64,000 nucleotides of DNA, from positions 3,808,001 to 3,872,000 of the forward strand of contig OZ242326.1 of NCBI GenBank assembly GCA_965208325.1, read 5' to 3'. The notes under the pieces were generated by a model. That model did not search any database. It saw nothing but the letters and a program-made list of their open reading frames with translations, and was not told the DNA's origin. Below, piece by piece: positions 1-64,000 of the stretch. The stretch is from Candidatus Poribacteria bacterium (GTDB lineage: Bacteria > Poribacteria > WGA-4E > PCPOR2b). Position 1 is the first letter of the stretch; the number at the start of each line of letters is the position of its first letter. Position numbers and translations under genes: made by a program.

Positions 1-51
1 GAGCGTACTATTATTTCCCTTGTCAAAACAAATGTCCCTGTGCCAGTTTTT

Positions 52-1005
52 TCATTTCCCTTCCGGCTTCATGCCCGACGGCAGTTCTGCCTGTCCGTAC
101 GACTCTCGAATCCTGCGCACTTCGGACACGTTCATCCACGATTCTAGTAAATTATAGAGGTTGCCGTGTTGTTCGGCCACACTACTAATCCGCCCGGTCT
201 GCTTTTCAAGTTCCATGGCTTTGACCATCGCGTTAACGGCAACACCTAGCATGGTCGTCGGTTCAATTTGGAGTTGATAGCCCAATTCGTAAAGTTCATC
301 CACGCTCAATTGCATCATGTCAGACGTATATTGGACGCGATCCGCGTCGATTTCGGTGCCTAGGGTACGGATGGTCATCATTGGTCCATCCACCTGGCTG
401 CGGAAAAAGCGGGCATGTTCAACCGACCAACAGATTGCCATAAGGGCATCCGATCCGGCCTCTTGGTAGGCGTTGGCGCGCCGTAACCAATCCTCGCGCC
501 GCGATTCCTCGTCAGGGTGAACTCTTGCGACATAAGTACCCGGTCGCCCGATTACCATGAATTCAGGGTTGAGTTTTTCACCCGCCATTGCCCGAATCTT
601 GTCTGCGGTCTGATCCATCGGCTCAATCGCCATGACGTGTGGTGGAATAAACGGGCATTTATACGGCAAACCGTAATCGTCAATGTGTACGCCCGCAACG
701 CCGGCGCGCTCAAACTCGTGCATCCAATACACTGAAGCATAAGGTTCACCGAATCCCTGCTCGAAGTCCACGACAATTGGCAAATTAACTGAACGGCGAA
801 TTTTGCGGCACACCTCGACAGTCTCATCAGGCGTAATTACGCCGATGTCCGGTTGGCCATTTACAAAAGCGATTTGCAGTGACTGTACCCCCACAGCGTC
901 AAAGCCCGCCCGTTCAGCAATCTTGGCGGATACCACATCGTGTACCCCCATAATCCAGATTGGACGGTCTTTTTTGAGCAATGGTGTTAAATATGGCGTA
1001 TCCAT
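52..1005 (-). CDS. Isocitrate lyase/PEP mutase superfamily protein
   Basis: GVHDVVSAKIAERAGFDA, PIVVDFEQGFG, AGVAGVHIDD and AYQEAGSD motifs; start moved to ATG 1005 behind an AGAAGGAG RBS. Confidence 0.85.
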   Translation of the reverse strand: MDTPYLTPLLKKDRPIWIMGVHDVVSAKIAERAGFDAVGVQSLQIAFVNGQPDIGVITPDETVEVCRKIRRSVNLPIVVDFEQGFGEPYASVYWMHEFERAGVAGVHIDDYGLPYKCPFIPPHVMAIEPMDQTADKIRAMAGEKLNPEFMVIGRPGTYVARVHPDEESRREDWLRRANAYQEAGSDALMAICWSVEHARFFRSQVDGPMMTIRTLGTEIDADRVQYTSDMMQLSVDELYELGYQLQIEPTTMLGVAVNAMVKAMELEKQTGRISSVAEQHGNLYNLLESWMNVSEVRRIRESYGQAELPSGMKPEGK

Positions 1006-1155
1006 GGTAATTCTCCTTCTGTTTGCGGCAAGCGTTATGGCAAGATTTTCCAACGCTAGATGATTCTGATTATTACCTGCCCGCTTTTTGATAATGCACT
1101 GCGCATTCCACCTGCACAGATATCAATGTACGTCTGTAATTTTATAATCTCCAAA

Positions 1156-2328
1156 TTACGGTTTAATCTGCAATTTCTGTCCGGTTCGATGGGATTCGTA
1201 CGCCGCTTCGACTACAGCCAAGGTAGCGCGGCCGTCGCGCCCTCCGACTAACGGCTGGGTATCGTTCATAATAGATTGAACAAAGTTGTCTATTTGGCGT
1301 CGGAACATATACTGTTCGTTGGTACTAGGAGACAATGGCCCGCCTGGGGCGCGAGTTGGCTCGGGCATTTCCACCTGATACCAACCGCGGTCGCTTTGAT
1401 GCTTGTTCTCCAGCGACCATATCATTACACGGCCATGTTCAGGTGAATCCCACGGCGGCAAATCGAATGTGAGATGTCCCCGTGTGCCATGGATGTAGCC
1501 AAATTCCGACCATTCACCTAAACCAGAGCCAATGTGCAAGATTGGAGATAAGCTGCGCCCTACCGTGCCGGTGTCAAAGACGCCCACGGTGCCGTTTTTG
1601 AACCGCATTAGAACAACGCCGAAATCCTCCCAGACGCCAATCTCCGGATTGCCCAAGTAATCGCGTGTAACATTTTGGATTTCGGCGGATACAGTCTCGA
1701 CTTCAGATCCGGTCCACCAACGCCACAAATCCACATAATGCGGCAAATGGTCAAGAATGATGCCGCCGCCAACCCTTTCATCCTTCCACCGCCAGTCATA
1801 GTTTTCACGATAGCCTTCCGGGATGAGCTCGTCCGGCGCAAGCTTGACCGCTGCACCCCAGTGCACAACGAGGTAAAACACTTCGCCCAGCGTGCCGTTA
1901 TCAATGATTTGCTTAATGCGTTCCAACCCAAAGTTGAAGCGTTTTTCATGCCCGAGCATCAGGCGAATTTCATTGTGCTCAGCCGCCGCGATGATATCAT
2001 CGCACTCCTGCACATTGCGCGCCATCGGCTTCTCTAGCAAGACGTGTTTTTTATGTTCGGCGGCAGCCACCGCCATTTCGTGGTGGTAGGCAGGTGGAGT
2101 ACATATCGACACGGCGTCAACGTCATCTCGCTTCAGTACGTCTTGGTAGCTCGTCGAAACAGCGCGGGCGTTATATCGCTGTCTCGCCTGAATAGCACGC
2201 TCAATGTCTGTATCGCAAACGACGACTAGCTCGGCATTTGGGTGTTCCCAAATCCAAGTTAGGTGTCCCATCCAAGCGGCTACACCGCAGCCGATGACCC
2301 CAAACCTTACCTTGTCTTTCATCTTCAT
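1156..2328 (-). CDS. Gfo/Idh/MocA family oxidoreductase
   Basis: GVIGCG Rossmann motif, HVLLEKPMA, GGGIILDHLPH. Confidence 0.92.
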   Translation of the reverse strand: MKMKDKVRFGVIGCGVAAWMGHLTWIWEHPNAELVVVCDTDIERAIQARQRYNARAVSTSYQDVLKRDDVDAVSICTPPAYHHEMAVAAAEHKKHVLLEKPMARNVQECDDIIAAAEHNEIRLMLGHEKRFNFGLERIKQIIDNGTLGEVFYLVVHWGAAVKLAPDELIPEGYRENYDWRWKDERVGGGIILDHLPHYVDLWRWWTGSEVETVSAEIQNVTRDYLGNPEIGVWEDFGVVLMRFKNGTVGVFDTGTVGRSLSPILHIGSGLGEWSEFGYIHGTRGHLTFDLPPWDSPEHGRVMIWSLENKHQSDRGWYQVEMPEPTRAPGGPLSPSTNEQYMFRRQIDNFVQSIMNDTQPLVGGRDGRATLAVVEAAYESHRTGQKLQIKP

Positions 2329-2572
2329 GAGTTTAAGTAGCTACAAGTTAGTTTCCGAGTCCATCGTTCCAAACGAAAACTCCCTGTATTAATACACTCG
2401 TACCGGCATCAACCACGCGATGCTCGAAATTAAAACACGCCAGTAGACAATCGTAGTCGTCCCTTTAGTCGCGCTTAGTTGAAATGCGGATCGGCAATAG
2501 TTCTATAGTTGGAATGTTGGGCAGACGTGGGATTTAACGTACAGCGTCAATACTAGAATGATATCAATATGG

Positions 2573-2600
2573 TTGACAATACGCAGAAAACAATTATAAT
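2573..2600 (+). promoter_or_regulatory. Sigma70-type promoter upstream of the DMT transporter
   Basis: TTGACA-16 bp-TATAAT. Confidence 0.7.
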
Positions 2601-2842
2601 TATGCGGCATATTATAATGTAGATAAGAAATATTCTCAAGCATAAAAGGGCTTCCGTCCGTTACTAAATCGAGCTATTACGCCGCCAGGCATTGAGTCCG
2701 CCCGCAACACAAAAAACTCAAGGCAAACACGCTAGGCAATGTTTTTAGCCAAACCCGGAGAAACATTTATGTACATTTTCCCTTTAACAACATGTGATCG
2801 AAAGACAGCGTATCGAAGATTGCAGTTTTTTGGTAACCACCC

Positions 2843-3760
2843 ATGAATGTTCATGAATCCACCGGCCGTTGGCGTCTTGGGCTTGCGCTATCATTTGTCA
2901 CGGCGTGTTTCTGGGGTTTGGCGCCCATCGCACTAAAGCGGCTGCTGGACAGCATGGATGTATACACGATTACCTGGTATCGTTTCCTTTTCGCTGGCGG
3001 AGTATTATTGATTCCGGTTGTTCGCAGATATGAACTCCTTTCTGTGTTGAAACTTCAAGGAACACGTAGATTACTGCTGTTCGTTACGATTCTGAGTTTA
3101 TGCTCAAACCACATTCTGTATCTCCTCGGTCTGGATTACGTCTCTCCTAGTACGGTACAGGTTGTTTTCCAATTGGCACCTATATTCATGCTGTTAGGTA
3201 GTCTAGTTTTCTTTAATGAGCGTCTTGTCCGCTTGCAATGGATCGGATTTGCAGTATTGGTCGTAGGTTTACTGCTGTTCTTCAATCGTCGGCTTAATGA
3301 GCTAATGTTTGGATTCACTGATCTTACGGGCGGCGTCATTTTAATCCTCGCTGCCGTGTTAACGTGGACGATGTACGCACTTGCGCAAAAACAACTGCTT
3401 AAAACGCTCCCTTCAGCAACAATTGCACTTCTTATTTATCTCACTGCCATCCTGATTTTTCTGCCGATTGCACGCCCTGCTCAACTGTTCAACCTGAATC
3501 GCACCGAGGGATTGCTGCTTGCATTTTGTGCGTTCAGTACATTAATTTCATGGTGCAGCTTTGCCGAAGCACTAAACCATCTTGAAGCGTCGAGAGTTAG
3601 CATGATTTTGGCCTTGATTCCGCTAATTACTGTTACCGCCATGGCGTTCGGCGGCAGCCTGTTTCCAGACGTCATACAACATGAACAACTCAATTTCTTG
3701 AGTATTTTAGGCACAATCTTAGTCGTTGTTGGCTCTATGGTCGTTGCCTTGCGGCAATAA
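2843..3760 (+). CDS. DMT/EamA family transporter
   Basis: About 10 hydrophobic segments in two EamA-like halves. Confidence 0.9.
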   Translation: MNVHESTGRWRLGLALSFVTACFWGLAPIALKRLLDSMDVYTITWYRFLFAGGVLLIPVVRRYELLSVLKLQGTRRLLLFVTILSLCSNHILYLLGLDYVSPSTVQVVFQLAPIFMLLGSLVFFNERLVRLQWIGFAVLVVGLLLFFNRRLNELMFGFTDLTGGVILILAAVLTWTMYALAQKQLLKTLPSATIALLIYLTAILIFLPIARPAQLFNLNRTEGLLLAFCAFSTLISWCSFAEALNHLEASRVSMILALIPLITVTAMAFGGSLFPDVIQHEQLNFLSILGTILVVVGSMVVALRQ

Positions 3761-4143
3761 ACCTAATTTTCCCCTGAAGGCGATAATTTATTCTCGAACA
3801 TGAATGTCCGATTTATGATTTACTTGACTAACCGTTGAGGTGGACTCGCTAGAAGCTAGTTTGAGGTTTTAGTTATCGGGTAAGACGGAATTTCTACCAG
3901 AAAGGTGGTATTGCTGTGATTTACTGTTTAGTCACCCACTGGAATTCAACGCCGCGATTTAACTTGGGATTTGGAATGTTCAATTTTTCGCAACTTGTAC
4001 ATCGGATATTGCGTTCATGGAATACCAAATGTTTACAATAACGCTTTGTGTCGTACCTGTGCAGCCATGATTTAAGCCAACCCTTGACTCAGTAATCCAA
4101 CTCAAAAATCATAGTCACTGTTCAAGATCGATGTCGACGGAGG

Positions 4144-4917
4144 GTGTCCATGTTCATGAAGATACCTAAATTTGACGGTCTCGTTTCAGTCTTTCGAATC
4201 AGTCTGAGTTGCGTGATATTACTCATATTGCTGAAATTTGTTGGATTGAGCCCAAGAACCGCCGATGTTGCCAAGACTACGCCAATAAACGGGCCTGATC
4301 GCGATGATATTTTGAGATTTATCCTGAAGCATGAAGCCGGGCTGAATATCCATGAACCCGCACATGTTGGAGGGGTGTCTTACGCGGGCATTACGGCTGT
4401 CGCATGGTCAGAATGGCGGAATAAACAAGGCGATAAAGCGAACCTCCCCGCAAATGTAATCCGCTTAGGGGGCGCAAACACGAGTCAAGATGCGTTGACT
4501 TCGCCCGATGCAAATATTGTGGTGATAAAAAGGTTCTACCACGATTATTTTGAACGATATCGTTGCTGGGATGTTCATCCGTGCTTGCAAGCTGGATATG
4601 CGGACTTTGCTACGCTTGCAGGTAAAAATGCGACACGGGTTATTCAGAAACTGGCAAATGTGGAACCGGACGGAATCTGGAAAACACATACCACCTTGGC
4701 AGTCAAGAAATTCAACGATAACATTGACGTGGCATTGAAAGAGGATCCAGATTATGCGTGGAGGGTTTTTCTAAAGTTTGATGACCGTAAGCGCAAATTC
4801 CTAAAAACTCTTGCAAAACAGGAGTCATTTTATGCGAGCGCCCTCACCGGTTGGCTTAAAAGATCCAACAACCTCAAAGCGCTTATGAAACCGTACCTAT
4901 TAAATAATGAAGATTGA
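4144..4917 (+). CDS. GH108-like (lysozyme-like) protein with peptidoglycan-binding C-terminus
   Basis: ILKHEAGL...GGVSYAGIT resembles GH108 EGGY...GGxTxxGIT; PDGIWKTHT and GWLKR motifs; N-terminal hydrophobic segment. Confidence 0.6.
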   Translation: MSMFMKIPKFDGLVSVFRISLSCVILLILLKFVGLSPRTADVAKTTPINGPDRDDILRFILKHEAGLNIHEPAHVGGVSYAGITAVAWSEWRNKQGDKANLPANVIRLGGANTSQDALTSPDANIVVIKRFYHDYFERYRCWDVHPCLQAGYADFATLAGKNATRVIQKLANVEPDGIWKTHTTLAVKKFNDNIDVALKEDPDYAWRVFLKFDDRKRKFLKTLAKQESFYASALTGWLKRSNNLKALMKPYLLNNED

Positions 4918-5091
4918 AGCACGCATGGATAGAAAAAGCGCTTCTCATCTTTCTACATCAAAAATTGCGCGAAAATAATAGATATTTGAGTACATAGTTT
5001 TGCGTTTTAGTCAAGTAAACCCCAATCGAATTGCCGCGATTGAGAAACTGATACAACCATTGAAAATTACAAAATTCGCATAAGCGGAATA

Positions 5092-7413
5092 TCAAATTCC
5101 AACATCCATTTTACCCTTCGCCCAGTCACAGCGTTCAATCCATTCCCTTGCGTTGTAAATAATGCCAAGCGGCACGTTGTCCTTCGCCGCAATCCGCTGA
5201 AATTGTTCGATTGCTAAATCGTAGTGTCCGAGGCGGTACGAGTTTACACCAATCAACCGCACATTTTCGATTTCTAAACTCTGGTGTGGCAGTCCTAAAG
5301 TGATTGCTTTGAAACAGTAGCGGTTTGAGGCAACGTACTTTTGGGCTAGTTCGAGTTGTCTTCCCATCAGATAGTGTGGCAGCCCCCACGCCGGCAGTTC
5401 GTTAATAACTTCGTGAAGTAGTGCCTCCTTGAGTTGGGGCGATGACTGCGAGATTAGAACCTGCCTCAGTTTGTCCTTGACCCCAACAAAATCCAACGCT
5501 AGTATAGCCAGCTTGGTTTGAACATCCCGAATGCGGGCATCCGAAGCGTGAAGCGCAAACACTTGTTGGTAATGTGAAATAGCTTGATTACGCCTTCCTT
5601 GCTGCCAGCGAACATTCCCCTCGACATTTTTCGCTTCTGCAATCTGCTTGACACTCGCGTCGGGATGTGTACTGATCTTCGTTGTTAATTCCAACGTCGC
5701 ACGGTAATCGCCCGTATGATAGTGTGTATTCATCAACGCCAGCAGATTTGACAGGTCATCGGAATCTAATTTAAAAATTTCCTTGAACAACGGTAATGCA
5801 GCGGCAAAATTGGATTCACGGTACGCTGTCTGTGCGCGTATAGATAATTCGGCAATCTTGTGCGCACACACTTTTTGGAAAATGCTCGGAAAATTGAATT
5901 GTCCCTTCGCAACCGCAAAATCGTTTTCAGTTAAAGGGACACTCTCTAGAAAGCCTTTCCATTCTTCAACTAGATTGTCCAAAGTTTTTCCGTAGGTTTG
6001 CTCAAAATTGCCTGTTGGAAAGACGTCCTTGAATTTTCCCATCCCGTAAGTATCGGTAAGAAAACGAACGAAAGAACCAGCCAAGGTATAGCTTTTTGAT
6101 GATGCTTCTTTCCAGAACCCCAGTCCCATTATGTGTTTTATCTCTGGGGCATTCTTTAACTGGTGCATGGCTTTGCTGCGTTGGTGCGGCGAAAGCCGCT
6201 CAGTATTCCAAGCTGCAGCGACAGCGATTCCCTCATGCAAGCCCGGCTTGAGGCTAACTTTTAGCAGCGGATGCCAATCTGCGGTAAAAGCATGGGCCAA
6301 TTCATGTTTCATTACTGGATGAGGGAATTCCTCATAGTTTATATGGAAACCGCCTCCATATGGGTCTTCAATTGATGTCTCCCGTGCGCCAATGAGTTGT
6401 TTTTTCTGGTCAGGCGACGTGTAGATATAAGATCGGATTTTTTTTGAGGGTTGAATCTGGAAGTATGCCGACAGTTGCGCATGGCGAAACTCATGATCGT
6501 GAGCAATCCACTCAATGTCCTTTTCAACTCTAGTACCTTTTTCGTAATACAGCTTGAAGTGTTCAGTCTCCTTCATACCACCCAGCCTTTTTTCGATGTA
6601 ACTCCGTGTTGGACGAAGACCGAGTTCACTGTGGTGTAGATAGATTGACACAAATGCCGCAATCATCGCGGCTAGACAAAAGCGGCTCATCAGGCTGCTA
6701 AACCTAATCTCGAAACGATAGAGATTTCGGAGGCGCAGCCTCACCGGAGATTCAAGGCCTTCTTTGACTGATAACATGCCCACTGCCAATAGCAAATAGA
6801 TTCCAGTCAACAGAAGCGCTGTGCCGCGGGCTAAAATGAGCGTTCCGGAAATTGGAATGTATTCATCGTAGATTGGTCCCGGGAAATAACCGAAAGTCGA
6901 ATGATAACCAAAGACAGGGGGATGAAAAACAAGATTGTGAAGCAGTGGCAGGAGGGTAGCGAAGACATATACGTGATATATGAGATAGGCGGTCCAACGC
7001 TTCTTAAACCACAATCCGAAAAACACGCCTGCGCCGGTCGAATACGCGCAACTAATAACAGGCAGGAGAAAAAAGAAAATACCACCGTCTAAAAAATCGC
7101 AGTTTTTGATATGGAGTGCATTCACCAAGACAATAGCTAACGGAGGGATTAGCATCAATACATTGGCGCAGAACGATTTCCCGAATAGCCTAACTACAAC
7201 TCGGAAGGAAGTTGCCTTGAGATTTGTGGATTCATTTCGGAGTTGCTTCACGCATGTTGCGGCGATGTGTGCCCCCGCAAGCGAGATGGCTATTGCGAGG
7301 ATGGCGCAAAACTCGAAAGCCAACACATTCAGCAGCGGTATTCGCGTTAAAACTAACCCTAACATAACGAATAACGCAAACCAGATCCAATAAGTAATGG
7401 ATTTGAAAATCAT
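5092..7413 (-). CDS. Polytopic membrane protein with gluzincin-like metallopeptidase motif and TPR C-terminus
   Basis: Multiple N-terminal TM helices; HELAH then EGIA; TPR-like helical repeats. Confidence 0.65.
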   Translation of the reverse strand: MIFKSITYWIWFALFVMLGLVLTRIPLLNVLAFEFCAILAIAISLAGAHIAATCVKQLRNESTNLKATSFRVVVRLFGKSFCANVLMLIPPLAIVLVNALHIKNCDFLDGGIFFFLLPVISCAYSTGAGVFFGLWFKKRWTAYLIYHVYVFATLLPLLHNLVFHPPVFGYHSTFGYFPGPIYDEYIPISGTLILARGTALLLTGIYLLLAVGMLSVKEGLESPVRLRLRNLYRFEIRFSSLMSRFCLAAMIAAFVSIYLHHSELGLRPTRSYIEKRLGGMKETEHFKLYYEKGTRVEKDIEWIAHDHEFRHAQLSAYFQIQPSKKIRSYIYTSPDQKKQLIGARETSIEDPYGGGFHINYEEFPHPVMKHELAHAFTADWHPLLKVSLKPGLHEGIAVAAAWNTERLSPHQRSKAMHQLKNAPEIKHIMGLGFWKEASSKSYTLAGSFVRFLTDTYGMGKFKDVFPTGNFEQTYGKTLDNLVEEWKGFLESVPLTENDFAVAKGQFNFPSIFQKVCAHKIAELSIRAQTAYRESNFAAALPLFKEIFKLDSDDLSNLLALMNTHYHTGDYRATLELTTKISTHPDASVKQIAEAKNVEGNVRWQQGRRNQAISHYQQVFALHASDARIRDVQTKLAILALDFVGVKDKLRQVLISQSSPQLKEALLHEVINELPAWGLPHYLMGRQLELAQKYVASNRYCFKAITLGLPHQSLEIENVRLIGVNSYRLGHYDLAIEQFQRIAAKDNVPLGIIYNAREWIERCDWAKGKMDVGI

Positions 7414-7560
7414 AGATGGGTGCCAATGTATCGACAGCTACGATTTCGTTATGGCCGATTCAAATCATGGTTAAAATTCACCTAGTAGTGTACTCCACTC
7501 CAAAATTTTATTATACTCCAATCAGACATAAAAATCTAGTAGAATTGACCTCTAGAATAA

Positions 7561-7589
7561 TTGACTCAGAGGAATGAGGGTGGTATAAT
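7561..7589 (+). promoter_or_regulatory. Sigma70 promoter of trpB
   Basis: TTGACT-17 bp-TATAAT with TGn extension. Confidence 0.75.
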
Positions 7590-7730
7590 ACCGCTTAGGG
7601 TCAGTAAGGAAAAATGGCGGTAACAGATTTAGCATTGATCGGTATCATCCGGGAAAGTCCTTTTGTCTGATGGTCGTGAAGGCTTGCTTATAGGCTTCTA
7701 AAGGGAATTGAACATTAAGGAGAAATTACA

Positions 7731-8918
7731 TTGGTTCGAAACTTACCTGATGTCGCGGGGCATTTTGGTGAATTTGGCGGCAGATTTGTCCCGGAAACAT
7801 TGATGTCAGCATTGTTGGAACTTGAAGACGCCTACGCAAATTTAAAAGAAAATGAGGATTTTCAGAAGGAGTTTGAATATCATCTCCGTGAATATGTCGG
7901 CCGGCCAAACCCTCTCTATTACGCTGAGCGTTTGACGGAAGAACTAGGCGGCGCCAAAATCTATCTTAAGCGTGAAGATCTCAATCACACCGGTGCACAC
8001 AAAATCAACAACACCGTTGGGCAAATTTTGCTTGCGCGGCGGATGGGCAAGAAACGGATTATCGCTGAGACGGGGGCTGGACAACATGGCGTTGCAACGG
8101 CGACAGTTACAGCCAAGTTCAAGATTGAATGCGAAATTTTTATGGGCGAAGAGGACATCGAACGGCAAGCCCTGAATGTTTTTCGCATGCAGCTTTTGGG
8201 GGCAACCGTTACACCTGTTTCTTCCGGTTCGCGCACCCTCAAAGATGCCATCAACGCCGCGTTCAGAGATTGGGTGACCAATGTCAGAACAACCCATCTT
8301 CTGATAGGTTCCGTAGTGGGTGCGCATCCATACCCCATGATTGTTCGAGATTTTCAGTCTGTGATTGGCAATGAAACCAGATCCCAAATTCTTGAGAAAG
8401 AGGGGCGGCTGCCAGATTGTATAGTCGCTTGTGTCGGCGGCGGGAGTAACTCAATTGGCATGTTTCATCCGTTTTACGCAGATTCCTCCGTAAACCTAGT
8501 CGGTGTTGAAGCCGCAGGTGAAAGCATCCTCAGCGGAAAGCACGCCGCTCCGCTCTGCGCGGGCAGCATAGGCGTGTTTCATGGCGCCAAATGCTATCTG
8601 TTACAGGAAGACGACGGTCAAATTACGCCCGCACACTCAATTTCAGCTGGACTAGATTATCCGGGTGTTGGTCCCGAACATAGCTACTACCGAGCTACCG
8701 GACGCGCCCAATATGTCTCCATTTCGGATGAGGAGGCAGTGGAAGGCTTTAAACTGCTATCGGAATCGGAAGGCATCATTCCCGCGCTTGAAGCCGCCCA
8801 CGCCATCGCTTACTTGCGCAAACTTGCGCCAACAATGGATCGAGATGAAATTATCGTTTTGTGCCTTTCAGGACGTGGTGATAAAGATGTATACACCGTT
8901 AATTCTAACCCATTGTAG
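7731..8918 (+). CDS. trpB: Tryptophan synthase beta chain
   Basis: [42 protein letters not shown]. Confidence 0.98.
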
Positions 8919-9200
8919 GCGTGGCATCTTGCGCTTTCTGCCCAAAGTAGCTTACTATCACCCACAAGTCTCAGGAGGCAGACGCCGTCTGTGTTGGGGC
9001 TAGCAACCATTGATCATTTCGGTATGGTGTAAACTGTGGGAGGGACATCCCTGACCCGATAATCAGGGCTAGGAAGCCCTTCCCACAGGTGCTTCACAGC
9101 ATGGTTACCTCAACAATGAGGTGAGAACATCCGTACCCCATCCGGCTTTGCGGACTTGTTGGTAATATTAAACCATTGTAGGCGTGGCATCTTGCCCCGC
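8912..9200. repeat. REP-like palindrome cluster between trpB and trpA
   Basis: Two CATTGTAGGCGTGGCATCTTGC copies (about 8912 and 9174) plus an inverted GTGGGAGGG...CCCTTCCCAC pair; related to repeats at 46419, 49928 and 51354; the trpB stop lies in the first GTAG. Confidence 0.75.
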
Positions 9201-9277
9201 ATTCGCTATGAAACGTCAATAAAAAAATTACGTCGTTCAACTGTGTACGTCTTATCAAGTTAAAGGAAAATCAAATT

Positions 9278-10084
9278 TTGAATCGAATTAAGGCGAAGTT
9301 TGAGGAATTACGCCAGCTTGGCAAAAGTGCCTTCATGCCTTTTATTTGTGCCGGGGATCCAACACCTGAATTAAGTCGTAAGCTCTTCAAAGCACTTGAA
9401 GAAGCAGGAGCCGATCTCATCGAGTTTGGCGTGCCGTTTTCTGACCCAATCGCCGACGGACCGACAATTCAGAAGGCGAGCGAACGTGCTTTAGCCCACC
9501 GTATTTCGCTGCGGCAAATCCTCGATCTCGTACGTGAACTCCGTGCGGAATCACAAATTCCAATCGCGCTTATGACTTATTACAACCCAATCTTTCGCAT
9601 GGGAGAAAGTAAATTTTGTGCTGCAGCAGCGGAGGCCGGGATAGATGGAGTCATAATTCCGGATCTTCCGCTGGAAGAGGCGGAATCCCTATTGGAATTG
9701 GCGCCAAAACACAATCTCGCCACAATTCTCCTTGTGACACCGACTAGTCCGCCGGAACGAATTCGCCGCATTGCGTCGGTGAGCACAGGCTTCATCTACT
9801 GTGTCTCAGTGACCGGTGTAACCGGTGCACGGGAGGCACTCTCAGAGGAAATTCGACCCGTTTTGACGAAACTGCGAAAACACACCGACAAACCCGTTTG
9901 CGTCGGATTTGGCATTTCGACGAATGAACAAGCGCATACAGTTGCGCAGATGGCGGATGGTGTTATCGTTGCTAGCGCTATCATTAACGTCATTGAGAGC
10001 CATCTGGGCCATGAGGCGAATATCGTGTCCAACGCGCGGAAATTTGCGGAAGAATTAGCAAAAGGGGTGAAAGGAGAAATTTGA
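9278..10084 (+). CDS. trpA: Tryptophan synthase alpha chain
   Basis: EFGVPFSDPIADGPTIQ, GFIYCVSVTGVTG, VGFGIS. Confidence 0.98.
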   Translation: MNRIKAKFEELRQLGKSAFMPFICAGDPTPELSRKLFKALEEAGADLIEFGVPFSDPIADGPTIQKASERALAHRISLRQILDLVRELRAESQIPIALMTYYNPIFRMGESKFCAAAAEAGIDGVIIPDLPLEEAESLLELAPKHNLATILLVTPTSPPERIRRIASVSTGFIYCVSVTGVTGAREALSEEIRPVLTKLRKHTDKPVCVGFGISTNEQAHTVAQMADGVIVASAIINVIESHLGHEANIVSNARKFAEELAKGVKGEI

Positions 10085-10201
10085 AGCAAAAAATGGTTTT
10101 TCCAGACATATTGATGAGAGACGGTTTTTAAACCCTTTAAAATCTAAAGGTTGTGCGCAAAAACATGGCTCAACGCGCCAAAATCAAGAGGAAATTATAC
10201 A

Positions 10202-10663
10202 ATGAAAATCGAAAAACGCCTTGAAGAACTTGGCATTACATTGCCTCCGCCTGCAACGCCCGTGGCAAATTACATCATGGCTACGCAGACGGGAAACATA
10301 ATGTTTACCTCAGGGCACGGTCCCGGCGAAGGTGAAGGCAAAATTTATAAAGGTCAACTTGGAACCGACTTGACGGTTGAGTTTGGATATCAATCTGCAA
10401 GGCAAGTCGGGCTAGGCATCATCAGCACACTCAAACACACGCTCGGAGATCTGGATCGGGTTAAACAAATTTTGAAAGTCCTAGGATTTGTCAATTCAGC
10501 AAGCACGTTTACCGATCAGCCCGCGGTCATCAACGGCGCATCAGATCTGTTCGTAGAGGTATTTGCCGATAAGGGAAAACATGCCCGTTCAGCGGTCGGA
10601 ATGGTACAGTTGCCTGGCGGCATCCCCGTTGAAATCGAGATGGTTGTGGAGATTGAAGGATAG
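10202..10663 (+). CDS. RidA/YjgF superfamily protein
   Basis: IEKRLEELGITLP, PVANY, NGASDLF, HARSAVG; start at ATG 10202 after GAGG. Confidence 0.9.
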   Translation: MKIEKRLEELGITLPPPATPVANYIMATQTGNIMFTSGHGPGEGEGKIYKGQLGTDLTVEFGYQSARQVGLGIISTLKHTLGDLDRVKQILKVLGFVNSASTFTDQPAVINGASDLFVEVFADKGKHARSAVGMVQLPGGIPVEIEMVVEIEG

Positions 10664-10700
10664 GAATTCATTGGACGCGTATCCGTGGCCGCTGCGATTT

Positions 10701-12086
10701 TTATGCCCGAATGATCGCGAGTACGTCGTCTCGCTTCTGCTCCATTAACGTCTTTGTTTTGGCTTCTAGGTTAAGGCGTAACAGTGGTTCAGTGTTGGAT
10801 GGGCGCACGTTACAGTGCCAGTCGTCAAAGGAAATTGAAACGCCGTCCAACCATTCGACTTTGCCGCCATTCCCAAATACCCGAACAATCTCCTTTAATT
10901 TCTCCTTTGCATCGCTTGAAATGCCAGAGTTGATTTCGCCAGAGATGAAATAGGTTGATTCTAGGGGATTGAGTAGTTTGGAGAGTTTCGTCCCCTTTTT
11001 CGAGAGCATCTCTAAAATTACGAGAGAGGGTAAAATGCCGGAATCGGCGCAAAAGAAATCTCTAAAGTAATAATGGCCCGTCACCTCTCCGCCAAAGATG
11101 GCATTTTCTTTTGCCATTCGGTTTTTCATGAATGCGTGTCCTACGCGCTCCATTAAGGGGGTCCCCCCAGCTGCAGTGATGAGGTCGGGTACTGCCCATG
11201 AAGAGCGGACATCATAAAGAATTTTGCCTCCCGCGTATTTGTCCAAAAGGTATTGCCCCATTAGTGCAGTTATGAAGTCACCGGGCACAAAGGCGCCACG
11301 TTCATCAATAGCGAAAAATCGGTCACCGTCTCCATCAAAGGCAAAACCCGCATCAGCACCCTCCGCAACAACAAGCTGTTGTAATTCCGCCCGATTTTCG
11401 GGTTGGAGCGGATCGAGCCCATGATTCGGCAAACTGCCGTCAGGTTCCAGATACATCCCAATTAAGTTGATTGAAGGAAGGCATCGGTAAATCTGCTTGA
11501 GAATCGGTCCGACAACACCGTTGCCGGTATCAGCGATGACCTTGAGCCGTGAGATTGCATCCACATCAATTAAACTCAAAACCTTTTCCACAAATTCTTC
11601 TCTCAAGTCCTCGTAAGTCATTCTGCCTCGGTGAGTCGGTTTAGGAAACTGCTCCGCTGCAATGATTCGCCGTATTGCTTGAATCCCTTCATCGCCGCTC
11701 AGAAGCTGGGGCATCTTTTTCACCATTTTGAAACCGTTATACTGGGCGGGGTTATGAGATGCTGTTACCACGATGCCTGGGAGTCCTAGTGTTGCGCAGG
11801 CATGGTAATATTCGTCTGTGCTGACCAGGCCAATGTTTATAACATCTGCCCCCTGATCCATCAAACCGCTTGCTAATGCTTCAGACAGTTGCGGGCTTGA
11901 AAGACGCATATCCCGCCCAACGATAACTTTGCCAACTTTGAGGTAACTCACAAAGGCGCGGCCAATCGAATAGGCGATGTCTTCATTTAGGTCAACAGGG
12001 TAAATTCCCCGGATATCATACGCTTTGAAAATGTCAGGATTCGCTCGCATTTTAACGGCTTTTACGTTCTTGTCGGTATGGGGCAA
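10701..12086 (-). CDS. Phosphomannomutase/phosphoglucomutase
   Basis: IFKAYDIRG, TASHNP, FDGDGDR, GGEVTGHYYF, RPSNTEP; TTG start behind AAGGAGG. Confidence 0.95.
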   Translation of the reverse strand: MPHTDKNVKAVKMRANPDIFKAYDIRGIYPVDLNEDIAYSIGRAFVSYLKVGKVIVGRDMRLSSPQLSEALASGLMDQGADVINIGLVSTDEYYHACATLGLPGIVVTASHNPAQYNGFKMVKKMPQLLSGDEGIQAIRRIIAAEQFPKPTHRGRMTYEDLREEFVEKVLSLIDVDAISRLKVIADTGNGVVGPILKQIYRCLPSINLIGMYLEPDGSLPNHGLDPLQPENRAELQQLVVAEGADAGFAFDGDGDRFFAIDERGAFVPGDFITALMGQYLLDKYAGGKILYDVRSSWAVPDLITAAGGTPLMERVGHAFMKNRMAKENAIFGGEVTGHYYFRDFFCADSGILPSLVILEMLSKKGTKLSKLLNPLESTYFISGEINSGISSDAKEKLKEIVRVFGNGGKVEWLDGVSISFDDWHCNVRPSNTEPLLRLNLEAKTKTLMEQKRDDVLAIIRA

Positions 12087-12179
12087 AATTCCTCCTTCGA
12101 ACTGCTATGGCACATCTGCAATACAATTACCAGTGAATTTTTGCTCCGAGAAATCTCACGCAAATTAGAGAGGAAATCA

Positions 12180-13373
12180 ATGACAATTCAGGTTGTTAAA
12201 CCCCGAATTCGAGGTTTTATTGGCACCAACGCACACCCTATCGGGTGCAGAAAAAATGTACAGAATCAAATTGACTATATCAAAGAAAGCGTTTCGCCAA
12301 AACAATTGGATCTCAACGTGCTCATTGTCGGCGCGACGGGTGGATACGGTTTAGCCTCCCGCATTGCATTAACGTGGAGCTATGGCGCAAAAACGGTTGG
12401 CGTTTTCTTTGAACGTCCACCTGATGAGAAGCGGACTGCGACTGCGGGCTACTATGACTCGGCTGCCTTCCATCAACTGGCACGGGCGAACGGCATCTTC
12501 GCCGAAAGCATCAATGGCGATGCATTCTCCAATGACATCAAACGAGACACAATACATCGCATCAAGCGCAATATGGGCAAAGTTGATTTACTGGTTTATA
12601 GCATCGCGGCGCCGAGGCGTATCCACCCGAGCACAGGTATCGAACATCGGTCAGTCCTAAAACCAATCGGTCGCTCTTACGTGGGTAAAACTATAGATTT
12701 GCAGCGTGAAACCGTCACCCAAGTCACCGTGGAGCCCGCAAATGAGCAGGAGATTTCAGATACCACGGCTGTAATGGGCGGCGCGGATTTGGAGTTATGG
12801 GTTGAGGCGCTTCTCACCGAGAATCTTCTTGCATCGGAATCTACAGTTGTGGCTTATTCCTACATTGGCCCCGAACTCACATGGCCAATCTATCGCAGTG
12901 GAACAATTGGTAGGGCAAAAGAGGATCTCGCCAACTCCATCAATAATCTGAATCGCCAACTCAGCAACAAACTGGGCGGCCATGCCTACATATCGGTCAA
13001 TAAAGCCGTAGTTACCCAAGCGTCAGCGGCTATTCCAGTGGTGCCGCTGTACATCAGTGTGCTCTACGATATCATGAATGCTAAGGGGATTAACGAAGCC
13101 CCGGTTGCTCAGATGGATCGGCTTTTCAACCAACACCTAGGTCCTAATCAGACTCCGACGCTCGACGCCGAGCGGCTAATCCGACTCGATGATCGGGAAC
13201 TGCGTCCGGACGTAACCGAAGAGGTAATGCGTCGATGGGAGATGATAAACACAGACAATTTCCGAAATCTCTCTGACTACGGCGGCTTTAAGCGCGGCTT
13301 ACGCAACCTGTTCGGTTTTGATGTCGAAGGTGTAAAATACGATGAAGCCGTGGAAACTGACGTTAAGTTATAA
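12180..13373 (+). CDS. fabV: Enoyl-ACP reductase FabV / trans-2-enoyl-CoA reductase
   Basis: KPRIRGFI...HPIGC, GGYGLASR, YSYIGPELTWPIY...GTIGRAK, KAVVTQASAAIP; start ATG 12180. Confidence 0.93.
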   Translation: MTIQVVKPRIRGFIGTNAHPIGCRKNVQNQIDYIKESVSPKQLDLNVLIVGATGGYGLASRIALTWSYGAKTVGVFFERPPDEKRTATAGYYDSAAFHQLARANGIFAESINGDAFSNDIKRDTIHRIKRNMGKVDLLVYSIAAPRRIHPSTGIEHRSVLKPIGRSYVGKTIDLQRETVTQVTVEPANEQEISDTTAVMGGADLELWVEALLTENLLASESTVVAYSYIGPELTWPIYRSGTIGRAKEDLANSINNLNRQLSNKLGGHAYISVNKAVVTQASAAIPVVPLYISVLYDIMNAKGINEAPVAQMDRLFNQHLGPNQTPTLDAERLIRLDDRELRPDVTEEVMRRWEMINTDNFRNLSDYGGFKRGLRNLFGFDVEGVKYDEAVETDVKL

Positions 13374-13649
13374 CATAAGCCAAACAGGCTTCAGAATCAC
13401 AATGCATTAATTCCTAACGAGCACAGTCCGTATCCACTGCATAGGCTCAGTTGCAACAGAAATGCGAAGGAGTGGGGTTTCACTCGACTGCAAGTAGGCC
13501 GAGGCGGGGAATTGGTTAGCAGGGTTAAATCTGAAATCTTATAGACTGTCTTTAATTGTGAAGGAGTTAGCAACAAAGACTATTGCCTCGCCGCATGTTC
13601 CGGCCGCTTCGTTCATTCTATAAATGCGGTACGGTCATGCTCAAGGCAT

Positions 13650-14672
13650 TTAGCCCTTAATGTCAATAACAATCCGCGCATCCGCACCGCCGCTTCTCAT
13701 AAATTCAAGTGCTTCATTCGCTTCGTCAAGCGGAAAGGTTCTCGTAATAGGTGGTTCGATGATACCTTCTGCAAGCATCTCTATGGAGTCGGCGATGTCT
13801 TGTTTAGATCCGTTCCGGCTTCCAATAATCTCTAATTCTCGCTGCGCAATTTGAATCGTGTCAATCGCAGGAAATTCAGGCTCTTCTCCAATGACGATAA
13901 TTTGTCCCTGCCGCATGAGGTAGTCCGCACTCTGTTTCATGGTTGAAGCAGTGCCAACACAATCGAAAACGCACTGGGCGCCAGTGCCGCCCGCGAACTC
14001 CCGAATTTTGTCCGTTGTGTCGGGTGCGTTAGCATTGAGAGCAAGTTGAGCGCCAAGTTGCATCGCGAGGTCGAGTTTCCCTTGAGAACGGCTCGTCGCG
14101 ACTGTTTTCACTCCTGCCTTGACAAGGATCGGGATTAAACTCTGCGCAACCCCTCCCGCGCCTATCACTACAGCGGTGTCATTGGGTCCCAATCGTGCAC
14201 GCCGAAATCCGTGCACCGCCGTAATGACAGCGCAACTGATTAAGCCGCCCGTCTCGAAAGGCACATTATCGGGCAGCGTGAACAGGTTTTCTGCGGGCAC
14301 CACAAAATACTCCGCAAAGGCGCCGTTCACAAGCACACCTACTAGCCCTTGCAAGTCCGCGCACTGGGCGTCCTGACCAATCCGGCAATAATAGCATTCC
14401 CGACAGGTGATAAATAGATGGGGTACGACGCGTTGTCCCACCTCCAAACCGGTTACGTTTTCACCCACTGCTGCCACAGTCCCTGCAGGTTCATGGCCCG
14501 GTATGTGCGGGAGTTCAGGGATGTACGCCAATCCGTCATATACATGTAGGTCTGTGCGGCAAATCCCGCAAGATTTGGTTTCCACCAATACTTCGTCCGG
14601 ACCAATCTCCGGTGTTGGAACTTCTTCGATTCGCAATGGTTTTCCAATTTCGTGTAATACTGCCGCTTTCAT
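13650..14672 (-). CDS. Zinc-dependent alcohol dehydrogenase (MDR family)
   Basis: CRTDLH, GHE, CRECYYC...C, GAGGV. Confidence 0.93.
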   Translation of the reverse strand: MKAAVLHEIGKPLRIEEVPTPEIGPDEVLVETKSCGICRTDLHVYDGLAYIPELPHIPGHEPAGTVAAVGENVTGLEVGQRVVPHLFITCRECYYCRIGQDAQCADLQGLVGVLVNGAFAEYFVVPAENLFTLPDNVPFETGGLISCAVITAVHGFRRARLGPNDTAVVIGAGGVAQSLIPILVKAGVKTVATSRSQGKLDLAMQLGAQLALNANAPDTTDKIREFAGGTGAQCVFDCVGTASTMKQSADYLMRQGQIIVIGEEPEFPAIDTIQIAQRELEIIGSRNGSKQDIADSIEMLAEGIIEPPITRTFPLDEANEALEFMRSGGADARIVIDIKG

Positions 14673-14988
14673 GTAGTCTCCATTTATAAAATCTAGTGGT
14701 CTCTCTCGCCAATTTGAGAAAGGGAACGAATAAAATTGTGTGGGTAACTGATTTGGATGTGGTCCTACCTGTTGAGAACCGTTACAGAGTGCAACTATCC
14801 GGTTTGCTTAGGTCATGAGACAAAAGTGGTGGGGTGAAACAGCTGCCAGCAGAGGAATCGGTAGGAGCATCGGGGCACGAGGTTTTTACGGCAAATGGCT
14901 GTGAAAAATGCTGGTATACTTCTCGGACGAAGGAAAGGACCCGCCGCCTAACTCATAGTTCTGTACACCATTGAATTTCGTAACTTGC

Positions 14989-15025
14989 AATTAAGGGGGC
15001 ACGATGTACAGGCGCCCCCTTAATT
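14989..15025 (-). terminator. Hairpin, probable terminator after the LamG cluster
   Basis: AATTAAGGGGGC...GCCCCCTTAATT 12-bp stem. Confidence 0.55.
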
Positions 15026-15057
15026 ACAAAAATGGTGAAACACCTTAGAACTGCAAA

Positions 15058-15852
15058 CTATTTCAGAGCTTTAAGTTGCGCCCAAGTTGTAGCCGCTTTA
15101 CCTGATGCTTCGACAGCAGTGGGTCCGCCGCCAATGTGCGCCATCAGCCCATCGTTCATCAGCGCCATAATCTCATCGTCGCCGAGGACAGTGTTGAAGA
15201 TTGCGAAATCATCAATGGCACCGGCGAAAGAGCTGCCTGGCCTGCCGCCAATGTGAAATGTGCCATCACCGTGTATGAAGGTACCCGACATCTCAGCCAT
15301 GCCTGATTGTTCGCCGTTTCTCAGTACTCTCATATAGTTTCCGGCGGCGCTGTGGATAAATGCCCAGTGCTCCCATAAGCCGATATGGGAGTCATCAATA
15401 CCGCCGGCGCCAATCCCGTTCGGTCCAAATTGCCAAATCACCGCTGAACCAGCGTCAACCCAAGGTAAGTGGGCTGTGATACGTCCGCCATTAATCTCAA
15501 GCGGATCAAAACTGAAAAGGTCTTGATTTTGAACAACGTCTACTCGCGCCCACACTATAATCGTTATTTCTTCCGTCGGCACATGGTTGGCAAAGTCGGT
15601 AATCTGGATTGTATCACCGAGGTTCGAAAAAACCACAGCCATACCGTGCATTCCAGACATCCATTCTCCGCCGCTGGTTAGCTCGCCATCATAGCCGTTC
15701 CCCGATGAGTCAGAGGCATCTCCATCCAGCATCCAAGCCGCAACAAGTGAATCAGGGTTCTTTAGGGCATCACTTTGCCCAACCAAAATCAACCCAAAAA
15801 GGAAGAAACTAACAACAAATGCAAAGCCAAGTTTTGCTTTGATGTCAAACAT
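15058..15852 (-). CDS. Secreted LamG/concanavalin A-like protein (paralogue 1)
   Basis: Signal peptide; DSSGNGYDG, WEHWAF, FAGAIDDFAIFN; C-terminal AVEASGKAATTWAQLK. Confidence 0.88.
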   Translation of the reverse strand: MFDIKAKLGFAFVVSFFLFGLILVGQSDALKNPDSLVAAWMLDGDASDSSGNGYDGELTSGGEWMSGMHGMAVVFSNLGDTIQITDFANHVPTEEITIIVWARVDVVQNQDLFSFDPLEINGGRITAHLPWVDAGSAVIWQFGPNGIGAGGIDDSHIGLWEHWAFIHSAAGNYMRVLRNGEQSGMAEMSGTFIHGDGTFHIGGRPGSSFAGAIDDFAIFNTVLGDDEIMALMNDGLMAHIGGGPTAVEASGKAATTWAQLKALK

Positions 15853-15960
15853 TTTCTACAGCCTCCATTACTGTTTTCCGTTCTCTTCAGAACGTCAGTT
15901 CTGAAGAGAACGGGCTAACATCAACAATGCGACTTTGTTGATATTAATAAAGGCTACAGA

Positions 15961-16752
15961 CTATTTCAAAGCCTTAAGGTGCCCCCAAGTCGTAGCCGCT
16001 TTTCCAGACCGATCGACAGCGGTTGCGCCGCCGATGTGCGCCATGATTCCATCGTTCATCAGCGCGCTAATTTCATCGGCGCCGAGGACTGCGTTGAATA
16101 TTGCGAACTCATCAACGGCACCAGCGAACGAGTTGCCAAGTCTGCCGCCAATGTGAAAATTCGCTTCCGCGTTCTCAAAGGCGGCCGAGTCGTCGTTACT
16201 GCTCGCTTCCTCACCGTTCCTAAATATCGCCATTCGGTTTTCAGCTACGCTGTGGGTAAATGCCCAATGTTCCCATGAGCCGACTATCGAGTCGTCGATT
16301 CCAGCTGGTGGAGTCCCCGTAAAAGGCGATCCAAATTGCCAATGGACCGCATTATCCCAGGGCATATGCGATGTAACGCGGCCGCGGTTGCCTACTTCAA
16401 GCGGCTCAAGACTGAAGTAGTCTTGGTTCACCAGCTCGTCTATACGCGCCCAACCCAAAATCGTTATTTCCTCTGACGGAATAATATTTCCGAATCCGGT
16501 AATCTGGACGGTATCACCGAGGCCTGGAAAATCGACAGCCATGCCGTGCTTACCGGCAATCCATTCGGCACCGCCGGATAGTTCGCCGTGGTGGTCATTT
16601 CCCGATGCGTCATTGGTGTCTCCATCAAGCAGCCACGCGCCAACTAGCGAATCGGGGTTCTTAAGGGCATCACCGTGCCCAATCAATATCAACCCAAAAA
16701 CAACCAAACTAATAACACACCCGAAGGTGAGTTTTGTTTTGATGCTATACAT
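15961..16752 (-). CDS. Secreted LamG/concanavalin A-like protein (paralogue 2)
   Basis: Colinear with paralogues 1 and 3; ends AVDRSGKAATTWGHLK. Confidence 0.88.
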   Translation of the reverse strand: MYSIKTKLTFGCVISLVVFGLILIGHGDALKNPDSLVGAWLLDGDTNDASGNDHHGELSGGAEWIAGKHGMAVDFPGLGDTVQITGFGNIIPSEEITILGWARIDELVNQDYFSLEPLEVGNRGRVTSHMPWDNAVHWQFGSPFTGTPPAGIDDSIVGSWEHWAFTHSVAENRMAIFRNGEEASSNDDSAAFENAEANFHIGGRLGNSFAGAVDEFAIFNAVLGADEISALMNDGIMAHIGGATAVDRSGKAATTWGHLKALK

Positions 16753-16889
16753 TAGGTAAAACCTCCATATCTGTTTTCCATTAACGTCAGAAGGCTAGTT
16801 CTGACGATAACAGAATTTCAAATTAAGTTAAAAAACGCTGGAACTTTATTTCTAAACAACAACTATGGCAGCCTACCTCGAGTCAAAAC

Positions 16890-17717
16890 CTATTTCAGAA
16901 CTTTCAGGTTTGCCCATTTTGTAGCCGCCTTTCCAGACGGTTCAACAGCAATACCGCCATTTCCGCCTGCGATGTGCGCCATGATTCCATCGTTCATTAG
17001 CGCGTTAATTTCTTCGCCATCAAGGACCGCACTGAAAATTGCGAAATCGTCAATGGCGCCCGCGAAAGAAATATGTTCATCCGCATGCGTACCTAGTCTG
17101 CCGCCGATGTGAAAATTTGCCTCACCCGGTATAAACGCCTTAAAGGCCTGCTGGTTGAGTACTTCCTCGCCGTTTTTATAAACTGCCATGTATTTTCCAG
17201 CGACGCTGTGGATGAATGCCCAGTGGTTCCATTCGCCGACAGCAGAATCGTCGATACTTACGTCAGCCGTGGGGAATATACCTGTAAAAGGCGTTCCGAA
17301 TTGCCAATGGACTTTGTTATCCCAAGGCATGTGCGTTGTTACACGGCCTTGGTCGCCAACATGAAGCGGCTCAAAACTGAAAAAGTCTTGATTCCTTATC
17401 TTGTCAATTCGCGCCCACGAAATAATCGTTATCTCCTCTGTAGGCATGACGGTTCCAAATCCGGTAATTTGGATTGTATCCCCATCGCCTGGAAGACCGG
17501 CAGCCATTCCGAACTTTCCGGCAATCCATTCGGGCGCTCCGGTTAATTCTCCGTGATAATCATTCCCCGATGAATCGTTGGCGTCGCCGTCAAGAAACCA
17601 GGCCCCCAAAACAGAATCGGGGTCTTTGAGGGCATCACTTTGCCCTACAAGTATCAATCCGAAAACAACGAAGCTGAAAATACACCCGAAGGTGAATTTT
17701 GCTTTGATGTTATACAT
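16890..17717 (-). CDS. Secreted LamG/concanavalin A-like protein (paralogue 3)
   Basis: Colinear with paralogues 1 and 2; ends AVEPSGKAATKWANLK. Confidence 0.88.
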   Translation of the reverse strand: MYNIKAKFTFGCIFSFVVFGLILVGQSDALKDPDSVLGAWFLDGDANDSSGNDYHGELTGAPEWIAGKFGMAAGLPGDGDTIQITGFGTVMPTEEITIISWARIDKIRNQDFFSFEPLHVGDQGRVTTHMPWDNKVHWQFGTPFTGIFPTADVSIDDSAVGEWNHWAFIHSVAGKYMAVYKNGEEVLNQQAFKAFIPGEANFHIGGRLGTHADEHISFAGAIDDFAIFSAVLDGEEINALMNDGIMAHIAGGNGGIAVEPSGKAATKWANLKVLK

Positions 17718-17893
17718 CTAAACTACCTCCATCATCGTTTTCCGCTCTCATTGGTCAGTCAGTTCTGACCAAAAACGGAAATTACCTTAAGACCAACAAT
17801 GTTAGAATCTATATTATTCACAATTATTCGCAGCGGCACAGCAAATGCGCCCTACGGAAATGTAGATATACTCACTCGGATTATACAAGACAC

Positions 17894-17922
17894 AGTATAA
17901 ATGAAAAAGAAAAAATTGTCAA
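17894..17922 (-). promoter_or_regulatory. Sigma70 promoter of the LamG cluster
   Basis: Minus strand TTGACA-17 bp-TATACT. Confidence 0.65.
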
Positions 17923-18354
17923 CAGGAATTATTTTCCTTCACTACAAAAATTCTCGTGGTTCTTTAGGTGCTTAAATCGAAATCTACTATCAACACTTTG
18001 TTTTCAGGAATGACGCATCTTCTACAAGTTTCTGAATTTACAAATGTCTTATCCACGGTACATTTGCCATTATACCTGTTAAAATCTAACTGTTCGTTCT
18101 AGCAATCTACTGAAGACAAATTCCATTTGACGCCGCTTGTAAGATTTAAAATGGAAAAGTAGTCAGTCGCTGTCAAATAAACGTCCGAATCCCATCATCG
18201 TTTCGTAGATATTCATTAATCATTACAGAAATGCCCCGTAGTCGATTTTCCAGTCCATCGCGGCGGCCGGGACAATATATAACCGATCGACCGGAAAACG
18301 GGTCCGTGTCCGAACCTGCCGGAACAAGTCCGCCGCCAATTTCATTCCACACCT

Positions 18355-19391
18355 TTATCCGGTCTCTACCATGACGGGGGTTTTGGAGACTGGAATCTGC
18401 CGGGAATAGTTGACAAGAGGGGCACCCATACCATCAAAACTGATTTCAATGCGATCGCCGGTTTGGAACGTCGGCCGATTGGGGAAGGCGAGTTTCATCG
18501 TCCAAAGAAATGAATATGGACATCCCCGGGGCGGCGAAAGTGCGAATACTTGAAATGATGGTCCTCAAGGTTAGCAAGGCTGTGGCTCATATGACTCTCG
18601 CCCGTAAGCAATTTACCCGAATGGTAAAGTAACTCTTCACCCCGTGTGATTCGGCAGCTGCCTTCGATGTCATTGAAATCTTTATCCGTGATTAACTCAG
18701 GTCCGACAGCGCAGACGCGCATTTTGGACGGCGCCAACCAAAGGTAATTCACTCGTTCCATTGGGTGATCCGCCCATTCATTCCCGATCGCAAACCCTAT
18801 CCGGCAAGGAATGCCATCGTCGTCAATCACATAGCAGCCGACGATTTCAGGTTCTTCGCCGCCATCCCCAGTAAAGTCTGGGATATCAAGAAAGTCGTTG
18901 TGGCCCCGCAGGAAGACGCCGGTCCCCTTATAAAACCATTCCGGCTGAACGCCGCGGACCCCCGCATCGGGCTTGCCGCCCTTTAATCCCATCTCGAACA
19001 TCTTTTCCGAATCGGTCTTATCGGACTCAGTCTCTTCATGGTCAGCGATATGCATCTCGGCGCGTTTTTCCATGCTTCCCATGTGCGTTAAACCCGTACC
19101 CGAAATCAAACAGTGGCTTGGGTCTGGATGGTCAAGCGGTGGTAGTATCCATCCATTTGCGTCCCCTTTACGGGCTTTTAGCAGCTCACTGTATGGCACC
19201 ACATCAGCGTTGCGCGTAGAGACATCCGCCAGGTACGCACTAATGGTCCTGCGGTGCCGTCGAGCTTCCTGGAAGAGCGTGTGAATGTACCTCCATTTCT
19301 TGTTGACGCTGGTCAAGTCAACAATCTTATCATCTTCAATATACCCGATCCGCCTTCCCTTTGCACCTAAGCTAAATTGAATAAGTCTCAT
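18355..19391 (-). CDS. AraD1/GguC-like fumarylacetoacetate hydrolase family protein, frameshifted near 18501
   Basis: GTGLTH, QPEWFYKG, GGEEPE, GESHMSHSLANLEDHHFKY; after HFFG a shifted frame continues TMKLAF...GDRIEISFDGMGAPLVN to a stop at 18355. Confidence 0.85.
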
Positions 19392-19559
19392 GTCAATCTT
19401 CCTTTTTGCTAATTCACTTGACGCGTTTATTTTAGTCTTTCTTTATTTTCTTACCTAAAAACTTCCAAGGCTCTAATTTTAACCGGATGGCGGCGGTGCA
19501 ATGCATGAAATTACATCCGCTCTTGTATGACAAAGTGTCAACCTAGCGAAGGTCGGCTG

Positions 19560-20711
19560 TCAAGACAAGATTTCCTTGATTGTGTAAATAACAGCGATGA
19601 TGTCCTCTTCCGTCAATCCGGGATGCATCGGCAAACTGACGACACGCTTGAAGGCTGCCTCGGCGTGGGGAAAATCACCTTTCTGATACCCGTATCTTTG
19701 CTGGTAAAATGGAAAAAGATGTAGAGGGATGTAATGGACGCCGCATTCGATTTTAGCCTCGTGCATTGCATCAATGAATTCATCACGGCAAATCTTCAAT
19801 CTTGATGTACGCAACTGAATTATGTAAAGATGCCAAGCATGGCGGCTTGCTGCCTGTGCCTTGGGCGTAATGATGCTAGGAAGTTCTCGAAGTTCCGAAG
19901 TATAAATTTCGGCGTACCGGCTGCGAATTTCACGTTGCTTCTCAATCTTTAGGAGTTGGCACAATCCCATCGCCGCTTGAATATCGGTCATATTATATTT
20001 ATATCCTTGAGAGACAACTTCGTAATACCAAGTGCGCTGTTCCCGCCGCCGCGCCCACGAATCTTTACTCATTCCGTGATAGAAACTCCGCTTAATGGCT
20101 GTCGCGAATCGATCGCTGTTCGTGGTAATCATGCCGCCTTCGCCGGTTGTTAAATTCTTGTTGGCGTAAAAACTAAAGGTTGACACATTACCAATGGATC
20201 CGATTCGATGCCCATTATAGTCTGCCGGGAAGGCATGCGCGGCGTCGTCAATAAGCACGAGGTCGTGTTTTCGGCAAATTTGCAGAAGCCCGTCCATGTC
20301 GCAGGGCAATCCAGCGATATGCACGGGAATAATTGCTTTTGTCTGCCGTGTGATAGACGCCTCAATTGCGCCAACATCAATGTTCAACGTTTCTGGGTCG
20401 ATATCAACGAAGACGGGTTTCGCACGTGTATAACCGATTGCTTCTGCCGTCGCGGTAAAGGTGTATGGCGTTGTAATCACTTCATCCCCCTCACCGACGC
20501 CTGCTGCAATTAGCGAAAGGTGTAATCCGGCAGTGCAAGAACTCACCGCCAACGCATGCTTTACACCGATGTATTCAGCAAACCGCTGTTCAAACTCCGC
20601 GGTTTTTGGTCCCGTGCTGATCCATTTGGAAGCAAGTACTTCGCTCACTGCTTCGATTTCGGTTTCATCAATCCATGGACGGCATAACGGTATGAATTGG
20701 TCCGATGCCAT
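19560..20711 (-). CDS. DegT/DnrJ/EryC1/StrS aminotransferase
   Basis: SSCTAGLH, DDAAHA, FSFYANKNLTTGEGG. Confidence 0.95.
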   Translation of the reverse strand: MASDQFIPLCRPWIDETEIEAVSEVLASKWISTGPKTAEFEQRFAEYIGVKHALAVSSCTAGLHLSLIAAGVGEGDEVITTPYTFTATAEAIGYTRAKPVFVDIDPETLNIDVGAIEASITRQTKAIIPVHIAGLPCDMDGLLQICRKHDLVLIDDAAHAFPADYNGHRIGSIGNVSTFSFYANKNLTTGEGGMITTNSDRFATAIKRSFYHGMSKDSWARRREQRTWYYEVVSQGYKYNMTDIQAAMGLCQLLKIEKQREIRSRYAEIYTSELRELPSIITPKAQAASRHAWHLYIIQLRTSRLKICRDEFIDAMHEAKIECGVHYIPLHLFPFYQQRYGYQKGDFPHAEAAFKRVVSLPMHPGLTEEDIIAVIYTIKEILS

Positions 20712-20795
20712 AGCGCTTCCTCTTTGGGAATAGTAAAATATCTGTGATTGCAGGCAATGGAAGGAGAGGAATAAACATCTTCTGGTTAATCTGTT

Positions 20796-21509
20796 TCACG
20801 GTTTACTAATGCACATTCGTAGGCGTTTTTTCAACTTTTCCAACGCCTTTGCCCGGTGGCTAATCCGATTTTTAACATCCACTCCCAACTCGGCGAAGGT
20901 TTTGTCAAAACCAGCCGGTACGAAAATGGGGTCATATCCAAATCCTTGCTGTCCGCGCGGAGAATGAATAAGCTTTCCCTCACAAACGCCGACGACAACT
21001 TGTGTCTGGCCGGTTGGAGCGGCAATCGCGATTGCACATTTAAAACGCGCAGTTCGTTGACCATCGGACACATCTTTAAGGGCGTCAAGCAGCTTACTGA
21101 TTCTTGCTGAATCAGAAGCATGTTCCCCGGCATATCGTGCGGAATGGATGCCGGGTGCGCCGCGGAGAGCGTCAGCCTCCAGCCCCGAATCGTCGGCTAG
21201 AGCAAAATACCCCGTATGTTCGGCAAGCGCAGTGGCTTTCTTTACGGCATTTTCCTGATACGTCTCGCCATCCTCAACCACTTCGGGCGCATCAGGAACA
21301 TCATCAAGCGACAGAACATCAATCACATTCTGATTGTTCGGCCCAGTACAGCCGCCCTGCGCTAACTGAGGTGGCCGTTTCGTCCGATTTACATCTGAAT
21401 CGAAAATCGACACTGTTCCCGCCGCATCACCGGGGGAATTCATGTCGGTAAACATAGCTTGGAGTTCTCTTACTTTGCCGCGATTATGGGTCGCCAAGAC
21501 TAACTTCAT
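20796..21509 (-). CDS. rdgB: Non-canonical purine NTP pyrophosphatase (RdgB/HAM1)
   Basis: [33 protein letters not shown]; follows rph. Confidence 0.95.
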
Positions 21510-22242
21510 TTAACTTTTCTACCATCAACCGGTTTTGTAACCGGATGAGTTTTTGAATGCCATCCGTGGCAAGATCCAACATCTGATTCGATTCTTCCCT
21601 AGAGAAAGGTGTTTCCTCTGCTGTTCCTTGGATTTCAACAAATTTCCCTTTCCCGGTCATGACAATGTTCATATCAACTGCAGCCATTGCGTCCTCGGTA
21701 TAACGAAGATCCAGCATCGGCGTGCCTTCAATAATTCCAACGCTAATTGCTGCCACATTTTCACGGATTGGAAGTGACTTTATCATTTTTCGATTTACCA
21801 GTTTCTGGCAAGCATCCCACAGCGCGATAAATGCGCCGGTAATTGAGGCGGTGCGCGTCCCGCCATCGGCTTGAATCACATCGCAATCAACCCAGATTGT
21901 GCGCTCGCCAAGTGCGCGCAAATCTACAACTGCTCGTAAGGAGCGTCCAATCAGCCGTTGAATCTCATGAGTACGCCCGCCAACCGATCCGCGGGTAACC
22001 TCACGCTGGGAACGGTCGGACGTCGAACGCGGCAGCATTGCATATTCTGCCGTGACCCAGCCTTTCCCCTGCATCTGCTGTTCGCGCATGAAGCGGGGTT
22101 GTCGTTCGTCCACCGACGCCGTGCAAATCACTTTCGTATCTCCAATCGATATTAAGACAGATCCTTCCGGATGTTTAATGTAATCACGATTTATGGTAAC
22201 AGGACGCATTTGATTGGGGCTGCGCGAATCTACTCTTGTCAT
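21484..22242 (-). CDS. rph: Ribonuclease PH
   Basis: [41 protein letters not shown]. Confidence 0.98.
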
Positions 22243-22556
22243 TTAAATCCCTCTTTCGAACTGGGAATTTTCAATCAACATTGCACAATTATTGTTGTAA
22301 GGGTGTTCGACCTGTTCACACTATTTCCTGTGCTTGCATGACAAAAAGAAAATACGGCGGTAGCAAACAAAGGTGGGATGAAACTGCAGTCGGTTGGCGG
22401 CGCGGCATTATGGACTAGTCTGCTTTCAGATTCGGTCAGTGCAGGACAGTTAAAGAACAACTGAATGGCAAAAATTCAATTTGTGTGTTGGCAGACTTTT
22501 GATGGTATGCAGGTGCGCGTCAACCCAATCGGCTCAATTTTGAAATCAAAATGATG

Positions 22557-25007
22557 CTATTTGAGCAAAATCATCCGCCTCAACGCGGTATAATCCCCGG
22601 CATCGAGTTGGTATGGATAGACGCCGCTAGTGACTATTTCCCCATTTTCATTGCGGCCGTCCCAATATACCGCCTTTTCTCGACTGTCGTATCTGCCCGA
22701 TATCTGGTGTCCAATTTCCATCGTACGCACTACACGTCCGCTTTGGTCATAAATGGTTAGCGTGACGAAGGCGTCTTCCAACAACTGGTACGGTATCCAT
22801 GTTTCAGGGTTGAATGGATTGGGATAATTTTGAAGCAAGGCGGTTTGCTTAATGTCGCCTAGCGTCGTCAGGCGCTGGCCCAATGGTTCAACGGAAACGC
22901 CTTCGGGAATAATGGCGGAAGGGAGTTCCCACAGGAATACTGTACCGTCGGAACTCCCACTTGCGAGTGTGTTGCCATCGGGACTGAAAGCGATACTACG
23001 CACTGCGCCCGCATGCCCCGTAAGTGTTGCTTTCTGCTCCCCTGTTCTTGCATCCCAAAGCCGCACTGTCGACTCGTCGGTGCTTGCAGTAGCGAGCGTG
23101 TTGCCGTCGGGACTGAACGCCACACTATAAACTGAAGTCGTGTGCTTCGAAAGTTTGACTTTCTGATTCCCTGTTCTTGCATCCCAAAGCCGAACCGACT
23201 CGTTCCAACTCCCTGTGGCGAGCGTGTTGCCGTCGGGACTGAAGGCAATGCTATAAATTGCGGACGTGTGGTTCGTAAACGTGCGCTTGAATTCGCCAGT
23301 TCTTGCATCCCAAAGCCGCACGGTTCGGTCTGTACTCCCCGTAGCGAGCGTGTTGCCGTCAGGACTGAACGCAATGCTATAAACTGAGGCCCTGTGACTC
23401 CTAAGTGTAGCTTTATGTTCCTTTGTGTTGACATTCCAAAGCCGCACCGTCGTGTCGGTACCCCCTGTAGCGAGCGTTTTGCCGTCGGGACTGAAGGCGA
23501 TGCTATTGACCGGGCCGGTATGTTCCGTGAGTGTGGCTATGTCATCCCCTGTTCTTGCATCCCAAAGCTTCACGGTACGGTCTGAACTCCCTGTAGCGAG
23601 AATGTTACCATCGGGACTGAACGCAACAATATAAACCGCGTAAGTGTCACCCTTGAATATGGTTTTGTGTTTCCCAGTTCTGACGTTCCACAGCCGCATG
23701 GAACGGCCCGAACTCCCGGTGGCGAGCGTGTTACCATCGGGGCTGAATGCAACGCTGTAGATTGGAGCAGTAAACCCCGTGATTGAAACTTTGTGCTGGC
23801 CGGTTCGTGCATCCCAAAGCCGCACAGTGCGGTCGGGACTCTCTGTAGCTAGAGTGTTGCCATTTGGATTGAACCTGACTCTATAGAACGGGCTGGTAAA
23901 CCCCGTGATTGTTGCTATGTGTTGTCCTGTGTTTACATTCCACAGCCGTGCGGTATCGTCGTTACTTTCAGTTGCGAGGGTATTGCCATCCGGACTGAAT
24001 TCTACGCGGCGGACTGTATGTTCATGTCCGGTCAGAGTTCCTACGTGCTGACCTGTGTTTACATTCCATAGCCGTGCGGTATCGTCCTTACTTGCCGTGG
24101 CTAGGGTGTTGCTATCGGGGCTGAACGCAACATCAAGGACCGAGTGTGCATGCCCCGTAAGCGTCGCTAAGTGTTGTCCTGTGTTTACATTCCACAGCCG
24201 TGCAGTATCGTCGTCACTTCCGGTTGCGAGAGTGTTGCCATCAGGGCTGAATGCCACGCTAAGGACTGGCTGTGCATGCCCCGTGAGCGTTGCTAAGTGT
24301 TGACCCGTGTTTACATTCCACAGCCGCACTGCGGGATCGGCACCCCTGGTAGCGACGGTATTGCCATTGCGGTTGAACGCGAAATATGCCCGGCCGGTAT
24401 GTCCCGCGAGAGTAGCAATGGGTTGTCTTGTGTTTACATTCCATAACCGCACTGTGCGATCTGAACTGCTAGTAACGAGGGAGTTCCCATTGGGACTAAA
24501 TGCAACAGACACTGCCTGGCTATGCCCTGTGAGAGTTGCAATGTGTTGTCCTGTTTTTGCGTCCCACAGCCGCGCTGTATTATCCCTGCTTCCTGTAGCC
24601 AGCGTATTGCCATCAGGGCTGAATGCGGCATTGAAGACCCAACCCGTATGTCCCGCGAGAGTAGCAATGTGTTGCCCTGTGTTGGCATTCCACAACCGGG
24701 CTGTTTTGTCCCAACTCGCACTAGCAACAGTGTTGCCATCGGGACTGAACGCTGCACCAAAAACTCTAGATTTATGCCCAGTGAGGAGAGCGGTCTCTTG
24801 ATACGTTGCCGTATCGTAGAGCCATATTCCATGGCCGCTAACAACCGCAAGCCGGGTTCCATCTGGAGAATACGAGAAATTAGAAATCCACCCTTTTCCG
24901 AGGCGTGCTTTGGCACCTTCAGGCAAGTTCAATTGCTGGAAACCTTGGGCGGAGGCATTCGTTGAAAACAGGGTTATAGCAATAAACAACGTCAAGGTGC
25001 TTTTCAT
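22557..25007 (-). CDS. Secreted WD40-repeat protein with C-terminal FlgD-Ig/T9SS-type-A-like domain
   Basis: Signal peptide; about 15 repeats of ~42 aa (VAFSPDGNTLATGSxDxTVRLW); LLQNYPNPFNPETWIPYQL...YWDGRN...SGVY. Confidence 0.9.
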   Translation of the reverse strand: MKSTLTLFIAITLFSTNASAQGFQQLNLPEGAKARLGKGWISNFSYSPDGTRLAVVSGHGIWLYDTATYQETALLTGHKSRVFGAAFSPDGNTVASASWDKTARLWNANTGQHIATLAGHTGWVFNAAFSPDGNTLATGSRDNTARLWDAKTGQHIATLTGHSQAVSVAFSPNGNSLVTSSSDRTVRLWNVNTRQPIATLAGHTGRAYFAFNRNGNTVATRGADPAVRLWNVNTGQHLATLTGHAQPVLSVAFSPDGNTLATGSDDDTARLWNVNTGQHLATLTGHAHSVLDVAFSPDSNTLATASKDDTARLWNVNTGQHVGTLTGHEHTVRRVEFSPDGNTLATESNDDTARLWNVNTGQHIATITGFTSPFYRVRFNPNGNTLATESPDRTVRLWDARTGQHKVSITGFTAPIYSVAFSPDGNTLATGSSGRSMRLWNVRTGKHKTIFKGDTYAVYIVAFSPDGNILATGSSDRTVKLWDARTGDDIATLTEHTGPVNSIAFSPDGKTLATGGTDTTVRLWNVNTKEHKATLRSHRASVYSIAFSPDGNTLATGSTDRTVRLWDARTGEFKRTFTNHTSAIYSIAFSPDGNTLATGSWNESVRLWDARTGNQKVKLSKHTTSVYSVAFSPDGNTLATASTDESTVRLWDARTGEQKATLTGHAGAVRSIAFSPDGNTLASGSSDGTVFLWELPSAIIPEGVSVEPLGQRLTTLGDIKQTALLQNYPNPFNPETWIPYQLLEDAFVTLTIYDQSGRVVRTMEIGHQISGRYDSREKAVYWDGRNENGEIVTSGVYPYQLDAGDYTALRRMILLK

Positions 25008-25316
25008 GGACAGTTCTCCTATTTGGGAAGTCGGCTGCCATCAGTTGCATGTAGACTTTCTGCAGAAAAATCCGCAAAGACAGTTGGAAATGAAAATCCT
25101 ACCTCGACATAACCTCCCTAATATAACCCTCCAATATTGCGGTGTGTGATGCATTGCAGGATTAAAAACGGGCGCTGACTTTGTGATTCAGCGCAAACGG
25201 GAATTGCTATGGGCGGCTGTAATCTACCAACCCACAAAAAAACTTGTCACAAAATTTCAAAGAGTAACGTACAATTCTCCCGTTTCTCGGAGATAACCAA
25301 TGTAGCAAACCCCCAA

Positions 25317-25958
25317 TTACCGGCTTCTAACCATAACTTGGGAGGCGTGAGTTGCGGAGAGGTATTTTGACAAAACGGAACGCACCTTTACGTCTGTATA
25401 CGCTAACCCCGGTGCAACTAGTAAACATTTACCAGATGCCCACTTACTTTCGAAATCAGAATAGTCTTCCCGCCTTAGCCTGAGACGCTTTGGATCCGTT
25501 GTGCCTGAGGGCGCGTTTGCTATATTTGTCAGTTGAATCTCCTCAACACCATCGTCGTAACCAACAAGTACCCACGGCTGTCGTTCACTTCGTAACAACA
25601 CCACCGGTGTCCAGTCAGCCGCAACAAAGCCCTTCAAAATATCCAAATCGCAATTGGATACCAGACTCAGGTTATCAACTTGCCTTTTTGCCCTTGCAAA
25701 GAGATCGTCAATGCGGGAAGTGGCAGGTGGGTTCCTGAATACAGTTTTTAACAACGGCATCCGAACAAGTTCCACTACTGCCGTCCGAGGCAATGATGTA
25801 CTTGACGCCGTCTGTGAACTTTTTGATGCGGAGGTTTTCGGCGCCGTAGGCGATGCGGTCGGAACATACCGGGCGTCTTTCTGCGGTGCTGGGCCGCACC
25901 CGGCTAGCAAGATACTTAACGCAAGAATTGACGTAAGGTAAACAATTTGAATTTTCAT
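25317..25958 (-). CDS. Hypothetical lipoprotein, possibly degenerate C39-like fold
   Basis: LLAGC lipobox, S/T-rich linker, WTPVVLL...WVLVGYDD; start ATG 25958 behind GGGAGAG. Confidence 0.6.
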   Translation of the reverse strand: MKIQIVYLTSILALSILLAGCGPAPQKDARYVPTASPTAPKTSASKSSQTASSTSLPRTAVVELVRMPLLKTVFRNPPATSRIDDLFARAKRQVDNLSLVSNCDLDILKGFVAADWTPVVLLRSERQPWVLVGYDDGVEEIQLTNIANAPSGTTDPKRLRLRREDYSDFESKWASGKCLLVAPGLAYTDVKVRSVLSKYLSATHASQVMVRSR

Positions 25959-26585
25959 GATTCTCTCCCCTCGGTATTGGTTGCCCGGCATCGCCGCGAT
26001 TGAGAATAATACGCAGCAAGCCGGTGCGTGAACTTTTCAATTTGCACAATTCACTTTCCGATTGGTTTTCCACGCTGGTGGGGTAAAACCGCCAACTCTT
26101 CCCCCATATTCCAATGCTGGATTTGCCGCCAACATGCAGTGGAAAACGTGTACAGAGCAACATGAAACAGACAAAGCGGTTTTGGCGACGTGTCATCGTT
26201 TACAATAGATGGCCATGCCGTAAAATCGAAACCAACCTAGTCGCCGTGCTTCACGCTAAAATTTCTAAGCTTCATTAGGGTTCTATCAACTTTCGGCTTC
26301 CCAAGAATGATGACCCTCCCAATAAATATATCACCCTGTGGATGACGATGTCAACCCAAAACCCGACGCCGATGTGGGTTAGGATCGTTTTCTGTGATAC
26401 CATTGAATATTCGGTGTCCTGAATTGTCGACGCATCCAGTATTCTAAGGATCAAACCCTAACAAATCTTCGGCTGACCGTCATGACAATAGTGGGTCTTT
26501 TTCACGAAGATATGCGAATTTAATTGGAACTGTCGGGGTGGATAATACAAAGTTTAAATTCAATCTGGTGGGATGTGTGGTGAAT

Positions 26586-27734
26586 TCATTCAGGGTCTTC
26601 GACATAAACACGACGCACGCGGTTGCCAATTCCCGTAAAAATCTCATAAGCAATTGTCCCTGCCCGCACGGCGACTTGGTCGGCGGTTATCTCTTCAGTC
26701 CCTTGCATTCCAATCAGAACCGCTTCATCTCCGATAGACACATTACCGGGGGAATCAATTTCAAACACGGTTTCATCCATGCAGATTTCCCCCGCACTTC
26801 GTCTGCGGATGCCGCCGATTAGGGCTTCTCCTTGGTTGGACAATGACCGCGTATACCCATCGGCGTATCCAACTCGTAAAGTCGCCAGCCGCATCGGCCG
26901 GTTGGTTTTGTAAGTACGTCCATAGCCTACACTTTCACCTGGGCCCGCCTCATGCACGTAGATGACACGCGACTTCCAGCTAAGCGACGGTCTCAGGCGA
27001 GTCGCGCGCGGCGCACCTGTAGCGCTGTGGTCAGGTATGGGATGAATTCCAAATAAACTCAAACCGACGCGCACAGCGTCGAAATGAGCTTCTGGAAGCG
27101 TGAGTGTAGCCGCGCTGTTGGCGGTATGTACCATCGGCGGACGAAGATTGAGCTGAGAGAGTTCGGAAATCACTGACTTAAAGCGGTCCAATTGCGAGTG
27201 TGCGTAGCTTTTGTCCGTTTCGCCGGCTGTCGCAAAGTGTGTGAAGAGTCCCTCAACCACAATGCCGCATAGCGATGTTATCCATTGGACAAAACGGGCG
27301 GCGTCCGTATATCGTACCCCGCCGCGATTCATGCCCGTGTCCACATCGACATGCACCCTAACGTTCTGGTTCAATGTTCGTGCAACATAAGACAATTTTT
27401 TGCAAAGAGTAGATTCACACACGGAAGGCACAAGTTGATATCGGACAATTTCTTCAGCTTCATCGGCGGCAGCGTTGAAAAGAACGAGTATCGGTTTCTC
27501 AATGCCGGCATCACGCAACTCAATCGCCTCTTCAACCGTTGCAACGGCAAACATCTCTGTTACGTCCCGTAACGTTTGAGCAACAGGAATTGCACCGTGT
27601 CCATATGCATCCGCTTTGAGCACGGCAATTAAGTTTACCGGGCAAAAATTTTCGCCGCTGCGCCGGATGAATTTTTGAATTGCCCGCGCATTCGATTTAA
27701 TCGCTGTGAGATTTACTTCAGCCCATGTTGTCAT
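26586..27734 (-). CDS. alr: Alanine racemase
   Basis: AVLKADAYGHG, DTGMNRGG, THFATA, VGYADGY, ICMD, TIAYE. Confidence 0.97.
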   Translation of the reverse strand: MTTWAEVNLTAIKSNARAIQKFIRRSGENFCPVNLIAVLKADAYGHGAIPVAQTLRDVTEMFAVATVEEAIELRDAGIEKPILVLFNAAADEAEEIVRYQLVPSVCESTLCKKLSYVARTLNQNVRVHVDVDTGMNRGGVRYTDAARFVQWITSLCGIVVEGLFTHFATAGETDKSYAHSQLDRFKSVISELSQLNLRPPMVHTANSAATLTLPEAHFDAVRVGLSLFGIHPIPDHSATGAPRATRLRPSLSWKSRVIYVHEAGPGESVGYGRTYKTNRPMRLATLRVGYADGYTRSLSNQGEALIGGIRRRSAGEICMDETVFEIDSPGNVSIGDEAVLIGMQGTEEITADQVAVRAGTIAYEIFTGIGNRVRRVYVEDPE

Positions 27735-28208
27735 TGGCGGGAATTCAAATTCGCAATCAAAGGGTGGAGTGTGGACGATTGTGGTCGCAGTGGCCTCGCT
27801 CGCTATTGTGGCGCGCAGTGCAAGTCTATCACGCGCCGACGGAACCGGTCAACCGTTTATTCAATGTGTAACTAGTTTACGCGCCGGACGGCAACTCTCC
27901 TAAATGCCGGTTACAGCGGCAACTGTTGATACTCGTAACAGGCCGTCAACTTCACCCGTGTTTCAAATTATAAAACCTGTTTCAATAGGTACGTCAAATC
28001 TTTCCCACAATTCCAAGGAATCCCTTTATGGTTTTTCATTGAATCCTCATACAATTTTACATACAATCATAACGAACGAATTTTCTAAGAGAATTTGCAG
28101 AAATAGGCTTTAATTTTTAAACTGCGTGGTTTACAGTTCCGGCGCAGTCGTCAATGGTTATCCGCGCCGCGATAAATTACAACTTACCGGCTTCACGGGA
28201 ATTTCATT

Positions 28209-29042
28209 ATGTCGCTATTTCTAATCTCCGTCTGTATTATTTTCCTCGGTTGCCAGCCCGCTGATGAAGGTACACAGAATATAGAGAAACTGAAGCGTGA
28301 GGCGGTACAGATTCAGTTAGGGCTGAAACTTACGCCGGAAGATGTACACGGGCACCTTCAGCTCGGTGCTGTCTATCACAAGATGGGCGAACACGAGAAA
28401 GCCATTGAGGAATACCAAAACGCGCTGCGGTTTGACGAGCAGAACGCGCAAGCCCAGAATAATTTAGCCTTGGTTTACATGGACATGTCCTTGACAGAGG
28501 CTGCTATCGAAGCATTTCGGAAAGCTATCGAATTGGAGGGGGATAACCCCGCATTTTACAACAACCTCGGTTACGCTCATGATGCCGACAATCGCTTTGA
28601 AATGGCGGTTGAGGCGTATAAAATGGCAATCGAGTTGGAACCGAAATTCCAAGATGCCTATTATAACCTAGCATGGGCTTACCACGCCGAAGCGCAATTT
28701 GACGAGGCAATAAGATATTATCAAGGCGCAATCAAGTTGGACACGGGTGATTCGGATGCTCGCTACAATCTCGCTGAAATTTACCACGAAACCGGACAAC
28801 TGAATTTGGCAATGCGTGAGTATGAGCACGCGTTGTCGTTCAGTCCTGATGATCCGGAAATCCATTATCAACTGGCGGCGGTGTATCAGAAAAATGGTGA
28901 CATCCCGAAAATGAAAGAATATTTGAATCTTTTTTTAGAATATACTGTAGGAATGCCGAAATATGAAGAAAAAATCCAGAACGCTATACAGATGAAAGAA
29001 GCACTAGAGGCAGATAACACCGAAATACAAGTCAATGAGTAA
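28209..29042 (+). CDS. TPR-repeat lipoprotein
   Basis: FLGC lipobox; about six TPR units (YNNLG, YYNLA). Confidence 0.88.
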   Translation: MSLFLISVCIIFLGCQPADEGTQNIEKLKREAVQIQLGLKLTPEDVHGHLQLGAVYHKMGEHEKAIEEYQNALRFDEQNAQAQNNLALVYMDMSLTEAAIEAFRKAIELEGDNPAFYNNLGYAHDADNRFEMAVEAYKMAIELEPKFQDAYYNLAWAYHAEAQFDEAIRYYQGAIKLDTGDSDARYNLAEIYHETGQLNLAMREYEHALSFSPDDPEIHYQLAAVYQKNGDIPKMKEYLNLFLEYTVGMPKYEEKIQNAIQMKEALEADNTEIQVNE

Positions 29043-29087
29043 TTCGAGATTTTTCAATCAGCGTTTCGAATTTTAGAAGGCGGGAGG

Positions 29088-29116
29088 TTGACAGGAATTC
29101 AACCCCGTGATATAAT
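29088..29116 (+). promoter_or_regulatory. Consensus sigma70 promoter of the purF-purM cluster
   Basis: TTGACA-17 bp-TATAAT with TGn. Confidence 0.8.
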
Positions 29117-29186
29117 TTTCTTGTCAATTTGGAATATCCTTCGACGGTTAGCCGATGAAGTCATCTTTCAAATTACGTGAGGTGAT

Positions 29187-29711
29187 ATGTCTCAAAAAAA
29201 ACCTATCTTTCTGACCATAAGCCAAATTGTGTTGGGTAGTGCCATCGGTTTAGCAAGCGGTTGGGTCTGCCGATTCATTGTAGAATCATTAATCTGGGAA
29301 GGGCTGATTCGCGATGGCGTGCAGCACGGTTTCTGGGTCGGGTTGCTCCTGCTAATCTCCTTTGGGCTTACTTATGGGTCCACTATCGCCGGGGTGACTG
29401 AAGGTGTTCGTATAGCCGGCCGCTGGTTTGATGTTCTCATAGATCGCAAAAACGCATATCAAGGGGCGTTTCTCGGGGCGCCTGCAATCGTGGCGTTAAT
29501 GTTGTTGCTTGATATCCATTGGGATATGTTAATCGCTCCAAATTTCCTTGTCTCCCTCCTTTTCGCTGTGGCAAGGGTACTTGTGTTCATAATATCCCTT
29601 CCGATTTACGTATTGCTCGAATGGGTGAAATGTCCCCCGGAACTGCTTTACATCTTGGCGCCGCCAATTGGGGCAATTCTAGGTTACCGTCTCGATTGGA
29701 AACGCACATAA
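29187..29711 (+). CDS. Hypothetical membrane protein
   Basis: Several hydrophobic helices; GAGGTG RBS. Confidence 0.75.
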   Translation: MSQKKPIFLTISQIVLGSAIGLASGWVCRFIVESLIWEGLIRDGVQHGFWVGLLLLISFGLTYGSTIAGVTEGVRIAGRWFDVLIDRKNAYQGAFLGAPAIVALMLLLDIHWDMLIAPNFLVSLLFAVARVLVFIISLPIYVLLEWVKCPPELLYILAPPIGAILGYRLDWKRT

Positions 29712-29805
29712 ACAACGATGTTAATAGCAGAACCAACATAAACTATTCGGTTTGGTTACGATTCAATATTTGAGTCCCCGTTATGGGGCTGGAGTATGCC
29801 AAAGT

Positions 29806-31287
29806 ATGCAACATTTGGACGCCTTTGATGAAGATAAGGCAAGGGATGAGTGTGGCATTTTTGGAATTTTTGGGCATCCTAAAGCGGCCGAATTAACCTA
29901 TTTGGGATTACGCGCCCTTCAACATCGCGGGCAGGAAAGCTCCGGAATTGTCACTTCAGACGATTACTCGTTCTCTTCTTACCGTAACATGGGGCTCGTT
30001 GAGAACGTCTTTGATGCCGAGACGTTGGCGAAGTTGACTGGACACATCGCTGTCGGGCACAACCGCTATTCAACCGCGGGCGCAAGCCATCTTGGAAACA
30101 CACAACCCCTCACCTGCGAATATAAGCATGGCCCCCTTGCAATTTCACACAATGGCAACCTCGTAAACGCACAGAGGATACGCAAAGAACTGGAAAACCG
30201 CGGCGCAATCTTCAGTTCAACTTCCGACACGGAAGTAATTGCTCACCTCATCGCCCGATCGGAACAAAGCACGTTGCAAGACCGCATCCTAGATGCGATT
30301 GGAGGGATCGATGGCGCATATTCGCTCGCCTTTATGGGGAAATCCAGCCTCATCGGCGTTCGAGATCCCTACGGCTTTCGCCCGCTGTGGTTGGGGCGCA
30401 TAGACGATGCGTATATCCTCTCTTCCGAAACTTGCGCCTTTGATGTTATTGAAGCTGAACCAGTCCGTGAGCTTATCCCCGGCGAGATGCTTGTCATCAC
30501 GGCGACAAATCGGGAACCCCAATCGTTCCATTTTGGACAGGATTTAAATAATCTGTCACAATGTATCTTTGAATATATTTACCTCTCGCGTCCCGACAGT
30601 GTCGTATTCGGTGAGCTTGTTAACCGTCCGCGGCGTGAGTTGGGGAGACAACTTGCGCGTGAATGCCCCGCGGAAGCAGACATCGTAATCGGTGTGCCGG
30701 ATTCAGCGACGCTCGCCGCGCTCGGGTACTCGGAGGAATCGGGAATTCCGTTTGATGTAGGCCTGCATCGAAACTCTTATGTCGGACGCGCGTTTATGAA
30801 TCCCTCTCAAGATATCCGTGAGCTTATGGTCAAAGTGAAACTCAATCCGATTCGAGATGTACTCCAAGGAAAACGGATTGTGGTGGTTGATGATTCAATC
30901 ATGCGCGGTACCGAGAGTCGCAAATTTGTCAAACTAATCCGCCAAGGGGGGGCAGCTGAAGTTCACGTTCGTATATCCTCCCCGCCAAATAAATTCCCAT
31001 GTTTCTACGGCGTCGATACACCTACCCGAGGGGAACTCATCGCAAGCTCACACACCATTGATGATATTCGAAAATATATCCGCGCCGACAGCTTGGGATA
31101 CCTCAGCATTGAAGGAATGCTCAAGTGTGTGAAATCGCCTCAAGATTTTTGCACGGCCTGTTTTGATGGAAGCTATCCAGTGGAATTCGGCGAACAACCG
31201 ACTAAACAACTGCCCATTGATTTTGCCAGTGTAAAAGCCTCAAATCAACTCAGTCTTGCGCACAAACCAACCGCACAGAATCAGTAG
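29806..31287 (+). CDS. purF: Amidophosphoribosyltransferase
   Basis: DECGIFG, LQHRGQES, GHNRYST, HNGNLVN, VVVDDSIMRG; start uncertain. Confidence 0.97.
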   Translation: MQHLDAFDEDKARDECGIFGIFGHPKAAELTYLGLRALQHRGQESSGIVTSDDYSFSSYRNMGLVENVFDAETLAKLTGHIAVGHNRYSTAGASHLGNTQPLTCEYKHGPLAISHNGNLVNAQRIRKELENRGAIFSSTSDTEVIAHLIARSEQSTLQDRILDAIGGIDGAYSLAFMGKSSLIGVRDPYGFRPLWLGRIDDAYILSSETCAFDVIEAEPVRELIPGEMLVITATNREPQSFHFGQDLNNLSQCIFEYIYLSRPDSVVFGELVNRPRRELGRQLARECPAEADIVIGVPDSATLAALGYSEESGIPFDVGLHRNSYVGRAFMNPSQDIRELMVKVKLNPIRDVLQGKRIVVVDDSIMRGTESRKFVKLIRQGGAAEVHVRISSPPNKFPCFYGVDTPTRGELIASSHTIDDIRKYIRADSLGYLSIEGMLKCVKSPQDFCTACFDGSYPVEFGEQPTKQLPIDFASVKASNQLSLAHKPTAQNQ

Positions 31288-31358
31288 AATCATATGAGGT
31301 ATTGAGTCTCAACAATCTCGCGAGCAGTGCTTAAAGCCGAGTTCCCGCATGGAAATCC

Positions 31359-31946
31359 TTGATGCAAGACAGGCGTAGATCGAGAAAAAACCAAGCCGGT
31401 TTGTCCCTTCCGCTACACGCGATGTTCGTTAAGAATGTGTCCACTTTCCAGGGAAAGTATACACTCTATGCGGTTGTCATCTGCGCATTCATCGGTATAA
31501 TCTCGCACAAACCTGTAATTTTCCTAATTCAACATTTCAATCCGCCCGCCGCGCTGTTTAGCTTGAATCTAAAATTTCAAAGTGAATTGAACAATGGCGC
31601 GGAGATTAAGAATTTACGGTCGGAATTTAGGAAAAACCGGATTTTGCTGTCCCATAACGCCTCCGCTTCGACAAAGAAGAAAGATAAATCGTGGGTCATC
31701 GCCGACCCTCAGAATAAGCGGAAATACATAGTAAGGAAAGCGGAGAAATTGGACATCTACGCTGCCGCGCCCACCCGCGATGTCGCAAACCTGGCAAGCG
31801 CCATTTCGTTTGGAGTATGCGCAGTGCTTTTGATTGCCTCGCTGCTAAAAATGCAGTCGATCGCTTCAGCGATTGAAGAACGGCGCCTCGTAGCATTTAA
31901 TCGGCGATTGAAAAATCGAAAGAAATCGGATATTTCAGATGGCTAA
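31359..31946 (+). CDS. Hypothetical two-TM protein
   Basis: Two hydrophobic helices around a basic soluble loop; overlaps the purM start. Confidence 0.6.
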   Translation: MMQDRRRSRKNQAGLSLPLHAMFVKNVSTFQGKYTLYAVVICAFIGIISHKPVIFLIQHFNPPAALFSLNLKFQSELNNGAEIKNLRSEFRKNRILLSHNASASTKKKDKSWVIADPQNKRKYIVRKAEKLDIYAAAPTRDVANLASAISFGVCAVLLIASLLKMQSIASAIEERRLVAFNRRLKNRKKSDISDG

Positions 31947-32970
31947 ACAGCGATTGACCTATGCCGACGCGGGGGTTTCATTTGAGGCAAAAGCAGAAGC
32001 GTTCAATCGTCTGAAAACACTTTGCCGTTCAACCTACCGTCCTGAAGTTTTGAGCGAAATTGGGAGTTTTGGGGGGCTTTTCGCGCTCGCCGAATTTGAC
32101 AAGCCAGTGCTTGTGTCTAGCACTGATAGTGTTGGCACAAAACTCAAAATCGCTTTTATGATGGATATGCACGATACGGTGGGGTACGATATTGTGGCGC
32201 ACTGTGCCAACGATGTCCTCGTACAAGGCGCTGAGCCGCTCTTTTTTCTGGACTATATCGGCACCAGCACGCTCCGTCCTACAGTCGTTGAGCAAGTCGT
32301 AAAGGGAATCGCAAAAGGTTGCCGAGAAACCGGTTGCGCGCTGATTGGCGGAGAGACGGCAGAGTTGCCGGATTTCTACGCTGACGGTGAATACGATCTC
32401 GTCGGCACAATAGTGGGCGTCGTTGAGCGTTCCAAATTGATTACGGGTAGCGAGATTCAACCGGGCGATTGCTTAATCGGTTTGAAATCACTCGGATTGC
32501 ACACCAATGGGTTTTCACTGGTTCGCCATATCCTGTTCAATGTTTGCGGGTATGACCTCGATCAATACATCCCCGACCTCGGCGTGGCACTCGGTGAAGA
32601 ACTGCTCAAGCATCATAAAAGCTATGTGAAACCGGTTCTGAATCTGCGGAAGAAGTGGAATGTCAAAGGCATCGCGCACATTACCGGCGGCGGGTTATCC
32701 GATAACATCTCACGTATACTACCAAAAAACTGTCGTGCTGAAATCCGCAAGGGATCGTGGGAAATCCCGCCAATCTTCTCCTTTCTCCAAGAATGCGGAA
32801 AGGTTGAGGAAACTGAGATGTACCACGTTTTCAATATGGGCATCGGATTGGTGTTGGTAATTCCGCTCGAGCAAGTTGATGCGGCGCTCGACGCGCTCAA
32901 GGATATGAGTGCGTCGCCGTTTCTTATCGGCAAAATCCTTCATGGAGAAAAGGAGGTACACATTGTCTGA
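31939..32970 (+). CDS. purM: AIR synthase
   Basis: YADAGV, TDSVGTK, GGETAELP, GLHTNGFSL, HITGGG, FNMGIG. Confidence 0.98.
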   Translation: MAKQRLTYADAGVSFEAKAEAFNRLKTLCRSTYRPEVLSEIGSFGGLFALAEFDKPVLVSSTDSVGTKLKIAFMMDMHDTVGYDIVAHCANDVLVQGAEPLFFLDYIGTSTLRPTVVEQVVKGIAKGCRETGCALIGGETAELPDFYADGEYDLVGTIVGVVERSKLITGSEIQPGDCLIGLKSLGLHTNGFSLVRHILFNVCGYDLDQYIPDLGVALGEELLKHHKSYVKPVLNLRKKWNVKGIAHITGGGLSDNISRILPKNCRAEIRKGSWEIPPIFSFLQECGKVEETEMYHVFNMGIGLVLVIPLEQVDAALDALKDMSASPFLIGKILHGEKEVHIV

Positions 32971-33697
32971 AACACCTATCGAACAAACACTTGTCCAAGA
33001 ATTAACCGCCCTGCTTGAAAAGACAGACTTGCGGGTAATCCTGCGCGCAGTTGCTGATGAACCCGATCCGGATGTTGCCATTTTCTTGGTGACGCTTCAG
33101 CAAGCTTCTCCAACCCTCGCTAACCACGCCTCCCAAATCCTCATCCACCTTCGAGCTGATAAGCAGATTGCTGTCGCTGAGCAGATTACAACCACAGATA
33201 TTGTTGAGTCGGAACGCGTACGGGAAATCCACACGCGCTTGATTGAAAATATAGTAAGTGCGACGAATCAGACCACGGTTCTTGGGGACGGCAAATCTAA
33301 TCTGATTAAACTGCTAGGACGGATGAAGACAGACGATCAGAACCGCCTGCTGGATTCACTGGCCGCAAGGCAACCAGACATAGTCAACGACATTCATGAA
33401 CGGCTCTTCACATTTGCTGATCTCGCAACACTGAATGATTCGGCGATACAGACAATTTTGCAAGTGCTCGATCCCAGCACCATTGCGCTCGCACTCCACA
33501 ATGCTCCTGAAGAGGTGCGTCAAAGGTTCTTTGAGGGCATGTCCGATGAATTGACCGCCAATGTCGAAGACGAAACAAATCGGTTGACCTTTGAACAGAC
33601 GCAAATCGCCGACACTGCCCGGCAGTCTATCGTTACCCTCGTCCGAAATTTCGCATCCAAAGGTATGATCTCGACCGATCGAGAATCCGACGAGTAG
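32963..33697 (+). CDS. FliG middle/C-terminal domain-like protein
   Basis: LFTFADLATLNDSAIQTIL...IALALHNAPEEVRQRFFEGMS matches FliG_C; TTG start behind AGGAGG. Confidence 0.75.
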   Translation: MSETPIEQTLVQELTALLEKTDLRVILRAVADEPDPDVAIFLVTLQQASPTLANHASQILIHLRADKQIAVAEQITTTDIVESERVREIHTRLIENIVSATNQTTVLGDGKSNLIKLLGRMKTDDQNRLLDSLAARQPDIVNDIHERLFTFADLATLNDSAIQTILQVLDPSTIALALHNAPEEVRQRFFEGMSDELTANVEDETNRLTFEQTQIADTARQSIVTLVRNFASKGMISTDRESDE

Positions 33698-33766
33698 TTC
33701 ACACCTGCAAATCCCTGATTCGTTCGGTTCTCCAAAAACTGCTGCTTACCGGGGCATCCATTTATA

Positions 33767-34732
33767 GTGAATGACCAGAAAATCCTTCCCGTTCGCATTG
33801 GCGTGTCTACCTGTCTGTTGGGTGAAAAAGTACGGTTCGATGGTGGACACAAGCGCGATGCATTTCTTGTAGATGTCTTTGGGCGTTATGTGGAATGGGT
33901 ACCGGTATGCCCCGAAGTGGAGATGGGGTTAGGAACGCCGCGCCAACCCATTCGACTAACCCAGCAAGAGAACGGCATCCAGATTTTAATATCCAAGAGC
34001 GGCGTTAACCACACCGAAGCCATGCGGAATTATGCTGCAAGACGGGTCGAAGAATTGGGGAAGGAGGACTTGTCCGGTTATGTGCTCAAAGCCAATTCCC
34101 CTAGCTGCGGCATGGAGCGGGTGCGGGTGTATCAGCCTTCAGGCATCGCTAACCGGACCGGTACAGGACTGTTTGCTGGCGTGCTAATGAAATCGTTCCC
34201 AAACCTACCCGTAGAAGAGGAGGGGCGGCTGCGGGACGCGCGTCTACGAGAAAATTTCATCAGCCGCGTTTTCGCTTATCAACGGTGGCAGCGCGTGACG
34301 GAAATCGGGTTCAACCGAACCGCATTAACACGATTCCACGAACGCCACAAATTTCTGTTGATGGCTCACAACCAGACCGGCACGCGGCGGTTAGGACGTT
34401 TGCTGGGAACGCCAAAGCAATTCTCCGACGACGGCGCACTCGCATCCGAATACCTTCAAGAATTCTCCAACGTCATGCGGCGTACACCAACCATCCGCAA
34501 CCACACAAACGTACTGCAGCACATGGCGGGATATTTCTCGAAGGAACTCACGTCTGATGACCGGCGAGAACTCGCCGACACAATCCTCCGATACAAACAG
34601 GAACTCCTGCCGCTGATTGTCCCGATAACGCTCATTCGCCACTATGTGCGGAAGCACAACGTCGCGTACCTCCAAAATCAGGTTTATCTCGACCCGCACC
34701 CGCACGAGTTAATGCTGCTAAACCGACTTTAA
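33767..34732 (+). CDS. DUF523 (2-thiouracil desulfurase-like) plus DUF1722 (YbgA) protein
   Basis: STCLLGEKVRFDGGH, PVCPEV, SPSCG, EEEGRL, FHERHKFLLMAH, NVLQHMAGYF. Confidence 0.92.
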   Translation: MNDQKILPVRIGVSTCLLGEKVRFDGGHKRDAFLVDVFGRYVEWVPVCPEVEMGLGTPRQPIRLTQQENGIQILISKSGVNHTEAMRNYAARRVEELGKEDLSGYVLKANSPSCGMERVRVYQPSGIANRTGTGLFAGVLMKSFPNLPVEEEGRLRDARLRENFISRVFAYQRWQRVTEIGFNRTALTRFHERHKFLLMAHNQTGTRRLGRLLGTPKQFSDDGALASEYLQEFSNVMRRTPTIRNHTNVLQHMAGYFSKELTSDDRRELADTILRYKQELLPLIVPITLIRHYVRKHNVAYLQNQVYLDPHPHELMLLNRL

Positions 34733-34942
34733 TAGGACTTGCGCTTTTCCGTTTGTTGCTGCGCAGTTCTTTGCGAGGCGTCTACTCGTTCACTTGCTTT
34801 TAGATCGCCGGCACACGATTTTATGTAGAATCGGGCAATAAAGCAATATACCATCGTAACCGCTATGGCGCCATTCACCCATGCTATAAATATTTGGGGT
34901 CAAAGGCGTAAACCATTTCATAAATACTTTTTGAGCAGACTA

Positions 34943-35178
34943 GGTTCTGTTGACATTTCATCACAACTGAACAATCATGGGGGCAGTGCACAGCCCCGAG
35001 ACGATTCGTAGGGTTGGGTTACCCAACCCTCTTTTCTCAATCATATCTGTATGATTAGGAGTTTCTCGCCAGCGGTTGATTTGTGGGCGGGGTGACCTAA
35101 TAAACACTATCGCCCTCGCTATTCACTCGGTTGATCCCCTACGGTTACGGAGGGATTTACACAAATGTCAACACGCCC
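34943..35178. mobile_element. MITE copy 1 with IS-like TIRs and TA flanks
   Basis: GGTTCTGTTGACATTT...AAATGTCAACACGCCC (13/16 inverted match), TA on both sides; second copy at 35744. Confidence 0.75.
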
Positions 35179-35204
35179 TAATGAGAAAACAGGAGGATGG
35201 TATT

Positions 35205-35660
35205 GTGTACAAAACAAAAATGCCCGCTTTTTTTAGAATTTCAGCAGAAGGTATGGAATCCCTGATTAAAGGTTGTATATATTCCGTTTTGTGCATAACC
35301 ATGGTTGTGGTTGCGAGTTCTGGTTGTGTTCCGTCGCCTGCGCAACTGTCACAGACGGAAAAGAAATTGGAAGGCGCCCTCGATTTTGGGGCTGCGGGAA
35401 CTTTGCCAGCATGTTACCTGACTTTTAACGAACCCCATTTTGTCAATCGAATTGTAATAAATACGAAATACTCAGTCAAGGGCATCGGTGTCTATATCTC
35501 AACCGGAAAAGACTTGTGGTATCACGTCAAGCAGTTCAAGCGACCTATAATCGGTGCAACTAGTGTCAAAATTGGAAGGAAAACTGATATTATTCGGGTG
35601 ACAAGGAGTATACCGGCTGCACCCGTAGCGGTGCAGAGCATCGAAGCGTTCGGCAACTAA
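35205..35660 (+). CDS. Hypothetical lipoprotein between two MITEs
   Basis: AGGAGG RBS at 35191; VASSGC lipobox; start uncertain. Confidence 0.6.
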   Translation: MYKTKMPAFFRISAEGMESLIKGCIYSVLCITMVVVASSGCVPSPAQLSQTEKKLEGALDFGAAGTLPACYLTFNEPHFVNRIVINTKYSVKGIGVYISTGKDLWYHVKQFKRPIIGATSVKIGRKTDIIRVTRSIPAAPVAVQSIEAFGN

Positions 35661-35743
35661 ATCGTCCAGCCGGCGCATTATAGTTGGAGGTGCCTCTCTA
35701 TTTTTGCCGATAGAGACAAAACATATTCGAATTTTTATGACTA

Positions 35744-35987
35744 GGTTCTGTTGACATTTCATCGCAACTGGACAATCAAGAACGGTGCACATACACATGA
35801 CGCTTCGTAGGGGTTGGGTTCCCCAACCCTTTTGTCAGAATCAGATACGATTTTGGACTGCTGTAGGTTGTTTGACCAAAATCGACTCAATCTGTATGGG
35901 TAGAAGTTCCCTGCCCGCGTTGGTCAATGGGCGAGGTAACCTCGCCCCTACGATTACAGGCCGTTTTACATAAATGTCAACACGCCC
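35744..35987. mobile_element. MITE copy 2
   Basis: Same TIRs and TA flanks as copy 1; internal GTAG-REP pair. Confidence 0.75.
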
Positions 35988-35994
35988 TAGTAAC

Positions 35995-37365
35995 TCAACC
36001 GCCGTTCAAGCGAGACCCACTCGTTACACACTCGATTGAGGAGTACACAACGTCGAGAAGCTGGTCCAGTTCGGATACGGATATTTGCAATGGGGGCATC
36101 AACACAATCGTATTGACGATTGGACGAAGCATCACGCCGCGCTTCAATGCCGCTTTGCAAACTTCAATGCCAACCTTTTCTTCAAGCGTGTACGGCTCCT
36201 TCGTCTCTCTGTCTCGCACCAACTCTACGCCGGCAGCCAACCCGCAAACGCGGACATCTCCGACATGGTCAAGACTGTAAAATTCCATGAGACGCCTCTG
36301 GAAGTGTGCAATAGTCGGCTGAATCTTATCAAGAAGCCCCTCTTTTTCAAAAATCTCTAAGTTCGCGGTCGCTGCCGCGCACCCCAACTGGTTACCCGTG
36401 AACGTGTGTCCGTGAAAGAACGTCTTGAGTTCTTTGTATTCTCCCAAAAAGGCATTGTAAATCTCATCGGAAGTGAGCGTCGCCGCCAAGGGGAGATATC
36501 CCCCCGACAACCCTTTCGCTGTACACAGAATATCTGGGACGGCATCTTCATGCTCGCACGCCCACATCCGCCCCGTGCGTCCAATTCCGGTCATCACTTC
36601 ATCCAAAATGAGAAGTGTGTTGGATCTCCTCGCTAGCGTTTCCACTCCCTTCAAGAAACCTTCAGGGGCGGTAATCATGCCGCCTGCGCCTTGAATCAAC
36701 GGCTCAATAATTATCCCGGCAACCTGCCGATTAAACTCCTGTAAGGTTTTCTCCAGTTCACGCAGGCAATAGTCTCTGACAGCTTCAGGCTGGTTTCCGG
36801 CGGGGGAACGGTAGACATAAGGCGCCGGAACGTGAACGGTTTCGAAAAGAAGGCCGTCAAACGTGCGGTGGAATACCTCAATACAGCTAACACTCATAGC
36901 GCCTACGGTGTCGCCATGGTAAGCGCTATCCAAATTCACGAAAATCTTGCGTTCAGGCTCACCCTTGTGCTGCCAGTATTGGTACGCAATCTTTAAGGCA
37001 ATCTCTACCGACGTCGCGCCGTTGTCCGAATAAAAGACCTTGTCTAATCCTTGCGGCGTAATCTCAACAAGTTTCTTCGCCAATTTAATGGCCGGGACGT
37101 TGGAATACCCTAACAACGTCGAGTGTGCAATCTTGTCAATTTGCGCCTTGGTGGCATCGTTAATCTCTTGCCGGTTGTGGCCGTGGACGTTTGTCCACAT
37201 CGAAGCCACCCCGTCTATGTAGCGGTTGCCCGCCGTGTCAATTAAATAGACCCCCTCTCCCCGTTCAATAATAACCGGCTCTTCCGCGAGCCAATCTTGC
37301 ATTTGCGTGAATGGGTGCCAAAGATAGCGCCTGTCCCAATCTATCAGTGTCTGCTTGTCCAACAT
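35995..37365 (-). CDS. bioA: Adenosylmethionine-8-amino-7-oxononanoate aminotransferase
   Basis: LWHPFTQM, DNGATSVEIALK, YHGDT, EPLIQGAGGM, DEVMTG, AKGLSGGYLP, HGHTFTGN. Confidence 0.95.
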   Translation of the reverse strand: MLDKQTLIDWDRRYLWHPFTQMQDWLAEEPVIIERGEGVYLIDTAGNRYIDGVASMWTNVHGHNRQEINDATKAQIDKIAHSTLLGYSNVPAIKLAKKLVEITPQGLDKVFYSDNGATSVEIALKIAYQYWQHKGEPERKIFVNLDSAYHGDTVGAMSVSCIEVFHRTFDGLLFETVHVPAPYVYRSPAGNQPEAVRDYCLRELEKTLQEFNRQVAGIIIEPLIQGAGGMITAPEGFLKGVETLARRSNTLLILDEVMTGIGRTGRMWACEHEDAVPDILCTAKGLSGGYLPLAATLTSDEIYNAFLGEYKELKTFFHGHTFTGNQLGCAAATANLEIFEKEGLLDKIQPTIAHFQRRLMEFYSLDHVGDVRVCGLAAGVELVRDRETKEPYTLEEKVGIEVCKAALKRGVMLRPIVNTIVLMPPLQISVSELDQLLDVVYSSIECVTSGSRLNGG

Positions 37366-37405
37366 CACAATTTGAGTTACGGCTGAATGCCAACCGCCCA
37401 AAATA

Positions 37406-37445
37406 AAAATGCGGAATCTAGGGCACGCCCCGGATTCCGCATTTT
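37406..37445 (-). terminator. Rho-independent terminator
   Basis: AAAATGCGGAATC...GATTCCGCATTTT stem followed by a T-rich tail on the minus strand. Confidence 0.75.
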
Positions 37446-37464
37446 GGTTAAACTTGGTTACGAA

Positions 37465-38706
37465 CTACCCCTTTAATTTTGCATAGTGAACTTCATGCTC
37501 AGTCGGCAAATCTTCAACTTTGCCTGACTTCGGAACAATTATTTCAAGCAGCTTGTCGCGATACGTATACCGGAAGTTTTCAGGGTTCCCCTCAATATGG
37601 AACGTGTTCGTGAACCCGTTGGGGAATGAACTTGCCCGTCCGAGCACATCGCTGAATCGAGGATCCTCTAGCTTCGACTCAACAGTCAAAATATTCCCGT
37701 CCAGATGAACCTGATACGCATAGTCAGGCATCAAATCTGGCAGGTTGTGCTCCTTCTTGTATTCACTATCAGGCACCCACCGCGGGAACTCAACTTCGAT
37801 AATATAGCGGTCTGCTGTGGTTTTGAATCGGTGCATCATGCCGTAACGGCGGTAGCGTTCTCGCGTGTCCTCGGCGTAAATGTGACCATCCGCAAGAACC
37901 GCCCCAGGTAGGCTTGAGCGCGGTGCGTCTGGCTCAACGGCAATCACCGGGCGCAGCCATGATAGCAGCGGAGTCGCAATAAACGATGGCAGCCAACCGT
38001 ACCACGCGGCGCCGTAACGCGGCTCCTCTTCGCTTTCAGTCGCAACTAGTACATCCTTGAATCGAAACATGCCTTCACCAATTGCGAGAGCCACGCCAAG
38101 CAATATGAACAAGTTTCCTCGGCTTGTAAATAGGTCAACACCCCAAACCGCCGCGCCAATCATGAAAAACGCAAGCGGGTAAACCGCCAAGTTAATCAAA
38201 CTGTTAATTCCCGTCGAAACCGACGCGCTGAACACCTTTGCGTCTGACGCCAATTCCTCTAGGTCGCTCTTGAATCTCGCCGATAACGCTCCCAACCATG
38301 GTTGCGAAAACATCACGTGCATGCGGAAAAAACCGCGAATCGAAGATTTTGGCGCTTCGAGCATTTGGACAAATTCTTCGACTTCGGAAGCCCTAAACGC
38401 TTCATCTTCTTCCCCTTGCGCAGTTCCGCCTTGTCCAGTCCCTTCACCCGCACCCGGTTTAACAAATGTCTCAAAAAACTTGCTGTTTATTTCATTGTAC
38501 GAAGTCCACTCTTCCGGCACGTCATCAATCATAAAAATCGCATCAACAGGGCATGCGGGCTCACATGCGGCGCAGTCAATACACTCTGCAGGATTAATAT
38601 AAAGTTGTTTTTCCCCTTCAGTTGTATGAATACAGTCCACAGGACACACGTCAACACATGCAGTGTCCATCACATCCACACACGGTTCACAGATTACATA
38701 CGCCAT
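37465..38706 (-). CDS. Ferredoxin (FdxA-like) fused to a membrane segment and an Hsp20/alpha-crystallin-like domain
   Basis: CEPCVDVMDTACVDVCPVDC...CIDCAACEPACP; two TM helices; YIIEVEFP...LDGNILTV...YRDKLLEIIVPK. Confidence 0.75.
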   Translation of the reverse strand: MAYVICEPCVDVMDTACVDVCPVDCIHTTEGEKQLYINPAECIDCAACEPACPVDAIFMIDDVPEEWTSYNEINSKFFETFVKPGAGEGTGQGGTAQGEEDEAFRASEVEEFVQMLEAPKSSIRGFFRMHVMFSQPWLGALSARFKSDLEELASDAKVFSASVSTGINSLINLAVYPLAFFMIGAAVWGVDLFTSRGNLFILLGVALAIGEGMFRFKDVLVATESEEEPRYGAAWYGWLPSFIATPLLSWLRPVIAVEPDAPRSSLPGAVLADGHIYAEDTRERYRRYGMMHRFKTTADRYIIEVEFPRWVPDSEYKKEHNLPDLMPDYAYQVHLDGNILTVESKLEDPRFSDVLGRASSFPNGFTNTFHIEGNPENFRYTYRDKLLEIIVPKSGKVEDLPTEHEVHYAKLKG

Positions 38707-38754
38707 TTTCCGTCTCTCCTAAAACGAAACCGATTCCTTCGAAATCTCACCAAA

Positions 38755-38783
38755 ATTATATCACAGTCCAATTCACCTGACAA
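38755..38783 (-). promoter_or_regulatory. Sigma70 promoter of the ferredoxin fusion gene
   Basis: Minus strand TTGTCA-17 bp-TATAAT with TGn. Confidence 0.65.
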
Positions 38784-38815
38784 GAATATTTGAACCCGTG
38801 TGCGCTCCGATGACA

Positions 38816-40471
38816 TTACGACAATCCAACTTTTAATTCGGCATTCAAGTCCAAAATGTGTTGCCTATAGGCGTTTACTTCGGCGGAAACCTTGGCCTTG
38901 TCCCAATGTCCGCGCTCAACGAGAAACTGTGCGATTTTCGGCGCAGTATCAACGCCCTGTCCATCCGTCAAACCGATGCGCATCCGGCGCCAGAGTAGGT
39001 CGTCGAGAGTCATCGCCATTTCGCCCCAAAAGGCATAGAGCACTTCCGCTTTCAAGAATGCTGACGCTTCCGGCATCGGTTCCGCGAGCGATGGATCCCG
39101 GTCTATAAACGTCAAGATAGCGCCCGCTCCCGCGCCGTAGCGTTGGACAATCCGTTCCCAATCGGCATCCGCCAGCACGTCGTTCTTTCGAGTCATCCCC
39201 TCGGCATTTAGCAACGGATTCGTGCCGGTCTTGCAGTGACGTGGACGCTGAAGTTCTTCCGCGATGTAGTTGACGGCTTCCTCGGCAATCTGTCGGTGCG
39301 TGGTTAATTTTCCACCGTAGATATACATCACCCCGCTGTCACTCTCGGCAATCAAGTGTTCTCGTGAAACAAAACCGCCGTTTTTGGAGGCGATTAAAGG
39401 GCGCACACCAGCGTATGCCGAAACAACGTCCCGCCGGTTTGCCGCCGCCGTTGGAAAAATCCGCGCCGTTTCTGCTAAGAGATAGTCCACCTCGTCACTA
39501 GACGGGCGCACCGCGTCAAGATCTTCTCCAGGATCGGATTCAGTGGTGCCGACCGCGGACAATTCCGCATCGTATGAAAGTGTAAACACAATGCGGGGTT
39601 TCTCATTCTTTCGCTTTTCCGACCGTGTAAACGCGGCGATACCGTAGCGGTTCGGGTTCAATCGGGGCAATAGAATGTGAATCCCTTTCGCCTTCCGGGT
39701 TGTCAACCTCGGCACACCGTTATAGGCAGAGTCCTTTTCCCATAACCGGTCCGTCCATGGCCCCGTCGCCGACACAACTTTCCGAGCGGCAATCTCAAAC
39801 TGTTCCCCGGATATTGCATCCTCAACTCGTACTGTATACCCGCTGCTAGAACTATTGTACTGAGCATCGGATTCGAGAAAGCGTACGTAGTTGGTGATAA
39901 CCGCACCGTGCTGATGTGCATCCTTGAGTGTCAGCAGGGTCAACCGCGCATCATCGACCATGCTATCCCAAACGACGACGCACCCTTTCAACGAATTCGT
40001 CTCAATAGGTCCGACCAAACGCTGAATCTGCGCCGCATCACGGTAGGAACATGCCCGCTCAGCGTCATCAGTTTTAGAGAGATGATTGTAATACCGCGCC
40101 GCAATCTGCATACCGGAGAGCGGATACGGATCGCCCTTATAATTGAGTATGGCAATGGGTAACGGCTTGACTAGGTTCGGCGCGATACGCAACAGTGTCT
40201 CTCGTTCACGCCGCGCTTCCTTTATCAGCGAAAAGTCGCGCTTGATAAGGTATCGAAAACCGCCGTGGATCAGTTGGGATGTCGCGCTGCTTGTACCGTT
40301 CGAAAAGTCGCCCTTTTCAATGAGCGCAGCCTTGAAATGCCCGTTTAAGGCGAGGTCGCGTATTAAGCCCGCCCCCACGATGCCGCCGCCGATGACCAAG
40401 ACATCAAACGGCTCGCTTGTTAAGCGTTTGATATTGTGAGCCCGAGTTCGCGCTGAAAATTCGGTCGACAT
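38816..40471 (-). CDS. glpD: FAD-dependent glycerol-3-phosphate dehydrogenase family
   Basis: IGGGIVG, GTSSATSQLIHGGFRY, DDARL, ATGPWTD, AGVRPL, GGKLTT. Confidence 0.85.
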   Translation of the reverse strand: MSTEFSARTRAHNIKRLTSEPFDVLVIGGGIVGAGLIRDLALNGHFKAALIEKGDFSNGTSSATSQLIHGGFRYLIKRDFSLIKEARRERETLLRIAPNLVKPLPIAILNYKGDPYPLSGMQIAARYYNHLSKTDDAERACSYRDAAQIQRLVGPIETNSLKGCVVVWDSMVDDARLTLLTLKDAHQHGAVITNYVRFLESDAQYNSSSSGYTVRVEDAISGEQFEIAARKVVSATGPWTDRLWEKDSAYNGVPRLTTRKAKGIHILLPRLNPNRYGIAAFTRSEKRKNEKPRIVFTLSYDAELSAVGTTESDPGEDLDAVRPSSDEVDYLLAETARIFPTAAANRRDVVSAYAGVRPLIASKNGGFVSREHLIAESDSGVMYIYGGKLTTHRQIAEEAVNYIAEELQRPRHCKTGTNPLLNAEGMTRKNDVLADADWERIVQRYGAGAGAILTFIDRDPSLAEPMPEASAFLKAEVLYAFWGEMAMTLDDLLWRRMRIGLTDGQGVDTAPKIAQFLVERGHWDKAKVSAEVNAYRQHILDLNAELKVGLS

Positions 40472-40472
40472 G

Positions 40473-41855
40473 TCAAGCCGTATATTGTTTCGCGAGCATT
40501 TCGGCATGAAGCGCAACTTTGCGGATGGCGGCGAGCACGCCCGCCGCTGCGTCAGGGATCGGATCTGCTAAAACCGGCAGAAACACCAACCGTGAGCAGG
40601 CTTTTTCACTGACGGGCAAATCGCCCGCAGCCGTGCCGCGGTAGTCGCCGCCCATTTCCGGCGTGCACAAACTACCTCGTCCCTCGGTGTAAATATCTAG
40701 CCCTTCCGTAAACAGCGGTAGGTTGTGGAGAAGCGGATACGGGTTGTCGTTGGTTGGCAAACTGCCCGAGAAGATTGGCACCCCGTCGCCGACTAAAAGC
40801 GGGTACGGATTATTGTTCGCAAGAACCCCCTCTTTTCGGAGCGCATCTGCAAAGGCGGGCGCCGGAAATCCGCAGAGTTCAGCCTGATCGTAATGGACCG
40901 GGAAACCAAAGAAACCCGCCGGTTCTGTTCCCGCATACCTCTCAACAGGATTTACCCCCGCAATTGATTCCAAACCGTCTGATACCTCTTGAATGTATGC
41001 GCGGCGCTTCGCGTTCAGCGCATCCAGTTTCTCCATCTGTACCGATGCGATGCCGATAGCAAGCGGGTGCGCGCGGTATTTGACGCCAAGCCCCATCGGG
41101 GGGAGATGCTTGTATGTGGAACTACCCCCTTCAATTTTAACCGAACGGTTCACCTGGCCAAGTAAACAGGCGCGCTCAAACACCGCGGGGTCGTTGGTTG
41201 CCAGTACGCCGCCTTCGCCGGCGCTCACCGGTTTGCTGCCTTGTAGACTCCAGGCGCCCGCGTGTCCGATACTTCCGCACGGCTTGCCTTTGTAACTTGC
41301 GCCGTGTGCGTGAGAGCAATCCTCTATCACCGGCACCCCAGTCTCCTCACTCAACGCCATCAGCGCATCCATATCGCACACGTTTCCCCACAGATGCACC
41401 GCCACAATCGCTTTCGTTCGGTCAGTGATGCGCCGCCGCACATCTGCCGCGTCAATTAGCAAAGTTCGCGGGTCAATCTCGCAAAAGACCGGTTTCGCCA
41501 TCAGCATCAACGCCGGCGTAATCGAACAGATCCACGTATAAGTCGGGCAGATGACTTCATCGCCGGGACCAACCCCGAGGCCGAACATGGCGCTGTGAAT
41601 CGCCGCGGTTCCGTTGATAAGGCTTATCGCAAATTCGGTGTGATGCCGTTCACGCCACATCTCTTCAAACTCCTGAACCACTGGGGACGCGCCGGAAAGC
41701 TCGTTCCGCAGCGTCATCTCATAGGCAATCTGCGCTTCTGCGTCCGTGATTTGCCGCCACTGCTCAAGTTTTGGATAAGCCGAGTCTGAGTCGGATTCAA
41801 AAACCGGCGTTCCGCCCAGAGCGGCAGGCAAGTTTTTCAAATCGGAATTTGGCAT
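40473..41855 (-). CDS. DegT/DnrJ family aminotransferase
   Basis: NGTAAIH, VHLWG, EDCSHAHG, SLQGSKPVSAGEGG. Confidence 0.92.
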   Translation of the reverse strand: MPNSDLKNLPAALGGTPVFESDSDSAYPKLEQWRQITDAEAQIAYEMTLRNELSGASPVVQEFEEMWRERHHTEFAISLINGTAAIHSAMFGLGVGPGDEVICPTYTWICSITPALMLMAKPVFCEIDPRTLLIDAADVRRRITDRTKAIVAVHLWGNVCDMDALMALSEETGVPVIEDCSHAHGASYKGKPCGSIGHAGAWSLQGSKPVSAGEGGVLATNDPAVFERACLLGQVNRSVKIEGGSSTYKHLPPMGLGVKYRAHPLAIGIASVQMEKLDALNAKRRAYIQEVSDGLESIAGVNPVERYAGTEPAGFFGFPVHYDQAELCGFPAPAFADALRKEGVLANNNPYPLLVGDGVPIFSGSLPTNDNPYPLLHNLPLFTEGLDIYTEGRGSLCTPEMGGDYRGTAAGDLPVSEKACSRLVFLPVLADPIPDAAAGVLAAIRKVALHAEMLAKQYTA

Positions 41856-41946
41856 GAGATGTAGATTAACCCCTCGTTAATTTCAATCTGTGTCGAACCC
41901 CAAATGCGAATTGGCAGTTCACCTTAATAGTTAATTCCATTGTATT

Positions 41947-42058
41947 TTACTCATTACGCCTTACTCATTACGCCTTACTCATTACGCCTTACTCATTACG
42001 CTTTACTCATTACGCCTTACTCATTACGCTTTACTCATTACTCATTACTCATTACTCA
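41947..42058. repeat. Heptamer tandem repeat, 16 units of TTACTCA / TTACGCY
   Basis: Read directly: alternating units, ending in four TTACTCA. Confidence 0.95.
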
Positions 42059-42420
42059 ATGGGTGCGGTTCCCAAACCCCGCCTACCGCAGCGTAATTGT
42101 GACACCTGCGCTACGCTGTTGTATCACTTCTACAACAGGTTCTCTGAATTCAACCTTGAATATCCTAGCCCGTACTGAAATTTGATTTTGGCATTTAAAT
42201 TGCAATTTCCTAGGGAAGAATAGCATATTCGAGGACTTTTGTCAATACGGCGCAAGTTCCCGCTAGCAGAGCCTCTTTTTCCTTTAAGTCCGTTTCTTCC
42301 CTGTCAATCCTAAGAACTGCCGGGGCAGGTTGTTACGAAAATTGTGTAACTTGTGCTTATAAAAAAAGATTAGTTTTTCAGGCTTCTCTTTGTCGTATTA
42401 GAGAGCACTCTCCAACACTC

Positions 42421-42449
42421 TTGACAGCAAGTGCGCCTTAGGCTACAAT
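42421..42449 (+). promoter_or_regulatory. Sigma70 promoter of the TonB receptor
   Basis: TTGACA-17 bp-TACAAT. Confidence 0.7.
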
Positions 42450-42482
42450 GCAAGAAATAATCGTCCAATAAGAAAGAGATTA

Positions 42483-44816
42483 ATGCGCCAAAAATTTAAC
42501 CGGTATTTCAATGTATCGGTGCTCATTATGCTAACGTTCGTGACGTCCCTCCTGTTTGCGCAAGGCGCAGGTCGTATCAACGGATATCTACACGACAAAG
42601 TTTCCGGATCCCCGTTGCCATACGCTAGAATTATACTGGGTGACACTCAATTTACCGCCGTGTCCGATGTACACGGTTATTATGTGTTGAGCGGAATTCC
42701 GCCGGGTAGCTACAAGCTAATCGTTTCAAAGGCGCGGTACGAGCGCGTTGAGAAGGAGGTTGAAATTCAGCCGGACGGTGAGCTAAGGCTCGATATTGAG
42801 GTCGCGCCGGAAGCGGTTGAACTTGAGGAAGTGACGGTAACTGGGGAATTAACACGGTTTAAAGAAGATGTAGAAATCAGCCGCACGCACATCAGTTCTG
42901 AAGACATAGTAAATACCCCGTCATTTGTTGAAGCCGATGTGTTTCGCACAATTCAACAACTCCCGAGTGTCACTTCACAGAGCGACTTCAGCTCTGCGCT
43001 GATCGTCCGCGGCGGAAGGCCCGATGAAAACTTGGTACTGGTTGACGGTGCGGAGATTTATAACCCTTATCATCTTGGCGGGTTGTTCTCCACTTTCAAT
43101 GCGGACACTATTGCCGATGCTAAATTCTTGGCGGGCGGCTATCCCGCAGAGTACCCCGGTAGACTGTCGTCTATCTTGGACATCACCTCAAGAGAGGGGA
43201 AGCAGATTAAAGGAAAAGGAGAAGTCTCGCTCCTCAGCAGCAAAATGATGCTGGAAGGGCCGTTCTATAAGGGTGCTTGGATTATCTCCGGTAGAAGAAC
43301 CTACTTCGATCTCATTGCCGAACGGTTCAACCGCGCAAGAGGAGAGGATCAGGACTGGCGATACTACTTTTGGGACGGCCAAATCAAAATCTTTAGCGAT
43401 CTGAATGCGGAAAACAGGTTGACCTTCTCGACATTTGATGGACGTGATGTTCTGACGTTTTTCTATACTGGCGAAGATGAGTATTCGGACGACACCACAG
43501 ATTTCAACTGGAATTGGGGCAATAACGCGCCCAGCTTGAAGTGGCGGTACGTTCCAAACGCGAAGTTCTTCTCAGAACTTGTATTAACGCGCTCCAATTT
43601 CGATTTTGACGTGGATCTGGAAGTCACCGAAGTCGACATTGATGCTAGCGAAGACCAAACTGTCGCTATGGCGAACAACCAGATTCAGGACTACTCGATC
43701 TCGGAACGGTTAACCTGGTATCTTTCGCCTCAGCATACCCTTAAGATGGGAGCCACGGCAAAAAAACTGAACATGGAATTTAATTTGCATGTGGATAATG
43801 TCAATTACTTCGACGTCGCGCAAGACGCCTACATCTTTAACGCCTTCATTCAAGATAAATGGAAACTCAACGACCTGCTCTCGCTTCAGTTCGGATTGCG
43901 CGGCACCAAATATGAGTTGCACGATAACATCTATCTCGATCCGCGTTTCGGATTCAAATACCTGTTATCGGACAATCTGACGTTCAAGGGAAGTTGGGGG
44001 CGGTTCAGTCAATTCCTTTTTACTGTGAACGACGAAGATCAGGTGCTGCAAATCGTCGATTTTTGGCTGCCGGTGCCCGAAGAATTTGATGCGATAAAGA
44101 ATCAACATTTCATTCTTGGATTCGAAAGATGGTTTAATCCGGGATTTACCGGTTCGGTTGAGGCATATTATAAACCCTACAGCAACGTCCTCACTAGCAA
44201 TCTCGGCAACGATCCCGGCCGTGCGTTTGATGAGTTCATCTCCGGTACAGGGCGTGTCTGGGGCTTGGAGTTTTTCCTGAAGAAAACCGCGGGGAAATTT
44301 ACGGGCTGGCTCGGTTATTCATACTCTAATGTGGAAAGGCGGTTCGATTTCAACGAAGATGGAAAGATCGAAAAAACAGAGAATCGTGCGTCGGAAATCT
44401 ATCCACCCAAATATTCGAGACCGCATTCGCTCAACTTTGTTACCAGTTACCAGATGAGCCGGAACAACCGGTTCTCACTCTCCTGGACCGTGTCAAGCGG
44501 TCAACCTTATACGCCGGTCGTCGGCAAAGTCTATTATGGGGGTGACTCGCCGGATAACCCTTATAGGGACGTTATTAGTATAGAAGGCAGAAAAAATTCA
44601 TCGCGGTATCCGCCCTACGTACGCGGAGATATTGCCTGGATTAGAGACATCTCACCCTTCGGGGCGAACGGCAAATTCAAATTGCAGGTCATCAATTTTA
44701 CAAATCATTACAACTATCTACTCTATATTTGGGATCACGATCGTTCGCCGTCAAAAGTTACAGCAATTAGCATGTTTCCAATTATCCCGACATTCGGAAT
44801 AGAATTTGAGTTTTAA
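42483..44816 (+). CDS. TonB-dependent receptor with carboxypeptidase-regulatory-like N-domain
   Basis: Signal peptide; LEEVTVTG, VRGGRPDENL, GGYPAEYPGRLSSILDI; C-terminal Phe. Confidence 0.92.
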   Translation: MRQKFNRYFNVSVLIMLTFVTSLLFAQGAGRINGYLHDKVSGSPLPYARIILGDTQFTAVSDVHGYYVLSGIPPGSYKLIVSKARYERVEKEVEIQPDGELRLDIEVAPEAVELEEVTVTGELTRFKEDVEISRTHISSEDIVNTPSFVEADVFRTIQQLPSVTSQSDFSSALIVRGGRPDENLVLVDGAEIYNPYHLGGLFSTFNADTIADAKFLAGGYPAEYPGRLSSILDITSREGKQIKGKGEVSLLSSKMMLEGPFYKGAWIISGRRTYFDLIAERFNRARGEDQDWRYYFWDGQIKIFSDLNAENRLTFSTFDGRDVLTFFYTGEDEYSDDTTDFNWNWGNNAPSLKWRYVPNAKFFSELVLTRSNFDFDVDLEVTEVDIDASEDQTVAMANNQIQDYSISERLTWYLSPQHTLKMGATAKKLNMEFNLHVDNVNYFDVAQDAYIFNAFIQDKWKLNDLLSLQFGLRGTKYELHDNIYLDPRFGFKYLLSDNLTFKGSWGRFSQFLFTVNDEDQVLQIVDFWLPVPEEFDAIKNQHFILGFERWFNPGFTGSVEAYYKPYSNVLTSNLGNDPGRAFDEFISGTGRVWGLEFFLKKTAGKFTGWLGYSYSNVERRFDFNEDGKIEKTENRASEIYPPKYSRPHSLNFVTSYQMSRNNRFSLSWTVSSGQPYTPVVGKVYYGGDSPDNPYRDVISIEGRKNSSRYPPYVRGDIAWIRDISPFGANGKFKLQVINFTNHYNYLLYIWDHDRSPSKVTAISMFPIIPTFGIEFEF

Positions 44817-45021
44817 GAACCTGTTTAAAAGTTCATTTTTTACGGCTCCAGTTGTCTTAAGTCAAAGCCCCAGAGGGGATCTTCGATCATCAAATCGAAG
44901 ATAGTTTTTTCAGTAAAATAGAAACGCCATTCACCATACATCAAAAGCCCCAACGGGGCGACAGATTATAGCAACTCAAACGCCCAAGAATGGCTTGCTC
45001 ACCTATAATTCAAACAGACTC
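44817..45021. mobile_element. MITE-like element with TAA target duplication
   Basis: GAACCTGTTTAAA...TTCAAACAGACTC (10/13 inverted match), TAA at 44814-44816 and 45022-45024. Confidence 0.6.
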
Positions 45022-45034
45022 TAAGAGGAAAACC

Positions 45035-46072
45035 GTGCATATTCTAAGAATCTGCCTCGCGGCGCTCTTGCTAGTTGCCGCACTCTCATGCGAGCGGGAA
45101 CTGGAAGTCGCCGATTTCAGAGATGATTTCGGAAATTACCAACCGGAACTAAAAATTGAGGGTTTGCTTGACTATGATAATCCGGAAGACTCCATCATTC
45201 GGATTATCAGAACCGAGGCGATTACCGAATCTGATGTTTTCGACGGAATTGACAATGACGGAGACGCCGAAATTGACGAATTTGATGAGACGCTCCCGCT
45301 TATTCAGGATACAACGGCTACCGTCACAGTGACGAATTTAAATTCGGGCGAGGCATACGAATTTCAGTACGTTACGCTGGCGGAGGAGTTGTTCTATCGG
45401 GAATTTCATGAAGATTCCCACGGCGTGGGTCAAACAAGGGTTTTTGGCGATGGAGGCTACACACCAAAAAGTGCGGACGGTTTTCAGGTCGAACTCTTTG
45501 CCCAATACCGTTTAGAAATCTATTCCGAAGCCTTCGACCAGGCCATTACCGGCGTGACCACAGTCTATCCGCCGGTTGAATTCATCGACATTGATACCCT
45601 TTCAACCCTTGACGGCGGCCGCATAACCCTAAATAGAGATGTCGAAAAGACAATCTATTGGCGTTCAGATTTGGAGGTGACGTCATACTTCGTTACCGTT
45701 GTTACCGTATTTGAATTAGACAACGCATTTCTTGAAGAAGAGCTATTCTTTGAGGACCCGCAACTCCATGAGAACGAACGGTTCGTCGAATCTGTCGATT
45801 CGTTTTCATTGTCCAGGGACAATGATTTGACAGAACAGCACGGCGTCTCAATCGGCAAAGAGAGTTTCTTTGTGGGGCGCGAGGCAAATGCCGGCAAAAC
45901 CTTGTCAATAATCGTCGAAGGTCTCAGCCCGGAATATGGGCGTTACATCTTTTCGGCATTGCCGCTGAACGATGCGCAGAGATCCAACCTTCGCGATCAA
46001 GACGGAAAACCCGTCATGGGCGCTTTCGGCGCAACCGCATCAAACACCATACAAGTAGCAATCGAAGAATAA
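45035..46072 (+). CDS. Acidic lipoprotein, DUF4249-like partner of the TonB receptor
   Basis: ALSC lipobox; LKIEGLL, SNL...MGAFG; DGIDNDGDAEIDE Ca-binding-like loop; GTG start after GAGG. Confidence 0.65.
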   Translation: MHILRICLAALLLVAALSCERELEVADFRDDFGNYQPELKIEGLLDYDNPEDSIIRIIRTEAITESDVFDGIDNDGDAEIDEFDETLPLIQDTTATVTVTNLNSGEAYEFQYVTLAEELFYREFHEDSHGVGQTRVFGDGGYTPKSADGFQVELFAQYRLEIYSEAFDQAITGVTTVYPPVEFIDIDTLSTLDGGRITLNRDVEKTIYWRSDLEVTSYFVTVVTVFELDNAFLEEELFFEDPQLHENERFVESVDSFSLSRDNDLTEQHGVSIGKESFFVGREANAGKTLSIIVEGLSPEYGRYIFSALPLNDAQRSNLRDQDGKPVMGAFGATASNTIQVAIEE

Positions 46073-46260
46073 GTTCTTGTAGGTTGGGTAGAGCGGAATT
46101 CACCAAAACGGTGTCAGCAGCAGTTTTGCGCTCCAAAATTCAAATCATGCTTGGTTGTAATTAACGCGTAGCGAAACCCAACTCTTTTGAAAACTCCGGC
46201 ACCCAAAACGATTACCGAACGAAAAACCCGTCCCATTTACGCGAAAACTCCGCCGCATTA
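46072..46260. repeat. Repeat family B (GTAGGTTGGG REP element), left half only
   Basis: AAGTTCTTGTAGGTTGGGTAGAGCGG...AGCGAAACCCAAC; colinear with 55376-55560. Confidence 0.8.
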
Positions 46261-46353
46261 CTTGCCAAACAATTAACACATACAATCCAATTTCTAAATT
46301 CCCCCCTGATAAGGGGGGCTAGGGGGGTTGACACCCGTTTTTATCTGGATAGC

Positions 46354-46606
46354 GCACTTCAGGTTGAAATTCGCCGATCCATAAGTCATCGAAGGGCATT
46401 GTCAGCATCTACACCACTGTAGGCGGGGCATCTTGCCCCGCAAAGTAGTAGGCACACGCCGTGTGCCGTAATCTTCTGTAAAACCACACTAACCATACAC
46501 AGCAATCGCGTAATCAAGCGATCGAATAGGGCGCAATAGTCTTCGGCGCCTGTATCCTGTAGGAGCAATCTCCGAATCGCGGTACTCATTTAAAACCGAG
46601 TTTTTT
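46354..46606. repeat. Repeat family A (composite of three GTAG REPs ending in a hairpin), copy 1, interrupted
   Basis: Colinear with 49863-50142 and 51309-51561; continues at about 48605-48633 after the insertion. Confidence 0.9.
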
Positions 46607-46611
46607 ATAGT

Positions 46612-46640
46612 TTGTATCAAATGACCCCATGAGTTAAACT
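46612..46640 (+). promoter_or_regulatory. Putative promoter overlapping the left IR of the element
   Basis: TTGTAT-17 bp-TAAACT about 50 bp upstream of orfA. Confidence 0.45.
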
Positions 46641-46689
46641 GATAACAGATGTTATTTCCATCAATTACCATGAATCCATGGAGGTCATT

Positions 46690-47490
46690 ATGAAACCACA
46701 AAGTCATTCAAACTACGGTATCAATCGTCTGGAATCAAAGACGGCGAGAGCGGCAATTATTCAGAAGATTGCGTCAGACTTCAATCTGATGCCTATCCTT
46801 GCCGAAGCCTACTATAATCAGATTTCTTCCTACTTTGCCCAACACGCCGATATTAAACTCACATCAGGCCAAATCTGCTATGAAGCCGTAGCCGCCGACG
46901 AACCCGCAGGTAAACACATTGCCTTAGCCAAAAAGGTCTCCTGCCAACTCACCCTCAATGATGTGCACACCGATCTTGAGGTGTTAGCCAACTATGGACT
47001 TGCAGGACTCAGACGACATCGAATCTTACGGTTAACCAAACAAGCCTATGACCAAGACGCTTTGCTCAGCTATGAAGATTTAGCGGTGCTATTAACCACC
47101 AGCCCGGCGACCGTCAAACGAGACATTCGACAGTTGAAACAGCAAGGGTTTTTTGTAATGACTCGCGGCGCCAAACACGACATGGGCCCCGGCATCTCTC
47201 ATAAAACCCAAATCCTAGAACTGTACTTTAAAGGCTATCAATTCACCGACATTGAGCGAAAGACGAACCACACCGAACGCGCCGTGTTGAGATACTTGCG
47301 TAATTTCACTCAGGTAGCAACCCTCCATCATCAAGACTTTCCAAAGGAACAGATACGGCTCATCACCCATCTCTCTGACCGATTGATTCGTGAGTATCTC
47401 TCCCTGTATGATAAATACGAACATACAGAGCGAATGACGACTTTACTTCATCCTGAACCCGTTGATGAAAAAAAGGGGGAAAACTCATGA
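46690..47490 (+). CDS. DUF1670-like protein (orfA)
   Basis: RLTKQAYDQDALLSYEDLAVLL, SPATVKRDI (HTH), TRG...DMGPGISHK; GGAGG RBS at 46680. Confidence 0.8.
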   Translation: MKPQSHSNYGINRLESKTARAAIIQKIASDFNLMPILAEAYYNQISSYFAQHADIKLTSGQICYEAVAADEPAGKHIALAKKVSCQLTLNDVHTDLEVLANYGLAGLRRHRILRLTKQAYDQDALLSYEDLAVLLTTSPATVKRDIRQLKQQGFFVMTRGAKHDMGPGISHKTQILELYFKGYQFTDIERKTNHTERAVLRYLRNFTQVATLHHQDFPKEQIRLITHLSDRLIREYLSLYDKYEHTERMTTLLHPEPVDEKKGENS

Positions 47491-48380
47491 GTAAATCATT
47501 GACTCGAACCGAAATCAACGAGAAGAAAATCAGACGTATCAATGATAAATCGTTGCGGCAGTTGCTGATTCATCGCTTTATCAATTCCTATGGGTATGAC
47601 AAAGGCGAAGTGACTGCCAAAGCCATTGTCGATGACATCGTCAAAACTATTGAAGACTATTTCCTGATTCGCTTGCCACTTGATAAACTCGCCGCTGGAG
47701 AACAACTTCCTGATGAACGAATGCTTAGCTATGGTCAACTGGTTTGGATGGCTGTGCCGATTGACGAATATCCACAGAGAGCCAAGTCAATCGTTAAAAC
47801 CCGCATGAAGCCTGTGGTTTTAAGCTTTGTGGCCCCCGAGGACATTGAACACTATTACAGCGGCTTCAGCTCTCGTGAACTCAGAATTCATCGATTGGTG
47901 CGATGGTGTTATCAAGCCTATGACCAAGGGGCATTGTTGACTCAACTAGACCTGGCTGTGTTGCTCAACGTCCGCGACCCAGTAGTGAGTGAGTATGTCA
48001 ACGAGTGGCAAAGCACCAGTGGAAAAATCTTGCCCACTCGCGGCAACATTCACGATTTATCGGCGGCAATTACACACAAGAAGGAGATTATTACCCTTTA
48101 TCTACAAGGGCACCTGACTCCGACCATTGCTGCCAAAACCAAGCACTCCAAAGAAGCTGTTGACCGATACATCCATGATTATGAGTCCGTTAAGATTGTT
48201 CGCACCGCTACCGATGACATTGACAAAATCTCTCAGATTACCAAACTTTCCAAGCGCGTCATCTCTCAATATCTCGACCTAATTCCTCAACATTCGCTGA
48301 ATGACATCAACGCAAACTTGGAAGACGGCAAAGATAACACCGTGCCGTCCAGTTCCAAACCTACAGGAGACTTGCAATGA
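47487..48380 (+). CDS. DUF1670-like protein (orfB), paralogue of orfA
   Basis: QAYDQGALLTQLDLAVLL, PTRGNIHDLSAAITHK, HSKEAVDRY; ATGA overlap with orfA. Confidence 0.8.
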   Translation: MSKSLTRTEINEKKIRRINDKSLRQLLIHRFINSYGYDKGEVTAKAIVDDIVKTIEDYFLIRLPLDKLAAGEQLPDERMLSYGQLVWMAVPIDEYPQRAKSIVKTRMKPVVLSFVAPEDIEHYYSGFSSRELRIHRLVRWCYQAYDQGALLTQLDLAVLLNVRDPVVSEYVNEWQSTSGKILPTRGNIHDLSAAITHKKEIITLYLQGHLTPTIAAKTKHSKEAVDRYIHDYESVKIVRTATDDIDKISQITKLSKRVISQYLDLIPQHSLNDINANLEDGKDNTVPSSSKPTGDLQ

Positions 48381-48698
48381 CAGCATACGCCTATTATTGC
48401 TTAGACATGGGAAAACAACGTCTCTTTCTTTGGCATCGGCTTGGCACGCCATAGCCATTTTGGTATACTTTGTCACGCTTCTAGCCAAACCAAATGAATT
48501 TCTTGACGGATAAGCTAATTAAGCCAACATAACTCGCTCATTTGATGATGGCTCGAAGTCAGTAACCACGCGCATTCCAACTATCATCAGGTCATTTGAT
48601 ACTATTTCTTCAAAACTCGGTTTCTCCTAATCCTATGATTTCAGCCTGAACAATGTCTCAGGCAAAATCGTAATATACCCGAAAGGAGTTGAAATACT

Positions 48699-49496
48699 AT
48701 GCCAATCAAAACTTTCCGATTCATGATAGTTCTCTTGGTAATCGTCGCTGTGTTTGGACGAATGTGTATCGCCGGTACCTGGATTGACGATTTCAGTGAC
48801 CGAAACCTTCCAGATTGGGGGCCTCCTAGGGGGCCGCAACATTTTGGGGGCGGTCGAATAAATGACGGGGTTAACGCAGGTGTTGTTGATGGACACTTCC
48901 ATTATGAAGGGAAAAAACAACGAACAAGTCATAATTTGAAGAATTGGGGATTAGGGAAAATCCAAGATTTTTCGCTCGAGTTGAAGTTTATGTTTAGAGA
49001 CATCCGAGACAGCCTGGAGAGTTCTTGGACAATTCGATATGCCTCATTTAACGAAGAAAAGGGGGATTTCGACGGGTTTATGAGCTTTTTGTGGTATCCC
49101 GATTCCGAAGGGAAACCCAACGTTTCATTTATTACGATTGATCGCTACGAGTTGAGAGTGCCGGAGGATTTTCCAGAATTGGGGCAAGGCTGGATGCCAG
49201 ATCTCGCTGCAATAGACAGCTTTGCATTCGAAGAAAAGGTCTGGTACACGTTGAGGATTACACGCGAAGAAAACCAATATACTTTTTCGATGGACGATGT
49301 AATTTTATTCGCAGAAGATGATACAGTGCCGATGGGTACGATTGAGCTGTCATTTCATGGATGGTTCACCGTCTGGTTGGATGATTTTACGGTGACCGGC
49401 CCCGATGTTCCGAATGGAGGACCTGGCTTTATGGGAGTCAATCCATCGGCAGAGGGAGTAACGACGATGTGGGGAAAGCTCAAAGCACAGAACTGA
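48699..49496 (+). CDS. Secreted beta-rich (ConA-like) hypothetical protein
   Basis: Signal peptide; AGTWIDDFSD, WYTLRI, LDDFTVTGPDVP; C-terminal GVNPSAEGVTTMWGKLK. Confidence 0.75.
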   Translation: MPIKTFRFMIVLLVIVAVFGRMCIAGTWIDDFSDRNLPDWGPPRGPQHFGGGRINDGVNAGVVDGHFHYEGKKQRTSHNLKNWGLGKIQDFSLELKFMFRDIRDSLESSWTIRYASFNEEKGDFDGFMSFLWYPDSEGKPNVSFITIDRYELRVPEDFPELGQGWMPDLAAIDSFAFEEKVWYTLRITREENQYTFSMDDVILFAEDDTVPMGTIELSFHGWFTVWLDDFTVTGPDVPNGGPGFMGVNPSAEGVTTMWGKLKAQN

Positions 49497-49584
49497 CAGA
49501 AACCGTTCTCCCGAATATTCTCCCTTTTTCCAAGGGATATTAATCGAGCGGATAGCGAAGGCGAAAGTCTCCTTGTGCAATTTA

Positions 49585-49614
49585 AAACCGAGTTTTTTCT
49601 TCAAAACTCGGTTT
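49585..49614. repeat. Intact (empty) copy of the hairpin targeted by the DUF1670 element
   Basis: AAACCGAGTTTT-TTCTTC-AAAACTCGGTTT, followed by CTCCTAATC as at 48624. Confidence 0.9.
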
Positions 49615-49636
49615 CTCCTAATCTTAGTTTGTGGTC

Positions 49637-49860
49637 AAGTTCTTGTAGGTTGGGTTGAGCGATCAACCGACCGAATAGGGAGGGCGATAGTCTTTTCTTG
49701 CCTTATCCTTATCGCTTCCGATAAACCAAAAGTTCCGCAATACCCAAAAGCGTTGGGTTCGCTGCACCTTAACAATTTCAGCACATATTAAAATACCGAT
49801 ATCCATTGGGCATTTTTCGCGTCTTTCATTTAATCCGCTTAACCCAACCTACAAAAACTT
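49637..49860. repeat. Repeat family B, full copy
   Basis: AAGTTCTTGTAGGTTGGGTTGAGCG...CGCTTAACCCAACCTACAAAAACTT terminal inverted repeats. Confidence 0.9.
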
Positions 49861-49862
49861 AA

Positions 49863-50142
49863 GCACTTCAGGTTGAAATTCCCCAATCCATAAGCCATCG
49901 AAGGGCATTGTCAGCCTCTCCACCATTGTAGGCGGGGCATCTTGCCCCGCAAAGTAGTAGGCACACTCCGTGTGCCGTAATCTTCTGCGAAATCACACTA
50001 CCCATCCACCGTAACTGCGCAATCAAGCCATCGAATAGGGGCGCAATAGTCTTCGGCGCCTGTATCTTGTAGGAGCGATCTCCGTATCGCGGCACTTATT
50101 TGAAACTGACTATTTTCTTCAAAACTCGGTTTCTCCTAATCC
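49863..50142. repeat. Repeat family A, copy 2 (uninterrupted)
   Basis: Colinear with 46354-46606 joined to 48605-48633. Confidence 0.9.
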
Positions 50143-50244
50143 CAATTGCAGTCCGATTCTCGGATTTAATAGATTCTAACGTGATTTCAGCCTGAACAAT
50201 GTCTCAGACGAAATCGTAACCCTTTAGACAGGAGTTGAAATACA

Positions 50245-51014
50245 ATGCCAATCAGAACATTCCGATTCATGATTGTCCTCTTTGTAACCGTCGCTGTGCT
50301 TGAACGAATGTGTATCGCTGGTACGTGGATAGACGATTTCAGTGACCGAAACCTTCGAGATTGGGAAGGCGGTCTAATAAATGACGAGGTTAGCGCAGGT
50401 GTTGTTGGTGGACACTTCTATTATAGAGGAAAAAATGAACGAGCAGGTTATTATATGAAAAATTTGGCATTAGGGAAAATCCAAGATTTTTCGCTCCAGT
50501 TGAAGTTTATGGTTAGAAACCTCCGAGACCTACGGCAGGGTTTTTTGACTATTGAATATTCTTCATTTAACGAAAAAACGAGGGGTCACGACGGGATTAT
50601 GCAATTTCGTGGTATCCCCATGGGGAACCCAAAATTAACATTATGGATGTTACAATTGATCGCTTCGAGCTGAGAGTGCCGGAAGATCAGCCAGAATTGG
50701 GGCAAGGCTGGATGGCAGATCTCGCTGCAAAAGACAGCTTTGCATTCGAAGAAAAGGTCTGGTACACGTTGAGGATTGCACGCGAAGGAAACCAATACAC
50801 TTTTTCGATGGGCGATGTTATATTATTCGCAGAAGATGATTCAGTGCCGATGGGTAAGATTGAGCTGTTATTTTTTGGAAGGTGTACCGTCTGGTTGGAT
50901 GATTTTATCGTGACCGGCCCCGATGTTCCGAATGGAGGCCCCGGCTTTTTGGGAGTCAATCCATTGGCAGAGGGAGTAACGACGATGTGGGGAAAGCTCA
51001 AAGCACAGAACTGA
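50245..51014 (+). pseudogene. Frameshifted paralogue of 48699-49496 (probably an intact gene with an assembly indel)
   Basis: Two ORF pieces are colinear with the paralogue; one extra T near 50605 restores F-S-W-Y-P. Confidence 0.75.
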
Positions 51015-51015
51015 C

Positions 51016-51290
51016 AGTTCTTGTAGGTTGGGTTGAGCGGGTTTCACCAAATGATGTACAATTTCACATTTCGCCCTAGGAGTCTAACGACGTTCAAGAT
51101 CCGATGGGCAGAGCGTAACCCAACGCTTTTCGCATTTACGCATGTTTTCCGATAAACCAAAAACTCCGCAATACCCAAAAGCGTTGGGTTCGCTACACCT
51201 TAACAATTTGGGCACATATTCAAATACCGATATCCATTGCGCATTTTTCGCGTCTTTCATTTAATCCGCTTAACCCAACCTACAAAAACT
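51016..51290. repeat. Repeat family B, full copy
   Basis: Same TIRs as 49637-49860. Confidence 0.9.
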
Positions 51291-51308
51291 AATTGCAAAT
51301 TATTGCGC

Positions 51309-51561
51309 CCAATCCATAAGCCATCGACGGGTATTGTCAGACGCTACCCCATTGTAGGCGGGGCATCTTGCCCCGCAAAGTAGTAGGCACACTCCGTGTG
51401 CCGTAATCTTCTGTGAAATCACACTACCCATACACCGCAACCGCGCAAGCAAGCGATCGAATAGGGCGCGATAGTCTTCGGCTCCTGTATCCTGTAGGAG
51501 CGATCTCCGAATCGCGGCACTTATTTTAAACCGGGTGTTTCTGAGAAAACTCGGTTTCTCC
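51309..51561. repeat. Repeat family A, copy 3
   Basis: Same three GTAG motifs; ends in a variant AAACCG...AAAACTCGGTTT hairpin. Confidence 0.9.
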
Positions 51562-51719
51562 AGCCCATTGTACGTCCTTCCCGCCTCAATTCCAACCTAG
51601 ACCTATACCCAACTGTCGGTTCAGCGCTTAAACTCGAAGATATTTGAAAATGTCTGTCGCTATAGGCTACAATAATAGAAAATCGTGTGTAAGGTTCGAC
51701 ATCTAGGAGCCGTGTATCA

Positions 51720-51870
51720 ATGGATGCTGAGACCGTCAAAAGCCAAGGGGTGGAATATGTTATACTACCGAGAGTAGAACACGAACAGCTCATTGAAGAT
51801 GCGGTGATGCTTAGCGACATTCGCTAGTTCCGTTAGGCAAAAACCGCTGACGTGGAAACCTACCCACTGA
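51720..51870 (+). pseudogene. Decayed antitoxin-like fragment
   Basis: MDAETVKSQGVEYVILPRVEHEQLIEDAVMLSDIR*FR*AKTADVETYP resembles N-termini of XRE antitoxins; two in-frame stops. Confidence 0.4.
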
Positions 51871-52023
51871 ATTGTGAAAATGTCGGGGATTCTCACGTTT
51901 TTACCGATTGAATCGGGTCGATCAAAAAAAGCCGGTAAGCTTGTCGCAACTGTCCACCCTTCATATTCGAGGATGCGCGAAAGATTAAGATGAATTCTTT
52001 CGCAGTTTTAGAGAGGTGCAATA

Positions 52024-52260
52024 ATGAGCCAAATTGTTGTAAATCCAGAAATTCTGGGTGGGAAACCGATTATCGAAGGCACTCGCCTGAGTGTAGAGCA
52101 TGTGTTAGGGTTACTCGCGAGCGGAATGTCCCACACAGAGATTTTTGAAGCCTACCCGGAGTTAAATGAAGAAAATCTTCAATTGGTGCTCGCGTATGCC
52201 TCTCGGGCACTCCGTGATGAGGTGATAATCGATCTCCCATTCACCTACGGCAAGGCTTGA
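52024..52260 (+). CDS. DUF433 family putative antitoxin
   Basis: IVVNPEILGGKPIIEGTRLSVEHVL...GMSHTEIFEAYPEL. Confidence 0.9.
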   Translation: MSQIVVNPEILGGKPIIEGTRLSVEHVLGLLASGMSHTEIFEAYPELNEENLQLVLAYASRALRDEVIIDLPFTYGKA

Positions 52261-52354
52261 CAATGCTACCCCGCGTGTGACTGACATAAACATTGAGGTT
52301 ACCATCAGACAGCAAATGAAAACTAATCGAGACTAAGCGAGAGCAAATCATATC

Positions 52355-52674
52355 ATGGCAGAATTTACCCTCAGTTCAGGAAACGTCTTTAAGGATTTAG
52401 GGCTCCTAAATCCCGACGAACGATTGGCGAAAGCCAAACTTGCACATGAGATTAATAGCTTGATTGCCGATCAGGGAATGACTCAAAAGAAAGCTGCGGA
52501 CTTTTGGGTATGAGCCGACACAAAATGACAGAGCTGAGAAACGGTCGATTAAAGAACTTCACCATTGACAATCTATTTTCTCTTCTCGGAAAACTCGATC
52601 ATCAGGTCGAAATCGGAGTTAGCCCGAAGTCAAGTCACGATATGCAGGAAACCATTGATGTTGCTTTTATTTGA
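52355..52674 (+). pseudogene. XRE/HigA-type HTH protein, frameshifted near 52503
   Basis: SSGNVFKDLG...LAKAKLA...MTQKKAAD, then a shifted frame GMSRHKMTELRNGRLKNFTIDNL; one T missing from a T run; not in the ORF track. Confidence 0.8.
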
Positions 52675-52964
52675 CGCTGTGTTAAACTTTTCAATCTCAC
52701 AAAATATCACAGCCAATGTAAAATTGGTGTGAGATTTTGTTGAATTTTGTGACGTTTTGTGACACCGGAGTTGTCAAAATCGCCGGTTATCGACATCGTC
52801 AAAAAACGCCGGATACTAGACCTAGACTAGCTTCAACCCGTAAGACCATGGGGAAACAACGTCCATTGCCGATGAAAATCGCCGAAATATGTGACATTCT
52901 GTGAGGTTTTGTGACATTGCACTTTTGAAACAGGTACACAGCGTTTCACACATCGTCGGTCGAC

Positions 52965-53795
52965 ATGACTGAAAACTACGTTTATCCCAATATTCGCCAG
53001 TCCGTTTGGATCCTGGTCCTATTCCTCGTTCTAGTGACCGTTTTAGTTGTTCCCTTGTACATTATTGAGACGGTTACTGAATTTCCGCTGTTAGAGCACC
53101 CCGTCGGCCTTATCTTTATTCAGCTTATTGCATACGGGTTAATTTTGACAAGAGGGATTAAACGAGCCAAAACCTCTCTCAGCGAAATTTGTCCGCTTGT
53201 GCCGGTAAGACTTTCCGTACTGTTACCCATGGCAATTACAGTAATCGGCACGTTTATCCTGCTTTCTGAAATAAATAACCTGCTACGGAGCTTCCTGCCC
53301 ATACCAACATCGCTCACTAGCTACGTTGAAAGTCTTGTGAGTGCAAGCCGTTGGGGAATCATTATTGCTATCGTAGTAGTTGCACCCGTGATTGAAGAAC
53401 TGTTATTTCGAGGATTAATACTACGCGGCTTTCTGAGTCATTATAGCACGCGAAAAGCTATTCTAGCTTCTGCCATATTGTTCGGGTTGCTTCACTTCAA
53501 TCCTTGGCAGTTTATTGGTGCCACTACATGGGGCATTCTATTCGCATGGTGGTTCGTTCAAACGCGCTCGATTCTCCCCTGCGTTTTTGGTCATGCTCTC
53601 GTTAATGCATTGGCTTGCACGTCACTTTTTCGATTGAAAACACCGGGCTTCATGGACGCATTCCGCCTTGGAGGGTGGCTAAACTTCCTCGCCTTCGTAT
53701 CAGCAGCGGCAGGAGTTTGGATCCTAATCCGTCAGTTTCGGAAATCGAGCGACACGGTTCCAGCAGATGTGTTTGGACATGAATCCAACGACTGA
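52965..53795 (+). CDS. CPBP (CAAX/Abi) intramembrane metalloprotease
   Basis: APVIEELLFRG, FGLLH, GHALVN. Confidence 0.92.
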   Translation: MTENYVYPNIRQSVWILVLFLVLVTVLVVPLYIIETVTEFPLLEHPVGLIFIQLIAYGLILTRGIKRAKTSLSEICPLVPVRLSVLLPMAITVIGTFILLSEINNLLRSFLPIPTSLTSYVESLVSASRWGIIIAIVVVAPVIEELLFRGLILRGFLSHYSTRKAILASAILFGLLHFNPWQFIGATTWGILFAWWFVQTRSILPCVFGHALVNALACTSLFRLKTPGFMDAFRLGGWLNFLAFVSAAAGVWILIRQFRKSSDTVPADVFGHESND

Positions 53796-54010
53796 AGATG
53801 GAAATGGTGCCTAATAGTGATTGTTTCGCCAATAATGTTTCGCTATAATGAACCGGTGGGGTTGCTGAAAGACAAATTAACTTGCGCCGACTCTGATTGC
53901 TATACTCCGTCCGTTGTCGCAAAACTTCACAGCCTATGAGAAACTCTTTCGATGCTCCTTAACCTCGCGCCTATCGAATAGTTCAGGTGTATCGCAATTT
54001 GGAGGTTGGC

Positions 54011-54361
54011 ATGACCGAAAACTCCCTTTACCCCAATATTCGCCAATCCGTTTGGATTTTCGTATTACTCACGATTCTGACGTTAGGCATAGGTATCATC
54101 CTCGGAATTCTTGAGTTTGCTATCCACGATCCACTGTTGGAGCACCCCGCTGTCATTGCATTGACGAATCTCGTCGCTTTCGGACTAATATTGGCGATGG
54201 GATTGAAACGCGCCAATGCGTCGTTGGGAGATATATGTCCGCTGGTGCGGATACCACTGACGCTAGTTTTCCCTATGGTCCTCACCGTGATAGGCACGGG
54301 CATCCTACTCTCCGAAATTGATAACCTGTACAATTTTTCCTGCCCATGCCAGTATTTTTAG
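54011..54361 (+). pseudogene. Truncated CPBP paralogue
   Basis: MTENSLYPNIRQSVWI...LLSEIDNL matches the N-half of 52965; ends at the family B repeat before the EExxxR motif. Confidence 0.8.
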
Positions 54362-54691
54362 TTCTTGTAGGTTGGGTTGAGCGGATTTTACCAAATGGTG
54401 TACAATTTCACGTTTTGCTCTAGAAGTCTAACGACGTCCAAGATCCGATGGACAGAGCGTAACCCAACGATCAACTGAGCGAATAGCGAAGGATCAACCG
54501 AGTGAATAACGAGGGCGATAGTCTTTTCTTGCCTTATCCGTATCGCTTCCGATAAACCAAAAGCTCCGTAATACCCAAAAGCGTTAGGTTCGCTACACCT
54601 TAACAATTTCAGCACATATTCAAATACCGATATCGATAGGGCATTTTTCGCGTCTTTCATTTAATCCGCTTAACCCAACCTACAAAAACTT
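54360..54691. repeat. Repeat family B, full copy, followed by a partial family A head (54694-54753)
   Basis: Same TIRs as 49637-49860. Confidence 0.9.
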
Positions 54692-54792
54692 ACGCGCTTC
54701 AGATTGAATTTTCCCGATCCATCAGGCGTCGAATGGCATTGCCAGACTCCACCTAGCAGGCGGTTATTATGCTTCCAAAAAGGAGATTACCG

Positions 54793-55284
54793 ATGAATAA
54801 TCAAAAAACAGAATTTACTAATTTTTTACTGGCGCTTGCCTACGTAATTGCATTTTTTACAATTTTGCTATTTGTTATCGGATTGATTGTCGCGTTTGTG
54901 GCGGGCGAATGGAGTTCCATCTGGAAGTTAACAGGAGCAGGCACGCTTATAGGTGTTGCAATTGCAGTTCTGTTTCTCATCGTAGGTGGAATTGGACAAC
55001 TAATAGAAAGGGGGTATGGTTTTCATTTATTGATGTTGGCACTTGGTTTATGTGCTTGTTATTTGTATATAAATGCCGAATTCGAGCCCCTGTCTGAATG
55101 GCAAAATCAATATCTAACTGGCAACGATGCGCCATCACAGTGGAAAGTTGGAGAATGGACAATTTTTAAGGCAGACCACCCCAGCGACGCACAAGAGTAT
55201 ATTCGTGATACATGGGAACAAGCCAAAACGAAACATGACAACAATTGGCTTAGACGCATGTTCTCGGACAATAAGGATAATTAG
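54793..55284 (+). CDS. Hypothetical membrane protein
   Basis: Three TM helices; AGGAG RBS; visibly AT-rich. Confidence 0.7.
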   Translation: MNNQKTEFTNFLLALAYVIAFFTILLFVIGLIVAFVAGEWSSIWKLTGAGTLIGVAIAVLFLIVGGIGQLIERGYGFHLLMLALGLCACYLYINAEFEPLSEWQNQYLTGNDAPSQWKVGEWTIFKADHPSDAQEYIRDTWEQAKTKHDNNWLRRMFSDNKDN

Positions 55285-55375
55285 ATACATTCGCTCCCTA
55301 CATCGCAATTGTCTAACGATGAGTTGCGCGCAATTATGGTGCAACTACGAGCACAACGTAGCGCGGAAGAACAGT

Positions 55376-55736
55376 AAGTTCTTGTAGGTTGGGTAGAGCG
55401 GATTTATCCAAACCGTTGCATTAACAGATTGCCGCTCCCAATTTCGAATTATGGTTTGTGGAATTTCAAGCGTAGCGAAACCCAACGCTTTTGAAAACTC
55501 CGGCAACCAAAACGACTACCAAACGAAAAATCCGTCCCGTTTACGCGAAAACTCCGCCGTTTTTCATTGTACCAATTATCATCGTATCGACCTTAACCCT
55601 CGCCTCTCCAAACGTCCCAAAAAGCGTTGGGTTTCGCTGAACGTGAGTTAACACCAAGCATGTTGCGTTTCTGGCGGTAAGAACTATCGCCCTCCCTATT
55701 CGGTCAGTCGATCGCTCTACCCAACCTACAAAGATT
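55376..55736. repeat. Repeat family B, full copy
   Basis: AAGTTCTTGTAGGTTGGGTAGAGCG...CGCTCTACCCAACCTACAAAGATT. Confidence 0.9.
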
Positions 55737-55812
55737 TTGCTTACCGCGACTTACGCCCTTTTTTTTATGGACTATAAAAACTGTAATTTTGTGTGTCCAA
55801 AAAAGAGGCAGA

Positions 55813-55841
55813 TTGACACCAAATTGCTTCTGACGTATAAT
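55813..55841 (+). promoter_or_regulatory. Consensus sigma70 promoter
   Basis: TTGACA-17 bp-TATAAT. Confidence 0.8.
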
Positions 55842-55898
55842 TGGTGAATCTAATGCGGCAATATGTACAATGCACACACCAATTATCGGAAGAAAATT

Positions 55899-56846
55899 AT
55901 GGAAACTCATGGCGTTTCAAGCGGCGACCTTGAATCCGCGCTCACGCATCTTTCCGAACACGGATACGCCGTCATTAAAGGCGTGCTTAGCGGCGACGAA
56001 ATCCAGCACTACCGAAGTCTTGCGGCGGAACTCTTTGCACGAGAGCGACACCATCCCTACGAGCCGGAAGACGGGCCTGCGTTGCTGGGAGATGCCGAGA
56101 TTGAAGTGTATCTAAAGGAGAGCTACCGAATTAGCGAGGCGGAACAGGCGCGGCTCATGCGTCGAATCCGGCATACACGCGCCCAAAACCGCGGCACGCC
56201 GTGGCCCGTCGCCCCTTCAGAGGTCGTTAAGAATTTCCTTCACCTGCCGACCCTGTTCGATTATGACCAGTCGCAGCGTATCTGGAACTTAGTTAACAAA
56301 GCCCCGGATATCGGAAAACTAATAGAACATCCGGCGGTGCTTTCGTTGGCGCGGGCGGTTCTTGGGGACGATTGCGTACTCGCCGACTGCAGCGCCACTA
56401 GTATTGGAGCGCACACCGGCGAAGGCGGGGCGTGGCATGTGGATGTGCCGCTCGGTCAGTTGCCGGAACCTCTGCCTGACTTCCCGCTGACCATCCAGAA
56501 CGCCTGGATGCTAGATGCGTTCACAACGCGCAACGGGGCAACTCAGGTTGTTCCCAAAAGCCATCGCACCCGCAGAAAGCCCGATTGGGGCGGGCAGCAG
56601 GAGGACGGGAAGATTCTGACGGGACCTGCCGGCTCGGTGGCAATCTGGCTCTCAAATACATGGCACCGGTCGGGGCCCAACGCAACCGGAAATCCCCGCC
56701 GGGCAATCCTCTGCTACTACTCCCGCTCATGGATAAAGCCGTTTACCGATTTTACATTGTGCCTAGACCCGGAAATCGCGAAAACTTTCTCACCGGGTTT
56801 GCGGTATCTTTTAGGATTTTCAGCCAACGCACCTGTGCGAGGATAG
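55899..56846 (+). CDS. Phytanoyl-CoA dioxygenase (PhyH) family protein
   Basis: GYAVIKGVL, WHVD, NGATQVVPKSH, WHRSGPN...RRA. Confidence 0.9.
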   Translation: METHGVSSGDLESALTHLSEHGYAVIKGVLSGDEIQHYRSLAAELFARERHHPYEPEDGPALLGDAEIEVYLKESYRISEAEQARLMRRIRHTRAQNRGTPWPVAPSEVVKNFLHLPTLFDYDQSQRIWNLVNKAPDIGKLIEHPAVLSLARAVLGDDCVLADCSATSIGAHTGEGGAWHVDVPLGQLPEPLPDFPLTIQNAWMLDAFTTRNGATQVVPKSHRTRRKPDWGGQQEDGKILTGPAGSVAIWLSNTWHRSGPNATGNPRRAILCYYSRSWIKPFTDFTLCLDPEIAKTFSPGLRYLLGFSANAPVRG

Positions 56847-56909
56847 GAGATTCAAGATTGCGTTATTCCAAAATCCATAAATATCTGATATAGGGAGTGC
56901 ATGCTTCGC

Positions 56910-57137
56910 TCATGGATGTGTTTCCGGATGACGGGCAAATTTATCCTCAAGCGAATCGCGCCGCTTGCAAATTCCGTCAATGTTTTTTCCTAGAGTGTCA
57001 TGCTCACGACTCAACTGCAATCTTAAATCGTCAATTCGCTTATTCACTCCATCGATCTCACGGACAATGATAAATCGGACTGACCCAATAATCGCTACAA
57101 TTGGCACAATCAACTGTATCCAATCAGCAGCCTGCAT
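56910..57137 (-). CDS. Small hypothetical protein (TM plus coiled coil)
   Basis: Hydrophobic N-terminus then EIDGVNKRIDDLR; GGAG RBS. Confidence 0.55.
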   Translation of the reverse strand: MQAADWIQLIVPIVAIIGSVRFIIVREIDGVNKRIDDLRLQLSREHDTLGKNIDGICKRRDSLEDKFARHPETHP

Positions 57138-57403
57138 TGTAAATCTCCGTTTTGCTCTCGGCATTAGAGTAATCAGTTGCTAGTCACATAATAACACACA
57201 TCGGGGGGCTTATCAAAACAAACGCCTACCAAGGGCACCGTTCACAAAAACCCACGGCTGAGCATCAGCCAACGGCGTCAGGGATACACTGGGGTGCAAG
57301 CGAATATTTGTTAGCAAGTTTAACCTCAATCTTTGTTATCTATCTCTATCTGTCAACTTCTACCGTGTGACATGAATCGCCGAACTTACGGAGGCACACA
57401 AAA

Positions 57404-57691
57404 TTGGATACACAAGCGATTCAATACCTCACTGAAATCCTGTCTGCGCTTGGAAAAGAGGCGGAGGAGTTTGAAAAGGAAGCCCGTTTGTTATTGGCGC
57501 TGAAATATTACGAAACTGGCAAACTCAGCACCGGACTCGCGGCTCAACTTGCCGGTGTGCCGAGCACCACCTTTATATTTCTTCTTGGCAGGCACGGTCT
57601 GTCGCCCTTTGGAGAAACACCTGAAGAGCTTGAAGAATCTTTCGAAAATGCAAGAAAAGCCAGTAATCGCCAACCCACACGGAGAGGATGA
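57404..57691 (+). CDS. UPF0175 family protein
   Basis: ARLLLALKYYETGKLSTGLAAQLAG...FIFLLGRHG. Confidence 0.85.
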   Translation: MDTQAIQYLTEILSALGKEAEEFEKEARLLLALKYYETGKLSTGLAAQLAGVPSTTFIFLLGRHGLSPFGETPEELEESFENARKASNRQPTRRG

Positions 57692-60626
57692 TGTCCGAAC
57701 GTTCCGCTGTCCAGAACCCGATGCTCAAATACGCCGCCGAGATTGGCTGGGAGGCTATCCCGGCATCGGACGCGCTGCCGATGCGCTGCGGCGATAAGGG
57801 GCTTTACTTTGCCGACGTGCTGGAAGCCCAACTGATGCGGTTGAACTGGGGCATACTGGACGAGACGCGCTGCAAGGAGATTGTTAGGCGGTTGAATCTG
57901 CTCAACCCGACGCTGGAGGGGAATCAGCGCGCGCTCTCGTGGCTGCGCGGAGAGCAGTCGATTTTTGTGCCGACTGAGAGCCGCGAGCGGAACGTTACCT
58001 TGATAGATTGCGAGGCGCCAGACAATAACCTGTTTCATGTGACCGATGAGTGGTGGCAGCGCGGCACAGTCCACCGAAACCGCGCCGATGTCGTATTCCT
58101 GATTAACGGGATTCCGGTAGCCGTGGTGGAGACCAAATCCGCGGGCAAAGCGGACGGATTGGCGGCGGGAGTGGAACAGATTCGGCGCTATCACGAGGAG
58201 ACACCGGAGATGTTCACCACCGCGCAACTGTTCGGCGTTACGCAACTATTGGAATTCTTCTATGGCGTCACCTGGAACGTCAGCCGGAAAAATCTGTTCA
58301 ACTGGAAAAGCAGCGTAGCCCCCCTGATAAGGGGGGTTGGGGGGTTGCAACACCAAGACTCATCTGATTCGGAGACCAGCGAGCCGGCAAACTACGAGGC
58401 GAAGGTCAAGACTTTCTTCGACCGAAAGCGCTTTCTGGGAACCTTGCGCGAGTCGATAATTTTCCAGAGCAGAGACGACGCGCTTACCAAAGTCGTGTTG
58501 CGCCAGCACCAGACCCGCGCCGTGGAGAAGGTTATCGAGCGGGTTTACGACCCGCACAAACGGCGCGGGCTGATCTGGCACACGCAGGGCAGCGGCAAGA
58601 CCTTGACCATGATTACCATTGCCTCGCGGTTGCTGCGCGGCGGCGGTGAGACGGAAAAGCCGACGGTGTTGATGATAGTCGACCGTAACGAATTGGAGAG
58701 CCAACTCTTCAAAAATATCGCCGGCTACGGCATCTCAACCCCTAAAGTCGCAGAAAGCAAGCATGACCTGCGGGAGATTTTGGCGTCAGATTACCGCGGC
58801 TTGATCGTGTCGATGATCCATAAGTTCGACGATATTCCGGCGAATATCAACACCCGCGAAAGCGTGACCGTGTTGGTCGACGAAGCGCACCGCACCACGG
58901 GCGGCGATCTGGGCAATTACCTGATGGCAGCGCTGCCCAATGCGACCTACATCGGTTTCACCGGCACGCCGATTGACAACCTCGCTCAAGGCAAGGGGAC
59001 GTTCAAGGTGTTCGGCGTGGATGACGAGAAGGGCTATCTGGATAAATACGCAATCGCCGAGTCCATTGAAGACGGTACCACGGTTCCGTTGAATTATGCG
59101 CTTGCGCCGTCCGAACTGCGGGTTGACCGCGAAACCTTGGAGCGGGAATTCTTAAACCTCGCGGATGCTGAGGGTGTCAGCGACTTGGAGGAGTTGAACG
59201 CAATTCTCGACCGAGCAGTTCGGTTGAGAGAGATGATGAAAGCCCCGGATCGGATCGATAACGTGGCAGTGTCTGCGGCGAAACATTTTCAGGAGAACGT
59301 TGAACCGATGGGGTTCAAAGCGTTCTTGGTAGCCGTCGACCGCGAGGCGTGCGCGTTGTACAAGACAGTGCTTGACAAACATCTACCCTCAGAATATTCA
59401 GAGGTGGTTTATTCCGATGACACTAAAGACTCCGCGCTCATGAAAGCGTATCACCGCAGCGGCGAGGAAGAGAGGGAGATACGCAAGAAATTCGCCGATA
59501 AACCGCTCACCCGAAAATTTTAATTGTGACCCAAAAGCTGTTGACAGGCTACGACGCGCCGATTCTCTACTGCATCTACCTGGATAAACCGATGCGCGAT
59601 CATGTGCTGCTGCAAGCCATTGCCCGTGTCAACCGGCCGTACGAGGATGACGACGGGTTGGTGAAACCTTATGGGTTCGTTTTGGACTATGTTGGCATTT
59701 TCGAGGATCTGGAAAAAGCCCTCGCCTTTGATTCGGACGTTGTGGAGAGCGTGATTCGGAATCTTGACGTGCTCAAGGAGGCCTTCGCCGAACGGATACG
59801 TGACGATGCGCAGGCGTATCTGCCCTTTGCCCGTGGTTGGGATGACAAGGCGAAAGAGCGGGCGATTGAGGGTTTCAACGACAAGGACGCGCGGGAGGCG
59901 TTTTACAAATTCTTCAGAGACACCCAAAACCTCTATAACATAATTTCGCCTGATTCCTATTTGCGCCCGTTCATGGACGATTATCAAGCGTTGGCATCGC
60001 TTTATAGTCTCATTCGGAACGCCTACGCTGACCGCATTTTCGTTGATAAGGAGTTGACCGCCAAGACGCGGGAACTGTTGCAGCAACATACGGATAGCAA
60101 TCGGTTTGAGATGCCGGGCGCGATTCAAGAATTGAACGCGGACACACTGAAGGAAATTAAGCAGAATTACAGTTCCGATACGGTGAAGGTGTTGAACTTG
60201 CGCAAGTTTTTGCAGAAGAAAATCATTGACGAAAGCCGGTCCAAGCCGTTTCTGATTTCGATTGGGGAACGCGCGGAGGCAATCACGGAGGTGTACGAAA
60301 ATCGACAGTTAACCACGCAGCAGGCCTTGATTGAATTTGAACAACTAGCGGAGGAATCTGAACGCGCTTCAAATGAGCGCGACGAACTGAATTTGGACGG
60401 AAACGCCTACGCTATTTATACGATTCTCAAGACCGTCACGGAAAACATTAACCCCGAGCGTGCGCGGGACCTAAATAAAGCCTTTGACCAGTTTCCCGAT
60501 TATCAGTGGGACGAACGCCAAAGGAGCAAATTGCGGAGCATGTTCTACGCAGCGTTGAGACCCATAGTTGGAACCGAAAACCTGATTGATGCGACAAACC
60601 AACTGCTGAGGCTGGAACGAGTATGA
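57688..60626 (+). CDS. hsdR: Type I restriction endonuclease subunit R, frameshifted near 59501
   Basis: RADVVFLINGIPVAVVETK, HTQGSGKT, DEAHR, GFTGTP, LLTGYDAP, QAIARVNR; one extra A restores DKTAHPKILIVTQK. Confidence 0.92.
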
Positions 60627-60979
60627 AGGGCGAAAGTATCTGGAACGATTCGGAGGATTTGAAAGCGGCGGTGCGGCAGTGGGCGGACCGCATCGGTGTG
60701 CAGGTGCGGGAGATACATCTGCGGGACATGCGGCGGAAATGGGCTTCAATATCGTTGAATGGGCGGTTGACGCTCAACACGGATCTCGTCAATCTGCCAA
60801 AGGCGTTGGGCGAGTATGTGATTGTCCACGAGCTTGTTCACCTCCTCGCCCCCAACCACGGTGTGCTGTTCAAGAGTTACATGTCCGCCTACCTCCCCGA
60901 CTGGCAAGACCGTCAACGCGCCTTACAAAAATCGCCTGATGTGCTCGGTGAGTCCTCCCCTTTTCGAAGGGGGAGCTAG
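60623..60979 (+). CDS. YgjP/DUF45 (M48-like) metallopeptidase domain protein
   Basis: MRRKWAS, EYVIVHELVHLLAPNH, PDW; common hsdR neighbour. Confidence 0.9.
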   Translation: MKGESIWNDSEDLKAAVRQWADRIGVQVREIHLRDMRRKWASISLNGRLTLNTDLVNLPKALGEYVIVHELVHLLAPNHGVLFKSYMSAYLPDWQDRQRALQKSPDVLGESSPFRRGS

Positions 60980-61039
60980 AGGGGGTTCGGCACAAATCAC
61001 ATATGCTATATCCGATAACCAATTTCGACCATGAATTTA

Positions 61040-61357
61040 TCAATATGTCAATATTTTAGCATGTTCTTCTGACGATATCCGAATGCTCACCTCACAGTTC
61101 AAGCGTTTCAGGAACCGCATGAGTCGCTCAACGCTATAGTACGAAAGTTTAGCGGCTTTAAGGCGGGCAATCTCGGGCTGTTTCACACCAAGCAACTTTG
61201 CTGCCTCTACTTGGGTTAGCTGGCGTTCCTCCATTATGCGGAAAATTTCCGCTCCTAACTCCGCCTTTAACATCTCTTCTTCAGCGACCTCATCGGGAAA
61301 ACCTAAATCCTTAAAGATGTTTCCGCTGCTTTGTTCTACCTTGATTCTATTGCTCAT
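61040..61357 (-). CDS. XRE/HigA-type HTH protein
   Basis: SSGNIFKDLG, LTQVEAAKLLGVKQPEI, YSVERL. Confidence 0.9.
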   Translation of the reverse strand: MSNRIKVEQSSGNIFKDLGFPDEVAEEEMLKAELGAEIFRIMEERQLTQVEAAKLLGVKQPEIARLKAAKLSYYSVERLMRFLKRLNCEVSIRISSEEHAKILTY

Positions 61358-61745
61358 GCGCCTATTTCTGCCTCCTTCGCTCGCCTAAAATTTCGTCAAA
61401 TCTAAATTTCATTATAACTAATCAGCTATATCTCGACAAGTACCAAAGTAATAATAAGATGCTTTTTCATTCATCATTGCCTCTGAGTCTAGCAAAGTAC
61501 AAAATTTCACAGTAAGGTTCCGCGTTCCCTCCGGCATAAATTGCAAAGAGTTCAGTCATAGCCTGAGTTCTCACGCTTTTTTTGTCAGTATCGAATTTGC
61601 GTCATTCCTCGGTTTACTGTGAAAACTGTGAAATTCTGTATGAGGCAACAAGATAATTTTACGCGTATTATCGCTTTCGCCGAAAACCCATTCCCCTTTC
61701 AAAATTCACCATTTCCCGCATCTCAATGGAAGCGTATCATACCAA

Positions 61746-61777
61746 AGAACCCGAGTTTTTTGGAAAACTCGGGTTCT
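61746..61777. repeat. Variant copy of the CCGAGTTTT/AAAACTCGG hairpin
   Basis: AGAACCCGAGTTTT-TTGG-AAAACTCGGGTTCT, 14-bp arms. Confidence 0.85.
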
Positions 61778-61862
61778 AGATTTTTCTCACCGTGGTGTAA
61801 ACTCAGAAGGAGGTTTTTCGTCATAAGAATGGACTCAAAAGAATAAAGGCATAATACACTGA

Positions 61863-64000
61863 ATGAAGCAATTTTCCATATACCTCCTTTTCATCTTATC
61901 CTTCCAATCCAACATTATATTTGGACAGGAATCCGAAACCCTCACCGGGGAAATTTTCGGTACAATCTATCAAGAAGGCATTAATCAGCCCGTTCCATCA
62001 GCACGAGTTCGCATCGTCGAAACCGGCGCCCGCACAACGTCCGGTCCCACGGGCGAATTTCGATTCCGTAACCTTCCCGCCGGAGACTACACACTCGCCG
62101 CAACCGCATCCGGTTTTCTTCCCGCCGCTGGCGTAGCCGTCACGGTCAAACTTGATGAAACCACCCAACTTGAGATATATCTTGAGCCGGAGACAGTTCT
62201 GCTTGATGAGGTTGAGGTGACGACCGATCGTCCGGCGTCGACCGTCGGACGAGAGACTCTGGGCGGTTCCGAGATTCAGCGCGTCCCCGGTGCCATTGGC
62301 GATTCCCTGCGAGCGCTGCAAGCCCTGCCCAGTGTCGGTGTCGCAAACGACTTCAGCGGCGCCCTTTATATTCGCGGCGGATCCGACGAGGACAACCTCT
62401 ACTACTTCGACCGCGTGCCAATCGGCTATCCCTATCATTTCGGCGGGATTGTCTCCTCACTCAGTTCCGAAATTATTGAGCGAATCGACGTTTACGCCGG
62501 CGGTTACGGCGCCGAGTTCGGCGTTGATTCCCAGGCGGTAATTGACATCTTTTCGCGGGACGAAAACACGGATGGGTTTCGGTCAAAGTTCAACGTCAAC
62601 CTGCTCTATTCCGAAGGGCTGGTGGAGGGGAAACTTGGAGATCAGGGGTTCTGGTATCTTGCCGGACGGCGGAGCTACATCGATTTTTTCTTGAGTTCGG
62701 TGTCGTTTGACACTGGACAAATCACCAGCTTCCCGCGGTTCTGGGATTATCAGGTAAAGGCCGGTTATGACCTCTCTGATAAACACCAACTCTCCGCGAA
62801 CGTGTTTGCTTCAGGCGACAGCTTTGCGCTCAAGCTCGACGGTGAAGATGTCGATGAGGACTTTAGAGGCAATCTCAACTTCGGAAGCGGGTTTGAGGGC
62901 GCAGGCGTTCACCTGCGTTCCCGTCTTACCAATCGGCTCTCATCTTTTCTATCATTGACCCGTTCCTATTTCGAATTCGATATCAACATCGGTGCTGGAT
63001 TATCTCTCAAAATTGATGCCCCGCAGTACAACCTCCGGGAAGACCTCGCCTACACGTTAACGCCGAAGCATCAACTCGAATCCGGCGTGATACTCGGCAT
63101 TGAGCCCGGTAAAGCCATCGGCACGTTCGCCCGCCCGCCCGATGAAGGTGAAGTTGATTACGACTTCCGGTTTGTCGAAAAGACAACTTTCGACGAATCG
63201 GTCGCGAGACGCCGTATGGAAATCTATCTGCAAGACCGCTATAGCGTGCTGCCGTTTTTGACAGTCGTGTTCGGTCTGCGTACCGACTACCTAAGCGGCA
63301 TAGACGAACTGTCCCTCCAACCGCGGGGGAGCCTCCTGCTAGGCATAGCGGACGGATCGCAACTCCAATTCGCTTACGGCAACTACAATCAGGTGCCAGG
63401 CCCGCCGAGACTGACCCGGAGCGTTGGGAACCCCAACCTCAGCACCAGCCAAGCGAACCACTATGTGTTGGAGTTCACGCGCCAAGTTTCGCCGGCAACG
63501 GAGTTTAAAGTCGCAGGTTACTACAAGAACCTTGCCGATCTTGCCACAGTCGACGCCGATGCGAGGTATCTTAACCAAGGTGTTGGGTATGCGCAAGGCA
63601 CTGAGGTGTTCCTCCGGCATCGCGCAGGAGATCGATTTTTGGGATGGGGCTCGTACGCCTATGGACTTTCCAAACGGCGCGACCGCCCTGATGAACCCTA
63701 TCGCTACTATTCGTTTGACCAAACGCACGTTGCTACGTTTGCGGCGACGTACAGGCCTGCGTCCACGTGGGAGGTTGGGGCAAAATGGCAATATCGAACC
63801 GGAAACCCTTACACACCAATTCTCGACGCGAATCTTGGCACTGATCCGCGCAACGGAGAGCCTATCTATTTCCCGCTCTACGCAGAGATAAATTCGGCGC
63901 GATTTCCGCCGTATCACCGATTGGATGTGAAGTTCAGCAAAGCATTTCGGTTTGATAGCTGGGAGATTGGCTTCTTTATCGAACTCCTGAACGTCTATAA
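61863..64000 (+). CDS. TonB-dependent receptor (runs off the window end)
   Basis: Hand translation from ATG 61863: signal peptide, LDEVEVT, YIRGGSDEDN, YHFGG; same frame at the end reads RFPPYHRLD...ELLNVY; missing from the ORF track, probably because it lacks a stop. Confidence 0.9.
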   Translation, partial: MKQFSIYLLFILSFQSNIIFGQESETLTGEIFGTIYQEGINQPVPSARVRIVETGARTTSGPTGEFRFRNLPAGDYTLAATASGFLPAAGVAVTVKLDETTQLEIYLEPETVLLDEVEVTTDRPASTVGRETLGGSEIQRVPGAIGDSLRALQALPSVGVANDFSGALYIRGGSDEDNLYYFDRVPIGYPYHFGGIVSSLSSEIIERIDVYAGGYGAEFGVDSQAVIDIFSRDENTDGFRSKFNVNLLYSEGLVEGKLGDQGFWYLAGRRSYIDFFLSSVSFDTGQITSFPRFWDYQVKAGYDLSDKHQLSANVFASGDSFALKLDGEDVDEDFRGNLNFGSGFEGAGVHLRSRLTNRLSSFLSLTRSYFEFDINIGAGLSLKIDAPQYNLREDLAYTLTPKHQLESGVILGIEPGKAIGTFARPPDEGEVDYDFRFVEKTTFDESVARRRMEIYLQDRYSVLPFLTVVFGLRTDYLSGIDELSLQPRGSLLLGIADGSQLQFAYGNYNQVPGPPRLTRSVGNPNLSTSQANHYVLEFTRQVSPATEFKVAGYYKNLADLATVDADARYLNQGVGYAQGTEVFLRHRAGDRFLGWGSYAYGLSKRRDRPDEPYRYYSFDQTHVATFAATYRPASTWEVGAKWQYRTGNPYTPILDANLGTDPRNGEPIYFPLYAEINSARFPPYHRLDVKFSKAFRFDSWEIGFFIELLNVY

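Follow-up and report, generated by a model that had tools for sequence, protein, structure and literature searches.

A two-gene DUF1670 element inserted at one base of a repeated hairpin in Candidatus Poribacteria

To our knowledge, the well-described prokaryotic insertion sequences all use DDE, DEDD, HUH, serine or tyrosine recombinases. Tn7 inserts at attTn7, where TnsD reads the 3' end of a conserved gene whose product is left unchanged, and it relies on the catalytic proteins TnsA and TnsB and an ATPase and makes a 5-bp duplication. Elements of the IS3 family have the ends TG...CA. According to one report, the IS3-family elements ISPsy8, IS1397 and ISKpn1 insert at one fixed point of REP hairpins, with a 3-base direct repeat in the case of ISPsy8, and these REP-targeting elements have two consecutive ORFs and a target chosen by their own protein (PMC1525189). 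Two other papers associate REP hairpins with RAYTs (PMC3333891, PMC2817692).

We analysed a 64,000-nucleotide stretch of a Poribacteria genome (the window; every feature below lies on its forward, or +, strand) and found that a REP hairpin in it is split by an insertion element of 1,998 bp at 46607..48604. The left hairpin arm, AAACCGAGTTTT, was read from the sequence at 46593-46604; a further TT behind it extends its T run to six (46601-46606). At 48612-48623 the right arm, AAAACTCGGTTT, was likewise read, with TTTCTTC (48605-48611) directly before it. The left half of the split hairpin (46593..46606), consisting of the arm AAACCGAG and the six-T run, is target DNA outside the element, and the right half (48608..48623) consists of the CTTC remainder of the loop and the arm AAAACTCGGTTT. 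An intact target hairpin, which represents an empty site, lies at 49585..49614 and folds at -14 kcal/mol (z -4.4). A first-pass annotation had described both this intact copy and the arms held apart by an insert of about 2.0 kb, and direct reading bore it out on both counts. It had also stated that the duplicated neighbouring unit (49863-50142) lacks the insert. The insert is indeed absent there, with the qualification that the left hairpin arm of this unit, which runs to 50142, is degenerate (AAACTGACTATTTT).

The element begins with the heptamer ATAGTTT (46607..46613), which lies outside the inverted repeat and was invariant in all left ends examined. Seven nucleotides separate the left 13-bp repeat, GTATCAAATGACC (46614..46626), from the left junction, and 2 nt separate the right repeat, GGTCATTTGATAC (48590..48602), from the right junction. 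The two form a perfect 13-bp inverted repeat whose asymmetric placement, as first proposed, was confirmed on direct reading, and the left repeat is unchanged among elements that diverge by up to 22% overall. Behind the right repeat stand TA, which belongs to the element, and TTT (48603..48607), which may be a 3-bp duplication or core or else the element's own last three bases; in the latter case the element measures 2,001 bp (to 48607) and the right repeat lies 5 nt from the junction. In a leader stem-loop (46614..46696) the start codon of the first gene and its ribosome-binding site are paired with the left repeat; this stem-loop has a folding energy of -22.1 kcal/mol (z -2.9). Its pairs are kept in 10 elements and are nearly invariant, with compensatory pairs at 1/22, and covariation backing the hairpin was not found among these 10 elements and 22 pairs.

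The insert encodes two DUF1670 proteins and nothing else. ORF1 (46678..47490) encodes 270 aa and matches Pfam PF07900 with an E value of 7.6e-64 (215.5 bits), and its paralogue ORF2 (47487..48380) encodes 297 aa and matches with an E value of 1.1e-59 (201.9 bits), both above the gathering score of 25 bits. The two genes overlap in ATGA and their products are 34% identical over 186 aa (E 2e-27). This agrees with the first reading of the insert as two paralogous, ATGA-coupled DUF1670 genes. The true start of ORF1 is probably the second ATG at 46690, giving 266 aa, since that methionine is nearly invariant, most homologues have 266 aa and GGAGG stands at 46680-46684. Values of dN/dS of 0.05-0.11 for ORF1 and 0.09-0.12 for ORF2 point to strong purifying selection on both. 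We know of no function assigned to the DUF1670 family, and no paper naming it was found in the literature searched. Current annotation calls DUF1670 proteins 'hypothetical' or 'biotin operon repressor'.

We found that the closed 4.7-Mb Poribacteria genome carries four copies of the element, 100% identical over 1,998 bases. At all four the outer flanks differ, whereas the split hairpin is the same, with an identical left half-hairpin beside each copy, and the element sits at the same base of the hairpin loop in the same orientation. Such a pattern goes far beyond chance. Copies with identical ends in different hairpin copies and empty target sites had both been predicted, and both were found: the former at 4/4 sites in this genome and at 14/14 hairpin-class sites overall, the latter as the about 57 intact hairpins left in the genome. 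Copies in 6 other Poribacteria genomes align with the element over its full length at 75-95%, and the aligned stretch ends exactly at the boundaries of the element. The insert is a mobile unit with exact ends that lands at one base and in one orientation in a repeated target, and its sole cargo is its two DUF1670 genes.

DUF1670 occurs in 9/41 relative genomes, always as ORF1 plus ORF2 pairs and in up to 5 copies, and one further Poribacteria assembly holds at least 10 copies. When the ends of the elements were compared, ATAGTTTGTATCAAATGACC and GGTCATTTGATACTA were invariant at 28/28 complete sites. Relatives of the proteins make up 1,237 cluster representatives at E <= 0.001 and include, besides bacteria, a match in an archaeal control genome; the plasmid collection gave no match. 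About 54 of the 120 ORF1 homologues listed have a longest contig of just 1.5-2.7 kb, like collapsed repeats. DUF1670 elements fragment assemblies into contigs of about 2 kb.

The first-pass annotation proposed that the DUF1670 pair is itself the recombinase of a target-specific mobile element. The element is target-specific and mobile; the catalytic part of the claim fared less well, with predicted models that are DNA-binding only and a Y1 gene in the host. It had also seen no DEDD, DDE, HUH or serine-recombinase motif, and Pfam finds none in either ORF: no rve, no DEDD (PF01548/PF02371) and no Y1 (PF01797) domain. HTH_23 and HTH_29 gave weak matches below their cut-offs. No resolvase or integrase catalytic domain was found by Pfam or NCBIfam, no nuclease family (LAGLIDADG, HNH, GIY-YIG or PD-(D/E)xK) by Pfam, NCBIfam or PHROGs, and the PHROGs matches were to transcription-regulator families only. 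Fused DUF1670 proteins with two or three modules carry no additional Pfam domain. Polar residues conserved in both paralogues are, in ORF1 numbering, D99, R118, D134, R163, H175, H198, Y206 and Y240; the ORF2 counterparts of D99, R163, H175, H198, Y206 and Y240 are D119, R185, H197, H220, Y228 and Y262.

An AlphaFold2 (AF2) model of ORF1 (pLDDT 90.8) and a model of ORF2 (77.3) both open with three helices and a beta-hairpin at the N terminus, followed by a winged helix and two more HTH units. With two or three short strands only, they fit an RNase H-like sheet poorly. Foldseek returned nothing at E <= 0.001 for either model, with the N-terminal ~100 residues barely covered. The best VIA Z scores, 6.9 and 6.4, were all to DNA-binding domains and inside the tool's stated noise range. 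Of the resolvases, only the HTH domains appeared among the structural matches (Z 5.6-5.7), in searches that barely covered the N-terminal 100 residues. A profile search of PDB sequences gave regulators only (E >= 0.04), and the ESM Atlas gave weak HTH clusters only (0.80) and no match for residues 1-104. As modelled, both proteins are built of DNA-binding helix-turn-helix modules, and neither shows a fold known from transposases or recombinases. A resemblance to the CAP domain of Topo VI-A and Spo11 (Z 6.4 and 5.6) was discounted because ordinary winged helices score equally well and no conserved Tyr lies in the winged helix of the proteins. Co-folding of ORF1 with ORF2 gave an ipSAE of 0.43 versus 0.00 for the best of 3 controls, with contacts agreeing to at least 73% across three runs and a partner pLDDT of at least 70. 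The ipSAE mark was reached by 116/157 solved complexes and 2/215 mismatched pairs, and scores of 0.60 or below came from just 18 of those 157 complexes and from both mismatches. The predicted complex thus lends weak support to a partnership between the two proteins.

The 28 complete sites fall into 14 in hairpins, 12 at the ends of T9SS domains and 2 elsewhere. All four target genes tested match TIGR04183 above its cut-off, and in the genome of the window relics of the right end remain at 3 gene ends of the T9SS type. The left flanks of the T9SS class have CTAYTT alone in common, and these targets are unstructured, with no hairpin. The usual target of the family is the last codon of type IX secretion (T9SS) sorting domains, on which most relatives in other Poribacteria sit, and the present lineage has been retargeted to the loop of REP hairpins. 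At T9SS sites the element end provides a new stop codon. We suggest that insertion occurs 3' of YTT and that the terminal CTATTT is brought by the element itself; CTATTT reads as Lys-stop on the strand of the gene, so the T9SS gene product would be retained. This resembles Tn7, in which the DNA-binding protein TnsD reads the 3' end of a coding gene and the gene product is preserved, but TnsA, TnsB, an ATPase and the 5-bp duplication are all absent from the DUF1670 element.

In its hairpin targets the element resembles the IS3 elements ISPsy8, IS1397 and ISKpn1, which, going by the same report, likewise combine a fixed REP-hairpin point, two ORFs and target choice by their own protein. In contrast to the OrfA and rve DDE transposase of the IS3 family, the DUF1670 element has no rve, and its ends are other than TG...CA. 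IS3 elements make a 3-4 bp duplication; here the right flank is TTT at 28/28 sites and the left flank is TTT at 24 of these and CTT at 4. IS630 and Tc1-mariner elements differ in their DDE/D domain, which is lacking here, and in a TA duplication where this element is flanked by TTT.

Hairpin- and T9SS-targeting elements differ chiefly in ORF2. Of 36 class-diagnostic columns, 17 lie at element positions 1200-1299, a stretch of 100 bp within ORF2. The main part of the patch that separates the classes covers ORF2 residues 117-135 (47835..47891). Residues 163-165 (47973..47981), which cap the recognition helix of the winged helix at its N terminus, read RDP in the hairpin class and CDA in the T9SS class. 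The patch is conserved inside each target class. In a tree of the patch the hairpin class is set off by 0.16 substitutions per site with a support of 100/100, whereas the other 1,735 columns do not separate it from its T9SS-class sister, and a simple hairpin-class clade was not rejected by an AU test on this backbone (p 0.155). By this comparison, a burst of change in ORF2 residues 117-135, 163-165 and 193 accompanied the retargeting. Synonymous change in the patch is raised as well as non-synonymous change (pS 0.62, pN 0.16), so a recombination tract is as likely an origin as selection. Only one evolutionary switch ties the patch to the target, and with that proviso the element's own proteins appear to choose the target.

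Another way to choose a target is a guide RNA. The element recalls the IS1111 subgroup of IS110, which uses a bridge RNA (for example IS621), in its subterminal repeats, its REP or hairpin targets entered in one orientation, a short core common to junction and target, and a non-coding end that bears a promoter. Here this is a promoter-like site, TTGGCA-17-TATACT with an extended -10 TG (48441..48469; 10/12 consensus matches), which faces outward 135 nt from the right end and whose -10 box and TG are conserved in 7/7 aligned elements. An RNA from the right end that guides target choice is nevertheless very improbable and in our view largely refuted. None of the class-diagnostic columns falls at positions 1-150 or 1600-1998, and these non-coding ends are constant across targets, with no counterpart found in them to the target- and donor-matching loops of a bridge RNA. 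Rfam gave no match at E <= 0.1, and the right end folds on par with shuffles (z 0.01) and shows almost no covariation. A DEDD transposase is absent from the element, and an IS110-type gene (PF01548) is absent from the closed genome, whereas control genomes matched.

The outward promoter would drive ORF1 and ORF2 only across a junction of right end to left end, in a circle or a tandem copy. No such junction (right end + 0-8 nt + left end) turned up in a metagenome scan. The assembled contigs of 4 runs held elsewhere only intact hairpins (joint sides 21-31 nt) and no circle junction, and they included one 2,016-nt stand-alone element contig. A scan with the 15-mer right end gave at least 118 loci; 4 of those listed passed a loose upstream-sequence filter, and since none of the 4 was an element end by eye we took the loci to be chance matches. 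The cumulative GC skew of the genome, examined for a replication-strand bias, had no clear shape.

In the closed genome the element ends flank DUF1670 elements and their relics only. A non-autonomous derivative of a longer element was rejected as a candidate: this genome contains no longer element that combines these ends with a conventional transposase, and the ends of its six rve (DDE) loci are not those of the element. Such a longer element is what the first-pass annotation had named as fatal to its own reading.

Since the element encodes just a pair of related DNA-binding proteins and no enzyme recognisable as one that cuts DNA, it may move by a yet-undescribed mechanism. We give about even weight to the view that it is an active member of an undescribed site-specific insertion family in which the DUF1670 pair is the whole mobility apparatus. 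More tentatively, the DUF1670 heteromer may form a new class of transposase or recombinase built of HTH modules only, with its specificity in an exchangeable patch of one subunit, which was naturally retargeted from the T9SS last codon to the REP hairpin loop. The two paralogues would act jointly, the more conserved ORF1 type reading the invariant 13-bp repeats and ORF2 reading the target, and the complex itself would break and join DNA through the conserved polar residues. This last is the weakest step of the explanation; the polar residues could all be DNA-backbone contacts instead.

Catalysis could also be supplied in trans. The DUF1670 pair would then bind the ends and pick the target while an enzyme of the host or of another element cuts and joins. 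A Y1 HUH transposase or RAYT is the obvious candidate, and a topoisomerase or Xer-type recombinase is possible. We regard this as a possible but doubtful account. The modelled DNA-binding-only architecture of both ORFs would suit it, and the site follows a logic like that of Y1 transposons, with insertion 3' of YTT, a right end in the same TTT and a hairpin-loop target. IS200/IS605 elements similarly insert on the 3' side of a short fixed sequence, of which their right end carries a second copy, and possibly make no duplication; CTT at 4/28 left flanks against TTT at every right flank favours no duplication here. RAYTs are associated with REP hairpins, and one RAYT (Y1) gene of this genome has target hairpins on both sides. 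Y1 genes lie outside the element in this genome, and a Y1 (HUH) gene is present in 9/9 DUF1670-positive genomes searched, which makes catalysis in trans possible; but Y1_Tnp occurs in 36/41 genomes anyway, so the co-occurrence is uninformative. The element itself has no Y1 gene, and its T9SS-class targets form no hairpins. IS200/IS605 ends both carry the same single-strand hairpin, whereas here only the left end has a well-supported one and on one strand each 13-bp repeat is the complement of the other, so the ends would present different hairpins. With the family also in an archaeon, a helper would need a near-universal distribution.

A further account is homology-assisted copying (homing or gene conversion), in which the proteins cause a lesion or stall at an empty repeat and host recombination copies the element from a filled repeat, donor flank included. 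The targets are always repeated families, and donor-like sequence lies beside the right end in 2/2 orthologous comparisons, a co-transfer of the right flank that recalls homing genes. In these the T9SS gene end, over 51 nt (L020) and about 17 nt (L021), is non-orthologous to the empty sites of sister genomes, and a shared 24-mer occurs in that genome solely at the two filled sites. One orthologous empty site holds a single AAG, and its flank is replaced at the filled site; for L018, L019, L024 and L025 no orthologous empty site was found in five genomes, the flank being repetitive or the gene absent. We nonetheless consider copying improbable. The T9SS-class left flanks share just the CTAYTT, the sites L032 and L042 have flanks without any homology, and inverted repeats under such strict conservation, like the exactness of the ends, would be left without a role. 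Replacement of the flank could just as well stem from a later gene conversion that involved two filled copies. Homing endonuclease genes differ, moreover, in that the DUF1670 element has no recognisable nuclease and its left flanks are unrelated between sites.

A widespread family achieves base-precise insertion into chosen sequences while encoding none of the known enzyme types, and the element provides DUF1670, so far a Pfam domain with no assigned function, with one. Either DUF1670 hides a new DNA-joining enzyme or a small DNA-binding pair commandeers an enzyme of the host, and there would be new biology both ways. The natural retargeting maps to roughly a dozen residues and points to a compact insertion system that may be re-aimed.

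Direct reading of the sequence confirmed the arrangement described in the first-pass annotation, an insertion element lodged in a split hairpin. A 1,998-bp insert (46607-48604) separates a left hairpin arm, AAACCGAGTTTT (46593-46604), from a right arm, AAAACTCGGTTT (48612-48623), and an intact copy of the same hairpin lies at 49585-49614. Near its two ends the insert carries 13-bp inverted repeats without a mismatch (46614-46626 and 48590-48602); a gap of 7 nt separates the left one from its junction, and a gap of 2 nt the right one. Its two genes, ORF1 (46678-47490) and ORF2 (47487-48380), overlap in ATGA. Both products match Pfam DUF1670 (PF07900) over its full length (E 7.6e-64 and 1.1e-59) and are paralogues of each other (34% identity, E 2e-27). 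In NCBIfam no family scored above cut-off for either protein, and the sole transposase model touched was IS1 (E 0.012), over a helix-turn-helix (HTH) stretch.

Two features of the surroundings were also observed. The hairpin of the neighbouring repeat unit (50100-50142) has a degenerate left arm, AAACTGACTATTTT, which through three substitutions reads ACTATTT, the heptamer that the right terminus of the element forms with TTT, perhaps by chance and perhaps as a footprint. Each hairpin unit is followed by one of a tandem set of paralogous proteins that look secreted (48699-49496, 50245-50673 and 50643-51014); the second paralogue is probably frameshifted since it is split into two overlapping ORFs (50245-50673 and 50643-51014).

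The host genome (C1), a single 4.7-Mb contig, contains four copies of the element without a single difference over the 1,998 positions. Their outer flanks differ, but every copy splits the same hairpin at an identical base and always in one orientation. With strict arms required we counted 73 hairpin copies, of which 50 also had the exact loop; 57 hairpins were intact when the T run was allowed to vary. Many stand in tandem units spaced by 159, 193 or 352 bp (for example C1 3456490-3457127, 1895013-1895399 and 2032412-2033469), and one element copy (2033878-2035875) occupies the next unit of a 352-bp array. C1 has two Y1 (HUH) genes, and one of these (C1:3321740-3322303; 188 aa, motif NHYH, in the unit C1:3321640-3322360) has the target hairpin on both sides. 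Because the hairpins are repeated and flank this gene on both sides, they are REPs with their own REP-associated Y1 transposase. Passages in PMC1525189 record REP targeting for the IS3, IS110, IS4, IS256 and IS5 families, and a 3-base repeat left by ISPsy8.

DUF1670 pairs, always ORF1 with ORF2, were present in 9 of 41 related genomes at up to five copies, and another Poribacteria assembly holds at least ten. Whole-element alignments to these relatives (75-95% identity) end at the same two ends. Among 28 complete distinct insertion sites, 14 split the hairpin loop, 12 lay at the extreme end of a gene and 2 fell elsewhere. The 12 targeted gene ends read ...ATRKM(V/L)ILK, and the T9SS type A sorting domain TIGR04183 was above cut-off in all four that were tested. 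On the strand of the gene the right end of the element is TAG, so the gene retains its last Lys and gains an immediate stop codon. In C1 itself decayed right ends remain at three T9SS-type gene ends, and a relic of about 390 bp (C1:2139016-2139404), with degenerate left and right ends and no genes, lies at a gene end of this type and represents either a copy that lost its interior or a miniature derivative. Therefore, in the C1 lineage, the T9SS target is the older and the hairpin target is derived.

In two sister genomes (L064 and L068) 15-nt right-end stubs (TAGTATCAAATGACC) form the stop codon region of a T9SS gene, where the orthologues in other genomes have TAA; the stubs are old insertions of which the stop-supplying end is the sole survivor. 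In another Poribacteria genome (L049:1470-3470) about 2 kb encoding a 336-aa transposase-like ORF and a 311-aa ORF, IS630-like by eye, is inserted into the leader of one element copy, and other copies there have ORF2 interrupted by TGA, or further inserts.

All 28 sites have TTT at the start of the right flank; the last three bases of the left flank are TTT at 24 and CTT at four, all of the T9SS class. For L020, a CTT site, two sister genomes have the orthologous locus empty, with ...AAG TAG present once, where the filled site has ...AAA [element] AAG TAG. This comparison favours TTT being part of the element, which would insert 3' of YTT without duplication; in that case CTATTT at its end would imitate the Lys-stop of the target. 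The comparison falls short of proof, since the sequence of the gene adjoining the element is itself non-orthologous to the empty sites, over 51 nt at L020 and about 17 nt at a second locus, L021. The two gene ends have a 24-mer in common that occurs nowhere else in that genome, and either the element brings donor flank along with it or later conversion took place between filled copies. In the L017/L050 copy the element directly abuts the remnant of an earlier right end, in the order right end-TTT-left end, and this shows that a site fit for further insertion is recreated at the right junction.

Near the right end a promoter-like site (TTGGCA-17-TATACT with TG, 48441-48469) is directed outward, towards the first secreted-looking paralogue (48699-49496). 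Such sites were not above chance in the region (4 found, 3.7 expected); the -10 box and TG of this one are kept in 7/7 aligned elements. No promoter-like site was found upstream of ORF1, where a leader fold pairs the left repeat with the ribosome-binding site and start codon (z -2.9, no supporting covariation). Together the outward site, the lack of one before ORF1 and the leader fold suggest that both genes would be silent in the resting copy and expressed across a right-end-to-left-end junction.

We compared six hairpin-class with six T9SS-class elements, a contrast that represents one evolutionary switch from T9SS to hairpin (n=1). The classes are separated by 36 alignment columns, of which 17 fall in a 100-bp stretch of ORF2; the non-coding ends contain none. 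Hairpin-class ORF2 has P117, H122, Y123, Y124, S125, S128, E131, H135, R163, P165 and A193, whereas T9SS-class ORF2 has, in the same order, S, S, F, R, N, T, Q, N, C, A and G; each class conserves its own version. In the ORF2 model these residues lie in helix 117-124, the start of long helix 129-146, the cap at the N-terminus of recognition helix 164-178 in the winged helix, and the linker that leads to the following HTH. In a tree of this 281-nt patch a branch of 0.16 substitutions per site (support 100/100) separates nine hairpin-type rows from L041, their nearest T9SS-class relative, whereas the other 1,735 columns do not resolve them apart. A plain hairpin-class clade was not rejected on that backbone (p-AU 0.155), the tested group having been named after the tree was seen. 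Non-synonymous change is raised in the patch (pN 0.16 versus 0.02-0.05 elsewhere); because synonymous change is raised too (pS 0.62 versus 0.20-0.43), a recombination tract is as possible as selection. Judged from these alignments, target class follows the ORF2 patch and not any RNA-coding end. The target is very probably chosen by the element's own proteins.

Both ORFs are under strong purifying selection (dN/dS 0.05-0.12). In the ORF1 model (pLDDT 90.8) residues 1-95 form three helices with a beta-hairpin; a long helix then runs into a winged helix (105-169), followed by an HTH (173-221) and a helical unit resembling TrpR/Mor (200-259). The ORF2 model shares this layout (pLDDT 77.3). Foldseek gave no match to the DUF1670 models at E ≤ 0.001. 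In a wide structural search the best hits (Z 6.9 and 6.4, a range common for the tool) were all DNA-binding domains, and a PDB sequence profile search returned regulators only; the N-terminal 100 residues were hardly covered by these searches. In the longer proteins of the family two or three DUF1670 modules are fused, and Pfam recognises no further domain in them. The predicted ORF1-ORF2 complex (ipSAE 0.43 versus 0.00 for the best of three controls; contact agreement at least 73% across three runs; partner pLDDT at least 70) was rated by the tool as weak support for a partnership, at a mark reached by 116/157 solved complexes and 2/215 mismatched pairs, with 18/157 solved complexes and both mismatches reaching it at ipSAE ≤0.60. 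Residues conserved at ≥90% in 72-84 diverse sequences and both paralogues include D99, R118, D134, R163 (invariant), H175, H198, Y206 and Y240 (ORF1 numbering), and these polar residues could form an active site or simply hold DNA.

The first-pass annotation took the DUF1670 pair to be the recombinase itself. The element's target-specific mobility is upheld, and it is very probably its own proteins that choose the target; for catalysis the searches returned DNA-binding matches only, and we put self-catalysis at an even chance or slightly below. Pfam found no DEDD (IS110-type), rve (DDE) or Y1 domain in the element. Nor do its ends flank a longer element with a conventional transposase in C1, since they occur on no other sequence there, C1 has no IS110-type gene, and its six rve loci do not share them. 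Catalysis by a borrowed enzyme acting in trans is less likely than self-catalysis, though a fair possibility. Y1 genes accompany the pair in 9/9 DUF1670-positive genomes, but they are also present in 36/41 genomes overall.

In the Creative Commons PMC and bioRxiv literature we found no paper naming DUF1670 or PF07900 and no description of an insertion element supplying a stop codon to T9SS genes; the single match on the latter theme, judged by title and abstract, deals with T9SS in nematode killing. The best matches there on site-specific two-ORF elements of new families, and on HTH transposases and their target sites, described no element like this one. We conclude that the element is real, recently active and target-specific, and that it is a member of an undescribed family.
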